From: a virus
Lineage: Duplodnaviria; Caudoviricetes
IMG/VR virus record: IMGVR_UViG_3300031578_000030
Location: 1-59,636 of that record
Reading direction: 5' to 3' (one strand)
DNA length: 59,636 nucleotides
Shown: positions 1-59,636 of the stretch, one piece after another
Numbering within the stretch: the first letter of the stretch is position 1
How the letters are laid out: every line of letters begins with the position of its first letter
Made by a program: the position numbers and the translations under genes
Notes under the pieces: model-generated
The model's database searches: none
What the model was told of the DNA's origin: nothing
What the model saw: the letters and a program-made list of their open reading frames with translations, nothing else

Positions 1-30
1 CTACCAGTGTGGGGACGCCAGAAAGAACCT
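1..30 (-). other. cosQ-like / left part of putative cos packaging site (genome right end in - strand orientation)
   Basis: The - strand ends AGGTTCTTTCTGGCGTCCCCACACTGGTAG. Lambda's last 30 nt begin GGGTCCTTTCCGG (cosQ) at the same distance from the end; 10 of 13 positions are identical. Confidence 0.5.
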
Positions 31-78
31 AGCCATTCTAGGGGGATGCCCCCTATAGTATAGGGCCGTCAGTTTCGG

Positions 79-306
79 TCAAAGGCCGCGGTGGCTGTTG
101 GACGGTTGGGCAAACAGCGGCATCTCTGCCCGCCGCTCCCTTGGGTCAAACATAAAACCTTCTGACAACCAATCAGCCTCCAACTTCAGCCGAATCGCTC
201 GGTCTTGTGCGTCGTTAAGGTAAACATCGCCAGGTTGCGGTTTCGAGGCAGCAGCACACAACGCCACCCAACAACCCTCCTTATCCTGCCTTAATCTCAT
301 AGCCAT
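79..306 (-). CDS. hypothetical protein
   Basis: 75 aa ORF, co-oriented with neighbouring phage genes. Confidence 0.55.
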   Translation of the reverse strand: MAMRLRQDKEGCWVALCAAASKPQPGDVYLNDAQDRAIRLKLEADWLSEGFMFDPRERRAEMPLFAQPSNSHRGL

Positions 307-468
307 AGTTCGGACACCTCGCGGCAGTCGCCGTGGTAGAGGCGTATCGTTCCGTCAGGGCTTTGCCAGGTCGCTTCCATCACCACCTACCAAAAAAGGC
401 ACAGCCGCCTCAGGTGTCCAGCCCTGGACGGCAACCGATAGCCGACAGTCGGGGGCTCCCCCGCCATG

Positions 469-768
469 TCAGATCCCAACCGCCTCTGGATCAACCAGGG
501 ACATCCTGTCGAGCGGCAAGCCGACCGGCCGCAACACCCCGCCCATAATCCATACCCGCCGGCACTCCAACGGCTTCAGGCGGAGGCCGAACAGGAGCAG
601 CACGGACTCCTCGCACAGGTGCCGGTAGCCTAGCCCGTCGCCCGGCACTACGTACAAATCACGTTTACCAGTGCATCCGACGAACTCGCGGATCGGGCAA
701 ATCTCCGTTATCATGTGGCGGCCGTCACGTTGACGGCCCACCCACACAGGGATTTTCCGTTCTCTCAT
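469..768 (-). CDS. hypothetical protein
   Basis: 99 aa ORF with AAGGA RBS, overlapping the upstream gene. Confidence 0.6.
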   Translation of the reverse strand: MRERKIPVWVGRQRDGRHMITEICPIREFVGCTGKRDLYVVPGDGLGYRHLCEESVLLLFGLRLKPLECRRVWIMGGVLRPVGLPLDRMSLVDPEAVGI

Positions 769-1171
769 CCTTCAGTTCTCCATATTGGTTCCGGCTCAGC
801 CACGCACGGCGAAGCTGGCCGTAACGCCAAAGGGGTAGTTGCTTCAGGCCAAGCAGCCGCTTGACCTCCACGATGTCGGGGAAGTGCTTGCAAGTCCGCC
901 TCATCAACTGAACCTGCCGGAGCGTCCCGGCCGGCAGGCGGATACCCCGGTTTAGCTGCCGTTCGATCTCGTGGCCCACCCGTTGCTTGATAAGCCGGGT
1001 GGCCCACGACGCGAACGGCACGCCGTTCTGGACGTACCGCTCGGCGGCTTCCACCAGACCGACCATGGCTGCCCCGATCAGGTCGTCAACGTCCACGTCG
1101 CGGCCGTAGGGGCCGGCGAGACGGTTGGCCCAATAATGGGCCAGCCCTACATGATCGGAAGCTAGACACAC
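725..1171 (-). CDS. sigma-70 region 2-like protein (FliA/WhiG-like, short)
   Basis: DDLIGAAMVGLVEAAERY...FASWATRLIK resembles sigma-70 region 2; no clear region 4 HTH. Confidence 0.65.
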   Translation of the reverse strand: MCLASDHVGLAHYWANRLAGPYGRDVDVDDLIGAAMVGLVEAAERYVQNGVPFASWATRLIKQRVGHEIERQLNRGIRLPAGTLRQVQLMRRTCKHFPDIVEVKRLLGLKQLPLWRYGQLRRAWLSRNQYGELKDERTENPCVGGPST

Positions 1172-1235
1172 GGCACGGCCTCCTTCCCTGCACCCTGGTC
1201 GACTTCCACGTCAACCCCCTAGATCTCCAGCCAAA

Positions 1236-1832
1236 TTATACCCCTGGGGTGTTACTCCGTGCAAGTCGGGTCCGCTGGTCGCGGCTCTTCGCCCCACCGT
1301 GACGCACTTCCCCGTCCCATTCCTTTACTGATAGCGGGCGGCCGAACAGTTGCTTGTTGTTCCGGGCGTCGATCATGGTCGCGGCCTGGGCCGCCACCAC
1401 GACACCCCGGTACTGCCGCCACTGTTCGTCGAGGGCCGCTGTAATCTCCTCCGGCGAGTTCCCATGACAGAGTTGCTGCTGTACGACGGTTGGCAGGTTC
1501 AGCAACCACGCGGGGAGTGCCGCACAGTAGTGGCACGTCGGGGCGTAGGCGGCGTCCAGGGCAGCAGCGGCCTCGTCGACCGAGTGGACGACGGCCGCGT
1601 AGGCTCCGACGTGCTGCCATGCGGTCAGCTCATGGGCCTGGAGTCGCGTCGGCTCCTCGCCGGGCATCTTGGCCTCCAGCACGAGAAGCCGCCCTGCCCG
1701 GCAGACGAACAGGTCCGGTGTGCCGGCACGCTGGAAGCGGCTGCCGTGGATCTTGAGCCACTTCACGCGCTGCTTGCGCAGCACCTTCTGCACGATGTTG
1801 TTGATCAGCGTGGTCTCTGGTTTCTGGGCCAT
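1236..1832 (-). CDS. VRR-NUC domain nuclease with C-terminal extension
   Basis: E...GTPDLFVC...LEAKMPGEEPTRLQ...VVHSVDEA is the typical VRR-NUC motif set. Confidence 0.8.
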   Translation of the reverse strand: MAQKPETTLINNIVQKVLRKQRVKWLKIHGSRFQRAGTPDLFVCRAGRLLVLEAKMPGEEPTRLQAHELTAWQHVGAYAAVVHSVDEAAAALDAAYAPTCHYCAALPAWLLNLPTVVQQQLCHGNSPEEITAALDEQWRQYRGVVVAAQAATMIDARNNKQLFGRPLSVKEWDGEVRHGGAKSRDQRTRLARSNTPGV

Positions 1833-1864
1833 CCGTGCTTCTCCGTGCCCCCGCTAGGCCTGTC

Positions 1865-2461
1865 CTAAATGCTCTCGGCAATCGCGATGAAATCTATTGC
1901 ATCCATGGCGAGGGCAGTGCGGGCGGCGTAGACGGCGCAGTGGGCAGCGGCGGCGGCGTCCGTGTTGGCCGCGGCGCAGGCGGCGCTGGCGGTGGCGTAG
2001 GCGGCGGCACGGGCGTCGGCGTAAACGGCGGCGGCGACAGCGGCGCGGGCGCTTTCGCGACTCCGATCTACACCACTAAGCCATTTCTCCGCCCAGTCAC
2101 ACCATTGCTTGGACGGCCACAAAGACGCGACAGCCAGCCCGCACTGAATCGCAAACGCAATGTACTGCTCTCGTGTAAATGTTGGCACGGCAATCTCTCG
2201 CACCAGCCGCACACGGCTAAAACCAGCCTTGAACGTGCCATCCCGCAGTTCCTTGCCCTCCACCTCGCACTCGAACAGCCGTGTCGGCTCGTACGATACG
2301 AGCCCGCGACAGACCAAGGCGGCCAATCGCGCCGAGCCGAAAACATGAATCCAGCCGGCTGCGCACAGGCCGCCCTTACCATCCGTTACGACCCACTTGC
2401 CAAGCTCCCACTGGAAGCCCCCGTAGGTCCGCATCTCGCTATCGGTCATCTTGTACCACAT
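1865..2461 (-). CDS. hypothetical phage protein with Ala-rich C-terminus
   Basis: Start MWYKMTD after GGAGGAGA RBS; LCAAGWIH motif and Ala/Tyr repeats common in phage accessory proteins. Confidence 0.7.
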   Translation of the reverse strand: MWYKMTDSEMRTYGGFQWELGKWVVTDGKGGLCAAGWIHVFGSARLAALVCRGLVSYEPTRLFECEVEGKELRDGTFKAGFSRVRLVREIAVPTFTREQYIAFAIQCGLAVASLWPSKQWCDWAEKWLSGVDRSRESARAAVAAAVYADARAAAYATASAACAAANTDAAAAAHCAVYAARTALAMDAIDFIAIAESI

Positions 2462-2487
2462 GGTTTCTCCTCCTCGCCCTACCGGGC

Positions 2488-2922
2488 TCAGATCGCTTGC
2501 AACGCCTGCTTGTACTTCCAATCCTTCGCCAAGCTGAGCTTCACGAGATACCACAACTCGGCCTGATAGTCCCACCACCCAAGCGGCACTTGCCGGGCCC
2601 GTCGAATCACTCGCACCTGTCGACTATGGACTTCAATCAGGCCCCAGCACGCCGGTAGCTTGCAGTTCCGCAACAGCCCAGGTGGTGTCATGTACCATCG
2701 GAAGAGCCCCAGCCCTCGTCGCCACCGCCACGGCTTTCGCAAGTCTTCATGGAAATCGCTCTGCGACACCTTGCACTCGACCAGGTGCGAGCCCTCCCGA
2801 TGCCGCCAGCCGATCGCATCGGGCTGCTCTCCGTACGCACCAGAGTACGTGGTCACCAGCTTGCAGTGACACGAGCGTCGAAGCCATCGTACTGCCCGTT
2901 CAATGAGTTCGTCGTGAGTCAT
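2488..2922 (-). CDS. PD-(D/E)xK nuclease-like protein (MmcB-like)
   Basis: MTHDEL..AVRWL, EQPDAIGW, LVECKVSQSDF..D..KPWR, LPACWGLI; ATGA overlap with upstream gene. Confidence 0.7.
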   Translation of the reverse strand: MTHDELIERAVRWLRRSCHCKLVTTYSGAYGEQPDAIGWRHREGSHLVECKVSQSDFHEDLRKPWRWRRGLGLFRWYMTPPGLLRNCKLPACWGLIEVHSRQVRVIRRARQVPLGWWDYQAELWYLVKLSLAKDWKYKQALQAI

Positions 2923-3158
2923 CCTGTCATCGGGGGCAACCGCAGCCCCGTCTTCTGGGAAAAACCCTGCGCATGTTTCGCGCATAGCCACCACCCGGCC
3001 CAGAAGCCGCCCTGTATCTTGCCGCCCGCGATATAGTGGGCAAGTTCATTATCGTCGGACTTGTGCCCCTTGTGCTCGCACATCGGCTCGTCCGTCCAGT
3101 CAAGGTCGTTCGCCTCCAGCGGGCGCAGGAACGGTTCGCGCAGGTCTTTCAGTCGCAT
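2919..3158 (-). CDS. hypothetical protein
   Basis: 79 aa, GAGG RBS, coupled to neighbours. Confidence 0.6.
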   Translation of the reverse strand: MRLKDLREPFLRPLEANDLDWTDEPMCEHKGHKSDDNELAHYIAGGKIQGGFWAGWWLCAKHAQGFSQKTGLRLPPMTG

Positions 3159-3168
3159 CAGAACAACC

Positions 3169-4038
3169 TCATCTGGCCCGGAGCGGTTCGTAGTTCATCC
3201 ACAGCGACTCGACCATCTGCGGCTTCGTCTTCTTGCTGGACGCCTTGTTGTCGATCTTGAAGTCGACGCGGTGCCAACCGAAAGCTTTAGCCATTCGGGT
3301 ATACATGGGATTGTCGTAGCCACTCAACTGGAAGGTGCCCTGGATTCCGTTGAGCATTAACAGCAAATCCTCGTGCTGCGTAGGCGTCATCTCATGCCGA
3401 TAAGCGTTCTTCGCCGTCCGCGTCTCCTGTAAGTACGGCGGGTCACAGTAGAAGTGCGTGCGAGAACCGTCCTGCTGGTGAATTACATCCAAGGCTTCCT
3501 TGTTTAGAATGACAACTTGCTTCAACCGCTCATGGGCTTCAGGCAATCCCTCGACAGCCGACAGCCAAGACGCTACCTGCTCATTCATCCCGCGGCGCGT
3601 ACGGTTGCGTGAGAGGGTGGCGAAGTCCGTGCCGAGCCCCTGGCGGGATTGGCGGTAGCGGACGAAGAATCTTGCCGCCCGCTCTGCGGGTCTTTCGCCG
3701 AGTGATGCTTGAGCCAGATCCCACTCACTCTGCGAAAACGGTGTGAGAGCGACCTGCTGCTGGAAAAAATGAAAGAGACACTTGTCCTGCAACACTCGCC
3801 AGAACTCTGTAAGCTCGCGGTCGATATCGTTCACCACCTCCGAGCATCCCCGCATCGCCGCCGAGCCATCGTAGTCAGGCGCATCCTCACACCAGTTGCG
3901 GTTCGGATCATGGGCAAACAGCACGGCACCGCCGCCGAAGTACGGCTCGACGTAGTGCAAATGCGGAGGCATCAGCTCGACGATGCGCTTCGCTAAGTAG
4001 CGCTTGCCGCCGTGCCATTTCAGGGGTTGGCTTTTCAT
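3169..4038 (-). CDS. dam: DNA adenine methyltransferase (Dam/D12 class)
   Basis: LKWHGGK, YVEPYFGGGAV, VVNDID and FYCDPPY motifs. Confidence 0.9.
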   Translation of the reverse strand: MKSQPLKWHGGKRYLAKRIVELMPPHLHYVEPYFGGGAVLFAHDPNRNWCEDAPDYDGSAAMRGCSEVVNDIDRELTEFWRVLQDKCLFHFFQQQVALTPFSQSEWDLAQASLGERPAERAARFFVRYRQSRQGLGTDFATLSRNRTRRGMNEQVASWLSAVEGLPEAHERLKQVVILNKEALDVIHQQDGSRTHFYCDPPYLQETRTAKNAYRHEMTPTQHEDLLLMLNGIQGTFQLSGYDNPMYTRMAKAFGWHRVDFKIDNKASSKKTKPQMVESLWMNYEPLRAR

Positions 4039-4090
4039 CAATTCTCCTCGCACTCGCAGGGCTGCTTCCGGCAGCGGTGGCAGGGGGCGC

Positions 4091-4543
4091 TTATTCCGGC
4101 TCCAAAAACGTTACAGGCTTGCCCAGTGACCGAGCGTAGTTCAGTTCCTTCCGCGTGCTCTCACCGATGTAGCCGCCGACGTTGAGAATGTGCGTCCGGT
4201 CAGCCAGCTCTATCTTGCGGAAGTGTAGCTCATCGAGTCGATCCGCGACCTCTTGTCCCAAGGCTTCTCCCCCATGATCTTCAGCGTGCTTGCAGACGCC
4301 GACAGACAGGACGATCTTGCCTTGCAGCGTCAGTTGCCAGCCTGCGGCGTGGAACGCGTCCATGAAGCGGGTCGAACCACACAGGCAGACGATCTCGGGA
4401 AAGTCGGCCGGTCGCTCGAACTTCCGCAGCCGCTCGGCCTCCGCGGCCAGAACACAGCGATCTTCCTGTGCCAGGGTCGCCACACCAGCGGTACGACGGA
4501 CCTGACCCCGTTCTAAAGCCCCTTCCACCGTCGACTTAGCCAT
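4091..4543 (-). CDS. nucleoside 2-deoxyribosyltransferase/DUF4406-like Rossmannoid protein
   Basis: IVCLCGSTRF...LDELHFRKIELAD...NVGGYIGESTRKELNYA. Confidence 0.65.
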   Translation of the reverse strand: MAKSTVEGALERGQVRRTAGVATLAQEDRCVLAAEAERLRKFERPADFPEIVCLCGSTRFMDAFHAAGWQLTLQGKIVLSVGVCKHAEDHGGEALGQEVADRLDELHFRKIELADRTHILNVGGYIGESTRKELNYARSLGKPVTFLEPE

Positions 4544-4931
4544 CGCTTTCCTCCTCGCCCGCGAGGGCGTCGTGGGCTTCTGCTGTCGAGTGAGCCGCCG
4601 TGACCCAATCAGGCGGCGGAATACCATCAGCCACCAACTCTGGGTTCTCCCGTCGATACACTCCATCAAGCATCGCACAGATCAGCCTCAAGTCTTCCCG
4701 CAGCCGCTCGACCTCAGCGGCATCAACCATCAGTCGCTCGCAGTACACCGTCGCATCCATCTCAGCCCGCTGCCGATGCTTGGCTATCACCGTTGCGACA
4801 TTGGGATCTGTGTCGACTTCGTCGGGCGATTTGGCAAACGTCAGAGCAAAACACTTCGGACAAACGACTGGTAGATCGCTGTGATCGTCATTCAATCGCC
4901 GAAAATACTGGTCACACATTGAACAAATCAT
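4536..4931 (-). CDS. hypothetical protein (CxxC...CxxC)
   Basis: Coupled small ORF; ends LAGEEESDG. Confidence 0.6.
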   Translation of the reverse strand: MICSMCDQYFRRLNDDHSDLPVVCPKCFALTFAKSPDEVDTDPNVATVIAKHRQRAEMDATVYCERLMVDAAEVERLREDLRLICAMLDGVYRRENPELVADGIPPPDWVTAAHSTAEAHDALAGEEESDG

Positions 4932-5179
4932 CACTTGTTCTCCTCGCCCGCGAGGGCAGCCCGGTATCGGCAATCCTCTGCATGCCGCGCAGTGTCCGTC
5001 TCGTGCCGCAGGCCGCACGAACAGAGCTGGGATGCCAGGATGCGCCACAGCCGCTCGACCTCGCCGCATAAATCGTAAATAAGTCTGTGCGGCTTATCGA
5101 TCCACTGGGCAGCCAGTGGGCCGCTGTTACTTGGGGCATTCCGATAATCCGTTGTTGTTGTTCCCTTTGACAACATCAC
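4931..5179 (-). CDS. hypothetical protein
   Basis: 82 aa coupled ORF; ends LAGEENK. Confidence 0.6.
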   Translation of the reverse strand: MMLSKGTTTTDYRNAPSNSGPLAAQWIDKPHRLIYDLCGEVERLWRILASQLCSCGLRHETDTARHAEDCRYRAALAGEENK

Positions 5180-5415
5180 TTCTCCTCCTCGCCCGCGTGC
5201 TTATACCCCACCAGTAGGCACCGGTCACAGCATTGCGGTTTCAATCCGCCGTACTCATTGTCGCAATCACACGGCTGGTCTCGTACGTAGACCAGCAGCC
5301 GATCTCGCTGGCATGCCAATCGACGAGCAATGAGTTGAAGACTGGGTACGACGACAGTCGCAGATACCAGCTCAGCAACCTCCGCTTCTGTCGGCGGTAT
5401 TTGTAGTTCATTCAT
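5176..5415 (-). CDS. hypothetical protein
   Basis: 79 aa coupled ORF; ends AGEEEK. Confidence 0.6.
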   Translation of the reverse strand: MNELQIPPTEAEVAELVSATVVVPSLQLIARRLACQRDRLLVYVRDQPCDCDNEYGGLKPQCCDRCLLVGYKHAGEEEK

Positions 5416-5698
5416 CGCTCTTCTCCTCCTCGCCCGCGATTGCGGCGGCTTCGAGTTCTTGATTCAGCCTATCACACTCTGTGCAGTGCTCACGCGCCCA
5501 GTCGCCAGTAGTAATCTCGCAAATAGCACAGTCTGCCTGATGTTCCAGCAACGCGACTTTAGCCAGTAGCTGGTCGACCTTGGCAGCCAGCACGCGGCCG
5601 GCAGTGCGAAGACGTTCAACCGTACGCCAAGCGGCTTCGCGCCAGCCAGTCGTGGCGACGACCTCTCGGGCCCTGTCAATCGTCATTTCCTCAGTCAT
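5408..5698 (-). CDS. hypothetical protein
   Basis: 96 aa, AAGGAG RBS; ends AGEEEKSDE. Confidence 0.65.
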   Translation of the reverse strand: MTEEMTIDRAREVVATTGWREAAWRTVERLRTAGRVLAAKVDQLLAKVALLEHQADCAICEITTGDWAREHCTECDRLNQELEAAAIAGEEEKSDE

Positions 5699-5722
5699 CG
5701 GTTTCTCCTTCGGGGTTCTCGG

Positions 5723-6853
5723 TTACGAGTCACCTCCCGGTAGTGCGTTGTGCTCCTCCCCGTCGAGCAGGCGGCCGGCGAGCTTGCGGCCGACGCGGGT
5801 CATCACCACGACGGGATATCGAGCCTCCCCAAAATCTTTTCCCACGCGACATACTTTGCTGTTTAGGTCCAGGCAGACATCACCTTTCGCAACGTGCGTC
5901 GACGCCTTGTTTACCCAGTGCTGAAACGTATCAAAGCGATATGTCTCGGCATACTCGCCAAGATGTTTCAGAAAGAACGGCACGCCCGCCGCCGCACACT
6001 GGTCGCGCAGACTACGGAAGTGGTCGGGATGCGACGGCCGAGCGCCCGGGCCCGTCTCACCGCCGGCGATGACGAGGTCGATATCGCTACGTTTATCAGC
6101 ATTGACACGATAGTGCAGAAGCCCTAGCCCCACTTCCCCCAGCAACGGCTCGCACGATACGAACCGCACGGCCGCAGGGATGTCCAGCAAGATCGGGATT
6201 CGCTCGTCTGCCCGCTCCTGGTCTTCGGCAGTCACGCCAAGCCAGACGTTTGACAGCGGCCATCGACGCCAATGGTAATTACCACGTTTGTTCGCTCGTC
6301 GAGGCCTATCTTCGATGCGAGCATGCGGGTCGATCCCATCCGCCGAATCGTAAATAAACCGCAATTCGGGAGTTGGGGGCGTGGGCACTTGGTGCGGCCT
6401 GGCGAGATCGACGTTATGCCGCTGGTAGAAGTCAATCAGTCCAGATGTGTAGAGATTCTGGTGAACGGGCCCTCGCTCAGCAACCCGACGAAACCAGGCT
6501 GCCATTCGGTCAACGCGCTTAGTGAGCACTTGAAAAACATGCTGCGAAGCGGATGCCATCACCGCGAAAACCTTGTCGATAAACTCGAAAGGCACGTCCT
6601 TATGGAACAGATCGCCCATACTGCACGGGAAGACCATTCGTGGCTTCCGCCAGTGCAACGGCTCCTCCAGCCGCTCCGGCCAGCACGAAACCTTGAAGCC
6701 CTTGTATCGCTTCCGATGCTTGACGCTCGGCATCGCCGCCAGCCGCTGGGCCATTCGGCGAGCGTAGCAGTTCGCACAGCCTGGCGAGACCGGCGTACAA
6801 CCCGTGACCGGGTTCCAGGTCGATTCGGTCCATTCAATTGATGATCTACCCAT
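5723..6853 (-). CDS. DUF5131 / phage Gp37Gp68 family protein (radical-SAM-like)
   Basis: SSIEWTESTWNPVTGCTPVSPGCANCYA, SMGDLFH, QVLTKR, RFVSCEPLL, GGETGPGARP. Confidence 0.9.
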   Translation of the reverse strand: MGRSSIEWTESTWNPVTGCTPVSPGCANCYARRMAQRLAAMPSVKHRKRYKGFKVSCWPERLEEPLHWRKPRMVFPCSMGDLFHKDVPFEFIDKVFAVMASASQHVFQVLTKRVDRMAAWFRRVAERGPVHQNLYTSGLIDFYQRHNVDLARPHQVPTPPTPELRFIYDSADGIDPHARIEDRPRRANKRGNYHWRRWPLSNVWLGVTAEDQERADERIPILLDIPAAVRFVSCEPLLGEVGLGLLHYRVNADKRSDIDLVIAGGETGPGARPSHPDHFRSLRDQCAAAGVPFFLKHLGEYAETYRFDTFQHWVNKASTHVAKGDVCLDLNSKVCRVGKDFGEARYPVVVMTRVGRKLAGRLLDGEEHNALPGGDS

Positions 6854-7079
6854 CGCTCGCTCCCGCCAATTCGGCAATAGCTTTCAATCGTTCTGGTTGA
6901 ATCCGCGCATCACTGCACGCTCTGGTCCACTTGCCGACGTACCGTTTCAGTCGCCGACATCGTCCACGAGTCGTGCACGAACAGCAGTCACAACACAGCC
7001 AGCCCGCGATTATCATGCCCGGTACGGGCTCGCGGAGTGGCTTTCGCTGTCCGTCACTGGAGAGATACCAATTACTCAT
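6846..7079 (-). CDS. hypothetical protein
   Basis: 77 aa coupled ORF. Confidence 0.5.
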   Translation of the reverse strand: MSNWYLSSDGQRKPLREPVPGMIIAGWLCCDCCSCTTRGRCRRLKRYVGKWTRACSDARIQPERLKAIAELAGASDG

Positions 7080-7335
7080 CCGTCCCTCCTGCCGCGACTG
7101 CGGCTTTCCAGTTTCTAGCCAAACGACAGTCGTCCAGGTCCAGCATCGAATAGCCCTGTAAGTGGCAGCAGCTCAGGACACGCACGGGCGACTGCCTGTA
7201 CGGAGGTGGTTCCCAGGTGCCGACTTGCACTCGTTGCACAATTTTGGCATTCTCGAAACTCCAGCAACCTCTGGGCCGATTCTGATTATAGAAATCATCT
7301 CGGCACCCTCTGCACATACTTCTCGTTTTTGCCAT
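7072..7335 (-). CDS. hypothetical protein
   Basis: 87 aa, CRGCRDDFYN motif, RBS present. Confidence 0.65.
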   Translation of the reverse strand: MAKTRSMCRGCRDDFYNQNRPRGCWSFENAKIVQRVQVGTWEPPPYRQSPVRVLSCCHLQGYSMLDLDDCRLARNWKAAVAAGGTDE

Positions 7336-7336
7336 C

Positions 7337-7666
7337 TCACTCCTCTCCTGCCGCTGTTGCGGCTGCCTTTGCTTCGTATTCCTGCGAGTAGATACAGTTA
7401 TCGCAAAAATGGCAGGGCGCCTCGCCGTAGTCGAGACACGTACCTTCGCTTTCCGTGTCGAACAGCGTCCCGCACACTTCGCACCGCTCGATATGATCGG
7501 GCACCTGCCAGTGAAGTTCGCCGAGATACCAAATCACGGTCCACGCTTGCTCGGCCGTCAACATCGGCATACTTGCCGGCTCAATGCAGTATCCGTCGGG
7601 GAGGGTGCCTTGCAGAAACGCAAACAACTCCTCCGTGCGTTCCAGGTCGTTTTTGGGATCACTCAT
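7337..7666 (-). CDS. hypothetical protein (Zn-binding C-terminus)
   Basis: Start MSDPKND after GGAGG; CEVC...CDNC. Confidence 0.65.
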   Translation of the reverse strand: MSDPKNDLERTEELFAFLQGTLPDGYCIEPASMPMLTAEQAWTVIWYLGELHWQVPDHIERCEVCGTLFDTESEGTCLDYGEAPCHFCDNCIYSQEYEAKAAATAAGEE

Positions 7667-7694
7667 GTCTTCCCTCCTGCCGCTGCTGCGGCTC

Positions 7695-7898
7695 TTAGAC
7701 ATTTCCGGGCCCAGCATCGGTTGAATCGTCGTAAGGATCTGGTGCCAGTGGCAGTATCCGCGGGTGCTTTGCAACACCACGGCAGTCCTGCTCTAGAGCG
7801 CGCACTTCTCTACGGTACTCTGCTGGGCGAATACGCCCTTCGTTCAATTGACGATCTAGCTCGTCCATCGCGCGGTCAAATTCATCCTGGATTCCCAT
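7695..7898 (-). CDS. hypothetical protein
   Basis: Start MGIQDEF after GGAGG. Confidence 0.5.
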   Translation of the reverse strand: MGIQDEFDRAMDELDRQLNEGRIRPAEYRREVRALEQDCRGVAKHPRILPLAPDPYDDSTDAGPGNV

Positions 7899-7978
7899 CG
7901 CTCGCTCCCTCCACCGTCGCGGCTTCTGTTGCTTGCTTGTCGAGCCAATTGCCCGCCGGCAGTGGCACCAGCTCTTCT

Positions 7979-8392
7979 TCATGGTACAGCCGCAGACTGG
8001 CTGACGTGACGTGCGCAGATAAACACCGGTTCGCCGTTTGGCGCAGTTGCCCCGAAATCTGCAACATCACCACAGTAGACCGGACCCGACTGCACATCGT
8101 AGCCGATCAGGCGACCACAGCGCTCCACTTCATTATCGCCGATCATACGCCAATGGGTACATTCGTCGGTAGCCACTGGGGTGCCACCGGGGGCGTAATC
8201 ACCCTGTAACGATTTGGCAAACGCTTTGTTTATGGTTGACCTCTCGCCGCTACTGCGGCTTGCTATTCCAGTTTCCACCTGTACCGCGGCCGATCCTTGT
8301 CCAGGATGATCAGCCGCCCGTTCGGCCGCCTCTGCGGCCTCGCGGGTCTTGCCGGTGCCGGCCCCGCCGATCAGCTTAACTACCTGAACCAT
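7979..8392 (-). pseudogene. possible truncated P-loop helicase N-terminus fused to unrelated sequence
   Basis: Begins VVKLIGGAGTGKT (Walker A) but has no further helicase motifs. Confidence 0.4.
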
Positions 8393-8579
8393 TGTGCCAC
8401 CTTTCTGCCATAATCTCGAACGGCCCCCGCCCACCGGATTCAACGCAGAGTGGGCTTACCGCAACCTCCTCCATTTCCTCATAGCCCAACGGGCCAAAGG
8501 TAAAGGCATAGTCCCTGGGATGCTTGCAAACTGGCACGAAATACCGGGCCGGGCCAATGGTCATTTGGGTTGTTCGCAT
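8376..8579 (-). CDS. hypothetical protein
   Basis: 67 aa with GAGGAG RBS just downstream of the repeat array. Confidence 0.45.
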   Translation of the reverse strand: MRTTQMTIGPARYFVPVCKHPRDYAFTFGPLGYEEMEEVAVSPLCVESGGRGPFEIMAERWHNGSGS

Positions 8580-8658
8580 TCGTCGCTCCTCGAAACGTCC
8601 CGCTCCGCCGCCCAGCTTCGCCCAGGTTGCGATGGACGAGGCTGGGGGGGGTTGAGGT

Positions 8659-9139
8659 CGGCTCGCTCATCGCTAACGCACATCCCGATTCGCGGCTCGC
8701 TCACACACCTCGCACATCGCGATAGTCGACTCGCTCTTAGCCAGCGCACATCATCACTCCCGACTCGCTCTACGGCTTCGCACATCCCCATACACGACTC
8801 GCTCCAGAGGTTCGCACATCTTCGGCCGCGGCTCGCTCATTGGCTTCGCACATCCGCTCTTTCGGCTCGCTCATCCCTCACGCACATCCGAACTAGCGGC
8901 TCGCTCATCGCTAACGCACATCGTAGCTTGCGGCTCGCTCGACGGCACCGCACATCTCAACCATCGGCTCGCTCCACTCTTTCGCACATCAAAAAGGGCG
9001 GCTCGCTCCCGCTACTCGCACATCGCCGACCCCGGCTCGCTCCGCATCAACGCACATCTTGCACAGCGGCTCGCTCGGGCTTTACGCACATCACGCCATA
9101 CGGCTCGCTCCCCTATCGCGCACATCGTACACAACGGCT
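8659..9139 (-). ncRNA. TIGR-like dual-repeat guide-RNA array, 14 units of 34 nt
   Basis: + strand unit is CGRCTCGCTC-N8-CGCACATC-N8, starting at 8659, 8693, 8727 ... 9101 with an exact 34-nt period, plus a partial repeat CGGCT at 9135-9139. In sense (- strand): AGCCG-N8-GATGTGCG-N8-GAGCG. Confidence 0.85.
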
Positions 9140-10049
9140 ATTCTTCTCCTAGCAATCGCCCCAATGAATGCCCTTCGTACTTGCCCGGCCACAGTGGCGG
9201 CGTGATCAGGTGCGTATGCTGCCGTCCGTCGTGCTCGAACACGTACGGCTTCGGGGCTGCCGTGCCGTGGAAATCCTCGTACATCACCTGATGAAGATGA
9301 GAGAGAAACAGCTTGACCGCCACCCGCCGCGCCCACTCGTGCAAGTGTTGTGGGCACAATCGGCCAGCCTCCCAATCCTTCCATCGCGGCTTGACCTTCA
9401 TCTTCCTCAGCAAGGCCGGGCTGGCTTCGCATCGTTCGATTTCTCGCCGTGCGTGCTCGACAAAGCCGCTCGCCTCGTTACGACGGATCAAGGCAGCCTT
9501 CGTCTCGGCGTAGAACCGGCCATACACGCTGCTCTCCCGGCTGGACGTGCGGACAAAACATTCACCCATTCGATACGCGACAATGCTTTTGAGCGGCGCG
9601 TTCCAGGGGCGTTTCTGGCCCTTCTCCCACTTCGCATCGGGATTCAACCCTGCAAACGACCAGAAGTGACCAGCAGTCAACGCCCGGCGGATGTCAAAAT
9701 GAGCGAGCATCGCGGCCGACAGGACGGGGCCGATCCCACATTGTGCTTGGCACCACTGACCAACTCGATAGGAGCCGGCAAACCGTCCGAGACTCGCCTT
9801 CAAGACATTCTCGAAAACGCGCATGGTATTGAATGCCCACGCAATGAGCCGATTCGGTTCAGCGTCCTCTTGGCTACTGCGGACTTGGGCCTGCGCTCGA
9901 ATCCGTTCATCCTGGACGATGTAGTAGAGATCGATCAGGAATCGGCCGTCCCGCTGTGTGAGGTCTTGTGATGCCTCCCGAATGTCCCGAGACAATTCGC
10001 GGAACGGAGCTGCCAATTCAAGCGGCAAAGTGTCGAGAACGGTACTCAT
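9138..10049 (-). CDS. TasA-like Nop-domain RNA-binding protein (IS110 C-terminal-like, no nuclease domain)
   Basis: 303 aa from an ATG with AGGAGA RBS (frame is open back to a GTG at 10337). Motifs: YYIVQDERIR helix, GIGPVLSAAML..FD, FWSFAGL, GQKRPWN, HLHEWARRVAVKLFLSHL. No DEDD RuvC or HNH. Stop codon overlaps the array. Confidence 0.8.
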   Translation of the reverse strand: MSTVLDTLPLELAAPFRELSRDIREASQDLTQRDGRFLIDLYYIVQDERIRAQAQVRSSQEDAEPNRLIAWAFNTMRVFENVLKASLGRFAGSYRVGQWCQAQCGIGPVLSAAMLAHFDIRRALTAGHFWSFAGLNPDAKWEKGQKRPWNAPLKSIVAYRMGECFVRTSSRESSVYGRFYAETKAALIRRNEASGFVEHARREIERCEASPALLRKMKVKPRWKDWEAGRLCPQHLHEWARRVAVKLFLSHLHQVMYEDFHGTAAPKPYVFEHDGRQHTHLITPPLWPGKYEGHSLGRLLGEE

Positions 10050-10333
10050 TCGAGTCTCCTGTAAAAAGGGTATCACTTGGTTTCCGTTTGTTCTTTCATG
10101 GCCAACGCTGCCGATCGACCTCAGCCATGAACCGCTCGCAGGCCCCCTGTGTCCTCGATCCCCGACATCATCCGCCTGGCCCTTCGCCTTCGCCTTCCGC
10201 CCGGGCCGGCAGCCGAATCGGCTCGCCGCGTATGGCCTCGCCCGTCTAACAAACTGGAAGCGAGGGGAAAACCTTTTCGGTTCGGTTCTGTTCCCACCTA
10301 ACAAATCGGACTCGTCGGCAGAATCTTTCGGGT

Positions 10334-10789
10334 TCACTCCGATTCAACAAACGCCCTCCGCTCCTCATCCGTCAGCCGTGCGGATTCAGTCGGCAGCCGC
10401 CTCAGCCCCCGTCCCGGCGATCTCGCGTGTACTTCCACTCGCGATACCACCAACGCCGCCAACCGCGGCCCCATCCGGTCGAACCAGTCGAAACCCGACT
10501 TCACCCGTCGCCGCTCAACCAAACTGAGACCCTCCGCCCAATGGATCGTGCCCGGGCGACCGTCGGCCTGCGGCGGATCCTGAACCGCCAGGATCAGACA
10601 GCGGGTGTTGCCGACACGGAAGCCGGCGGCCTGCGGTAGCGCGGCCCCACGACCGCCCCCACCCTCGCCCTCACCTTCGCCGCCAGGCAACGCGCAGCCA
10701 GGGGAAGGTTGTAGCCCCGCGATCTGCGGTGTCGCGACCAACTGCGAATCCGGTCGACTTTCGATTAGTGCAAATAGGGGGTGTGACAT
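10334..10789 (-). CDS. hypothetical protein
   Basis: 151 aa ORF between the putative origin and the Tas-like gene. Confidence 0.45.
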   Translation of the reverse strand: MSHPLFALIESRPDSQLVATPQIAGLQPSPGCALPGGEGEGEGGGGRGAALPQAAGFRVGNTRCLILAVQDPPQADGRPGTIHWAEGLSLVERRRVKSGFDWFDRMGPRLAALVVSRVEVHARSPGRGLRRLPTESARLTDEERRAFVESE

Positions 10790-10819
10790 AAGGTGTTGTC
10801 CTGCAACTGGTTATGGCTA

Positions 10820-11030
10820 CGTCCTATAGGCGTCCTATGAGCGTTCCATGAAGCAGTTTTCGTAAGTCCTTACTATGTAAGGCCGTGTCCTATGCGTCCT
10901 ATACGTCCCATGACTTCCACAACTTCTCTAATGCGCGTGTGTGTGCGTGTGTGCGCGCGCCTAAGGATTAAATGGAAACACTAGGACGCATGGGACATCT
11001 GGACGTTATCTGGACGCCACCTGGAGGTTC
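10820..11030. repeat. putative replication origin: oppositely oriented 9-mer iterons flanking a 30-bp alternating purine/pyrimidine tract
   Basis: YGTCC(T/C)ATR-like repeats at 10820, 10831, 10842, 10886, 10895 and 10904; inverted copies at 10981-11016; RY tract at 10931-10960; lies immediately downstream of the primase-helicase. Confidence 0.6.
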
Positions 11031-11076
11031 GTATACGGTTAGGCAATGTAAGACACCCTGGTAAATTAAGATATAT

Positions 11077-13533
11077 TCAAAAATTAAGCGCGTTTTGGTT
11101 ATCTGGGGTATTTTGCTCCACCTCACCTAACTCCACCAAAACGATCCCGGCGTACGCATACATGCGGTTGCCATCTGATCCGAGCCGCCTTCTTTTCACA
11201 CCGTTGAACACCCGCACGACCTCCCGGCCGAACAGTCTCTCCCCCAGTGAGTGGTATCCGTGAGACCTGCACCAGCGGCAGTACGTGTCGTAAAGCGTGG
11301 AGCAAAACACGCTCGCGTTGGGCTCCTTGCTAGCCTCGCAACACTCGGTCAGAAACGCGCGGGCAGGGTTGATCTCCTCTCGGTACTCCTCGACCGCCGT
11401 CCGTGACTGAGTGCTTTCAGTGAACCCACCTTGCCGCCGCAGCCGGTGGAGGCCGAGCACGGCCCACCAGAAGATGCCCGGTAATTCGCTTGAGCGTTCC
11501 CACCACTCCGGCTTGTCCATGCCGAGAATCCGCTCTTCTGGCGGGATTGTGATGTTGAACTGGATGACCATCATGCGGCGCCACAGGCCACCTGACCGAT
11601 CAGAGAAACGGGGCCGGTTGTTCGCACTGAGGACAAAACGGGCTGTGGGCATGGCGAAGAATGACCGCTTGTGTTTCGCCTCAAAAAGCATCCGGTCTCC
11701 GGAGGTAAACGACTTGAGAACACCTTCGGCAGCCCGGTCCATCTCAGAGCACTCAGTGGCGATGTTGGCCAGCTTGCCGAGGGTAGTCTCCAGGTCGAAG
11801 CGACCGCCGAATCGTTCCAGCGAGACGTGGGAGACATTCTGACGCCCCAGTAAGGCGATCAGCGCGGCACAAAAGACACTCTTGCCGTTATTCCCGTCAC
11901 CCTCCAGGAAGAGAAACCGCTGGAGGTTGGTGTCGTGTGTCAGGCAATAGCCGCACCACTCTTGGAGTGTGGCAATATCTTCCCGCCGGCTCTCCAAGAC
12001 ACGATCCAGAAAGGCGTCCCATTTCGGACTTTGGCAGTTTTTGCACGTTGTATCGACCGGATAGGGCAAAAACACTTGGCTGAACCAGTTGGGGGAATGT
12101 GGCAGGTTCCAATCGTCGCGCTGTTCAATGAACGCATCTACGTCCAGAAGGCAGTTTTGCACCGCCACGCAGTTGGGCCGCTGGGTGCCGTCGGTCCATG
12201 TTTGCCACTCGATGTACGACGGGAGTTTGATCATTGAGTGTACGGCCTGAATCACGTCGCTTATGAGCCGCGTGGTTACTTTCTGAACCTTAGCTGTTTC
12301 CTCTTCTTCGTCTTTCGCCTGACCACCTTTCCGTCTCGCCAAGGCCCGTAGCTGCTTGTCCACATTGATCCGATCGAATTCCGTCTTGACGCCCCTGGTT
12401 AAGTCCGCTCGCAAGTCTTCCGTGAACAGTGGCCGATAGTACGGATCTCTCGGATCCCACGACCAGTAGAAGCCTCGCCAGAACACGACTCGTTCATACG
12501 GGCAATGCTCGTCCAGAAAGACATGGGCAAGCCGGTGGGGGTCATCGTCGGCCGCCTCGGCGTCCATCTCTATGGGGATGTACGTCGGCGTGGCTGCCAC
12601 GATTTCTAGAAAACGGTTGCGCGTGCCGCCGGCCGCAATCCACTCGACGATATCTCCCTTCAGCGGCAGATTGGGGAGTTTTAGAATCCGGACGTCGGCC
12701 CCGGGCTTCAGTCGCCGGAGCTTGGCGACCATGATCTGGCCAAATGCCTCGCCCGCCGGATCGTTGTCGACCACTGCGACCACGGTGGCAAAGCGGAGTA
12801 CCGGGGACCAGTCGGCGTAATTCATGGATTTTTCGCCGCCGGCGTTGGTTGTGGCCACCAGGCCGAGCGCGGCCGCCGCGTCGACAGCCTTCTCGCCAGC
12901 GTGAATCGTCACGAGGTCGGCAGGCGCCGCTGCCTCGATCTCCTGGCGGCGGTATAGCGGCCGTGGTCCGGGCGGGTAGCCTGCCTGCCAGCCCATACCG
13001 CCCTCCAGGCCGAGCGGCACTTGATGGACCGGCCGATATTCTTTTCGCTGCTTCTCGCCGGCTGGAGTCGGCAAGTCGAAGCGTAGCACCCAGAAGGTGT
13101 CATACTGCCACTTGCCGGCCAACCGCACGCCGCGGCCGTGCTGCCTCTCCAGCAACTCCACGTAATACCGCACGATGCCGCGGGGCGTGGCGAACAGCCT
13201 GGGCTCGGCCGGCTTGCTGTTGCTCTTGTGGAGCGGCTTGGCCCCCAGGTATTCGCAGAGTGTGCTGACCACTTCCTTGAATGGTCGCCCGGTCAGCCAA
13301 CCGAGGGCCGCGATGCCATCGCCGTTCTTGGTGGAGAAACACTGGTTGCAGAACAGAGCACCGTTATCGAGGTCGATTGCACGAAACCGATCCACGCCGC
13401 CGCACTTCGGGCACGGCCCGTGTCTCTTCTGGCAACCCGGGTCAAGCTGAACGCCCGCAATCGTGGCAAAGATGTCTTGCCATCGACCGCGTGCGAGGGC
13501 CTTGAGTTCGGTGATGTTGACTTTCCGTGCCAT
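11077..13533 (-). CDS. P4-family primase/helicase (Zn ribbon + TOPRIM + D5/SF3 helicase)
   Basis: HGPCPKCGGVDRF, AGEKAVDA/DND, GDGNNGKS Walker A, SANNRPRF. Confidence 0.9.
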   Translation of the reverse strand: MARKVNITELKALARGRWQDIFATIAGVQLDPGCQKRHGPCPKCGGVDRFRAIDLDNGALFCNQCFSTKNGDGIAALGWLTGRPFKEVVSTLCEYLGAKPLHKSNSKPAEPRLFATPRGIVRYYVELLERQHGRGVRLAGKWQYDTFWVLRFDLPTPAGEKQRKEYRPVHQVPLGLEGGMGWQAGYPPGPRPLYRRQEIEAAAPADLVTIHAGEKAVDAAAALGLVATTNAGGEKSMNYADWSPVLRFATVVAVVDNDPAGEAFGQIMVAKLRRLKPGADVRILKLPNLPLKGDIVEWIAAGGTRNRFLEIVAATPTYIPIEMDAEAADDDPHRLAHVFLDEHCPYERVVFWRGFYWSWDPRDPYYRPLFTEDLRADLTRGVKTEFDRINVDKQLRALARRKGGQAKDEEEETAKVQKVTTRLISDVIQAVHSMIKLPSYIEWQTWTDGTQRPNCVAVQNCLLDVDAFIEQRDDWNLPHSPNWFSQVFLPYPVDTTCKNCQSPKWDAFLDRVLESRREDIATLQEWCGYCLTHDTNLQRFLFLEGDGNNGKSVFCAALIALLGRQNVSHVSLERFGGRFDLETTLGKLANIATECSEMDRAAEGVLKSFTSGDRMLFEAKHKRSFFAMPTARFVLSANNRPRFSDRSGGLWRRMMVIQFNITIPPEERILGMDKPEWWERSSELPGIFWWAVLGLHRLRRQGGFTESTQSRTAVEEYREEINPARAFLTECCEASKEPNASVFCSTLYDTYCRWCRSHGYHSLGERLFGREVVRVFNGVKRRRLGSDGNRMYAYAGIVLVELGEVEQNTPDNQNALNF

Positions 13534-13549
13534 GCTGGCTACCGTGCCG

Positions 13550-14140
13550 TTATCGTTTTTCTTTTTGTTGCGCCGTCCAGGCTGCTTTGAGAATTGAAAA
13601 CGTCCGTAATTCCGCTCCACGTCGATCGCCGGCTGCCCACCAATGGACTCGTCTGTACCGCACCGACCACGCGGCGATCGTGCCCTCCACGCTCCGCGGA
13701 TCGGTGCGGTTTTCCCACCCTGGCCGATGTTCTGCCGGAGCTGCGATCTCCGCCCACGTCGCCTCGATCACCACGGCCGCGAAGCCGGGTAGGTTATCAA
13801 GTCGCTCGATCTCCCGTTCGAACCGTTCTCGGCCCCACGTGATTGAGCCGTACAAATCCTCCAGGCTCTTGCGCTCCACGGCCAGGGAATCATTGAGCCC
13901 TTTGACGCTGTAATCTCCGGTGGTCAAGCCGACGATTGACATCGGTACTATCAAAGCCTCACCGGCCGGGCCAATTATGCCAGAGAACTCGTAGGGAAGC
14001 TGTTCGCGTGAATCGACCAACACCGTGAAGGGGCAAAGGGTGATTGCTTGACGGAGATTCGCACCGCCGGAAGCCCGCGGTTGCCGGCAGGTGCGGATAC
14101 CGCCAAGATCAAAGGTGTCGGGGACGCGTTGCACCGTCAC
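13550..14140 (-). CDS. ERCC4 domain nuclease
   Basis: VDSREQ, GDYS, VERKSLEDL, RFEREIERL. Confidence 0.88.
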   Translation of the reverse strand: MTVQRVPDTFDLGGIRTCRQPRASGGANLRQAITLCPFTVLVDSREQLPYEFSGIIGPAGEALIVPMSIVGLTTGDYSVKGLNDSLAVERKSLEDLYGSITWGRERFEREIERLDNLPGFAAVVIEATWAEIAAPAEHRPGWENRTDPRSVEGTIAAWSVRYRRVHWWAAGDRRGAELRTFSILKAAWTAQQKEKR

Positions 14141-15000
14141 GCTTCCTGAAATTCCGGCTTGGCTTTGCGAAGCGCGACCATCGCGTCAACCAGATTGTCG
14201 TAGCCGCTTTCGCCGAAACCTTTAATCTCTTTCCACCAGTACTCCTCGTCTCCGGCTTTGTTCATGCGATCGATGAGCTTGCCCATCGTAGTGAGGTTGG
14301 CGTTGGTAAGCAGTTTCAGCTTGCCGGCGGCAAGCCCGTGTTCCACCAAACATGATGTCGGCCATCGTCGCCACGCCTTGGAGGTTTTGGCGGATGGTTC
14401 ACCGGCAGGTGGTTCACTTTCGCCATTGTCGCCGGGCTCCGCGGTTTCGGCCTTCTGGGCCTCGGCCAGCAGGGGCCTCTTGGCATCGTTGATGATCGCC
14501 TGAGCGAGGGCCGCCAGATCGCTTGTCCACACCCCGTGCCGTTCAACCACGATCTTGAACTCTTCGCAATCGTGTTTGCGGATGCGGCACACCAGCCGGT
14601 CGCGGTCGTCCAGTTTGGGGTTGCCGTCACTGTCGATCACGATCTGAGCATGGCAAAGCTCATGGTCGATCAAGGCCCGTTTCTCCTTGATGTTTAACCC
14701 CTGCCATGCCTCCTGGTTAAGCATGATCACAAAATCGAACGAGTCCAACTCGCGGTCAAGGTCGCCGCGCTTGCGGCATTTGCCGAGGCAGAGGATGCCG
14801 TTGGCATCGGCCCGCCATCCTAGCCGCCACGCTAGGGTGATTCTCGCATCGGCCAGATGACTGTGGTGCGCGAGCTTGATTTCTTCCATCAGAGCCCACG
14901 GTTCCGTGACTTCGCCCGCGTGTACGCGCGGGATCAACTTCACCGTTACCCGTTTCCGCCGTTTCTCTTTCACGCCACCGCTTCCTTTACATCGTCCCAT
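14137..15000 (-). CDS. putative phage metallopeptidase
   Basis: ALIDHELCH (HExxH) followed by RKHDCEEF. Confidence 0.75.
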   Translation of the reverse strand: MGRCKGSGGVKEKRRKRVTVKLIPRVHAGEVTEPWALMEEIKLAHHSHLADARITLAWRLGWRADANGILCLGKCRKRGDLDRELDSFDFVIMLNQEAWQGLNIKEKRALIDHELCHAQIVIDSDGNPKLDDRDRLVCRIRKHDCEEFKIVVERHGVWTSDLAALAQAIINDAKRPLLAEAQKAETAEPGDNGESEPPAGEPSAKTSKAWRRWPTSCLVEHGLAAGKLKLLTNANLTTMGKLIDRMNKAGDEEYWWKEIKGFGESGYDNLVDAMVALRKAKPEFQEA

Positions 15001-15022
15001 GATCCGTTTCCTTTATTGCTGG

Positions 15023-15271
15023 TCAGTCAAGAAACCATCGCCGAAGTCCGTCCAGCATGTTCTCCAGCGCGGTAAGTTGTTTTTTCGTTACCTGGTCGTG
15101 CTCATCGATGTAGTTGGCGATGTCGCCGGCGGTCTCGATTACGGACGGGCCGAAATCCTCAGCCTCCTCCGGCAAGTCATCCGCCAGCGTCTCGATTTTT
15201 TCGATCAGTTCGCGTGCAGTCTCTATGTCGTCCTTGTCCGGTACGTCGCCAAGATCGAACGTGTTGTTCAT
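15023..15271 (-). CDS. small acidic hypothetical protein
   Basis: Start MNNTFD with ATGA overlap to the helicase stop. Confidence 0.65.
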   Translation of the reverse strand: MNNTFDLGDVPDKDDIETARELIEKIETLADDLPEEAEDFGPSVIETAGDIANYIDEHDQVTKKQLTALENMLDGLRRWFLD

Positions 15272-16698
15272 GTCAGTGCCGTCTCCCAGGCGGACTCTAT
15301 GCCGGCCTGTTGAAGCCCCTTGATTGATTCCACGAGGAATGTCTTGCGATTCCAGATGTGCGACTTTGCACACATCCCGTCCAACACGTCCCGCTGGCCG
15401 ACCGTAACGGCGAGTGTCTCCGCCCGGCTCAATGCAGTGTAGAGCCAACACCGATCGCAGAGCATCCGGGCGCCCGGGTAGGCATCGGCTACAATAATCG
15501 TCACCGGCCACTGGCTACCCTGACTCTTGTGGCATGAGATCGCATAGGCCAATTCCCAGTTGCAACCCGTGCTTTGTGCCTGACCGTCGCTTTCATCGTC
15601 GCCGTTTCCGCTGTCGCCACGGGGAATTCGCACCAACCGATCCGGCAACCAGAGGCGGGCTACGGTGTAGCGGGGGAACACCGCCAGCACGGCAGCTTGC
15701 TCGCCGTTGGCCGTATACACCTTGTTCTCTTTGCGCCCTTCATTCCACGGGCCGCCCGCGAGGCCGCGTGGCAGAATCGTTTCGACGGGCATCCAACCGT
15801 TTTTGCCGTTGACGATCTTGTCGCCGACGCGGAAAGGATTGCCTTGCACCTGATCACCGCCGGGATTGAGGAATCCTTGGAGGATTCGATTTAGTTTGAC
15901 TCGGGCCAACGGCGATTTCTCGTTGACTGGTACAAGCACCTGACAATCCCATACCGGATCAATTTGTCGGCCGGCAATCGCCGCTCCGCGGCGGAACTTG
16001 TCAAGTACCGTTTTGATGGTTTCGATTTGCCCTTCAGGTTCCGCCTTCTCGACGTGCAGGAGGTTCTCCGGCGATTCGGCCTCCAGGTCCAGTCTGAGTG
16101 ATGACGCAAATCGATGACGGTCCACGATCCCGTGGCAAGAACGTACGATCCGGCCTGCGTTGCGGCGAATCTCCGTAAGTTCGCCATACGGCAGACCGGC
16201 AGCCACGAGGTCGCGGAGCGGCGCGCCGTAGCCAACCGGCGAAAGCTGGTTCACGTCGCCGATCAGCATCACGCGGCAGCCTGGCTGCCGGGCTGCCAGA
16301 AGCGAGGCGGTCAGCGACGTGTCGCACATACTGGCCTCGTCTACGAAAATCCAATCGAGCGGCAGCGGGTTGTCTTCGTCATGCTGAAAGGACCATTCGC
16401 CGCTATCTTCGTCCCGGCTGGGTCCGAGCAGCGAATGGATCGTGGTGGCCCGGACGCCCTGCACGCCGGCTTGCTTGAGTGATTCGGTGATCCGTACGGC
16501 GGCCTTGCCTGTGGGGGCCGCTACGGCAGACCTGCCGGCGGGGACGCGGGAGAGAATGCGAGCGAGCGAAAACGTTTTTCCACTTCCTGGCCTGCCCCCC
16601 AGGATGCCAAGGCATCCGCGAGCTGCGGCGGCGTACCGCTCTCGCTGATGGTCTGAGAGGTCTGGCAGGGATGAGGGATCAGGCCATTCCATCTTCAC
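15268..16698 (-). CDS. RecD2-like SF1B helicase (motor portion)
   Basis: GRPGSGKT, APTGKAA, TIHSLL, VDEASM, GDVNQL, AYAISCHKSQGSQW, LYTALSRA. Confidence 0.9.
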   Translation of the reverse strand: MKMEWPDPSSLPDLSDHQRERYAAAARGCLGILGGRPGSGKTFSLARILSRVPAGRSAVAAPTGKAAVRITESLKQAGVQGVRATTIHSLLGPSRDEDSGEWSFQHDEDNPLPLDWIFVDEASMCDTSLTASLLAARQPGCRVMLIGDVNQLSPVGYGAPLRDLVAAGLPYGELTEIRRNAGRIVRSCHGIVDRHRFASSLRLDLEAESPENLLHVEKAEPEGQIETIKTVLDKFRRGAAIAGRQIDPVWDCQVLVPVNEKSPLARVKLNRILQGFLNPGGDQVQGNPFRVGDKIVNGKNGWMPVETILPRGLAGGPWNEGRKENKVYTANGEQAAVLAVFPRYTVARLWLPDRLVRIPRGDSGNGDDESDGQAQSTGCNWELAYAISCHKSQGSQWPVTIIVADAYPGARMLCDRCWLYTALSRAETLAVTVGQRDVLDGMCAKSHIWNRKTFLVESIKGLQQAGIESAWETALT

Positions 16699-16954
16699 TT
16701 GCTTTCATTTTCTCACACTCTTCTTTGGCGCGGCCAACCATTTCGTCACTCGCGTAGCTGAGTTCTGAAAATCCACAGACGGAATAACCTATCAATTGCG
16801 CAAACTGTTCTCGATCCTCTTTTGCAAAAGGAATTATCGCCAAATGGTTCATGTCAGACGGTCCACAGTCCAAGAGGTAGCGAACAATCTCGTTTTTCCG
16901 GAAACGAAATGTTCCGTCAGAGTCTCGTACAATCTCTTGTGCGGGGTGTTTCAT
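16679..16954 (-). CDS. hypothetical protein inserted between the two RecD2 halves
   Basis: Start MKHPAQ, ATGA overlap, lower GC; RFRKNEIVRYLLD...EQFAQLIGYS. Confidence 0.7.
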   Translation of the reverse strand: MKHPAQEIVRDSDGTFRFRKNEIVRYLLDCGPSDMNHLAIIPFAKEDREQFAQLIGYSVCGFSELSYASDEMVGRAKEECEKMKASEDGMA

Positions 16955-17871
16955 TCTGCACCTCCCTCCACTATTGCCTTGTGAACCTGGCTGGCCAACC
17001 GCTTCTCGGAGACCGCCCGCTCTTGCTCCGCAATCCACACGCGCCCCCTCTCGTCTCGCCGTATGGCGATATGGTGCCTTTCTACAGCCCAATCAATCCC
17101 GGCCTGCGGTACCACGTCCACGCCCGCCACGCCTTTTGTGATCGCTTGCCGGCCAAACTCCAGCGGCCGCCAGGTGTGGCCGTCCCGGTCCTTGTGCAGG
17201 GCGTTCCACGCACACCAGCCGAGTCGTTCCGGCGTGTCCGGCTGGCCGCCAAGCTGCAAGAAAAGCCGATCGGCTTTGCCAAACCCCACGCCAGAGAATC
17301 GCATCAAGATGTAGGCGTTCGCCCGGATCCTCTCCGCGGCTTTCGCCCCCCATTTCTCAATCAGCCTATCAATCAGCCTCTTGGGAAAATGTCCACCGGC
17401 CAACAGTTCCTCTAGATCGCGGGTGACAATCTCCCGGTCCTTGTGTGCTTGAAAATACGTGGCAGCCTCCGTGGCTTTTTCCTCCGTCAATCCTTTCACT
17501 TTGGCTGCCACTTCCTTCGGGCGATCCCTGATTGCGTCCAAGCTGCCTTGCCCGTACAGTTCCCAGATTGTCTGGGCCCGCTTGCGGCCGATCCCCGGGC
17601 CGCGCGTAAGGTAGGCGATCGTGCCCCGCTGGCCGACAGGCTGCGCCACACCGAAACTGTAGAAAGCGAACTGCTTGCCATACTTGGGATGCTCGCTCCA
17701 ATAGCCACGAAAGAGGTAGGTCAGACCGGATTCCAGTTCATCCTCCCGGGCGCGGCCCTTGACGGTAGTGCCGTCGACCAGCAGGGCAATCACGGTACGA
17801 TCATCGTCTTTACCGAAGATGTTGCGCTCGTAATCGAGAACGCCGGTAAGTTCTTCGTGGGTGCGTACCAT
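16951..17871 (-). CDS. RecD2 N-terminal-like protein (OB fold + HhH)
   Basis: GYWSEHPKYGKQF, GPGIGRKRAQTIWELYG, NAYIL..FSGVGFGKADRL, DGHT. Confidence 0.85.
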   Translation of the reverse strand: MVRTHEELTGVLDYERNIFGKDDDRTVIALLVDGTTVKGRAREDELESGLTYLFRGYWSEHPKYGKQFAFYSFGVAQPVGQRGTIAYLTRGPGIGRKRAQTIWELYGQGSLDAIRDRPKEVAAKVKGLTEEKATEAATYFQAHKDREIVTRDLEELLAGGHFPKRLIDRLIEKWGAKAAERIRANAYILMRFSGVGFGKADRLFLQLGGQPDTPERLGWCAWNALHKDRDGHTWRPLEFGRQAITKGVAGVDVVPQAGIDWAVERHHIAIRRDERGRVWIAEQERAVSEKRLASQVHKAIVEGGAE

Positions 17872-17881
17872 TCCGTCAGTC

Positions 17882-18175
17882 TCATGGCCTCGCAGAGAAA
17901 AGATGATAGCACGACCCCGACCACGACCGCGACCACGACCCCGACCGCGACCCCGACCACGACCCCGACCCCGACCGCGACCCCGACCACGACCCCGACC
18001 CCGACCGCGACCACGACCGCGACCACGACCCCGACCGCGACCGCGACCACGACCACGACTCCGCCCCCGCCCCCGACCACGACTCCGACCCCGACCCCGA
18101 CCCCGACCACGACTCCGACCCCGACCCCAGCCGCGAGGATCCCCAATCGGCTCGCAAGATTGTTTGATTCATCAT
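17882..18175 (-). CDS. Ser/Gly/Trp low-complexity protein
   Basis: ATGA coupling to the upstream gene; S-[GWRE] dipeptide repeats. Confidence 0.5.
   Translation of the reverse strand: MMNQTILRADWGSSRLGSGSESWSGSGSGSESWSGAGAESWSWSRSRSGSWSRSWSRSGSGSWSGSRSGSGSWSGSRSGSWSRSWSGSCYHLFSARP
17912..18126. repeat. hexanucleotide tandem repeat (V)CGAC(C/T)
   Basis: About 35 tandem CCGACC/ACGACC/GCGACC/CCGACT units. Confidence 0.9.
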
Positions 18176-18486
18176 TTCACCGTTTTTGGCAGAGGATGCC
18201 GCCAGAGCGTGGCATCAATAATTCCACCGCGAGGCACAATTACTGGATTGCTGTACGGCTCGACTTCGGATGGATTTCCTGTTTTGAGGCATTCGGAAAA
18301 TCGCCCCGTGTCCGGAATCCATGCGGCATCTTCAAGCACCAAGTCGCTGTCGGTGATCGAAACGATGCGGCCCGTGTAGTAGAAAGTGACGGCCCTGATG
18401 AGATAGGATTTTCCAACCTCAAAGGAATGGCTTGCTCCAGTGTCATTTCCGAACAATTCTTTCGCTTCCGCAATTGTCAAAGGCAT
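18172..18486 (-). CDS. DUF6948-like Sm-fold phage protein
   Basis: VGKSYLIRAVTFYYTGRIV...LVLEDAAWIPDTGRF. Confidence 0.65.
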   Translation of the reverse strand: MPLTIAEAKELFGNDTGASHSFEVGKSYLIRAVTFYYTGRIVSITDSDLVLEDAAWIPDTGRFSECLKTGNPSEVEPYSNPVIVPRGGIIDATLWRHPLPKTVK

Positions 18487-18590
18487 CAAAAGGTCTCCTG
18501 ATAAAGTTAAGGTAAACACGGCGGCGGGGAGAAGGATGAAATCGGGAAAGAACCCCGCCGCCGCATGGGCTATCCGGTCGATTGACGTAA

Positions 18591-19232
18591 TCACACCAAA
18601 CCAGCAAAGGGATCGGCGGCCGGTGTCGCGGGCGCTGCGGTCTGTTGCGGTGCCGCGGCTGCTGCCCCCACATCGCCGCCTGGCGAGGTCGTCCCGGGCG
18701 CACTTTCCCACCCCGGGATTCCTTTGCCTTTGGGATTGTCGACGCTCCACACGCGACCTTCGGCTTTCGCTGATGTTTTGGCGTTGCCCGCGGCATCCGT
18801 GTAGCTATCTTCCTTGATGACAATCAATACTTCGTGACCGACCATCGCCACCAGCCAGCCGGCATCGAATCCCTGGCGGGCCTTCTGCCTGGCCCGGATC
18901 TCTTCAGCACTTGTGGTTTTGGCCGCATAACACCACGCGAGCAACTGTTCCTTGGCAATTCGATTGCCCGTCTCGGTGTATTCGGATTTGGGCCACTTCA
19001 GGTATTCGGTGTGCTGCCGGCCAACAAGGCTTTCGTCCTTTGCCGCCATTACTTCACACTTGACTTCCGCACTGCCCCGCTCATTGCGGACGATCACCTG
19101 GGTAATCATGACCCGATAGCCGCCCACCGGAAGCTGGCCACCACCGCCGCTGCCCGGCTTGTCCGGGTCCACGTCGTTAAAATCGAAAGGGTCAAAGGAA
19201 GCCGCATTGGGGTCGAAACTATCAGCACTCAT
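18591..19232 (-). CDS. DUF669-like single-stranded DNA-binding protein
   Basis: LPVGGYRVMITQV, OB-like core, flexible Ala/Pro tail ending DPF; located in the recombination block. Confidence 0.6.
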   Translation of the reverse strand: MSADSFDPNAASFDPFDFNDVDPDKPGSGGGGQLPVGGYRVMITQVIVRNERGSAEVKCEVMAAKDESLVGRQHTEYLKWPKSEYTETGNRIAKEQLLAWCYAAKTTSAEEIRARQKARQGFDAGWLVAMVGHEVLIVIKEDSYTDAAGNAKTSAKAEGRVWSVDNPKGKGIPGWESAPGTTSPGGDVGAAAAAPQQTAAPATPAADPFAGLV

Positions 19233-19448
19233 TTTTCACTCCTTCTTTTTCCGCGGCCTCCAGGGCCGCTTGAATCTGGTTGAACTCGTCGATTTTGATC
19301 CACACCCGACCAGCCGCAACGTCGATCGTCGGCGGCCAGCCAATCGTTTTCTCGCCGATCTCGAATACCCGCCGGCTGCCATAGCGTTCGACCAACGGGA
19401 GAAAGCGCGGCGACCAGTGAGAAATCGGCGGCCACTGGTCAGCCGGCG

Positions 19449-20834
19449 TCAGTTTTTTGCTTGTTCCGGTTGCTTCTCTTGCGATAGTTGGGCATCGACT
19501 GCCTTTTGTAGTGTCGCCAGTAACGCCATCTGATGTGCTTCTGACAACTCGGTAAACCGACTGGCTCCTCGCTCAGCCATGGCCGCCTTCAGCTTTTCCG
19601 GATCGACGCCGCTCGAGGGTAGGAGTGCCTTGAACCGTTTGACGCGATCGTTTTTGCTCGCGGTTGCCGACGATGTTGTTGCCGGCGTGGTTGCCACTAC
19701 CGGTGGTTTCGTCCCGGCCTTGGCGTGCTCCGGTTCGGTCGCGGCCGCCAACCGCTTCCCTTCTTTTTCGAGGGCCAGTTCCCGTTTGATTGCCGCCGTG
19801 TCCGGTTGTGGCGGTGTGCTTTGCGCGGTTCGGCGAATGGTCGCCAGTTCCTTCTGCCGCTCCACGAGCGAAGCCTGCGCCGTGGCCGCCGTCGCCTGTG
19901 CCTCCGCTGTTGCCAGTCGAACCCGTTGTAGATCCATCTCGGTGACCGGCTTTTCGATCACCCGTTCGCCGGTGGCCGGCTTCTCAATGTTCGGCGGGTT
20001 GGCGATGTACTGGCGGATCGCCTGCACCGTGGCAACCGGTATCCGGCGCGGCATCAGTTCCACGATTTCAAGCTGGCCATCCTCATTCACGCGGGTATCT
20101 GACAGTCGGTGCTTCAACACGATTGCCGATGGAACGGCGGAGGTGTTGCCCTTTTCATCGGGCAACCGCTCCAGCCAGAGATAGAGCGATGCCAATTCCG
20201 CCAGCGTTTCCTTGCCGCGTGGCTCGCGACGGGTCGTCGGCTTGCCGGCTTTGAACTCGTCGCGCAAGTGGGTGGTGAAGTACAGACACCTGAACGCACC
20301 AGCAAAACCCATCAAGAGCTTTTTGTAGTGCGCTTTCATCGCGGCCATCAGAAGCGGGACGGAGTTGTCGATTTGGTTTTTGGTGTAGCCGTAAGCTGTC
20401 GGGTTTGCCTTTACGATGTCGACTTGACCGGACTCAATATCGTTGATCGGGTCGACGACGCACACCTCATATTGACCGGGCTTTACGTGGGTTGGGACCG
20501 AATTGAACCATTCAGCTGCCTGCCGCGCCGTCCAATGGGGGCCGTAGGCTTCGGTCAGGGTTTTTGGGACATCGATTCGCCTCCAGCCGGTACCCGCGTA
20601 ACTGGTGCCCGACTTCTCCAGATCGAGATAGAGAGTGCGAGGCTGACCGGCAAACGGGTGGCCTTCGGGATGAGCGCCCGGGGCGATGGAGGCCCCGAGA
20701 ATCGTCTTGCCCGTTGAAAATTCACCGGTCGCTCCGAACACCTCGATTTCCATGGGGGACCCCCAGGGCGTATCTGGCCAGAGCCGGCCCGGGGGCACGA
20801 CGACTTCCCTCTTCGCTTTCGTTTTTGGTGCCAT
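19449..20834 (-). CDS. AAA ATPase (Sak4/AAA_24-like recombination protein)
   Basis: GEFSTGKT Walker A, LYLDLE, CVVD, FTTH. Confidence 0.7.
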   Translation of the reverse strand: MAPKTKAKREVVVPPGRLWPDTPWGSPMEIEVFGATGEFSTGKTILGASIAPGAHPEGHPFAGQPRTLYLDLEKSGTSYAGTGWRRIDVPKTLTEAYGPHWTARQAAEWFNSVPTHVKPGQYEVCVVDPINDIESGQVDIVKANPTAYGYTKNQIDNSVPLLMAAMKAHYKKLLMGFAGAFRCLYFTTHLRDEFKAGKPTTRREPRGKETLAELASLYLWLERLPDEKGNTSAVPSAIVLKHRLSDTRVNEDGQLEIVELMPRRIPVATVQAIRQYIANPPNIEKPATGERVIEKPVTEMDLQRVRLATAEAQATAATAQASLVERQKELATIRRTAQSTPPQPDTAAIKRELALEKEGKRLAAATEPEHAKAGTKPPVVATTPATTSSATASKNDRVKRFKALLPSSGVDPEKLKAAMAERGASRFTELSEAHQMALLATLQKAVDAQLSQEKQPEQAKN

Positions 20835-20866
20835 CCTTCTTTTCTCCTTTGCTGATGTTAGAGCGG

Positions 20867-21730
20867 TTATACCATCCCCATCTTGGCCGCAATCGCAGCC
20901 GTCAGCCGCAGGTCCTGGGCGTTGTACTCCAATGCCTTGGTCCGGTCCTCGGGCGTCCCAAACCACAGCTTGGCGAAATCCGCACCTTTGACGCCTTCCG
21001 TTTTCTGCCCGACACCGAAGAAGGCCGCCAAGGCGTTGAGCGAGATCGTGTCACGCGACCCGCAGCTCCAGTGCTCCGTGGTGTCGCGGAAGAGCGGATG
21101 CCAGTATCTTCCATGCCGGATCTCCGGCGGTACGGCGACACCGAGCAACCACGAGCGCCGCACGAGAAATGGTAAATCGAATCCGTTGGAGTTGTGGCCG
21201 ATCAAGGGTATCTTGTCGCCTAGGGCTGCCTCGCTAATCTCCCAGAACATTGCGAGGTTGGCTGCTTCGTTAGAATCGGCCAACAGATAAAATTCGTCGC
21301 GCTCCATGGTGCCCAGAAGAAGTACGCGGCCAGTGATCGGCGAGAATGCCGCCTTGACTACGAATTCATCCCACGCCCTGGCCTTGTACTCTTCGTGCTT
21401 GACAACAACGGTTTCCGGCTTCCACCGTTTGTCGCAGTCGGCCGCGAACTCCTCCAGCGTCTTCTCGTGATAGAGGGTTCGGAGTTCATCATCCGGCCGC
21501 GGGCCGGTTTCGATGTCGAAAAAGACTGCCGGAAGTCTGGTTGTCGAGCGGTCGATTGTCTCTTTCGTCCAGGTTTCTAATTCCCCGAATAGTTCACTTA
21601 CCTCTGGCCGCTCGGCGTCTAGCGCAGCTTCGCCGGCTCCATTTTCCTCGCCTATTCCCGATAGATCGAATCCGTACGATTCACGCCGCGCTTGTTCAAC
21701 GATCTCCGACATGATGTCTGGTGGCATCAC
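20867..21730 (-). CDS. 3'-5' exonuclease (DEDD, PolB/RNase H-like)
   Basis: FFDIET, GHNSNGFDLPFL, YNAQD. Confidence 0.85.
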   Translation of the reverse strand: MMPPDIMSEIVEQARRESYGFDLSGIGEENGAGEAALDAERPEVSELFGELETWTKETIDRSTTRLPAVFFDIETGPRPDDELRTLYHEKTLEEFAADCDKRWKPETVVVKHEEYKARAWDEFVVKAAFSPITGRVLLLGTMERDEFYLLADSNEAANLAMFWEISEAALGDKIPLIGHNSNGFDLPFLVRRSWLLGVAVPPEIRHGRYWHPLFRDTTEHWSCGSRDTISLNALAAFFGVGQKTEGVKGADFAKLWFGTPEDRTKALEYNAQDLRLTAAIAAKMGMV

Positions 21731-21906
21731 GTTCTCCTTGTTTGGTTGTCGCGTCGGTCCAATTCTTCCTCGATCTCATAGAGCGGTACGCCCTTGGCTA
21801 TCAAGCCACGGATAGCCGCGTCGGTGTCGTCGTCCGACAGCTTGGGGGCCAGCGCCCGCTCGGCGGCGTCAAGACCAGCGAGTAGGGCTTGTTCAAGTGC
21901 GGTCAT
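21727..21906 (-). CDS. 59 aa hypothetical protein (absent from the ORF track)
   Basis: MTALEQALLAG...QTRRT; ATGA and GTGA overlaps with both neighbours. Confidence 0.6.
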   Translation of the reverse strand: MTALEQALLAGLDAAERALAPKLSDDDTDAAIRGLIAKGVPLYEIEEELDRRDNQTRRT

Positions 21907-23279
21907 GGTGTCTTCTCCGTTTCTCGCTCAATCGCCGCAACGGGGTCCACGGCGGCGGGGAAGTCGACGGGCCTTCGTTGACCTGCTGCTTTGCCGTCAC
22001 GCAGGAGCAAGTGGCACTCGCCGCCTTCGCCGACTCGCTCCAAAAAAATGTGGCCCTCATGCTTTTCAGCCAACCCCACAACCCGAGCCAAGGAATCCTG
22101 GTCCAGGAGGCTTCCGTCGCGGATCACGAGGATCTTCAGCTTGGGATTCATGGCGAATCCCATGGCAACGGACACCTCTAACTCTTCACCCGAGGATGCT
22201 TGCTCGAAGGGGAGGCCGCCAAACGTGACACCTTCCTCATTGAAGCCCAACCCTTCAACGGGCCACTTGGCCTCTTGATACCACTTGGCTTTCGTGGCGT
22301 CGTATTCGGCAAGTTGCTCCGTCAGTTTTATGGCCGCTACCTTTCGCACCAACAATTCTTCCACCAAAGCGGCTTTAGCGGCATTGGCCCGAACCTGCTG
22401 GTTCGTGTCTTCGGCCTGGCTGATTTGGAGGCGAATCTCCTCGGCATCGGCACGCTCCGCTTGAACGGCTCTGGCGCTTTCACGCTCGGCCACCTCGGTA
22501 GCTGTCGTGAGATCCTGCCGCGCTGAGTCACAGGCCCGTCTCATATGTTCAAACTGTGCCTCCAGTTCGATGGCTCGGGAGTTGAGTTTCTCGACATTCT
22601 GACGGAGGATCTCCGCTTTCTGGACCTGCGCATCACAGTCCCGGTTCACGACCTGCCGGCGCTCTAACTCCGCCACAAGATCCTTGATGATAACTTCCGC
22701 GACCGGGGCCTCGGGGTGTTCGGGCATCGCCGACAATCGCTCAGAAAGATTCCGGACCTCGGCGTTGACTGCCGTTCGGGTCGCGTAGGTTTTCGCGCGG
22801 TTGGCTTCCAGGTCGTCAAGCACCGCTGGGTCTAGCCCGATGAGTTCCCGCAATGCTTCGGCTTGCTCTTTCGGCTTCAGACGTGTAAAGGCTAAGGGAT
22901 CAAACGTCGCCGTCGAAAGTAGACTATTCAAGATTCCTTGGGGAGTGGGGGCCAAATAGCCATCGTCCGACTTGATTTCCAACTCGGAAATGATGGCGTC
23001 ACCGTTGCGAGAAAATCGGCGGGTCACCACACAAGCGGGTAGCAGCGTATCGGCGTCTCCGTCCAGATGAATAGAGACCAACGCCTTCTCTTGACCTGTG
23101 CGAATCGGCTTGGATGGGCAAAGCTTCTTGCCACCCAAGCAGTAGGCGATTGCATCAAGGAATGACGATTTGCCGGCAGCATTCTTGCCGCCCACGATTG
23201 TCACCGCCCCGTTTGGTGCAAATCGAACGTACTCAACACGCTTGATGTCCCGAACTTCCACACTCGTGATCTTGGTCAT
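21903..23279 (-). CDS. SMC/Rad50-like ATPase with coiled coil
   Basis: GKNAAGKSS, long coiled coil, ASSGE signature, LVIRDGSLLD; GGAGG RBS (frame open back to 23414). Confidence 0.85.
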   Translation of the reverse strand: MTKITSVEVRDIKRVEYVRFAPNGAVTIVGGKNAAGKSSFLDAIAYCLGGKKLCPSKPIRTGQEKALVSIHLDGDADTLLPACVVTRRFSRNGDAIISELEIKSDDGYLAPTPQGILNSLLSTATFDPLAFTRLKPKEQAEALRELIGLDPAVLDDLEANRAKTYATRTAVNAEVRNLSERLSAMPEHPEAPVAEVIIKDLVAELERRQVVNRDCDAQVQKAEILRQNVEKLNSRAIELEAQFEHMRRACDSARQDLTTATEVAERESARAVQAERADAEEIRLQISQAEDTNQQVRANAAKAALVEELLVRKVAAIKLTEQLAEYDATKAKWYQEAKWPVEGLGFNEEGVTFGGLPFEQASSGEELEVSVAMGFAMNPKLKILVIRDGSLLDQDSLARVVGLAEKHEGHIFLERVGEGGECHLLLRDGKAAGQRRPVDFPAAVDPVAAIERETEKTP

Positions 23280-23492
23280 GGTTTCCTCCCATGCAAAGGG
23301 TTCTTCCTTCAGCCGCCGCTCGGCGTCTTCGATGGCCCACTGCTCGACTTGCTCAGGCGTCGGGCGGGCGGTTCGCGGCGGGTCGATCGGCGGATCGTAG
23401 CGATCATCTTTCATAGCTCGAATCCATGCCCCGCCTCACCTCCGTGGCTCAGCGGGGCATCGCATCCATACACGCCGTATCCGGCGGCTCCG

Positions 23493-24089
23493 TTATGCAA
23501 ATGTCACGTATAAGGTGCATCGCCCCAGTGGCTCGATTCGAGCGGCTGGATCGGGCGTAACGACGTGGAGAGTATCTCGCATTCTCAGCAGACCTGAGCG
23601 AAGAATGGCCATTTTGTCGGTGTACTGGACGACCAGAACAATATCGCCCGTGTTGAGCTGATAGGCACCGACAGGCGAGACTACGCGCGCCGGGCCGAGC
23701 GGGGCTTGACGCCACGGAACACCCGGTTCCTGTGGCTCTTGGTCTACGAGTTCGATTTTGATCTTCATTTCGATCTCCTTTTCCTGTTGGGCCTCCCATT
23801 CCGCGCGCCGGGCACGGATGTAGTCGAGCACGGCCTGGGCGTTGGCGCGGGTGGGCGAGATCCGCCATTGGTCCCATAGTCCGTTGCAGCACCCCTTTTC
23901 TCCGTCCAGAGGACAGGCTTGCCCTGCCGGAGTGCAATTACCGGGACTTAATGCGCAGAACGGACACGAGTCACAAGGCTTGCCGTCCCTGATCGCTTCC
24001 CACCTGGCTACAGTCTGGTCCCACGTTTTCTCGGTGATTTGTGGCTTTGGACCAGCCTTTGAATTTTCCTTCGATAACCAAGCCATCAT
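23493..24089 (-). CDS. hypothetical protein
   Basis: 198 aa, GGAGG RBS, CPFC motif. Confidence 0.6.
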   Translation of the reverse strand: MMAWLSKENSKAGPKPQITEKTWDQTVARWEAIRDGKPCDSCPFCALSPGNCTPAGQACPLDGEKGCCNGLWDQWRISPTRANAQAVLDYIRARRAEWEAQQEKEIEMKIKIELVDQEPQEPGVPWRQAPLGPARVVSPVGAYQLNTGDIVLVVQYTDKMAILRSGLLRMRDTLHVVTPDPAARIEPLGRCTLYVTFA

Positions 24090-24202
24090 GTCCTCCCATC
24101 ATGACCCGACCGGCGCGCCCCGGCGTCTCGGGGCGCGCACCGCGACCATGCGTCGGCCGGGTCGATTCCGTTTGTGCGTTATGCGTCCGTGCCATCGATC
24201 CG

Positions 24203-24643
24203 TTACTCCTCGTCAGAAAGCACGGCGACGACGCCTTGCAGCGCGCCGCTGGTAAACTTCACCACATCGCGTGTCCTACTTTTCGCGGCATAGTGTACAT
24301 CGCCGAGTGCTTCAATGAGCCGGCATGATTCACCCCTGATCCGATATCTGCTGACAATCAGGGGAGCCAATGATGCGATGCCCCTCGGCGAAGCTGGCAC
24401 GTCATACTCAACCGTGCCATCGTGATGCGGCCACGCATGCGTGCAAGTCGGAAAGTTGTGGAAGAGCTGATAGGTCGTTCTGGGGCGCTTGCGACCATCG
24501 TCGGTGTCCGGTTTCGTCGTCGGTTCGCGCACGGCGATTCTGCCATTGGTCGCGTACCGCCAACCATGGAAGACCCAAGGTTTGTCAAGGTCATATCGCT
24601 CAGCTTTTGAGCCGCAGAATGCGAGCAATCGATCCGTTGGCAT
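24203..24643 (-). CDS. hypothetical protein
   Basis: Start MPTDRLL after GGAGG; YATNGRIAVR motif. Confidence 0.65.
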   Translation of the reverse strand: MPTDRLLAFCGSKAERYDLDKPWVFHGWRYATNGRIAVREPTTKPDTDDGRKRPRTTYQLFHNFPTCTHAWPHHDGTVEYDVPASPRGIASLAPLIVSRYRIRGESCRLIEALGDVHYAAKSRTRDVVKFTSGALQGVVAVLSDEE

Positions 24644-24796
24644 GTCGTCCTCCGTGTTAAAGAGCCCCCGGGACCGACAGGACGTTCTTTGGTACTCCGC
24701 TACTTGCATAGCCAAGCGTCTCACCGCGTACTGCGCCTTGAGAAGTTGCTTTGCAGATTCGCTGCGTGACGCGAACACGCCGCTGCCGCACGCCTG

Positions 24797-24967
24797 TTAC
24801 ACACCAAATAGGGGTGCAAACCAACCACCCCAGTACAGTAAGCCGTTGGCAATCACGAAACCTATCATGGATGTACCGAAGTTGTGTTTGTACTCTTCGC
24901 CGTGCTTTGCCAACGTTATGCCCAGCCCAAGCATTTGCAGTGCCAGCAAGACCAGAATCGGGAACAT
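24797..24967 (-). CDS. small membrane protein
   Basis: Two hydrophobic segments, KHGE, LLYWGGWF; AGGAGG RBS. Confidence 0.65.
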   Translation of the reverse strand: MFPILVLLALQMLGLGITLAKHGEEYKHNFGTSMIGFVIANGLLYWGGWFAPLFGV

Positions 24968-25219
24968 CTCTATCCTCCTTGGATACAAGAAAAAGGCGTG
25001 CGACGGGCCGGTTCGAGGCATCGCTTCCCGATCCACCCGCGGAATGCTCGGACAATGCCGGCCTAGTCCGCCGCACGTCCAGGTGCCGTATTTCTACGAC
25101 CACTTCATGGTGCACCTCTCTTTCTGGACAGGTACCGCCATTTGGCGGCGATTCCAAACCCAAAAACAGATTTGACAGTGCACGTTGCCATAAAACAGGG
25201 ATTAGTCCAAGGCGTGCGA

Positions 25220-25295
25220 TGACTCCAGTCGGGACTCGAACCCAATCCTCGGCTGCCACGCCGCGTGCTACGGGCCAAACAACACTCCTGGGGCC
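25220..25295 (-). tRNA. tRNA-like / pseudo-tRNA
   Basis: T-arm TTGGG-TTCGAGT-CCCGA, D-arm GTGTT/AGCAC and a near-complete acceptor stem; anticodon arm is aberrant (CGGC-GTGGCA-GCCG). Confidence 0.5.
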
Positions 25296-25377
25296 GTGCA
25301 ATCTTGGGTTGGCTCCCTCATGCAAAGCCACGCCTGTTCGACGCCGCCGCCGCACGCCTGTTGGATTCGTTACCATC

Positions 25378-25662
25378 TCAAGTCCGAATTTTGCTGGTGA
25401 CCACATAGGGGCGATTGACCAGCCGGCAGCCGAGATCGGGGCCGGCCGTCAGCCGCAAAACACATCGGGCGCCGTCACGGTCCAATGCTTCGATCCACTC
25501 GCCATCACCGTTCCAGCAGAATCGCTTGAAGGTAAACGGCCCCTTGGCCGTCATGGCAATGCGGCGAGAGCCCTCGTAGTACGGCCCGCCACTGGTACGG
25601 AACCGGTCGCCGGGTCGGAGAATCGACCGCGGGCCGAAGCGGTACTCTAGTTCGACTTGCAT
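25378..25662 (-). CDS. hypothetical protein
   Basis: 94 aa ORF. Confidence 0.6.
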   Translation of the reverse strand: MQVELEYRFGPRSILRPGDRFRTSGGPYYEGSRRIAMTAKGPFTFKRFCWNGDGEWIEALDRDGARCVLRLTAGPDLGCRLVNRPYVVTSKIRT

Positions 25663-25738
25663 ACGTCGCTTTCAAAAGAACCGTCCCCCGATGTTGAGCG
25701 GGGGACGGTCTCGCGGGGAGGAGCCACCAGGAGAGAAA

Positions 25739-25813
25739 TGGGGGAGGCGGGAATCGAACCCGCAACCTCGGGCTTATGAAGCCCGCGAGCTAACCGTGTT
25801 GCTCCACTCCCCG
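25739..25813 (-). tRNA. tRNA-Met (CAT), initiator-like
   Basis: CGGGGAG TGGAGCAACACGGTTAGCTCG CGGGC TTCATAA GCCCG AGGTT GCGGG TTCGATT CCCGC CTCCCCC A; full cloverleaf, unpaired 1:72, A11:U24. Confidence 0.9.
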
Positions 25814-25976
25814 TTGAAAAAACGGCGGCCCGATCGCTGACTACGATGGACCGCCGCCCGCCGAATTCGGTTGCTTGACTGGGGGTAGGGGCAGTCCCGC
25901 AACCGATTGTTGGCTTCTGTAGATACCCCAACAGTAACCCTCGCCATAGCATAGCCCTACCCTCCGAGTTGTGTTG

Positions 25977-26186
25977 TCAACTTCCCATGACCAGCTTCCG
26001 CATTGCGGTATCACGATTGATGCGGGCTGGTTTCGCTCGTCTGGCAGCTTCGAGTTTCTTCCAGGTCGTCTTGTTCTCGCGTACCAGTCGGGCGGCTGCC
26101 CGGTAATCTCGTTTGCACAGGCCGCGGCAGTACAGCTCTTTCGCTGGGCAGACAAGACAGTGCTCTTGTTTCCGCTGTTTCCGCAT
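25977..26186 (-). CDS. small Zn-finger-like protein
   Basis: CLVC...RGLCKRDY. Confidence 0.6.
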   Translation of the reverse strand: MRKQRKQEHCLVCPAKELYCRGLCKRDYRAAARLVRENKTTWKKLEAARRAKPARINRDTAMRKLVMGS

Positions 26187-26198
26187 CGGTCGTCCGTG

Positions 26199-26495
26199 TC
26201 AGATTCCGTGCCTCGCCGCCAACTGCCGGCGAGCATCCGTGTGATTCCGTTGTGGGGTGATCGCCTCTGCCGCGTTGTTTGCCTCAGTCAACGCCGCGAT
26301 GAAACGATGAATGGCCGCCATACTGGTGAGTCGTCGCCTGCCGAGCCGAACGGTTTCGAGTGTCACGGTCTGGTTGCCGACCAGCACGCCGGAAGTCACC
26401 CAGACGTAGATGGTCTGGTAGCTGACTTTCTTGCCCGGCATCTTGTCGGCAGCGGCTTGTAGGGTCATCAGCGGTTCGGTTCGCGGGTCGATCAT
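26199..26495 (-). CDS. DUF1580 / excisionase-like HTH protein
   Basis: EPLMTLQAAA...TIYVWVTSG...LETVRLGRRRLTSMAAIHRF; located close to attP. Confidence 0.8.
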   Translation of the reverse strand: MIDPRTEPLMTLQAAADKMPGKKVSYQTIYVWVTSGVLVGNQTVTLETVRLGRRRLTSMAAIHRFIAALTEANNAAEAITPQRNHTDARRQLAARHGI

Positions 26496-26657
26496 GCCCT
26501 CATTGTCTCTATTTAGGCTTACTTGTCAATAGATATTTCTAAATAGACATAAGTTGTTGCGACGAAAGAAGTTAGGCAGTTGACGGCAGGCGCCAACGGT
26601 TGACAACGAGCGACAACGGTTGACAATATATATAGGGGCTTGATTCCAGGTGCGACC
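26496..26657. promoter_or_regulatory. divergent promoter / switch region
   Basis: AT-rich. TTGACA-N16-GACAAT occurs on the - strand (26529-26502) and on the + strand (26600-26627). Direct repeat CAACGGTTGACAA x2; inverted CTATTTAG/CTAAATAG. Confidence 0.55.
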
Positions 26658-26924
26658 ATGGGCCGCCGAGACACAGCCGAAGACCACGATGCAGTGTCAC
26701 TCCGCCGCGTGGCGCGGCGGGTCCGGACCCTCTGCGCTACCGTGGACGAGATCGCTGACACCATGGCCGAAGAAAAAATCGCGAGGGTGACCGTGCGGCA
26801 TCAAGAAGCGGTGAATCGGGCGTTGCGAGACCTCTCTCTCTGGACGCATGCGGCCGAGATGGCCTTGACCCGGGCGCTCCAAGATGCCGGTGCCTTCCGT
26901 GCAGCCAACGATGGGCAGGAGTAG
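26658..26924 (+). CDS. hypothetical protein divergent from the DUF1580 gene
   Basis: 88 aa helical ORF ending right at the first attP arm repeat. Confidence 0.6.
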   Translation: MGRRDTAEDHDAVSLRRVARRVRTLCATVDEIADTMAEEKIARVTVRHQEAVNRALRDLSLWTHAAEMALTRALQDAGAFRAANDGQE

Positions 26925-27217
26925 CGGTACCGATTTTCGCCCGGCGGTACCGATTGGGCCGAAACAGGTGTGGAAAATAAGGACTTGCGCTGAATAACCT
27001 ACCATGACCGCGACCTCTGAAAACGCCGTAACCTCTCGCTCTCAAACGTCTTGGGGCGAACCACTCTGCGATGACCCCAATTTCGACAAGCTAGGGGTCC
27101 CGAGTTCGAGTCTCGGATCGCCCACTTGCAAGTGGCTAAGGGGCAACGACTTAGGGTAAACAGGACAAGCATCATCGGGGCTGTACGGTACCGATTCCAA
27201 AGTGTCCGGTACCGATT
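26925..27217 (+). mobile_element. attP: tRNA-Val(GAC) 3' half core with four arm-type repeats
   Basis: Core 27085-27124 GACAAGCTAGGGGTCCCGAGTTCGAGTCTCGGATCGCCCA runs from the anticodon to the discriminator with no 5' half. CGGTACCGATT direct repeats at 26925, 26945, 27186 and 27207. Confidence 0.8.
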
Positions 27218-27347
27218 CCGCTGTTTGACAATCTAAGATTTGCCACCCGAGGCCACGGCAATGGGCCTCGATTCCCTCGCGGGTCTCGGCCGCGAGGGCG
27301 GGATCGTCAGGGACATCGACGGCGATGCAGAAGAGTATAGTTGTCAC
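27042..27347 (-). CDS. hypothetical protein overlapping the attP core
   Basis: GAGGAGG RBS; C-terminal part runs across attP. Confidence 0.45.
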   Translation of the reverse strand: MTTILFCIAVDVPDDPALAAETREGIEAHCRGLGWQILDCQTAESVPDTLESVPYSPDDACPVYPKSLPLSHLQVGDPRLELGTPSLSKLGSSQSGSPQDV

Positions 27348-27461
27348 GGCTTGAACCTCCTCAACAGGTTCGGGCCAGCGCCCCGGGGCGTCCGGGCTCC
27401 GGGGCGTGCTTCGTCTCCTCCTCCCGCATCACTGCGGGTGCCGCCGACGTGGCGTTTCGAG

Positions 27462-27653
27462 TTAGTTGTTGTGGAAGTCTTGCCGGAGATCGGCAGGGAC
27501 CATAACCGTAACGACTTGCATCCGAACGCAGACGTAGTGACGATCTCCGTCCTGCTCGGCCCACGCAGATCGGCCGCGATGCCGCAGCTTGAGGACGTAA
27601 CGGTCAGCCTCGTTCGCTGAACAGGTGGCCAGTCGCTTCACTTTGGTTCTCAT
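27462..27653 (-). CDS. hypothetical protein
   Basis: 63 aa, GGGAG RBS. Confidence 0.5.
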   Translation of the reverse strand: MRTKVKRLATCSANEADRYVLKLRHRGRSAWAEQDGDRHYVCVRMQVVTVMVPADLRQDFHNN

Positions 27654-27717
27654 CTCTCGTACTCCCTTGCTTTGCCCCCTGCCGCCGACAGCCCGGTGGC
27701 CCGGCTCACTTCCCGCC

Positions 27718-28074
27718 TCAGCCGGCGGGGTGGGCTAATCCAACCCCATCTTTTTGCCCCATGCAGTGTCGGTTGTGATTTTCCCCGCGGATCTTCAAAC
27801 CACACTTCGGGCACCTTGGCCTTACAGGTGGCGGTTGGCTTCGCTGCTGATCTCTGTACTTCTTTGCCCTCTTCTGTAGATCCTGTCTTTGCCCTTCTGT
27901 GTGAAACTTCTTGTAAGCCTCACACTTACCATCATGAAACGCTGGGCATCCAGTTGTGCACGGGTCGAGGTGTGTTGCTGTCATTAAAGCGTGAAACATT
28001 GGGCGCAGTTGCTCCGTTTCGCATTGGATGCAACTCATGTCTTGCAATCCCTCGAATGTGCCTTTGAGCATCAC
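27718..28074 (-). CDS. Cys-rich hypothetical protein
   Basis: CIQC and CPKC motifs. Confidence 0.55.
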   Translation of the reverse strand: MMLKGTFEGLQDMSCIQCETEQLRPMFHALMTATHLDPCTTGCPAFHDGKCEAYKKFHTEGQRQDLQKRAKKYRDQQRSQPPPVRPRCPKCGLKIRGENHNRHCMGQKDGVGLAHPAG

Positions 28075-28145
28075 TTGCTCTCTTTGTGTTTCTGGTTTCC
28101 CGCTTCAGCCCGGCGGAGTGGGTGCCGCCGGAGCGGCTGGGTCAG

Positions 28146-28349
28146 TCATTCTTCCAACGTCCCCACAGCGATCGCCTCTTCGAGGCTCGCCAGTTCCTTT
28201 GCTGCCTCTTCCGCGTCTGTACTCATCTGGCGAATATAATGGATCAGATCCTCTACGCGATCGGCGTTCCATGCTTCAAACGCCCGTATCGAGTTTTCCC
28301 GAATACGCTTGCCCCGTTCGGCCATTCGTCGAAACACCAAGATGTCCAT
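28146..28349 (-). CDS. hypothetical protein
   Basis: Start MDILVF after GAGGGAG. Confidence 0.55.
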   Translation of the reverse strand: MDILVFRRMAERGKRIRENSIRAFEAWNADRVEDLIHYIRQMSTDAEEAAKELASLEEAIAVGTLEE

Positions 28350-28399
28350 CGTTCTCTCCCTCTGCCCCACTTCGCCACCAGCCCGCCCGGTGGCCCGGC

Positions 28400-28585
28400 T
28401 CACTTGTCCTTTGTCCGTGCGAACAGTTCCTCGATAAAGTCAGCCCACGTCAGGCCGGCCTTGCATCGAGCCGCGTCCATCGCGGCGTAGACCGCCGGCT
28501 TGAACTTCGCGGTCACGACCTCGCTCTTTTTCGACGCGGGCGGGTAGGCTGGCCGGCCGCGACCGCGTTTGGCTTTCTTCGCCAT
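28400..28585 (-). CDS. ribbon-helix-helix/CopG-like small DNA-binding protein
   Basis: KRGRGRP then a beta strand and two helices (AGLTWADFIEEL); AAGGAGG RBS. Confidence 0.6.
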   Translation of the reverse strand: MAKKAKRGRGRPAYPPASKKSEVVTAKFKPAVYAAMDAARCKAGLTWADFIEELFARTKDK

Positions 28586-28623
28586 ATCATCCTCCTTATT
28601 CAGTGCCAACCAACGCCATAGCC

Positions 28624-29064
28624 TCAGGGCGTGCCCCCAAGCCAAATCACGGCCTCGTCCTGCGAACAGTTCCGTTCTCGGCGAACACGGATCACGTCGG
28701 CTACGGCCGGCACGTGCGAGGGCGCCCGTTCAACCGTGATGCCCCACCCATCCTGGTTGCCCCAGAGCGTCAATAGAAACCGCGAGCCATCGGAAAAATA
28801 CACGTCGTAGGTTTCCTCGCTGCCGAGACTAAACATCGGGTCTGCCCGATGGGCTTCGGTACGATGGGCAGACAGCACGCCGGCCGCAAAATGTTCGATC
28901 ACCTCCTCGGGGACGTGCGCTCCCGTGAATCGCTCGCCGATTGTCCTGAGCATCGAGTCAGCGAGCCTCTGAAATTCAGCAAGATCGTTCTCTTTCCTGC
29001 CCGCCGCCTCGCCTTGCTCTGCTGGGGTCAACATGATTCGTTCTCCTGTTTTCGGTTCCCTCAT
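28624..29064 (-). CDS. hypothetical protein
   Basis: 146 aa ORF. Confidence 0.55.
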   Translation of the reverse strand: MREPKTGERIMLTPAEQGEAAGRKENDLAEFQRLADSMLRTIGERFTGAHVPEEVIEHFAAGVLSAHRTEAHRADPMFSLGSEETYDVYFSDGSRFLLTLWGNQDGWGITVERAPSHVPAVADVIRVRRERNCSQDEAVIWLGGTP

Positions 29065-29112
29065 CAGGCCGCCGGCACCACCCGGCGGCGACGCCCCGAA
29101 GGGCGTTTCGGG

Positions 29113-29661
29113 TTAACCGTCTGCTACCGGTGCCATCGCCGCCTCAACCATCCGGGCTGCCCGCAACTGGCCGGATACTCCCCCGTTGGCAAACAGCCAT
29201 ACGGCGTAGTCTGCCCTGGTTTTCCCCTGCTCTGCATGATACGGGGTCGGGTGCGGCGTGTTTTGTAACCGGTGAGCATCGGCTAGAGCAGCTTTCGCCG
29301 CCGCAATTCGGGCTAGGGCCCTTTCTGTTTTCGCTTTCTTTTGGTCAGCCTTGCACGCCTCGACAAGCCCCGAGTCGTTCACCTTCCGGATGCAGTCGCA
29401 ACCAACATGGAATCGACGGCCCTCCGCGGACTCGACCATAAACATATTGACGATGTAATGTCCGCAGTAGGCACAGGTCCCGCCCGGTTGGGTCGTGACC
29501 TGGCAACCACCCACGCTGCCGATGACACGTTCGCCATGGCTGATTTCCTGGGCTTCGATCCCTACATACCGAAACGGGGCCTTACCCAGGCCGGCCCGTT
29601 CAAACGGGTGCATTGCAGTCGTCATCGTCTTGCTCCTCGTAGTTTCAGTTTGCTCTTTCAT
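29113..29661 (-). CDS. hypothetical Zn-binding protein
   Basis: HPFERAGLGKAPF, CAYCG, FHVGCDCI. Confidence 0.7.
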   Translation of the reverse strand: MKEQTETTRSKTMTTAMHPFERAGLGKAPFRYVGIEAQEISHGERVIGSVGGCQVTTQPGGTCAYCGHYIVNMFMVESAEGRRFHVGCDCIRKVNDSGLVEACKADQKKAKTERALARIAAAKAALADAHRLQNTPHPTPYHAEQGKTRADYAVWLFANGGVSGQLRAARMVEAAMAPVADG

Positions 29662-29678
29662 CTCTCACCTCTGCCCTC

Positions 29679-29706
29679 ATTATACGGTTGCCAACCGGCC
29701 TTGCAA
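29679..29706 (-). promoter_or_regulatory. sigma-70 promoter for the leftward small-gene cluster
   Basis: TTGCAA-N16-TATAAT; the spacer contains the dyad CGGTTG-N-CAACCG. Confidence 0.65.
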
Positions 29707-29835
29707 TAGGCTAACCCGATAATTCCCCGATTTTCCCCAAAGTTTTTCGCCCCGTCGCCCTAATCCCTTACTGGCTTTGGAGTTACGTCACGAAAAAACT
29801 TTCCCGAAAATCCGAGATTGTCGGGCTGAAACCTC

Positions 29836-30930
29836 GTGGAAGGAGGCCAGACTGTGCGAATCCCCAAGTACCGCCGCCGCAGCTCGGTCGGCGCGGCGGC
29901 CTTCATTGAATACCAGGGCCGCCGGATCAGCCTGCCCGGCCGGGCCGATTCCCCCGAGAGCCTGCGGGCCTACCATGAGTTTTGCCAAGACCTGCTGACC
30001 AAAAAGCCTGCCGACATCCCGCCACCCGGCCGGGTGACTATCGCGGACCTGGCCCTCGCGTACCTGGATCATGCGAGCCGGTACTACCTGCGGGACGGCC
30101 GACCGAGCGATGAATACCATTGCCTCCGGTCGGCCCTCCGGCCAGCGATCCAGCTATACGGCGACCTGCCGGCCGAGCGGTACGGCCCGGCTGAGCTCCG
30201 GGCCACCAGGGACGCGGGGGTCGCATCGGGCTGGTCTCGCGGGTACGCCAACCATCAGGCCCAACGCCTCCGCCGCGTCTGGCGGTGGGGCGTGGCCCAC
30301 GAGCTGGTCCCGCCAGCGTGCCTCCAGGCCCTTGAGGCCGTCGCCCCGTTGCGTCGGGGACGAACAGGGGCTAGGGAACCGGTGCCGGTTGCTCCCGTGC
30401 CAGAATTACACGTGGGGGCCGCGGTAGCCTGTCTGGCCCCTGCCCTGGCCGCGATGGTCCAGATCCAAGCCCTCACCGGTATGCGGTCAGACAACCTCTG
30501 CCGCCTCCGGCTCTGCGACGTCGACCGCTCGGGCCCGGTCTGGCTGTATCGGCCGGCCAGCCACAAGGGGGCCTGGCGGGGGCGAGGTCTGGCCATCCCG
30601 CTCGGACCCCGCGCACAAGAGATACTGTCACCCTGGCTCGACCGCCCGGCCGACGTGTTCTGCTTTTCCCCCCGCGAGGGGGCAGGCAAGGGCCGGGGGC
30701 GGTATGACAGCCGCACCTACCGGCGGGCAGTGGTCCGGGCGTGCCGGCGCGCAGGTATCCCGCCGTGGACGCCGCACAGACTGCGGCATACGGTGGCCAC
30801 GACCGTCCGGGCCAGGTACGGGCTCGAGGCCGCTCAAGTCTACCTGGGGCATGCCCGCGCCGACGTGACGCAGGTGTATGCCGAGCGTGACTTGGCGGCG
30901 GCTTTGCGGATCGCGGCCGAGATGGGATGA
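29836..30930 (+). CDS. int: tyrosine recombinase / phage integrase
   Basis: N-terminal arm-binding segment, TGMR, HK, PHRLRH, LGH...TQVY. Confidence 0.93.
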   Translation: MEGGQTVRIPKYRRRSSVGAAAFIEYQGRRISLPGRADSPESLRAYHEFCQDLLTKKPADIPPPGRVTIADLALAYLDHASRYYLRDGRPSDEYHCLRSALRPAIQLYGDLPAERYGPAELRATRDAGVASGWSRGYANHQAQRLRRVWRWGVAHELVPPACLQALEAVAPLRRGRTGAREPVPVAPVPELHVGAAVACLAPALAAMVQIQALTGMRSDNLCRLRLCDVDRSGPVWLYRPASHKGAWRGRGLAIPLGPRAQEILSPWLDRPADVFCFSPREGAGKGRGRYDSRTYRRAVVRACRRAGIPPWTPHRLRHTVATTVRARYGLEAAQVYLGHARADVTQVYAERDLAAALRIAAEMG

Positions 30931-31153
30931 CGCAAAATTACAGCCGTTTGGGTGGGGTGGAGATGATTGAAGGCAATCTGGCGGGCGAGGGCTTCCGTGA
31001 CGGTTAGACGCGTGGCCCGGAGGGTGATACGCAATCCGTCCAGGATGCCCACGGCGTAACGGCGTGGGCTCATTAAGCTGTCCCTTTTCGAGCTGTCCCT
31101 TTCCCCGCAGAATCGAATAGACCATAGGGCGGTACTGAGGTCAAGCAAACTGG

Positions 31154-31182
31154 TTGACTTTTCTCACCCCCTCAATTAGACT
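31154..31182 (+). promoter_or_regulatory. sigma-70 promoter of the moron block
   Basis: TTGACT-N17-TAGACT upstream of the prepilin-like gene. Confidence 0.55.
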
Positions 31183-31295
31183 AATTGGCAGAATTGAGTT
31201 ACTCCGCAATCCGAGGTACACGATGCGCCACTCTTGGGAATACTATCGTGTCCGTCTTCGACCGATCGCTGTCAATCTGAAAGGAGGGCTGTCCG

Positions 31296-32282
31296 ATGCA
31301 CCGCCGCCATGCGTTTACCCTAGCCGAATTGCTCGTCACCATGACGATCATTGGCATGCTGGCCGCCGCGACCTTGGGAGGTCTGATGGCCAGCCGTCGC
31401 CAAGCGAGGATTCAGCAGACTCGCGCGACGATCGTCAAACTTGACCGGATCATCTCTCAGAAGTGGGACGCCTACCGCACTCGCCAACTGCCAATCAGCA
31501 TGGGTACGTTGCGGCACTCCTGCGAGGAAGAGGTCGAACTGCCTCCGCCGCCCTGGTGGTCCGATCCAAGCAAGCCCTACACGGTAAAGCGCATAAACGC
31601 CAGCGAAGTTCGGCGGTTTCTGACCAATACGCGGCGCGACCTGATCCGTATGGAACTGCCCGACCGTTGGTCAGACGTGACTAATCCACCGTTGGTCTTG
31701 GAGAAGACGCCGGCAGTCACACTCCGTTTCCGCCGTCTCCGAGATCAGGCGATCGCCCGTGGCGTACCGGAGGCCACGGTCAACGGGTACGCTTCGCCGG
31801 AACTACTCTACATGATCGTCTCGCAAACCTCCGAAGACTTGGCATTATTCCACGATCGGGAGTTTGGCGATGTGGACGGCGACGGGCTTAGAGAGTTCCA
31901 TGACTCGTGGGGCCGGCCGATCGCTTTCGTCCGTTGGCCCGCCGGGTTCATGGCTACGTACGATGCTGTTGATAGCGTGATCGACCCAAGCCTCCAGGAC
32001 CCATACGATCCCGACAACCTCACTGGTTGCTACGCCCTACATCCGCTTGTCTACAGCCCGGGGCCCGACGGACAGTATGACATCAATCGCGGGACGCAGC
32101 CGAGTGGGACTTACGCCTACCGGCTCGACGGGCGAGGGAATATCGATACCTGCACGCCGGATGAAAACGAGGGTGGCTACCTGATCGGGCAACCGCTTGA
32201 CGCCACGATGCCCGACGGCTCACCAGCAGATGAACACTTGGGGCATCACGACAACATCCACAATCACGGGCTACGTCCGTAA
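31296..32282 (+). CDS. prepilin-type N-terminal cleavage/methylation domain protein (type II secretion pseudopilin-like)
   Basis: RRHA-FTLAELLVTMTIIGML signal; DVDGDG..EFHDSWGRPI; LVYSPGPDG; DNIHNH. Confidence 0.85.
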   Translation: MHRRHAFTLAELLVTMTIIGMLAAATLGGLMASRRQARIQQTRATIVKLDRIISQKWDAYRTRQLPISMGTLRHSCEEEVELPPPPWWSDPSKPYTVKRINASEVRRFLTNTRRDLIRMELPDRWSDVTNPPLVLEKTPAVTLRFRRLRDQAIARGVPEATVNGYASPELLYMIVSQTSEDLALFHDREFGDVDGDGLREFHDSWGRPIAFVRWPAGFMATYDAVDSVIDPSLQDPYDPDNLTGCYALHPLVYSPGPDGQYDINRGTQPSGTYAYRLDGRGNIDTCTPDENEGGYLIGQPLDATMPDGSPADEHLGHHDNIHNHGLRP

Positions 32283-32295
32283 GGAGATTCACGCA

Positions 32296-32511
32296 ATGAG
32301 CGATACGCCAGGCGTCTCCAGGACCATGGGTGTAAAGATCGACTTTGACTGTCCTATCTGCGGTGAGAAAATCAAAGGCTGGCTAGTACAAACTTCTGAC
32401 TCCGTGGCTATACCCGAAGGGCTGGTACGGGTGCAGATGGGGGTCGATGCTCATGGGATGATCAACCTGGATTGCCCTCGTTGCAACGGAATCATCGTCA
32501 TTGAGCCATAG
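32296..32511 (+). CDS. small Zn-ribbon protein
   Basis: CPIC...CPRC; AAGGAG RBS. Confidence 0.6.
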   Translation: MSDTPGVSRTMGVKIDFDCPICGEKIKGWLVQTSDSVAIPEGLVRVQMGVDAHGMINLDCPRCNGIIVIEP

Positions 32512-32522
32512 GAAGAGGACTG

Positions 32523-32813
32523 ATGGGAACCGCCTACAGTTCGATGTTCTGTCCACGGTGCCGGGTGTGCCGCCAGGCAGTTCGGCAGACGCCCAGCCAC
32601 GGGCTGCACTTACTGATCACTGTCTTGACTTTCGGCTTCTGGCTCTGGGTGTGGCTGGCAGTCATTTTGCTCCCCAAGCCCTGGCGGTGTTCGCACTGCG
32701 GCAGTATGACCCGGGTCGCCCGGTCCGTCCGGTTCGCCGGCTGGATCGTCTTCCTCGTCGCCGCAATCCTCATCGGCTGCTTGTTGCTGGCCATGGTCCA
32801 CTTCGGCAGTTGA
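32523..32813 (+). CDS. LITAF-like Zn-ribbon membrane protein
   Basis: CPRC - H.LHLLITVLTFGFW - WRCSHCG plus a C-terminal TM helix. Confidence 0.65.
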   Translation: MGTAYSSMFCPRCRVCRQAVRQTPSHGLHLLITVLTFGFWLWVWLAVILLPKPWRCSHCGSMTRVARSVRFAGWIVFLVAAILIGCLLLAMVHFGS

Positions 32814-32823
32814 CGGAGCGATC

Positions 32824-33171
32824 TTGGCCACAAGCACTACTGTCTTAGCCAATAGAGATATAATACGAAAGGATCGTACAGTGCAAAAGCTGTGGGTTTG
32901 TCGAGAGCCTGTTTCAACTTACATCCCCAAGGATGAATGCAATTACATGCTATTTTTCGATAGCAAGCCTGGGCGGTCCAAGATAACCGGCGTGTGGTTT
33001 GAAACTGAAGACACACTAACCCTATGTCCAGATGTGTTCCATCGGATTTTTCAACTACGCCTGATGCCTGGCGACGGACCAATTGAAATCCGAACCCCGA
33101 TCACGGTAAGTATAGTTGAAGATTCTACAGGAAAGCCTACCGATAATTCGGTACTGTTAGCCTCGTCATGA
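32824..33171 (+). CDS. hypothetical protein (lower GC)
   Basis: 115 aa ORF closing the + strand block. Confidence 0.5.
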   Translation: MATSTTVLANRDIIRKDRTVQKLWVCREPVSTYIPKDECNYMLFFDSKPGRSKITGVWFETEDTLTLCPDVFHRIFQLRLMPGDGPIEIRTPITVSIVEDSTGKPTDNSVLLASS

Positions 33172-33859
33172 GCCCCGCTGTCTCAGCGTCCAGTTGCGGG
33201 TGGATCATACCGCCGGGCTGCCGGACCACAACCCGCCCGGCCCTCTCGTACCAGTCCGACTTGCCCATAAAATGCTGAGCGTGGTATGAGTGCGTGCTGC
33301 CCCAGCGAAAGACGTAGCTTGGGGCCATCACCCTGCACGGATCTCCCGGCGGGCCGAACTGCCGGGCCAGGCTGCCGAGTAGCTGCTGATCAAACGTGGC
33401 GTCCCGCGTATCGGGCCAGCCGCCGACTTGCTCCAGCGCCTCACGTCGTACCGCCAGACTGCCGTGAAAGCGCCCCGCAGCCCCCTCTTGATGCAACTTG
33501 CCATAGAGGCTCCAGACTGTCGACGGGTGGCTCCATGGGCCCTCGGCCAGGGCCGCCGCGTGGGCCTCCAGGTGCCAGGGCAGATAGACGTCGTCATCGT
33601 CCCAGACGACGAAGGCGTCGGCGTCCGGTGACATCGTGACCATCGCATTGTACTTCGCCGAGATCGTCGGGTAGCGGTCGGGAGTCGAGAGAACCTGCCA
33701 ACCCGGGCCGGACTGCTCCGGCCATTGGCCGGCATCGTCCAGGACCAGGAGCCGCCGCTGATCCGCCGGGTAGGTCTGGGCCTCGAAGCAGGCGACTGTA
33801 TTCCGTAGCAGCGCCGACGGCCGGCGAAACGTCGGGCAGAGACAGACGATCAAGGACAT
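33137..33859 (-). CDS. glycosyltransferase family 2
   Basis: CLCPTFRRP, QTYP, LVLDD, VVWDDDDVYLPWHL. Confidence 0.85.
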   Translation of the reverse strand: MSLIVCLCPTFRRPSALLRNTVACFEAQTYPADQRRLLVLDDAGQWPEQSGPGWQVLSTPDRYPTISAKYNAMVTMSPDADAFVVWDDDDVYLPWHLEAHAAALAEGPWSHPSTVWSLYGKLHQEGAAGRFHGSLAVRREALEQVGGWPDTRDATFDQQLLGSLARQFGPPGDPCRVMAPSYVFRWGSTHSYHAQHFMGKSDWYERAGRVVVRQPGGMIHPQLDAETAGLMTRLTVPNYR

Positions 33860-34821
33860 GCGCTTTCCCTCCATCGTTTGAAGCCCGGCCAGGTAGCGTG
33901 TCCGACCGGATCGGCAAGCAGGTAATCCCACTGTTCCGGTGTCATCAGGAAATTTGGCCCTGCCCCCTCGCTCCCGTCTAGCGGTATCTCGATCACGCCC
34001 TCAACGAAGTGGCCGTATAGCCGGTCTAACGACAAACCAAGTTCCTGAAGTTCCAACATGTAATTGCGGACCTTGTGCCACTGCGTTACCGGGTAACGCA
34101 TGCCAGTTGGGCGACTATACCGATGGAGCCAGCGTAAACCCGGCAGGCAGAGACAGCGGCGGCTGAGCTGCCGGAATTTCTCGTGGATGTACCACTCTTC
34201 ACCGCCGAACCCGCAGGCATACGGGTGGAAGCCCGGCCACGCGGCCTTGCGGCACGAGAACAGCCCGAGGCCCATCGCACCGATCTCGAACGGCTCGCCG
34301 TCCGGGTCCTCGCCGCGGGCATCATGGCCCCAGATACCCCACATTTCGGCCCGCCACACATCCTGGAAGTGCGTCGCCACCCCGCCCGACAGCAGGTCAT
34401 CGTAGAGCATCGGACCGGACAACAGGTCGTCACAGCCCGGGTTCGCATCGTAGTAATCCAACAGCCGCCGAATCGCGCCCGGCTGGAGCATCACGTGTGA
34501 GTCGAGACACAGGACGGTATCGCCGACAGCTTCGGTGAAGACACGATCCCGCGGCGGCGACGTGCCAACGGGCTCTTCCATCGGGACATAGCGGGCCCGC
34601 GCGTGGGGGCCGATCCAGCCTTCGATCAGATTCTTGAGCCGCGGTGCGCTGCGGGTCTTGGGGCCGTTGTCCACGACGATCAACTCACAGCGGGGCATCA
34701 CCTCGGCATGGTGGAGCCGGAGCGACTGGAGGGTCATCCACGCACCGGCGAAGTCGTCGTAGCATGCCATCCCGATCGTCAACGCCGGTTTACTGCCCAC
34801 GGTTAACCCCTTGTGTCGCAT
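33850..34821 (-). CDS. glycosyltransferase family 2
   Basis: LTIGMACYDD, ELIVVDN, VLCLDSH, GFGGEE. Confidence 0.85.
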   Translation of the reverse strand: MRHKGLTVGSKPALTIGMACYDDFAGAWMTLQSLRLHHAEVMPRCELIVVDNGPKTRSAPRLKNLIEGWIGPHARARYVPMEEPVGTSPPRDRVFTEAVGDTVLCLDSHVMLQPGAIRRLLDYYDANPGCDDLLSGPMLYDDLLSGGVATHFQDVWRAEMWGIWGHDARGEDPDGEPFEIGAMGLGLFSCRKAAWPGFHPYACGFGGEEWYIHEKFRQLSRRCLCLPGLRWLHRYSRPTGMRYPVTQWHKVRNYMLELQELGLSLDRLYGHFVEGVIEIPLDGSEGAGPNFLMTPEQWDYLLADPVGHATWPGFKRWRESACP

Positions 34822-35435
34822 AGGAGCTTGACCGCGCCGACGATTCCCAGGACCGCCACCTCGCCGGCAGCATCGTTAATCGCCAGCGCGAGTCTCACAT
34901 CGAGCACGTCGCCGGGCGATAGGCCGCTCGCCGTGATGGTAAAATCCTTGTCGGCCAGCGTCAATGAGTTGATCGACTGGGCCGCCGTAGCGCACAGATC
35001 AGCGCCGGCACCCGCCTCTTCGTCTGACAGGTAAACTTCCAGGTCGGCCGTCGCGGTCGTGTCAGCCACGGTGGTCAACATGCCGGCATGGAGCCGGATC
35101 ACGACTGTCTGGCCGGCCACGTATTCAGGCGGCAGAATGAAACGATCCGCGTTTCTGGCATACAGGCTCGTCGCCCCGACGGTTTTCACGTCGTAAGTCT
35201 GAATGCTCGGCGAGGCTGAGCCGAACGTCCCGCCGATCAAACCCAGGTCGTCAGTAGCCGAGGTGCCGGGCAAGAGGGTATGAAGTGCATCATGGACTCG
35301 CCATGAAGTCATGGGGATCGTGTAGGACTCCAGATTGTTTTGCTCCAGGTTCGTCCGTGGGATTGGGGGCGATACCTTGCTCCAGTCCACGCCCAGGGTA
35401 TTAGTGAACCGCCAGGGATCGGAAATCACTGTCAT
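34803..35435 (-). CDS. putative virion structural protein
   Basis: 210 aa beta-rich, Thr/Ala-rich; AAGGAG RBS; in the tail module. Confidence 0.65.
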   Translation of the reverse strand: MTVISDPWRFTNTLGVDWSKVSPPIPRTNLEQNNLESYTIPMTSWRVHDALHTLLPGTSATDDLGLIGGTFGSASPSIQTYDVKTVGATSLYARNADRFILPPEYVAGQTVVIRLHAGMLTTVADTTATADLEVYLSDEEAGAGADLCATAAQSINSLTLADKDFTITASGLSPGDVLDVRLALAINDAAGEVAVLGIVGAVKLLCDTRG

Positions 35436-35815
35436 GGGTTACTCCTTATTTCACAAGATAGCCACTGGCCGATAGGGCAGCGGTGGCTTGTAAATGACAA
35501 TACAACTTTCAGGTGGTCGTCTGCCTGAACACATCTCAATCTTTCTCGTCGTTCGCACCCGTCGCACTTCTCGGCCCGCTGGCGGAACACCTGAACGGAA
35601 ACTTTCCGCCCCTTGCAGTCGGGGGCGTGCTTGCACGCAAGCTCCTCGAGCTCGGGGTCGCTGAGTGGTACAGGCGGCATACGGCAATTGCGGCGGGCCT
35701 TCGGACAGTTGCGATGACTCATTACATCAGACACGCCACCGCAGACTTCACAGCGAAATATGTTTTGCTGCGCGTCAAAATCCCATTGGCAATCTAAAGC
35801 ACGCTGACCGTGCAT
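35432..35815 (-). CDS. Cys-rich hypothetical protein
   Basis: CEVCG ... CDGC ... HRCPIGQW. Confidence 0.65.
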   Translation of the reverse strand: MHGQRALDCQWDFDAQQNIFRCEVCGGVSDVMSHRNCPKARRNCRMPPVPLSDPELEELACKHAPDCKGRKVSVQVFRQRAEKCDGCERRERLRCVQADDHLKVVLSFTSHRCPIGQWLSCEIRSNP

Positions 35816-36324
35816 GTCACTCCACTCGCGTCACAATAATCAGCAAGCCATGTATCCCGCTGCCAAAAGAAAGGCACGTCTTGGTCTGATAATGTTCCGC
35901 ACGGAACATTCCCGGACCCGTACCATTGAATCCACGAAACATAAGGATAAAAATCAGCCCTTTGCCATTGGATAACTAATTCGCCGGGGTCGTCGTTTGT
36001 TCCCAAGGCTACAACGCCAATGTCGCAAACACCGGGAATCCCATCATAACGCCGCGTACAAACATAAGGCTGCAAAGTTAGGTCATAGATGCCAAGCAAA
36101 TCGGCACAGCTTCCGCATCCTTTGTCCGCTATTTCTCCGCCGAACACCACCCGAAATGCCGCTGGCATCTTATTGTCATTGCAATGAGTGCAGTCAGTCT
36201 CACCGCCGGCTCCGCACCACGGATACCACCTCCCGCTGACGCCCAGTTCGGATCGTATCCCTAACGCCCGGGGAACCCATAGCCACGGCTTTGAGGGCAG
36301 CCAGAGCTTTCCCACTATGGACAC
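35794..36324 (-). CDS. Cys-rich putative tail/receptor-binding protein
   Basis: Multiple Cys, lower GC, distal tail position. Confidence 0.55.
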   Translation of the reverse strand: MSIVGKLWLPSKPWLWVPRALGIRSELGVSGRWYPWCGAGGETDCTHCNDNKMPAAFRVVFGGEIADKGCGSCADLLGIYDLTLQPYVCTRRYDGIPGVCDIGVVALGTNDDPGELVIQWQRADFYPYVSWIQWYGSGNVPCGTLSDQDVPFFWQRDTWLADYCDASGVTCTVSVL

Positions 36325-37304
36325 TCCATCTGCCAGATGTAATACGTATCGTCGTCCAGATCGTAGTGGGCAATGCCCACGTCATTCTCTGCCCAGCCGG
36401 CGAAGATACCGCTCGTGTTGTCAACTGACGAAACCGGCGTGGTGGGCTCGTAGCCGTCATGGTACGTCACGCCGTCGACTGTCAGAGCAGGGGCGTCGTC
36501 CGTCATCACGAACTCGATCCAGCGAGCCTGGTGCTCCAATTCCTGGATCTCAAGCCGCCCTGAATCCGGGCCGTATTTGGCATAACCACGGACCCCGTCC
36601 CTTTCTGCCGGAGGCGAGCTTTGCCGGAATCGAGTGAAGGGATCGTAGAAAGTCAGGTCAATACTGCTGTCGGCCTCATAATCAGCTCCCGTCCAGGTCA
36701 AGGGATGGCCAAGGACGCTCCCGCCAGGGGTAAGCGTCTGGCCGCTTTTTATCTCAAAGCGAAGCGTCTGTTCGACATCGGCCAAGCGGACGATGCACCA
36801 CTTGACGCCGGTTCCCGATTCCTTCCACAAGATGCGGCAAGAGCCTATCAGGTTGCTTTCGAGATAGCCGGTCTCTGCGTTCTTGATCTCGGCGTGGATG
36901 TGGTCATCGTTGCGAACATCTACCTTGGCCACGCACACGCCGGCGAGGATTGCCGTCCCGATCTTTCCCGCCGCCAACGGCTCCAGCAGGATGGCAAAGT
37001 TGCCCTCGTGCGTTCCTGCTACCGGGGCCACGCCGTAGAAGAGCGGGAATGACTCGAAGGCCGACAAGTTCACGTCTGGCGTGGGCCAGACGTTGCTGAT
37101 CCCCAGCACGCCGTGGCGGTCGACTACGCTCTCGGTCGTATTCTCGACCGAAACGATGCCACTGGACCGCATGGCGTAGCCGCTGCCCGCACCGCCGGAC
37201 CGCTGGAGGTGCTCCACATAGCGGATTGCGTCGACCGTCGCCCCTATCAATTTGGCCGACGGCTTGAATCGCTCGCCTTGCTTTGGTTTTCGCAGCTCGG
37301 CCAT
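36315..37304 (-). CDS. putative minor tail protein
   Basis: 329 aa downstream of the tape measure; ILLEPLAAGKIG, RILWKESG. Confidence 0.7.
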   Translation of the reverse strand: MAELRKPKQGERFKPSAKLIGATVDAIRYVEHLQRSGGAGSGYAMRSSGIVSVENTTESVVDRHGVLGISNVWPTPDVNLSAFESFPLFYGVAPVAGTHEGNFAILLEPLAAGKIGTAILAGVCVAKVDVRNDDHIHAEIKNAETGYLESNLIGSCRILWKESGTGVKWCIVRLADVEQTLRFEIKSGQTLTPGGSVLGHPLTWTGADYEADSSIDLTFYDPFTRFRQSSPPAERDGVRGYAKYGPDSGRLEIQELEHQARWIEFVMTDDAPALTVDGVTYHDGYEPTTPVSSVDNTSGIFAGWAENDVGIAHYDLDDDTYYIWQMECP

Positions 37305-37307
37305 GCG

Positions 37308-38132
37308 TCAACTCCAGGGATCGGGCAGGCAGAGGTTGGCAAGATTGGTGTAATCATAGACACGCTCGACGTGGACAGCGACCGGCCGCTTGGTCAGCCG
37401 GTTGACCCCTTCGTCCTTGATCTCCTCGTACTCGATCCACAAGTAGTGGTTGCCCTCCTTGTCGACGTCCGAGATTGCAGCCTCCCCGCTGCCGATCGTC
37501 ATTCCAGTCTTCGTGCGGCTGGAAGCGAACTTGTATGTCACCGGGCAATTCTTTTCAAGTAACGATGCGTGGCTGCCGGAGATCCCGAGCAGCAGAAGCT
37601 CGCCTTTCTCCCAGATCCGAAACGGTAGGCCGTTGATGTGGGCAACGGCCGCTTCCATCGCGGTTATCCACGCATGGGTGGCAACCGTTGCGGCCGGCAG
37701 GTTGTGCGTCTCCTCCCAACTGAATACGGGTACGACGATGTCGCAGCCCTCGACCTTGCGTGTGTTGCCGTCCTGGTGGACGCCGATAGCGCCGCCGTGG
37801 GCCGCCGTGAACGTGCCCCCTGTCTTGTACGACTGGACGTGCTCCAGGGCTTGGGTGATGTGGAGATTAGAGGTGCCGATGTCGAACGTCCACGAGACGT
37901 TGCTCTCCTCTTCCCGCGAGCCGAGGCGGGAATACTCCACGGTCGCGTCCCACTCCCCGCCGCCCAGCTCCTGCAATCTCAGGTCACACTTGAGGCAACC
38001 GCCGAACACCGGCGGTGCCACGTTCCAGGCGACGGCCCGTGCGATCGACGCAATGCTTTCACCCGACACACGCCACAGTTGCCGTGCGGTTTCCTCTGTC
38101 AACTCCTGGCCAACCAGCTCGTATGCAGGCAT
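37308..38132 (-). CDS. putative distal tail protein
   Basis: Start MPAYELV overlapping the tape measure stop. Confidence 0.7.
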   Translation of the reverse strand: MPAYELVGQELTEETARQLWRVSGESIASIARAVAWNVAPPVFGGCLKCDLRLQELGGGEWDATVEYSRLGSREEESNVSWTFDIGTSNLHITQALEHVQSYKTGGTFTAAHGGAIGVHQDGNTRKVEGCDIVVPVFSWEETHNLPAATVATHAWITAMEAAVAHINGLPFRIWEKGELLLLGISGSHASLLEKNCPVTYKFASSRTKTGMTIGSGEAAISDVDKEGNHYLWIEYEEIKDEGVNRLTKRPVAVHVERVYDYTNLANLCLPDPWS

Positions 38133-40060
38133 TAGGGTCCAACCTCCAAAGCCAGGTCGTCCTTGATCTCGTCCAACGTCTCTGCCATCGCTTCCGTGTT
38201 CTCGGCCGTCTGCTCGGCCGCCTCGGCAATCCGATCTTCGGCCGACCGCTCTCGCCCCATCCGCATCGCCACGGCGGCAGAGAACGAGCCCGCCACGCCA
38301 CGCAGAACCGCCTCGGGCATACGGTTGAGAACGCCGATAGGGCCTCCCTCCCCTGCCGCAGCCGCTCCCACTCCCGCCTCTTCTTTCTTGCGTTTGGCAT
38401 CGGCGACCAGTGCGTCCAGCTCGGCCCTTGCTCTCGCCAATTCCTCGTGGAGCCCGGCCATCGCCGCCTTCCGCGCCGCCTCCTGCGATTCCAGTATAGC
38501 GGCCCCCTCTTCGCCAATCGCCTTGATCCTCGCATCGTGCTCGTGCTGAATCTCCGCCATTCGGGCAGCGTGGCGGGTCTCCCACGCCTTATCAAGTCGA
38601 TCATACTGCCGATCCACGTCTGCCATCACCGCCGCCGGGTCGAGCCCCTCGACCTTGGCGATTACCCAGGCGAATCCCTTGGCGATTCCCTGTTGCGCCC
38701 CCGTCCAGGCATTGCGGAAGAACGTAATGAACTCCTCCCAATAGGTCTTCAGCGCCGCGGTCATCTTGTAAAACATCAGCTCTATGCCCAACGGAAAGAG
38801 CAAAAACGCCTCAAGCATTTTGTTCTTAGCGTCAATCCACCAGCCCGCGATTTCCAGCGTCCCTTCCCGCCAGACGACTTTGACGCCGGCCCACAGGATC
38901 TTGGCCGCCAGTGTGATGTCGCCGGCCGTCAGGGCGTCCTTGATCCCGCCCACGGTCTTTAGTGCGGTATCCTTCAACGTCTTCCATTTTTCGCCCAGAC
39001 TGGCGATCGCTCGCTTGCCACTCGACGTGTACTTGAAAAACACGTAGCCCATAACTGCGGCTGCCGCGACCACGAGGCCAATCGGCGACAGTAGGGCCAG
39101 GACCGCCGCCTTGAGAACAGCGAACACCGTCAGGACAGCCCCGACCATTGAACCGAGAGCAGTCAATGCAGCCCCAGCAAGAATGCAGCCCATGCCAAAC
39201 GCGGTAACAGCGGCGCCCACGAGCACGATGGTCGCGCCGATCTTGAACAGCGCGACCACCAGGGGCTTGTTCTCCTTCAGCCACTGAGAAACCCTGGCTG
39301 TGGCCTCCCTGATCTTGTCGCCCAGCTTGGTAAACATCGGAGCCAATGCCGCGCCGATGCGGGCCTTGACCAGCTCCATTACTTCCTTCATGCGGTACAT
39401 TGCATCGGTATATTCCGCCGCCGCCGTAACCTCCTCTCGGGTCAGCGGAGCGAACTTCTTGTATTCTTCCATCATGCCGATCAGTCCCGCCTTGCCATCC
39501 CGTAACATCGGTAGCAGCTTTGTCCCGCCTCGGCCAAACAATACCGAGGCAAGCGCCGCTTTCTTCGTTTCGTTTTCCATTGTGGAGAGCGCGGCCGCGC
39601 AGTCCATGAAAAGCACTTCCGTTGGCTTGAGCTGCTTGTTGTCATCCAACACTTCTACGCGCAGCTCCTTGAAAGCATCAACCGCCGTTGTCAAACCTTG
39701 CTCGGCATCATAGGCGGCATGCTGTACCCGCCGGATGCTGACTTCCATCGTGGCCAGATCAGTACCGCCAAGCTGCGCCGCGTGCCCCAAGCCCTGAAGA
39801 AACTCGACCGACGCACCAGTCCGTGCGGACATCTTGTCCAGCGTGTCGCCCATCGTGGCAAACACCTTGGTACACTTCAGCAACGGGACGGTGATTGCCA
39901 GGCCCATCGCGGTGATGCCGGCACCGATCAGTGAGACCTTTGTCCCAAACGCCCGTAGCTTCGCACCCGCTGCGCTCAAGCCACGGACCAGGGGATGGTC
40001 GATAGCGAACAGCTCGACAAAAGCCCGGCCGGCTCGAATTGCACCTGCGCCTGCTACCAT
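38132..40060 (-). CDS. tail tape measure protein
   Basis: AIRAGRAFVEL N-terminus, helical Ala-rich body, LFGRGG, hydrophobic central region. Confidence 0.85.
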   Translation of the reverse strand: MVAGAGAIRAGRAFVELFAIDHPLVRGLSAAGAKLRAFGTKVSLIGAGITAMGLAITVPLLKCTKVFATMGDTLDKMSARTGASVEFLQGLGHAAQLGGTDLATMEVSIRRVQHAAYDAEQGLTTAVDAFKELRVEVLDDNKQLKPTEVLFMDCAAALSTMENETKKAALASVLFGRGGTKLLPMLRDGKAGLIGMMEEYKKFAPLTREEVTAAAEYTDAMYRMKEVMELVKARIGAALAPMFTKLGDKIREATARVSQWLKENKPLVVALFKIGATIVLVGAAVTAFGMGCILAGAALTALGSMVGAVLTVFAVLKAAVLALLSPIGLVVAAAAVMGYVFFKYTSSGKRAIASLGEKWKTLKDTALKTVGGIKDALTAGDITLAAKILWAGVKVVWREGTLEIAGWWIDAKNKMLEAFLLFPLGIELMFYKMTAALKTYWEEFITFFRNAWTGAQQGIAKGFAWVIAKVEGLDPAAVMADVDRQYDRLDKAWETRHAARMAEIQHEHDARIKAIGEEGAAILESQEAARKAAMAGLHEELARARAELDALVADAKRKKEEAGVGAAAAGEGGPIGVLNRMPEAVLRGVAGSFSAAVAMRMGRERSAEDRIAEAAEQTAENTEAMAETLDEIKDDLALEVGP

Positions 40061-40064
40061 CGTG

Positions 40065-40403
40065 CTAGTCTCCCTCGATCACAATCTCGAACTCTTGCTG
40101 GCCGACAGGGAACGTGTCCCGGTTGCCGTCCGCATCGGTCACGACGAAATAGGCGTAGTAGGTTCCCGCCGTGTCCACGTCGGCTGCCTGCGGGTTGTAA
40201 CGGCACTCCCCGTCGTCCTCATTCGTGACCTCAACGTTGCTTGTCGTCTCGGCCACTACGTCCTCGCCGTCGGCGTCGACCATATAGAAGCTGACAGTCT
40301 TGTCGGCAAGACTGACTGCATTACCGTCCGGCCGCTCCAGCGTTGCCGCAATCGGGATTTCGGTATCGCCTACGTGGCGCTTCTGGCGTCGCTTGACTAC
40401 CAT
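40065..40403 (-). CDS. BppU-like baseplate upper protein N-terminal domain
   Basis: GDT..I..TL, G.CRY..QAADVDTAGTYYAYF..T....TFP. Confidence 0.7.
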   Translation of the reverse strand: MVVKRRQKRHVGDTEIPIAATLERPDGNAVSLADKTVSFYMVDADGEDVVAETTSNVEVTNEDDGECRYNPQAADVDTAGTYYAYFVVTDADGNRDTFPVGQQEFEIVIEGD

Positions 40404-40418
40404 GACAGGGCCCCTCTG

Positions 40419-40817
40419 TTATTTCTCGCCTACAGCGGCGACCGTGGCACCCTGCTTTTCCGGCCATTGACCCGTCTTGATGAAGTGATCCGCCGCCCGC
40501 TTGCCAAAGTGCTCCATCGAGACGTAGATCGTTTTGGAGCGGACGAAAATCTGGCGAACAACCTTGCCGTCTTTCAAGATGACAGGCTGATATACGTACG
40601 GCGGCTGAACGTCAAGCCGTTTGTAGACTCGCACCTCGAAGCCTCGATGATCCTGCGTCTCGGCAAGCTCGATCTGGGCTGCCGGGATGTCCTCGGCGGT
40701 TTTGAACGACCGGCGAAGCGCTTTCATTTCGGTTTGCGAGCTATGGTGTCTCAGAGTCTTCGTTTCCGCGAGGATCTTTTTGAGACCCACGATGTCAGTA
40801 ACGAGTTGCTGAAGCAT
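40419..40817 (-). CDS. hypothetical protein
   Basis: 132 aa, AAGGAG RBS. Confidence 0.6.
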   Translation of the reverse strand: MLQQLVTDIVGLKKILAETKTLRHHSSQTEMKALRRSFKTAEDIPAAQIELAETQDHRGFEVRVYKRLDVQPPYVYQPVILKDGKVVRQIFVRSKTIYVSMEHFGKRAADHFIKTGQWPEKQGATVAAVGEK

Positions 40818-40830
40818 GCTTCTCTCCTTA

Positions 40831-41277
40831 TCAGGCTGGTTGCCCGATGTTCAAGAATCCCTCGGCCGGTGCCGGGGCAGTCACTTGAGTGGCCAACGCG
40901 GTTACGTCCGAGGTGTAGTCAACGAACAACAGCGGGATGTCCCCCGTGCCGCCATCGACGTACTTGACCACGAGGGCTCCCTGATAGTCCCGGGTAGCGT
41001 CGCCGGACAGGCCACTCCATACCCAGTTGTCGGACGACCAGACCATTTCGTTGTCCGTGTCGTCCGCGGATACTGCCGGCGTCGTGATGTCTTCGTGCGC
41101 GTACCCCGTCGCGTCACCCTCGTCAAGCGTCGTGATACCGTCAACCGTGGCGGCGTCGGGCTCGGTGTCCGCAGTGGTATTGGTCATCAACAGGAGTGCG
41201 TCCAGATTGTCCGTCTCCCAGTCAATGGTGTTCTCGAACGTGCCCACAAGGCCGTTTTGATAAAGTACACTTGCCAT
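40831..41277 (-). CDS. putative virion structural protein
   Basis: Acidic, beta-rich; AAGGAG RBS. Confidence 0.65.
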   Translation of the reverse strand: MASVLYQNGLVGTFENTIDWETDNLDALLLMTNTTADTEPDAATVDGITTLDEGDATGYAHEDITTPAVSADDTDNEMVWSSDNWVWSGLSGDATRDYQGALVVKYVDGGTGDIPLLFVDYTSDVTALATQVTAPAPAEGFLNIGQPA

Positions 41278-41293
41278 GTCTATTGGCTCCTTG

Positions 41294-42733
41294 TTACTGT
41301 AATCCCACCAGTGTTTTCCGTTCGGTCGACGTCCCCACGAGCACCATACGCTCAGTGGTAGTTCCCTGAAGCTCCACGCGAGTAGCGGAAGTCCCCACGA
41401 GTCGCATGCGTTGCCTGACTACCGCTATGGTGCTCGTCGCCGTTACAGCCGGCTGGCTGACTGCGGCCACGACCACAGCCGTTGCCGCCTCGACTATGGC
41501 CTCCCACGCCGCGGTAAGTAACGGCTGCGATACCGAGGCCACAAGCGGCGACAACTCTGCGGATACCGCGAGTTGCCAGGTGGCGGTCACGGCAGGTTGG
41601 CTGGCAATCGCAACAACCGCCGCCGTACCGGCGATCGCGCCGGTCACACCTTCCGCCGTTACCTCCGGGGTCGAGACGGAGGCAGCCACTTCGCCGAGGC
41701 TGGCCGAGACTTCCAGGACGTGCGTAGCCGTAACGGCGGGTTGAGAAACAGCGGCCGCCACTTCAGCGAGATTCGCCGAAACTTCAAGCACGTGGCTGGC
41801 AGTCACCTCGGGCTGGGCCACGGTTGCGGTTGTTTCGGCAAGCTCAGCCGAGACTTCCAGCACATAGGTCGCGGTAACTGTCGGCTGCTCGATGACCAGG
41901 GCAGTTTCAGCTAGGGTGGCCGATACCTCCAAAACGTGCGTAGCCGCAACGGCGGACTGGGATAAGACAGCCACGACGACCGCTGTGCCGGCGGTTTCGC
42001 CCGCCGCTGCCGCTGCCGGGAAGATCAACTGCGGCCGGGACGGATAAATCAGGCCCGGCGAATGATCAGCCCACGACGGCGTGTTGACCGGCGTCATGTT
42101 ATAGCCGCCAACCACATCGTTGTCGTGCCGACCCTGCAATCCGCCCAGCGGCCAATACCCGACGAGACCCAGCGGGAACTGCAACGGCGTCCAGCCAAGG
42201 GCCAGTCCGGGTACGGCCACCCGCTCAAACTCATTGGCCTTGTCGCTTGCCGTTGCCCCGGGCCAGTTTGAAATATCCCATATCGCAGCCTCGGCAATTC
42301 GGCCCGACATGTACCCGAATGGCGTGGAATCCGCAGATATGCCGATTGATACCGCATCAGGAGTTACTGCCCCTTGGACATTGGCAGTCGTGCCTTTATT
42401 GGCTCCGTTCAACAATATCCGCATGTCAGTCGAGTTGACCCACAGCCCGCAAGCATGCTGCCATATATTGATCGAATAGTTGATCGACGAATCCGCCTGT
42501 CTCAGGGCTTGGCCAGCCCCGTAGCCTATTGCGCATAGATCGTCGACATCCTCCCGTAACTGCAAAGCGTAATACCACGCCGCGGCGCCCTCGCCAAGCG
42601 AGACCAGTGTTTGATCGGTGTTTAACGCATCCGTAAAGTACCAGCACGCCATCACAAACGGATACGACGATAGCGGAACACTCGTCGTGCGCTTTAGATA
42701 TTCCTGTTGTGCATCATCAAACAGCCGGGCCAT
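41294..42733 (-). CDS. LamG/concanavalin A-like domain protein with ~21-aa repeat stalk
   Basis: WQHACG, MSGRIAEAAIWD, GLVGYWPL, followed by repeats such as SQPAVTATHVLEVSA.LAE. Confidence 0.75.
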   Translation of the reverse strand: MARLFDDAQQEYLKRTTSVPLSSYPFVMACWYFTDALNTDQTLVSLGEGAAAWYYALQLREDVDDLCAIGYGAGQALRQADSSINYSINIWQHACGLWVNSTDMRILLNGANKGTTANVQGAVTPDAVSIGISADSTPFGYMSGRIAEAAIWDISNWPGATASDKANEFERVAVPGLALGWTPLQFPLGLVGYWPLGGLQGRHDNDVVGGYNMTPVNTPSWADHSPGLIYPSRPQLIFPAAAAAGETAGTAVVVAVLSQSAVAATHVLEVSATLAETALVIEQPTVTATYVLEVSAELAETTATVAQPEVTASHVLEVSANLAEVAAAVSQPAVTATHVLEVSASLGEVAASVSTPEVTAEGVTGAIAGTAAVVAIASQPAVTATWQLAVSAELSPLVASVSQPLLTAAWEAIVEAATAVVVAAVSQPAVTATSTIAVVRQRMRLVGTSATRVELQGTTTERMVLVGTSTERKTLVGLQ

Positions 42734-43275
42734 TACGCCACCACCTCGTACAGGTCAACGTGGGTGATCCAGATTGAATCAGCGTAGTCATCGGCCCCGT
42801 CGGCACTGTCCCGCCGAATGCAGATCCGACACGCATCTCCCGCTGCAATCGCGTCGGCCTGGGCCTGGTTGAAAGTAATCGTCGCCACGTTCAACTCGCC
42901 AGCGTTGGCATCCACCGCATCGGTCACCGACTGGTGGGCGGCGAAAGCATCGGCGGTCGCGTGCATGTCGTGGGCATCCGATTCGGTGATGCACTCAAAT
43001 GCCCCATCCAAGACGACGGAACCGCCCCCACCAGCAGCGTCGCCGAAATAGTAGATCAGCAATTTCGCCCCGCTGCCGTCCGTCCAGATATTCGCATCGG
43101 GGACTGAGAACGATTGTGACACCATCGCCGACTCGTTCGCTCCGTCGATGAACTTCATCGAACTGCGTCCGCTCGGGGCAGCGGCCAAGGCGGGGATATC
43201 GCCAGCCTCAATGATTGTGTTCTGGTCGCCGGTGAAGAACGATGCCGGCAGGCTCATGCGAAATTCGTCAGCCAT
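42733..43275 (-). CDS. putative structural beta-sandwich protein
   Basis: 180 aa; IAAGD...IRRD...DD motif. Confidence 0.6.
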   Translation of the reverse strand: MADEFRMSLPASFFTGDQNTIIEAGDIPALAAAPSGRSSMKFIDGANESAMVSQSFSVPDANIWTDGSGAKLLIYYFGDAAGGGGSVVLDGAFECITESDAHDMHATADAFAAHQSVTDAVDANAGELNVATITFNQAQADAIAAGDACRICIRRDSADGADDYADSIWITHVDLYEVVA

Positions 43276-43276
43276 G

Positions 43277-43603
43277 CTATATCTCCAGTCCTACTGAATC
43301 CTGTTCGGTGGCGTGATTCGGTCGGTACTTGCTCTCGGCCGCCGTCACGCCAGGTAACGCCGCCAGAGCTTGCAAATCCGTCTCAACGGCTTGCATTGCC
43401 GTCAGTTCACCCGCCGTGAATTCATTCTGGAGATCGTTGCCGACGATTGCTGCGCGGATTGCCGCAACCACGGCATTGGCGTTTTCGATCGGCTTCGCTA
43501 CCCGCACATACCACAAATTGCGAACAGTCTGCGCTCGTTTCGTTTCTGCAAGGGTCATGTACGCTCCTTTCGTTACTCCCGCACCAGCGGTGCGATCAGT
43601 CAA
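43277..43603 (-). CDS. hypothetical protein
   Basis: Coupled ORF; alternative start at MTLAE after AAGGAG. Confidence 0.55.
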   Translation of the reverse strand: MTDRTAGAGVTKGAYMTLAETKRAQTVRNLWYVRVAKPIENANAVVAAIRAAIVGNDLQNEFTAGELTAMQAVETDLQALAALPGVTAAESKYRPNHATEQDSVGLEI

Positions 43604-43824
43604 AGCACTTTCATCAAAAACGCTCCGATCCCGCCGCCAAGCACGCCGCTCCCAACCACGACGCCGCAGAAGAAGATCATGCGGCCCGCGACACGTCGGG
43701 CCAGGCAGGTCTTTTCATGTTCTCGGAGCAAGATGAGTGCCATTTCGCGGGCCGCTTCTCTGGCAAGCTCCCGAACGAACTCGTTGAGCGGCACCTTGAT
43801 CGTCTGGAGATCCCGTTCAGTCAT
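43600..43824 (-). CDS. small membrane protein (holin-like position)
   Basis: C-terminal TM helix; adjacent to peptidase genes. Confidence 0.5.
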   Translation of the reverse strand: MTERDLQTIKVPLNEFVRELAREAAREMALILLREHEKTCLARRVAGRMIFFCGVVVGSGVLGGGIGAFLMKVL

Positions 43825-43831
43825 CGTTGCC

Positions 43832-44452
43832 TCATCTTCCTACAGGTACGGTGTTGAAACCGGGCAACTCACGCGGATCATTGCCCTGGACGTAGTGATA
43901 ATCCGCCCCCCATAAACCCCATTTGCAAATCTCAACCGGGTCGGTGTTCGACGGGTTGATCTTGTGGCTGAGCAAGCCGCCCGCCTCGTAGATGAATCCC
44001 GCCAGCTCTGAACAGAAGTACGCTTCCTCGCATTCCGTGTTAGGCAAATGCAGCCCGACCCGAGCTGCTTGCCATACGTCGTACCGCCGGCCGATGCTGC
44101 CGAGCATGTAGGCGGTCATCCGGCGGTAGTCGCACCGCTTCTGCTGATCCGGCCCCAGCGGCAGCCACCACACGTCGCCGTCGTACGCCGCCAGCCGATG
44201 CCGCAAGGGGACGGCCCGCACCTCGGGGATCACGGCCTCGATGATCCAAACAACGAATAGCTCGTCTTGGGCCCGGGTTCGGAGCACGGGTGCTACATGA
44301 TCCACGGGCCCGCCGCAGAGCCCCTGAACCACGGAAGCTACAGCGCTTTTGCCGCCAAAAGCGAACAGGTCACCGGTCGCCACGGTTGGCTCGACACTAC
44401 GGGTTCGGTAGTCGGTCCAGGGAATGTTCACAATCCAGCTTTCTTCAGGCAA
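43832..44452 (-). CDS. permuted papain-like amidase (YiiX/YaeF, C92-like)
   Basis: TGDL, DHVA, IIEA, GRRYD, YFCSELA (His precedes Cys). Confidence 0.8.
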   Translation of the reverse strand: MPEESWIVNIPWTDYRTRSVEPTVATGDLFAFGGKSAVASVVQGLCGGPVDHVAPVLRTRAQDELFVVWIIEAVIPEVRAVPLRHRLAAYDGDVWWLPLGPDQQKRCDYRRMTAYMLGSIGRRYDVWQAARVGLHLPNTECEEAYFCSELAGFIYEAGGLLSHKINPSNTDPVEICKWGLWGADYHYVQGNDPRELPGFNTVPVGR

Positions 44453-44628
44453 GCCTTCGCTTGTTCAACGATGGTCGTGTAGCCATGTCTCTCAGCTATC
44501 TCAATCAACACCCCAAGGTCATTTCGTTTAGCCTCCCGCAAGTCTGCAACCTCACGCTCCAGCTTAGCAACTTGTTCCGACAGAGTTCCAGACATTTCGA
44601 TTCTCCTGTTTGGGAATGAGATTCATGT

Positions 44629-45453
44629 TCACCCCGTTGCAGTCACGAGGCCGATGGCAAACAAATCGATGTCCGGTGTGCCCCGGCCTTCCTCAAGATC
44701 CACGAAACCAGCGTCGCCGTAATCCATGCCCCAACTGTTGCGGTGGCGCACGGCAAAGCGGTCTTTGCCTCGGCTCTGACCTAAATAGAGAACTCGATAG
44801 CCAGCGTGGAGCGCGTGCCCCCACCATTGATAACCGACGGGGCAGGGGATGTTGAGGAAAGAAAATGTCACGAGAGCATCAAACGCCTTGCCGCCTGACA
44901 GCAAACCGTCCGTCCATTCATCGACCTGGTACTTGGCACACTCCTCTTCCCAGCCCTTCTGCCATTTGCTCGGGCTGAACGAATAGCGAGAATCCTGCAT
45001 GGACGCCGGGCAAGTGCCGAACTTCACGGCTTGCATCAAGTCGTCTTCGGGATACGCGCCACGATTCCGCCAGCCCGTGATGGGCCCACCGATTGCCATG
45101 GCTGATAGTTCGACGTAGGGATGCCCCTGCACGCACCGTTGGACTTCCATCGGGTCCTTGATGCTATGGGCATGGCAGAAATTGGTGCTGGCCTGATCCG
45201 AGGCTCGAATGCCGGCTCGGCGCACAAGGTCCTCAAGCCAGGATTGCTCTTGGTCCTTCTGCTTGATTCGGTCGATCCATTCTGATCGTGGAATGAGCAA
45301 AGCCGGGTCCATCGGCTTGGCCACGGCACACTCGCCGAAGTTGGTCTTGCGCGGCCAGGCCCCGCCGAGCATTCGGTCGTGGTCATCGTGCCGCGTCGGG
45401 TCGATGTGGAGCTTCCAGGTCTGGTCGTTGATCAGGGGAACTTGCGGCATCAC
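44629..45453 (-). CDS. papain-like C1 cysteine peptidase
   Basis: DQASTNFCHAHS, GHAL, RNSWGMDYGDAG. Confidence 0.8.
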   Translation of the reverse strand: MMPQVPLINDQTWKLHIDPTRHDDHDRMLGGAWPRKTNFGECAVAKPMDPALLIPRSEWIDRIKQKDQEQSWLEDLVRRAGIRASDQASTNFCHAHSIKDPMEVQRCVQGHPYVELSAMAIGGPITGWRNRGAYPEDDLMQAVKFGTCPASMQDSRYSFSPSKWQKGWEEECAKYQVDEWTDGLLSGGKAFDALVTFSFLNIPCPVGYQWWGHALHAGYRVLYLGQSRGKDRFAVRHRNSWGMDYGDAGFVDLEEGRGTPDIDLFAIGLVTATG

Positions 45454-46250
45454 TCACCTCCATACTTCTTGAGCAATTCAAGCATCGCCGCCGCGTCCGC
45501 CGGCCACGGGCCCTCGAACCGCTGACTACCGTTGTCGATAATCAGCCAGGGCATCTTACCGGAAGAGACCCCAGCGTCGAACGCCTGGCGCAGGGCAGGT
45601 GCCATCTGGACAAGATCCGCGTCCTTGTCCAGCATCCGATACGCCGGCTGGCCCTCGATCATCTGACTGTGCTTGTCCAGGTAATCCCGAATCGGCTTGC
45701 TCGTCAGGATCGCCCGCTGCTGGAGTATCAGGTTGCTTGTCTTCGGGTCCTGCTCGTAAATGAGCATTGTCAGCAGCGGGCCGGGCTGAGGGTTTGGATC
45801 TGGATCCGGTTGTGGATCAGGCTGCGGATCGGGTTGCGGATCTGGCTGCACGTCCCCATACTCAAAATCGGCCCGGATGATCGGGTCAAGCCCGGGTGCC
45901 TCGACCTGGAGCAAGAACGTCCGAGGCCCCGGCACCGTGCCCACGAAGAGCTGCGTCCGGCCGGCATCGAATCCGAGCACGAGGTCCGTGTCCAGAAGCG
46001 GGATGCGATGCCAGGTAATTCGCTGGCCTTCCTCGACGCCCTGGGCCTGGAGGATCATCGTCGCCCCCGGCTGCGCTTCCTGCGTCGGAGGAAACGGCGA
46101 AACGACCACGGTCACCTCGGCCTGTGCGACCTCGTTTGCGGGAATAAACGTGAATATCCCCAATGCAATAAATCCTGCGAGGATCGCGCCAATCACAATA
46201 CCCCCAAAATCAGGTCCCACACGTTGCAACCACCTATCAACGTAGCGCAT
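45450..46250 (-). CDS. membrane-anchored protein with PDPQ linker
   Basis: N-terminal TM, (PDPQ)n repeat, thioredoxin-like C-terminus. Confidence 0.65.
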   Translation of the reverse strand: MRYVDRWLQRVGPDFGGIVIGAILAGFIALGIFTFIPANEVAQAEVTVVVSPFPPTQEAQPGATMILQAQGVEEGQRITWHRIPLLDTDLVLGFDAGRTQLFVGTVPGPRTFLLQVEAPGLDPIIRADFEYGDVQPDPQPDPQPDPQPDPDPNPQPGPLLTMLIYEQDPKTSNLILQQRAILTSKPIRDYLDKHSQMIEGQPAYRMLDKDADLVQMAPALRQAFDAGVSSGKMPWLIIDNGSQRFEGPWPADAAAMLELLKKYGGE

Positions 46251-46262
46251 GGTAAGCCTCCT

Positions 46263-46508
46263 TTACAGGCCGAAAATCAGCAACAGCAATGGCAGCAGCT
46301 TTTCGATGAACGCAAGGAATGCGTCCCAATCGAAACCCGGCTTGCCGCATACGGTTGGATTTTCCCTGACAACCGATTCGGCCAGCAAAGCGACCATGCC
46401 GATCCGGTCTTCCGGATCCCATTGGCCTGCATCCTTGATCGCCTTTGCGTGCCTGATCAGGTTGACCAACGTCAGGCCAAGGTCTCGACGTTCTCGAATG
46501 TTCATCAC
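46263..46508 (-). CDS. small membrane-associated protein
   Basis: FDWDAFLAFIEKLLPLLLLIF; GGAGG RBS. Confidence 0.6.
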   Translation of the reverse strand: MMNIRERRDLGLTLVNLIRHAKAIKDAGQWDPEDRIGMVALLAESVVRENPTVCGKPGFDWDAFLAFIEKLLPLLLLIFGL

Positions 46509-46532
46509 ATCACCTCCTGAAAAAGTGTTGGG

Positions 46533-46850
46533 TTATCCCGGTTTTTTTTGACGCTGCCGCTTGGCTGCGTCGAACATCTTCTTTAGTGACTCGCTCATTT
46601 CCTTCGTCATCGGCTCGCCGTGGGTACGGGTAACTTGTTTGGCCCACGGGTAAAACTGAAGCGGATCAATCGCCTTATCCCGCTTCCCTCGAAACATGTT
46701 GTATATCGTCGCCTGTAGGGCGAAGAGGCGATTCCATCGGGACTGGTCCACCGCCTCTGCCATCCACATCAACTCCCGGAGGGTGTATCGCTCGATGTCC
46801 TGGACTCCCGCGAGGGCAGCGAACTCAAGACAGATTCGCCAAACTCCTCC
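46533..46850 (-). CDS. tail assembly chaperone C-terminal part (gpT-like); start uncertain
   Basis: YTLRELMWMAEA motif in a frame overlapping the end of the chaperone gene. Confidence 0.55.
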   Translation of the reverse strand, partial: GGVWRICLEFAALAGVQDIERYTLRELMWMAEAVDQSRWNRLFALQATIYNMFRGKRDKAIDPLQFYPWAKQVTRTHGEPMTKEMSESLKKMFDAAKRQRQKKPG

Positions 46851-47287
46851 CTCCCGGCGTCGAACTGTTTCTGCATCGCCTCGCTCTGGATGATCGCCGC
46901 CCCTTTCTCCCACAGGCGGACGACCTCTTCGGCCTCCTTTTCGATCGCCGCCGCCTCGTGGAGCCGGCGGCGGGAGCGGAAAAAATCCGCCCACACCTGC
47001 CGGAATACTTCACTCAGGTCGAACAGCGCCTGACCATTTAGCCGGTTGGCAAAGTCCTCATCCGACAACTGCTTTTCATCAATCTGCGGCTTCAGAACCG
47101 CATAATAGATGTCTACCTGAAGCGCAATGTCGAGATCCATCCTGGTCAGTAGCGGCGGTTCGCCCTCCAAGGGCTCGAACAAATCCACCTTGCCGTACTG
47201 CGGTTCGAGCAGCTTGAGCACGCGATGCCGCGTCCCGACCGTGAACTCAACGGTCCAGTTGTCGCCTTTGGCGTCCTTGAACAACAT
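46769..47287 (-). CDS. tail assembly chaperone (gpG-like)
   Basis: FKDAKGDNW...WADFFR; directly after the tail tube gene. Confidence 0.7.
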   Translation of the reverse strand: MLFKDAKGDNWTVEFTVGTRHRVLKLLEPQYGKVDLFEPLEGEPPLLTRMDLDIALQVDIYYAVLKPQIDEKQLSDEDFANRLNGQALFDLSEVFRQVWADFFRSRRRLHEAAAIEKEAEEVVRLWEKGAAIIQSEAMQKQFDAGREEFGESVLSSLPSRESRTSSDTPSGS

Positions 47288-47298
47288 GGCTCACCTGT

Positions 47299-47754
47299 TT
47301 ACGCCCCAGTGGTTGTCGTGGTTGTCGTGGTCGTGACTGACTGCCACGACGGATCTCGCACCTCGTCGGTCGGCTCGGCTTTGGTCATATAGAAGGCAAA
47401 GCCCTCGTTGTCCTCATCACGGCTAAATTCCGTAATGTAAAAGTCAGCATCGAGCCCCTCGCCGCCGAGTTCGGTTGTCGCAAACAACGCTATCGGCGTG
47501 TTAGCGTTGAACGCCACAATCATCGCAGCCAGAAACGCGTCGTCCACGATGTCCCAAACCTTGAAATCAAGAGAGACTTCCGTCGCGATCGGCTTCTTGG
47601 TCTTGTACTTCGCTGACCGTCGAAGCGCCTCGGCCACGATCTTCGTCTGCCCGAGCGTCACTTCAGACACGTTGGTTGTCAGCGTGTCGGCCGTTGCTTC
47701 AGCGTCCCCGTAGTAGAATTCGCCGTTGAGCGATACACGTAATACGCCAGCCAT
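47299..47754 (-). CDS. major tail (tube) protein with C-terminal poly-Thr
   Basis: Position after the tail terminator; GLDADFYITEFSRDE; ends VTTTTTTTTTGA. Confidence 0.75.
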   Translation of the reverse strand: MAGVLRVSLNGEFYYGDAEATADTLTTNVSEVTLGQTKIVAEALRRSAKYKTKKPIATEVSLDFKVWDIVDDAFLAAMIVAFNANTPIALFATTELGGEGLDADFYITEFSRDEDNEGFAFYMTKAEPTDEVRDPSWQSVTTTTTTTTTGA

Positions 47755-47763
47755 GATCGCCTC

Positions 47764-48348
47764 CTATCCTGTAGGTTTGATGCTATTTTTGAACAGTTCC
47801 GAAACCTTTGGTTTGTTTGCCTCAAACGCCGGGTGCATGTAGGGCCGAGCGCTGATCGTGGCCGTCCGCTTCCGCCTCGCCCGGATCCGCAACGCCTGGC
47901 CCTTCTTGTGCCACAGACGCTTTTTACCTGCACGAAACCACTGGTCCGGGTCACGGCCCATCTTGTGAACCGCTGCACGCCCGCGGGGCGTGAGGTCCCG
48001 CTGGTACTCTTCCACCCGGATGCCGCCGCCGTACTCCAGCACGGCCGCCCCCGTCGGCTGACCGACAGGTTGCCCGTCCCGTGTCTTTCGCCGAAATATC
48101 GTCGGCCCGATCACCACGTTTTTCCTGGTCGGCTCCACGCGGAAAAAGATGTTGCGCTTGAGCGCCCCTGACCTGTTGGTCGGCGCCTCCCCTACCCGGG
48201 AGACTCGCTTCCGTCTCCGAATACTGAGCCGTGCCGTTCGCATCACGAAAGCACCGAACTTGCTCAAGGCCCGCAGCTCGCCCTTCGCCTTGGCCAGCAT
48301 GACCTTCTGCGCTTTGAACCAGATTTTGCCCGGCCGCATTCCGATCAT
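47764..48348 (-). CDS. neck/tail completion protein (HK97 gp10-like)
   Basis: Basic; LEYGG; ARPYMHPAFE. Confidence 0.7.
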   Translation of the reverse strand: MIGMRPGKIWFKAQKVMLAKAKGELRALSKFGAFVMRTARLSIRRRKRVSRVGEAPTNRSGALKRNIFFRVEPTRKNVVIGPTIFRRKTRDGQPVGQPTGAAVLEYGGGIRVEEYQRDLTPRGRAAVHKMGRDPDQWFRAGKKRLWHKKGQALRIRARRKRTATISARPYMHPAFEANKPKVSELFKNSIKPTG

Positions 48349-48785
48349 TCGACCACGCTCCACGTCACTCGCAGAAGTCCGGTGAATACCCTAAACTCTT
48401 CCAGATGCTCCGCCACGAGCACGCCGCCAGCGCCCAGCGTCTCCGACTTCATCCACATCGCTTCCGTCAACCCGGGCAGCCGCCCCATCGCTAGAAACTT
48501 GTCGATCTCTTCCATCAGGGCGACCATCGCGTCCCCCTCGGCCAGCGTGTCGGGATCAATGGCCTTCTGAACTGCGATATCCACCGCATACTGGTATTCG
48601 CGCAGCGCTCTGTTTTTCGGCGCCGCACTCCAGATGGATGGAATCACTGACACACGAAGAGTTGCCAAATCCTCCAGGAGGTATTGCGGCAGATACTTCT
48701 TGACGGCCGTAAACGGCTGACTGAACTCTTCACCGTTCAGGGCCGTGACTATTGCATCGGCGATGTCAGCGTGCATGCTGCTCAT
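48345..48785 (-). CDS. tail terminator-like protein
   Basis: IADAIVTALN...VDIAVQK; synteny. Confidence 0.65.
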   Translation of the reverse strand: MSSMHADIADAIVTALNGEEFSQPFTAVKKYLPQYLLEDLATLRVSVIPSIWSAAPKNRALREYQYAVDIAVQKAIDPDTLAEGDAMVALMEEIDKFLAMGRLPGLTEAMWMKSETLGAGGVLVAEHLEEFRVFTGLLRVTWSVVE

Positions 48786-49165
48786 GTCTCTACGCTCACT
48801 CGCTTGGCGTGTATCCTCAGCATTTTCCGAAACGCATCGTATCGGAACGGCTGCGCGTCGCCTGGTGCCATCACCTCATAGGTCAAAGTCGCTCCGTCCG
48901 CACCGCCCGACTCCTGGATCTGATCGCCCCGCCGCGGCTCGACCACCTGATCGGCGAACACGAGCGAGGCAGCCGGTATGATGAAGTCCCGATCGCTGTA
49001 CTCGATCCTGATCCCGCCCACGTCCTCGATCTGAAACTCTGTCGTCCCGATCGTCGCCTGCAAGATGAGCTGGTCATCGCCGCGGATGTACGTCACCTCC
49101 TGCGCAACATGAGCCTGTAGTTGTCCCGCCAACCACTCGGCAGCATCAGCCAGAACGTTGCCCAT
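48782..49165 (-). CDS. head-closure/head-tail adaptor (FII-like)
   Basis: VTYIRG, RDFII, EPRRGDQI, RIHAK. Confidence 0.7.
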   Translation of the reverse strand: MGNVLADAAEWLAGQLQAHVAQEVTYIRGDDQLILQATIGTTEFQIEDVGGIRIEYSDRDFIIPAASLVFADQVVEPRRGDQIQESGGADGATLTYEVMAPGDAQPFRYDAFRKMLRIHAKRVSVET

Positions 49166-49364
49166 CGGTCTCGTCCTCCGTTTTGTCGGGCTCCGGAGGC
49201 GGGGCGATTGCTGCAACCGTCCAGCCATCGCTCGTCATGGTCACATTGTCCAGCGAAACGGTCCCAGCCTTCAGCGCCCGCAGTAACGCCAGCGACTTGA
49301 GGTAGTCACAGCGCATGGCGGTGGAAGCCTGGATCTCAGCCAGGTCCTGCAAGAGGGAATCCAT
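49146..49364 (-). CDS. hypothetical protein
   Basis: 72 aa coupled ORF. Confidence 0.5.
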   Translation of the reverse strand: MDSLLQDLAEIQASTAMRCDYLKSLALLRALKAGTVSLDNVTMTSDGWTVAAIAPPPEPDKTEDETDGQRSG

Positions 49365-49374
49365 GTTTGCACCT

Positions 49375-50688
49375 TTACATCGCAAGCCACGTGTTGCCAG
49401 CGCCGCTCAGGCAAACAATCAGGACACCCTTACCAGAGGCGCTGGAAAACGCAACATCGGCCGAGGCCCCGTTGATTACCGCGCCGGAAGGACCGTAGAC
49501 CTTCAGGACCTTGTTGGAAACCCCGTTGCCGATGAACAGCACGCGGCCCGTCACCTTGTCGGCGGCATTGAGTACAACGCCCTTGGTATCGTCTGCCGCT
49601 GAAGTCGGGTAAATCGTGGCAGTACCTGCCGGCAAGGCGCCGGCATCGGCAACAGTGCTTCCGGCCGCTGCCGTCGAGGCTCCGACGCCTGGCGTGATAG
49701 GACCAGGGATCGCCGTCGCAATACTTGTGGCGCCGATCGTGATGGCCGACGTGTTGCTCGTACCGAGGCCAAGCGTGCCGTCGGTCCCCGATCCATGGGC
49801 GTTGCCGGCCAGAAGGGTCACGGCTCCGCCGTCAGCATTACCAGCCGTGCCGGCGCCTCCAGCGATTGCCACAGCGCCGCCTGTCCCTGAACTCGATCCA
49901 CCGGCACCACCTGTGACGGCGATTGCACCGCCGGCACCCGTCGCACCGCCGACACCGCCAATCAAAGATCCGGCTCCACCGGCAAGGTTGCCCTTGCCGA
50001 TGCCGCCTGTAACGGTCGCGGCCCCGCCGATTGCGTTGCTGGCTGCCGAGGCAGCCGCTCCGCCTGTCAAGCTCGCGGCCCCGCCGGTTCCGCTTGTGGT
50101 GCCGGCAGATCCGCCGGTTACGGACGCTGCTCCTCCTGCGCCTGTTGCACCGCCGGCTCCACCAACAAGAGAAGCGGCTCCGCCCGCATTTCCGGTTGTG
50201 CTGCTGGCCCCGCCGGTCACGGAAACCAACCCACCTTGCGCGGCGGCAGCGCCCACGATTGTCAACGTAGAGTCCGAACCGGTGATATCACTCGCCGTCA
50301 CACTGCCGGCGATCGTGGCCGTACGCTTCGCGGCCGTAAGAGCTACTTTGACATAGCTGTCGGTGGCAGCAGTAGTTTCGACGCAGCGGCCCATCAGGTT
50401 GAGGCTTGCCGCTGTCCCGGTGGCTGCCCCTGTCCCGGCAGTGCCGGTAACAGGGTCCCCCGTCGGGTCCCAATACACAGCATCGCCGGCGGTGAAAATC
50501 TCCGCCTTTTGAGGCACCTCCCAAGTGCCGCTGGTTGCCAGGCAGCCCTTGACGCCAGCTTCAATCGCCACTGGGGCAATCATCGGAGTCGTACCGATTT
50601 CGACGACCTGTCCAGCGATTACCGCTGCTACGGGCGTGTAGTCATCGACCTCGCCCGCAGAAACAAACAAAGCAGGTGTTTGAGCCAT
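49375..50688 (-). CDS. DUF2190-like capsid decoration/cement protein with long Gly/Ala/Thr-rich extension
   Basis: DYTPVAAVIAGQVV...AGDAVYWD N-domain, then GG-x(n)-GG repeats. Confidence 0.75.
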   Translation of the reverse strand: MAQTPALFVSAGEVDDYTPVAAVIAGQVVEIGTTPMIAPVAIEAGVKGCLATSGTWEVPQKAEIFTAGDAVYWDPTGDPVTGTAGTGAATGTAASLNLMGRCVETTAATDSYVKVALTAAKRTATIAGSVTASDITGSDSTLTIVGAAAAQGGLVSVTGGASSTTGNAGGAASLVGGAGGATGAGGAASVTGGSAGTTSGTGGAASLTGGAAASAASNAIGGAATVTGGIGKGNLAGGAGSLIGGVGGATGAGGAIAVTGGAGGSSSGTGGAVAIAGGAGTAGNADGGAVTLLAGNAHGSGTDGTLGLGTSNTSAITIGATSIATAIPGPITPGVGASTAAAGSTVADAGALPAGTATIYPTSAADDTKGVVLNAADKVTGRVLFIGNGVSNKVLKVYGPSGAVINGASADVAFSSASGKGVLIVCLSGAGNTWLAM

Positions 50689-50732
50689 TGTATTTTTCTC
50701 CTGATTGAGAGGTTAAGTTCCAGATTTGGGGG

Positions 50733-52928
50733 TTATGCACCAACCGAATGCACGCTGGCGCGGTACTCTGTCATGCTGGCCCCGAAGTCGTGATAGCCGC
50801 GGTACTGGATGCCCAACGTGTTGAAATCGGCGTCGGTGCTTTCCACGGTCGGCGCCTCAACGCCATCCAGGAAGCACATCGCAGCAGAGGCGAGCATTGC
50901 CGGATCGCAGAGCAAAAACCACTGCGTTGCCGAGCTGCCCGTATACGCGCTGTTAGACAGCTCGGGGACCACAACCGGCTTGAACCGGTTGAAGTAGATG
51001 TTGGCGACCATCGACTTGGAACTCGCCGTCATGTCCCGCATTTCCTGCGAGACGTAGAGTTTTCGGGCGGTGGCCTCCAGGTCGCTTGACACCAACAGTT
51101 TGATCGGTTCCATTCCGAGCAGGTTGTCATCCGGTCCCTTTGCATCGCGGAACAGCTTGACCGCCGTGTTCAACCCGGCTTCTGCCAGCACAGTAGTCGC
51201 GCCGGTCTGGTAGTTCCCGCGGGCAGTAGTCCAGAACGCCGCGCCGTTGACCGCCGCAAGCCACGCGGTCCAGAACACCTTGTTCATCTTGATGGCCGCG
51301 CCCATGCCCAGCCGATTGCGAAGATCGTCGAACGCCCCGAGGTCATCGTTGATGATGTCCTGGCGGGTCAGGGTGAGCATGCGGGCGTAGGTTTTCGCTT
51401 GTACGTCGTAGCTCTCTTGCCCCGCGGTGCCGTGATGGATCTCACCGGCCGGGCCGACTTCCTCATACTCAAGCGAAGTCGTCAGACGGAAAGCGGTAAC
51501 GGCCTTGAAGTCAGACACGTTGCGCACGGCAGCGACTTCTCGCCACGACTGCGGGATCGCCTGGAATCCGTCGAGCAGGATCTTGTTGCCCGTCGTGGTC
51601 AGCAGCGTGGTCAACGTATGGGTTGAGAACGCCGCCCGCATGACCTCCCGAAGGTTGCCGCTGTCGACCCAGGGACGCCCGGCATAACCGTTCTGCTGAG
51701 CACACAGCAGCAGCAGCCGACTGATGCCGAGGTTCCGAAATTGATCGGCCGCCTCCATCACCTCCGGCTTGTACTGTGTGTCCACATTTCGCACCCCGAC
51801 TGTGCGGCAGAATGCCGCCTCAATCGCTGAAGCAGAAAAGTCGCGACTGCTCGCGTGAATCGCCGGACCCTTCGGCCGAGACGCTACCTGGAGGTCGGCG
51901 TCGAACAGCTTGCCGGCCACGAGGTACTCGGTTTCCAATCGAGTCGCCGTCCATCGCTCTTTCAACGCGGCGGCCTTCGCCTCGACCGCTGCTTTGCGCG
52001 CGGTCGCGCAGAGGACGGCGTGCTCCGCAACGGGGATCTTATCGACGTACTCCAGAGCCTTGGCCTCGATGTCCGTCTGGTGCTTGACATAGGCGTATTC
52101 GATCGCCGGAAGATCGAACTCGAGCGGCTTCACATCAGCAGCCGCCGCCTTGATGTCCTTGCCGCTAGCAGCAGCCGCGGCCTTCAGCTCCGCGTCGTAC
52201 TGACCGCGGAGATACTGAAGCACGTCATCTCGCAGGCCCTCTTCGGTGATGCCTTGCGCCGCAATCCATTCTGAAAATTCCATGTCTGTTTCTCCTGTAG
52301 GGTGAGAAGCAGCGATGCTGACCGACGCGGATTGGTCGGCGGGGATCGCCACAAAGCTGGTTTCGACAAGGCGCGACTTTCGCGCGACGTAGAGCGGACC
52401 CTTCAGGGTCCGGGAATTCACGTTGGTCGACTGCCCCTTGTCCACGAACTCAACAACGTCCGGCTGAACGCCGACCGAAGCACGCCAGGGGAAGCCGTTG
52501 GCTGCGCTGGCAACGACCTCCTGCGCCGCTGCACCGACACCCGAGATTACCCCCTCGACCTTCAACGACTTGCCATTGTTTTCCGCCGTGTCAGCATGCC
52601 CGATGATCTGCTTGCGGTCATGGTCCAGCAGCACCGGAAAATCCGTTTTCACCTTTAGCCCCGCTAGGTCGATGGCAACCGGCGAGGGGTAATACTCAAT
52701 CTCCATCGTGCCGCCGCCATAGGCGGACATCTTGAACCGCTTTAGTTTCGGCTTGTCGTCCGCTGCCTCACTATCGGCCGCCACGATGAAGTCGAGCGAC
52801 TCCGACTCGAAGGCGATGATTGCAGACGGCATCGTTGGCGGCTGCTTCTTGGCCGCTTTTCGCCGGGGGCTTTTCGCCCGGTCGCCTGCGGCACGAATGA
52901 GCGGCCAGGGGTTATCGAGATAAGACAT
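50733..52928 (-). CDS. prohead protease - major capsid fusion protein
   Basis: AYGGG, LLDHD, GFPWRASVG, ETSFVAIPAD (protease); VSDFK, GEIHHG, TRQDIINDDLGAF, YHDFG (capsid). Confidence 0.88.
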   Translation of the reverse strand: MSYLDNPWPLIRAAGDRAKSPRRKAAKKQPPTMPSAIIAFESESLDFIVAADSEAADDKPKLKRFKMSAYGGGTMEIEYYPSPVAIDLAGLKVKTDFPVLLDHDRKQIIGHADTAENNGKSLKVEGVISGVGAAAQEVVASAANGFPWRASVGVQPDVVEFVDKGQSTNVNSRTLKGPLYVARKSRLVETSFVAIPADQSASVSIAASHPTGETDMEFSEWIAAQGITEEGLRDDVLQYLRGQYDAELKAAAAASGKDIKAAAADVKPLEFDLPAIEYAYVKHQTDIEAKALEYVDKIPVAEHAVLCATARKAAVEAKAAALKERWTATRLETEYLVAGKLFDADLQVASRPKGPAIHASSRDFSASAIEAAFCRTVGVRNVDTQYKPEVMEAADQFRNLGISRLLLLCAQQNGYAGRPWVDSGNLREVMRAAFSTHTLTTLLTTTGNKILLDGFQAIPQSWREVAAVRNVSDFKAVTAFRLTTSLEYEEVGPAGEIHHGTAGQESYDVQAKTYARMLTLTRQDIINDDLGAFDDLRNRLGMGAAIKMNKVFWTAWLAAVNGAAFWTTARGNYQTGATTVLAEAGLNTAVKLFRDAKGPDDNLLGMEPIKLLVSSDLEATARKLYVSQEMRDMTASSKSMVANIYFNRFKPVVVPELSNSAYTGSSATQWFLLCDPAMLASAAMCFLDGVEAPTVESTDADFNTLGIQYRGYHDFGASMTEYRASVHSVGA

Positions 52929-54744
52929 TGGTCACGTCTCCTTTTCCGTTGCCTGAAGCGTCAGGTTGCGGAGGCTCGCCCGATTCTCCGACAATCGTTT
53001 CGGCCTCCGATTTGCTGACTTGATAGAAGAGAATGACAAGCTGGATGGCTGTTTCGCGGGTGATATCGCCACCAGCCAGGGCCCGGAAAATATCAAGCAT
53101 GCCGGTGATGCCACCTGCCATTTCCAGCAGAGACGACCGCTTGATTGTCGTCGGACTCACCTCGGGGGCCGGCTTGCTGGAAGTCCCGCCCGGCACCTTT
53201 GCAACCGACGTGTCTTCCTCACTTTCAGCTTCACCTGCGTCTTCTGGTGTGACAGCTATAGCCCCGCCCCCGAGGTTGATTGCAAGCAGCCGCGCCCGAA
53301 GCTCGTCCACGGTCACGCCGTAGTCTTCGGCCATCACCGGCAGCTCTTCCTCAAGGTCGTAGCCGTCTTCGGCGTATAGCCGGCGGAGGCTGAGCGCGCC
53401 GGTCGAGAGGTCCGTCTTGCGGGCATCGGCCGTCTTGGTTTCATCGATCACCGGCTTGCGAGGCCAATCCCAGTCGTGGACCGGCGGAGGGTCTGCGGGT
53501 ACAGTCCAGCCGTAGCGGGCAACCGCCTCACGGAACCAGATGGCAAAAAGCGGCTCAAGCACCATGTCCTCGATGTCGGCCTGCTCCACGTCGACCGAAA
53601 CGAAATACGTGACGTGATCGAGCTTGCCGCCAGAGAACGAGTAACCGCTGGAATCAGCCGCCGCGATGTTGTACGGCATGTTCAACGGCCGGGCCTGCTC
53701 ACAGGCGTTCGACCGGACGAACTGGTCGTAGGTCGCGGAAGGCTGCTCCGCCCGCGGCTGGAAGGCGTCAAACCCAAAGGGCAACGCTACCATCATTGAC
53801 TTTTCAAACGGGACCGAGCTGAACGGCCGCACCAGGTCGGGGCCCTCGTTAGGCGACTGCTGCGTCTTCAGGAACAGCGAGAAGTTGGCAATGTTCTCAG
53901 CCGCGCTGACCGTGGCCTCGCGGTAGCGTCGGCCCTGGGCGAAGAGGTTGAGCGAAGGGTGGATCTCCGAGACGCCGCGGTGCTGCCCAGCCCGATCCTC
54001 GCGGAACAAGTGAAAGACGTATTCCGCGGGTATCCGCTCTGACTTGGCATTCAGGCCGCTCCACTGGCCGCCCGGGTGATACTTCAAAACGTGATAAGCG
54101 GTCGGGTTGCCGAACTCATCGAAGTCCACGCCGTCGATTCGATTCAGCTCCTGCCAGTTAAGTCCGGTCGTCGTCATCTGCTCGCACTCGATGGCCCGCA
54201 GCTCCAGCTTCACCCGATGGGCCAAACGTGGATTCTGAACCGCGATCAGAACCGCTTCGCCGTCAGAGACCTTTGCCTTGACTGCCGTGCGAAGCTTACG
54301 GGCCAGCCCCACCTCGGCCGCCCAACGCTTCCAGGCGGTCTCAATCATCCCGTTGAAGCCCGGGTTGCCGGTCTGCATCCGAAGCTTCGGGCCACGGCCA
54401 ACAACGTAGTTGGCTTGCGTAAGCTGGACACCCTTGCCCTGCCCGTTGCTCGCCACCTCGTAGCGGGCGCGCCGGCTGATCCGCCCGCGAACTGCCTTGC
54501 TGTTGGCGCCGTCGGCGTCCAGGGCGTCAGCCATCGTCCAGTGCTGAAGGTTCTGGCCGTCGAGGTTGGCCGCGTCATAGCTCCCGCGCCATCGGGGCGG
54601 GGTGGTATCAGATACGGTAGCGGGCTGTCGCCCGCCGGAGGTGACGTTGCCGCCGACTATTGAGGCTGTAGCCGCCCCGGGGATCTGCTCCTCGATCCCG
54701 CTCTGGATCGTGTCGGACACCGTTATGAAAGATCGAACCCCCAT
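52912..54744 (-). CDS. portal protein, lambda family
   Basis: RRARYEVASN, DGEA, GVDFDEFGNPTAYH, RAGQHRGV, YSFSGGKLD. Confidence 0.9.
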   Translation of the reverse strand: MGVRSFITVSDTIQSGIEEQIPGAATASIVGGNVTSGGRQPATVSDTTPPRWRGSYDAANLDGQNLQHWTMADALDADGANSKAVRGRISRRARYEVASNGQGKGVQLTQANYVVGRGPKLRMQTGNPGFNGMIETAWKRWAAEVGLARKLRTAVKAKVSDGEAVLIAVQNPRLAHRVKLELRAIECEQMTTTGLNWQELNRIDGVDFDEFGNPTAYHVLKYHPGGQWSGLNAKSERIPAEYVFHLFREDRAGQHRGVSEIHPSLNLFAQGRRYREATVSAAENIANFSLFLKTQQSPNEGPDLVRPFSSVPFEKSMMVALPFGFDAFQPRAEQPSATYDQFVRSNACEQARPLNMPYNIAAADSSGYSFSGGKLDHVTYFVSVDVEQADIEDMVLEPLFAIWFREAVARYGWTVPADPPPVHDWDWPRKPVIDETKTADARKTDLSTGALSLRRLYAEDGYDLEEELPVMAEDYGVTVDELRARLLAINLGGGAIAVTPEDAGEAESEEDTSVAKVPGGTSSKPAPEVSPTTIKRSSLLEMAGGITGMLDIFRALAGGDITRETAIQLVILFYQVSKSEAETIVGESGEPPQPDASGNGKGDVTNVLSR

Positions 54745-54941
54745 TACCCTGCCCTCGGAGGTTCCAGCTTGAAGAACCGCAGCCCAAGATGGTTCTGCGC
54801 GACGGCCTGCTGACCCGCCAGGTAGCGGTCGGCATCGATCAGTTCGCCCGTGTTCTTGGCGGTAACACTGCTGCCATCCACCGAAACCGTCGCCGGCCCC
54901 AGAACCTGTTGCTCGATCGCTTCCCGGATCGTGTCGGACAT
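54744..54941 (-). CDS. gpW-like head completion protein
   Basis: GPATVSVDG...ELIDADRYL; directly upstream of the portal. Confidence 0.7.
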   Translation of the reverse strand: MSDTIREAIEQQVLGPATVSVDGSSVTAKNTGELIDADRYLAGQQAVAQNHLGLRFFKLEPPRAG

Positions 54942-54978
54942 GGTTTCCTCCATAGACCAGGATCGGGGCGAGCGCATA

Positions 54979-55018
54979 CAAAAAGGCCACACGGGGGCAC
55001 GGCCCCGTGCGGCCTTTA
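54979..55018 (-). terminator. intrinsic terminator-like hairpin
   Basis: GGCCGCACGGGG-CCGTGC-CCCCGTGTGGCC-TTTTT on the - strand. Confidence 0.55.
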
Positions 55019-55252
55019 ATGGCGCTGGCGTCGCGGCCAGGGATCAGCCGGCAGCGTCGCCCCGATCAGGTTGTCTATTGAAGCCTAGACAGGACAGCGA
55101 ATTCCTGCAAGGCAAGATGGGCAGAATTGCCAGAGCTGGCAACTCGGAGGGTATTTCGGGCCAATCCAGAAGCGCCCCGGGGCAGACGCCGCGCCTATTC
55201 GGCATCATCCACCAGGGTAATGAACTAGCACGAATACGAGAACCGCGGCTGG

Positions 55253-55624
55253 TCACGGGCAGATACTTATACTCCCGCCTTTGCCAGCATGTCCGCCTTC
55301 ACCTGTCTGATAGTGCGGCGGATCATTGGTGACACCGTCAACATGTCCGCCTTCACCTGTCTCGTAGTGCGGCGGATCAATGGTGGTATCACCACCTTTG
55401 ATGATCAGATTTCCGCCTCGGCCACCAGAGCCACCCGCGCCTGCCTGGTGGGTTCCCGGGCCGATATTGACATCGCCGCCCGACGCCCCATCTCGCCCAG
55501 TACGACCCTCGATGATCAGATCACCACCAGAGCCGCATGATCCGGAACCTGCCGACAAATCCCCTGATATGTCAAGACTGTCTGTCTTGACAGCATTCTC
55601 ATTCTGTATCTTCTTGTCTACCAT
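55253..55624 (-). CDS. Gly-rich hypothetical protein with internal duplication
   Basis: DPPHY(E/Q)TGEGGH occurs twice (54-nt period); AAAGG RBS. Confidence 0.55.
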   Translation of the reverse strand: MVDKKIQNENAVKTDSLDISGDLSAGSGSCGSGGDLIIEGRTGRDGASGGDVNIGPGTHQAGAGGSGGRGGNLIIKGGDTTIDPPHYETGEGGHVDGVTNDPPHYQTGEGGHAGKGGSISICP

Positions 55625-55637
55625 CTGAATTCCTTTC

Positions 55638-55862
55638 TCAGCTAAAGGTCTCACTGGAATCTGCCACGTGGCCGCATGATGAGCATCGGCGAAGCCGCCG
55701 GGTCGTCCCGTCCCGTAGATGCCAAGTGGACACAACGTAGAACAGCCGCTTCCCACACCCCGGGCAGGCGCGGACCTTCCCCGCCGCCGGCTCCCCTGCC
55801 AGCTCGCCGAGCGTGGGCCTGTCTTCCGGTGGCGGCCTGTCTTCCGGTAACACAGTGCTCAT
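55638..55862 (-). CDS. Ogr/NrdR-like Zn-finger protein
   Basis: CPGCG...TRRLRRCSSCGH. Confidence 0.7.
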   Translation of the reverse strand: MSTVLPEDRPPPEDRPTLGELAGEPAAGKVRACPGCGKRLFYVVSTWHLRDGTTRRLRRCSSCGHVADSSETFS

Positions 55863-55871
55863 TGTTCTCCG

Positions 55872-56216
55872 TCATAATAAAACAGGAGGCAAGACGACAT
55901 CCGCGCTACAGATCGATTGAGGTTCTGCGTGAACCGCCGGATCGCTAACTCCCATGTCTGGAGTCTGCTCAGCCGTCGAAGGCGGCGGCACTTTCTGATC
56001 CTTTTTTCTGCCGAACCATTCACGTATCTGCTTTGGTGTAACTTTTGAAGCACCTGGACTCAACTCGATTCGAGCCTGGAGAATGTCTGGATTCCCAGCA
56101 AAACGCGCAAGAGCTTCTTCCGCATGTTCAAGACACAAGAATGGCCCCCACTCTACAGGCATCCTGAGGTCCTTCCGCGTAACGACAATCTTGAGCCAGC
56201 ATAAGTCTTCGTTCAT
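55872..56216 (-). CDS. hypothetical protein
   Basis: Start MNEDLC after AAGGAAGG. Confidence 0.5.
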   Translation of the reverse strand: MNEDLCWLKIVVTRKDLRMPVEWGPFLCLEHAEEALARFAGNPDILQARIELSPGASKVTPKQIREWFGRKKDQKVPPPSTAEQTPDMGVSDPAVHAEPQSICSADVVLPPVLL

Positions 56217-56292
56217 AATCAACCTTCCTTTCTTTCGGTTAGCTTTTCCTGCCCCTCTGGCCAGTTTCGCCATCGGTCTTCTGACTCTGTAT

Positions 56293-56496
56293 CTACGGCT
56301 CAGTATCCTTCTCTCGAATCCATTCGTCTGCGACATCCCAGACGACGCATGTCAAAGCCAACAAGGCCATATCTCCTTTTTCCTCAATGAGCTGATACAA
56401 CGACCGCTCGCACTCCTCGAATGCGCGCTTCTGATCTGGACAAAGCAGACCGAGGAGTCGACGATGGTTCCACCGAAAATCTGTAGAGTTTTCCAT
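56293..56496 (-). CDS. hypothetical protein
   Basis: 67 aa directly after the terminase. Confidence 0.5.
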   Translation of the reverse strand: MENSTDFRWNHRRLLGLLCPDQKRAFEECERSLYQLIEEKGDMALLALTCVVWDVADEWIREKDTEP

Positions 56497-56498
56497 TT

Positions 56499-58652
56499 CT
56501 ACCCGCTACGTTTCGCCTTCAGTTCCGCCATCGTCGGCCGCTCCCGAGGCGACGGTCTCGCCCGAACCGGCTCCATTCCCGCCGGCCGGGCCCCGAGCAT
56601 CGAGCACGCAACAGCCGCCCCGATCAAACAGTCCCAGTAGTGATTGTCCGGCCGGCCCGGCTTCCATTCCCAGACCGTCCGCTCCCGCTGCGTCTCCTTG
56701 TGCAACAGCGTCTTCGCCTCCTCAGCCACGCAGTGATCAGCGAACAACGAATGTTCCTTCGGCTGCCGCCCGAATAGCTCCCAGCCGCCAGGCGTCCCGA
56801 GCGGCATCCCCAGCCGCTCGGCCGCCAGCGTCTTCCACCAGTTCACGTCGACCGACACCACGCGGTGCCCGTCCGCCTGCGTTGCCAACCGCCAATTCAG
56901 GCCGATCGTCGCCCCGGCTTCCGGCCGATAATCGGCAAACGTCTTGCGGGTCGGCCCGAGTCCAATCCCCATCGCCGGTAAGACAATCGAACCGCCTTGC
57001 GGGTGCCGCCGGCAGAACTGCTTGATCAGCTCCGACTTCTGCCCCCACTTGGCGTCGATCAGCAGCCGCCCGATCCGCAGCAGCGCTCCATCCTCCCGCT
57101 TGTACTGCGAATTGAGGAGTGAGCCCACGACCTGCCCGAGGCCCGCCAGGATCCACGCATCTTCCGTCAACCCGGGATGGGCGTCTCGCATGCCGATCGG
57201 CGCGGTCCCCTGGGCAAAGTAGGAGACCGGCTGCCGGGGATAGGTACCGTAGTCAACTGGCCCGCCACCGAACTCGTCCGTCCACGCGGCCACCAGATAG
57301 TACAGCAGCCGCTCGTGCACGTCGACGTAAGCCGTCACGTGCTGGCATGTCTTCGGCACGATGCCGCGATCGAGGCCGGTCGTCTTGACCGCGATCTGGT
57401 CGGCCGACAGATAGAGAGGTTTCTTTTCGTCTTTATTCAATGGTGAATTCTGGAATTCAGCAAACCATGCTTCTTCGCCACGTTCGATAAACAGATTCAT
57501 CGCATGTTGAATTGCTGAAATTTCATCAGCACCTCGTCTTGCTTCCCAAGATGCCTCAGCCCCCATATCTAACTCTTCACGATGTTCAAGATAATAAGCG
57601 TTGGCAGGCCGACAATCTGGCACATCACGGCCCATACAATCACAGTAAATCGCGAAATACTTTTCCCACGCTCCCGTGCCTGAAGGCACAGAGCGCAAAA
57701 GACTAGTTCGTATTCCGCGCCAAAGCGGAAACTTTTTGCGATTCAAAACCTGATCAATCATGTCGCCGCGCTGAATCACTGTACAGGGCATCACGGCAGA
57801 GAGCCGTTTGCCTGGTCCGGCCATACCAAGAACGGCACCACGGATCAAAGCAAGACGATCAACATTTTGCTGTCGCGATCTAGCTGACTCATCAGTTTGC
57901 GGATCATCGAGCAAAACGAAATCGGGGCGCACCTGGCGGCCGTCGGAGTGACCGAATAAGCTTCCCCGAATACCCTCTCCAGTCAGTCCAGACACACCGA
58001 TAATTATTCCTGATGTAGGTGCGCACCGACCTTGATGCCATCGCATGTTCTTCGGCTTGCAAACTCGAGGCAAAACAATCCGCGTTTTTTCCCAACGGAT
58101 CAATGTTGGTTCACCATCGCAGAGTTGCCCATTGGCGCGATTTGCAATACCGCCAAGCGCGCGAACGCCGTGAGAAATTTCGGGGAAGTCATTGACAAAC
58201 GGCTGCAGTTCTCGCATCCACAATTTGATCGCATCCAAATTCGCAACAGCCTTTTCCTCATTTGCCCCAATAAGAAATACGTAAGAAACATGACCAAATG
58301 CTACGGCCCAGAGAACTGCCAAGCGGCACAATGTTGTTTTGCCAGAACCGCGAGGCATTGCGATTGCTAACATAGCGCCATGAAAGATGCTCTGTTCAAT
58401 CGCAGATAACACTTGAAGATGATCTGCCGACCACAGCCAATAACATGCTTCAGAACCGTAGGTCTCACAAAATAGACGCAAAGAATTGCGACACTGGTTG
58501 CGACGGCGGACATTCTTAATGTCCGGCGGAGGACCGATATCCCGCCCAGCTTGCGAGGCAGCTTTGTCCCGCTTGGTGACAATCGCCGTGTGTCGCCGAT
58601 GGCGCTCTTTGTCTGACACCCGCTGTTTCGATTCAGCTTTACGATTCGCCAT
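56499..58652 (-). CDS. terL: terminase large subunit (GpA-type C-terminal endonuclease)
   Basis: AMPRGSGKTT, RPDFVLLDDPQT, EFQNSP, YVDVH, LIDAKWG, DNHYWDC. Confidence 0.88.
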   Translation of the reverse strand: MANRKAESKQRVSDKERHRRHTAIVTKRDKAASQAGRDIGPPPDIKNVRRRNQCRNSLRLFCETYGSEACYWLWSADHLQVLSAIEQSIFHGAMLAIAMPRGSGKTTLCRLAVLWAVAFGHVSYVFLIGANEEKAVANLDAIKLWMRELQPFVNDFPEISHGVRALGGIANRANGQLCDGEPTLIRWEKTRIVLPRVCKPKNMRWHQGRCAPTSGIIIGVSGLTGEGIRGSLFGHSDGRQVRPDFVLLDDPQTDESARSRQQNVDRLALIRGAVLGMAGPGKRLSAVMPCTVIQRGDMIDQVLNRKKFPLWRGIRTSLLRSVPSGTGAWEKYFAIYCDCMGRDVPDCRPANAYYLEHREELDMGAEASWEARRGADEISAIQHAMNLFIERGEEAWFAEFQNSPLNKDEKKPLYLSADQIAVKTTGLDRGIVPKTCQHVTAYVDVHERLLYYLVAAWTDEFGGGPVDYGTYPRQPVSYFAQGTAPIGMRDAHPGLTEDAWILAGLGQVVGSLLNSQYKREDGALLRIGRLLIDAKWGQKSELIKQFCRRHPQGGSIVLPAMGIGLGPTRKTFADYRPEAGATIGLNWRLATQADGHRVVSVDVNWWKTLAAERLGMPLGTPGGWELFGRQPKEHSLFADHCVAEEAKTLLHKETQRERTVWEWKPGRPDNHYWDCLIGAAVACSMLGARPAGMEPVRARPSPRERPTMAELKAKRSG

Positions 58653-58941
58653 CGTGCAATCCATAAATCTCGACAACATCTCGACACAGCGCAATAAACT
58701 CTTCCTGAGTCATTTTGCCTTTAGCTCGATTGGCTTCGGATAAGACAATCTGACAATTTCCGATGGTATGCAGTCCGCCAGCATGACGAGGCGCAACATG
58801 ATCCAAGGTTGCGTTAGTTGGAGTCAACACTCGCCCAGTCAAAGCGCATTTGTATTCCTGGTGAGCAAGAAGCTCCAGCAATTCTTGAACAGTTACTTTC
58901 GTCTGCACTCGTCTCTGTTTCTGTTTGCTTGGTTCTGTCAT
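58639..58941 (-). CDS. HNH endonuclease
   Basis: Q..KCALTG...LDHVAP...GG....N.Q......NRAKG; own RBS; coupled to terL. Confidence 0.8.
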   Translation of the reverse strand: MTEPSKQKQRRVQTKVTVQELLELLAHQEYKCALTGRVLTPTNATLDHVAPRHAGGLHTIGNCQIVLSEANRAKGKMTQEEFIALCRDVVEIYGLHDGES

Positions 58942-59596
58942 TGCATCCTTTCACCCATCTCGTAACTTTCCTTCTCCAAGATGACCATCCGTGTTCTCGC
59001 CATCTGCAACGACGATTGTATTCGCTTCGTTCTAAACAGTCTTCCCAGGTAATGGATCCCAGCGTTTCGGTAGTAGATGGCACGGGACGATCATCACGAT
59101 AAAACCACTGGCTGACCTTCCGACGGCACCATGTTCGCCATGTATTCGGACGACCAGAAAAAAGCCACATGTTATAGGCTCGATGACGAATAGTTTGCGC
59201 CCACACAAACCACTCCAAACCATGAAGCCGTAAAAGAGCATCAAGAAGTTCTTGTCGTTTGACCGTGGGCTCTCGTCGCTTAGCATAATAAGCAATACCA
59301 GCGGGGGACGCGCGCCAAGCTCTATGCCGTGCTAGATTACGTTCACGATTCTTAGCCCAGTTTTCTCGCCCTCGTTTACGTTGTTTTTCTAGTTCTTCGG
59401 GTATCAGAGACGCATACCGTTTTTGGCTGCGTTCTCGACACGTCGCTTTTACAGATTCGTACCCAACAGGGTCAGTAAATCTCCTAGAATGCCAACGCTC
59501 TTTCTGACGAAGGCAGTAACACGTTTTGCATACGGACTTTGAATGTTTGTAGAAAGCATCGTCCGATTTTGTTTCGCCGCAGGCTTTGCAAATCAT
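58814..59596 (-). CDS. basic hypothetical protein with N-terminal Zn finger (HNH-associated type)
   Basis: CKACGETK...FY...CKTC followed by Arg-rich helices. Confidence 0.6.
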   Translation of the reverse strand: MICKACGETKSDDAFYKHSKSVCKTCYCLRQKERWHSRRFTDPVGYESVKATCRERSQKRYASLIPEELEKQRKRGRENWAKNRERNLARHRAWRASPAGIAYYAKRREPTVKRQELLDALLRLHGLEWFVWAQTIRHRAYNMWLFSGRPNTWRTWCRRKVSQWFYRDDRPVPSTTETLGSITWEDCLERSEYNRRCRWREHGWSSWRRKVTRWVKGCNDRTKQTETETSADESNCSRIAGASCSPGIQMRFDWASVDSN

Positions 59597-59624
59597 GTCG
59601 ATGAATAAGTAGGTAAGAAGTATC

Positions 59625-59636
59625 AGGTTTGCCGAC
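59625..59636 (-). other. putative cosN cohesive-end sequence
   Basis: The - strand begins GTCGGCAAACCT (lambda: GGGCGGCGACCT); joining the window ends creates the dyad AGGT-CGGCAA-ACCT. Confidence 0.5.

Follow-up and report, generated by a model that had tools for sequence, protein, structure and literature searches.

Dual-repeat TIGR arrays are described in the available text of Faure 2025 (PMC12045711) as alternating repeats of 8–12 nt with spacers near 9 nt, the sizes varying between loci, and SpTIGR is given there 16 variable bases per guide. A preprint (bioRxiv 10.64898/2026.09.09.750476), in the part available, gives the length of dual-repeat guides as a typical, uniform or fixed 36 nt, with units chained over 4–5-base gaps. 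The described system nearest in organization is FpTasA of Flavonifractor plautii (cluster node3901 in Table S1 of PMC12045711), a solo Nop protein adjoining an edge/loop array of 5–15 units whose first edge is truncated. Two further relatives carry nucleases. SpTIGR-TasH of Salicola phage CGphi29 (PDB 21KL, 9W03, 9W04), as the accessible portion of PMC13421893 describes it, has an HNH nuclease, cuts DNA and uses a 10-nt loop repeat in a 36-nt unit, with Y289 and H296 named as processing residues; TaTasR (PDB 9MTY) has a RuvC nuclease, 9-nt variable spacers, and UG and CCA boxes. MbTasA and PlTasA are nuclease-free, and guided DNA binding has been shown for both, but the available texts (bioRxiv 10.64898/2026.09.09.750476, 10.64898/2026.08.11.744272) place them with stem-loop arrays and in clades that lack the Tyr/His processing loop; MbTasA represses transcription without cutting in E. 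coli (bioRxiv 10.64898/2026.09.09.750476, same portion). The IS110 bridge recombinases (IS621, ISCro4) share a related RNA-binding domain and have in addition a catalytic N-terminal domain and a single bridge RNA.

The locus studied here, in a viral record of 59,636 bases analysed at its full length (the window), is a dual-repeat TIGR-TasA formed by a solo Nop-domain protein and its array (Table 1). The system is already known, since Faure 2025 (PMC12045711) lists an identical 303-residue sequence as Tas, in Table S1 rows 5786, 5789 and 5887. It resembles FpTasA in its solo protein, adjoining array and truncated first edge, but its unit is 34 rather than 36 nt, its repeats end in CG rather than CA, its array closes on a full edge with no terminator-like site found, and no ParB-like partner occurs among the neighbours scanned. 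With SpTIGR it has in common 8 variable bases per spacer and 8 of 10 edge bases, the two edges differing only at their first and last base; the TaTasR edge has the same core. Neither the catalytic domain nor the single bridge RNA of the IS110 recombinases is present. The preliminary description had proposed a TasA-type TIGR-Tas system, a reading supported by the fold, the missing nuclease, the repeat grammar, the linkage of homologues to arrays and the identical Table S1 protein.

Table 1. Features of the TIGR-TasA locus in window coordinates
Feature	Position	Strand	Basis or detail
tasA, 303 aa: short N-terminal helix, coiled coil (about residues 32–92), Nop domain; no RuvC or HNH	9138..10049	-	Profile, AlphaFold2 model, fold search
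AGGAGA, ribosome-binding-site-like, five bases 5' of ATG	10055..10060	-	Sequence
Codons Y269 to H278, counterpart of the SpTasH guide-processing pair Y289/H296	9216..9245	-	Alignment to SpTasH
Dual-repeat TIGR array	8659..9139	-	14 units of 34 nt: edge 10, spacer A 8, loop 8, spacer B 8
AGCCG, an edge repeat cut short at its 5' end, across the tasA stop codon	9135..9139	-	Sequence
Spacer B of unit 7, same sequence as spacer B of unit 14	8907..8914	-	Sequence
Three neighbouring T-variant edge repeats	8727..8804	-	Box pair predicted to be kept as G-U, in part from covariation in relatives
Spacer B of unit 14, reused half-guide with unrelated spacer A	8669..8676	-	Sequence
Closing full edge repeat of the array	8668-8659	-	Sequence

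Phage setting

The record is that of a temperate tailed phage, with terminase, portal, head and tape-measure genes together with genes for a tyrosine integrase, a primase, a helicase and a methyltransferase. The locus lies 3' of the primase gene among minus-strand genes, and neither PHROG nor Pfam gives a match for the three small frames that flank it. Directly after the integrase, a plus-strand gene with a pilin-type N-terminal methylation motif (31296-32282) is possible host-derived cargo. Such genes are, we presume, typical of Planctomycetota; together with a tasA homologue from a Planctomycetes genome (52% identical), this hints at a host in that phylum. Elsewhere the window has one tRNA-Met(CAT) gene (25739-25813, minus strand), a glycosyltransferase family 2 gene among the tail-region genes (33850-34821, minus strand) and about 36 copies of a 6-nt repeat at 17912-18128, probably a low-complexity coding stretch.

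A nuclease-free Nop-domain protein

We favour the 303-residue start of tasA over a 399-residue GTG frame because AGGAGA precedes the ATG and because full-length homologues of about 300 residues start at the same place. A Nop/IS110-like protein without RuvC or HNH domains had been proposed from the letters alone; the sequence motifs named in support are present in the frame 10049-9138, and Pfam, the structural model and the fold search all bear the proposal out. Pfam returns a weak Transposase_20 match, below the curated cut-off, and no nuclease family. A sequence search against solved structures places TasR 9MTY first (E 1.2e-9), with TasH at E 0.0035, and a 48-sequence profile reaches E 2e-21 for TasR and 8e-11 for TasH versus 2e-4 and 6e-4 for IS110 transposases.

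The AlphaFold2 model of the 303-residue protein (mean pLDDT 92) is almost entirely helical. TasH and TasR chains fill all of the top 10 Foldseek rows, and VIA puts TasH at Z 18.9 (3.4 rmsd, 220 aligned) and TasR at Z 17.9 (2.2 rmsd, 194 aligned), IS110 chains third (ISCro4 transposase, Z 12.5) and all others at Z below 10. This is the comparison of 9138-10049 with Tas and IS110 proteins that had been suggested as a check. The structural match begins at residue 30, which leaves no room for a nuclease domain; the N-terminal 30 residues are helical and too short for HNH or RuvC. In an alignment to SpTasH, Y269, E272 and H278 face Y289, E292 and H296, so that by sequence the putative Tyr/His guide-processing pair is kept, and among 120 clade proteins the tyrosine is found in 105 and the histidine in 118. 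At several further SpTasH residues named in PMC13421893, the aligned residues of the 303-residue protein are not alike.

A dual-repeat array of 34-nt units

Recounting the sequence confirmed the array as first described: 14 units of 34 nt in which 10-nt and 8-nt repeats alternate around 8-nt spacers, 28 spacers in all, headed by a half edge repeat that starts at 9139 and runs over the gene's TAG. The loop repeat GATGTGCG occurs in 14 exact copies at a 34-base step from 9126 to 8684 on the minus strand, and the edge repeat GAGCGAG(C/T)CG in 14 copies from 9110 to 8668, with C at the variable position in 11 and T in 3. Every spacer is exactly 8 nt and 27 of the 28 are distinct. Outside the array, the 59.6 kb contain the edge motif once and the loop motif twice. 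Contigs from three of three soil DNA runs cover 7500-11500 without a difference, joint or indel, and this agreement argues against an assembly slip, although each run is possibly the source of the window and the three are not independent. No RNA data set was listed among the holders of this stretch.

Edge and loop repeats both begin with GA and finish with CG, and in the edge G3 faces C or T and C4 faces G; the two repeats therefore have box-like motifs in common, with a box pair and a second edge pair. In relatives, pairing between position 3 and the third base from the end is possible for 355 of 462 edge types and 464 of 659 loop types. The loop repeat's own pair, U-G across two bases, is doubtful. 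With a loop of 8 nt, only these two bases separate the partners of the predicted box pair, and the loop may be bound differently than in the solved structures. By itself the array transcript does not fold stably (z 1.22). Dual-repeat arrays typically close on a truncated edge with a terminator behind it; here a simple scan 3' of the array found no terminator-like site on its strand, and the final edge is full.

At 34 nt the unit departs from the published 36, which we treat as typical and not defining because sizes vary between loci and because this protein is itself listed as Tas. The sizes of its parts fall inside the published range, given that repeats are defined as 8–12 nt and spacers as near 9 nt. 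The literature searched contains no mention of 34-nt tigRNA units; figs S4 and S5 of Faure 2025 might show such arrays. The array finder TIGRFinder allows gaps of 4–5 bases only and so probably misses 34-nt arrays with a two-base loop gap.

Array grammar among relatives

We collected 1,399 homologues and drew 161 loci from collections of viral and metagenome DNA: the 80 best of 494, the 80 best of at least 551 and a single further one. Some of these loci are duplicates, the same DNA being present in both collections. With an array defined as a chain of at least five repeats with 8-nt spacers, arrays lie on the gene's strand in 135 of the 161 loci, and in 1 also on the other strand; shuffled controls gave a chain in 0 of 162 loci (window included), and many of the loci that lack one are short contigs. 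The association of homologues with dual-repeat arrays, whose absence the preliminary description had named as grounds for rejecting its reading, thus holds.

Arrays were parsed for 120 distinct proteins, of which 91 have units of 36 nt, 12 of 34 nt, 8 of 35 nt, 8 of 37 nt and 1 of 32 nt, about five of the 34- and 32-nt calls being mis-parses. A stricter list retains 10+8 units in eight other loci (L076, L081, L130, L132, L157, L161, L166 and L187). In a 52-row tree, a fully supported group joins the window to five proteins having 11+9 arrays ending in G, apart from the other 10+8 arrays. The 10+8 label needs 4 changes on this tree, though the AU test does not reject one origin for all 10+8 arrays (p 0.087). 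Two positions in the protein vary with the final base of the edge repeat: Ala stands at residue 222 in 102 of the 105 proteins whose edges end in A versus 5 of the 15 whose edges end in G, and at residue 238 in 92 of 105 versus 3 of 15, both counts uncorrected for kinship. A scan for arrays built from the window's same two repeats gave two single matches, without a tas gene, and the 303-residue protein has no match among GenBank phages at E 1e-5.

Three relatives have arrays of their own character. A 34-nt unit is made from two 9-nt repeats beside a 49% identical protein (L003, 3861-3989). On a Woesearchaeota genome contig, a TasA locus (L187, about 4800-7000) has at least 26 guides with 8-nt loops. 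In L169 (4796-5173) two different edge repeats alternate almost strictly, giving a 72-nt super-period that may reflect growth by two-unit blocks; the pattern is weaker in L093 and L166.

Half-guides recur with new partners

Spacer B of unit 7 recurs in unit 14 beside an unrelated spacer A. After arrays sharing spacers were merged, reuse with unrelated partners amounts to 16 cases in 14 of 90 arrays (1,074 guides, window included), whereas 200 within-array shuffles average 0.46 cases and never exceed 3. Reuse across slots, an A serving as B, is seen in 3 cases (null mean 0.4, maximum 3). One unit in the long array at L030 (1699-2832) is a clear chimaera, with the B of an earlier unit and the A of a later one. 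Because reuse with new partners lies so far above the null, it points to recombination or copying at the repeats, shuffling half-guides, as the simplest reading. The searched portions of PMC12045711 and bioRxiv 10.64898/2026.09.09.750476 hold nothing on half-guide reuse.

Target searches

The target geometry, spacer A followed by the reverse complement of spacer B, was derived from the 8-nt 3' overhang and the C-5 rule in Faure 2025, and other geometries served as controls. By our estimate, a 16-base site gives tens of chance matches per guide across the whole public collections. The preliminary description had put forward host genes and competing elements as targets; neither class was confirmed, as the searches described below found no target.

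In the phage's own genome the 14 guides gave nothing above controls (four geometries, gaps of -1 to 3, up to 3 mismatches): no site has 0–1 mismatch, and the best ones, whose halves overlap or stand 3 bases apart, carry 2 mismatches, just as in the controls. Across the clade, 22 whole or partial TasA phage genomes supplied 261 guides, none of which has a site with 0–1 mismatch in the genome it comes from. Purely synonymous near-matches to own genes, a sign of kin targeting, numbered 0 in six gap models. Because own-genome targets are absent here and across the clade, we take the targets to be foreign. Searches beyond the own genome stayed at control level, both for cross-targets among 204 loci plus the window and for 1,234 clade guides against 7.06 million sites, where exact cross-matches numbered 2, 2, 4 and 1 at gaps of -1, 0, 1 and 2 versus 0–6 in controls. 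The 14 guides have no exact match in 293 loci that include terminase relatives. The nearest phages that the search reached share only about 70% DNA identity with the window across their packaging and head genes, so the true kin were unsampled in this search.

Guide 5 (unit 8975-9008) matches the tasA gene of L007 (about 3367-3384) at 17 of 18 positions, predicted central bases included, in a conserved W-x-K-G-x-K stretch, and we keep it as a lead; matches of that quality to tas genes come from 2 of 1,212 guides versus 0–1 in three controls, so that targeting of other phages' tas genes does not rise above controls. A fixed GC between the halves is unconvincing (13 of 84 near-matches versus 5–9 of 65–79 in four of five controls). 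A one-base overlap of the halves gave no signal (z -0.6, 1,127 pairs).

These results bear on what the guides are for. The likeliest target class is other mobile elements that share the phage's host, rival or related phages for instance, and among the classes considered we give it about an even chance; the role is reached by exclusion, no target having been found anywhere. The same machine might instead silence host defence or regulatory genes during infection or lysogeny, and the available text of bioRxiv 10.64898/2026.09.09.750476 does report a Tas system redirected to silence a chromosomal E. coli gene. We consider this use unlikely, though a serious competitor. No guide recurs in relatives, the closest being 4 mismatches of 16 away, whereas conserved host targets might give recurrence, and the 11 guides of one integrated relative have no 0–1-mismatch site in 0.8 Mb of its bacterial genome of about 3.1 Mb, which, as a quarter of one genome, is weak evidence.

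Action on the phage's own DNA, controlling lytic genes or bending DNA under RNA guidance in aid of the integrase, appears distinctly improbable. The phage does have a tyrosine integrase, an integrase-assisting bend is speculated on in the available text of Faure 2025 (PMC12045711), and spacer A5 equals the 8 bases just before the tasA ribosome-binding site (10063-10070, minus strand). However, the partner half of A5 is unmatched there, single 8-mer matches to the own genome are common (57 for the 28 spacers), the integrase gene is 20 kb distant, and no own site matches both halves, in keeping with the empty self-target searches.

Proposed mode of action

We hold with good confidence that a temperate tailed phage here encodes a dual-repeat TIGR-TasA acting as a non-cutting guided DNA binder, and with still greater confidence that its molecular mechanism would follow the solved TasR and TasH complexes, by analogy with which it is drawn. 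The gene and array would be transcribed together in the phage replication region, which the half edge overlapping the tasA stop codon makes plausible. By the example of SpTasH and TaTasR, TasA would dimerize through its coiled coil, one subunit gripping an edge repeat and the other a loop repeat, and the Y269/H278 pair would cut inside the edge repeat, yielding 13–14 guides of 34 nt. In each guide, spacer A and spacer B would pair with opposite DNA strands, opening 16 bp in all and free of a PAM, or 18 bp should the fixed G behind each spacer pair as well. The nuclease-free complex would then occupy its site uncut and block transcription or replication.

A locus in decay, in which the shortened loop and changed box ends broke guide binding, is slightly less probable again than action on the phage's own DNA. 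In favour of decay are the loop, two bases short of that in most relatives (36-nt units in 91 of 120 proteins), and W239, at a position where 113 of the 120 have Arg. Yet the reading frame is intact with its processing pair, the 14 loops are identical, all spacers are exactly 8 nt and the edge variant still pairs by prediction; W239 is moreover common to three close homologues, and 10+8 units recur in the eight other loci. That an IS110 transposase remnant simply lies beside an unrelated repeat, as the sub-threshold Transposase_20 match, the 'transposase' label of PHROG 4285 and the third place of IS110 in the fold search might suggest, is refuted in the main and has a negligible probability, since Tas structures score far higher, the model has no catalytic N-terminal DEDD domain, and hundreds of homologues are of similar size, most with arrays, for a protein already listed as Tas.

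Returning to the non-cutting guided binder, a more specific version of it is tentative, and we lean somewhat against it: a working 34-nt guide with a two-base loop gap, G-ending boxes and matched protein changes (at 222 and 238, with the G ending), combined with half-guide swapping at the repeats that would give new specificities without an adaptation enzyme.

Significance

The family, its nuclease-free subtype and this exact protein are published, and as a system the locus adds little. It makes two small departures from the published texts, the 34-nt unit and one spacer reused with an unrelated partner. The first suggests that current array finders miss a subset of arrays and, if natural 34-nt guides with so short a loop are indeed in use, would give a lower limit to work from when guides are designed for a compact programmable DNA binder. 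The second concerns how TIGR arrays rearrange, a process that both main papers, in their available text, call unknown, and for which half-guide reuse provides a countable trace.
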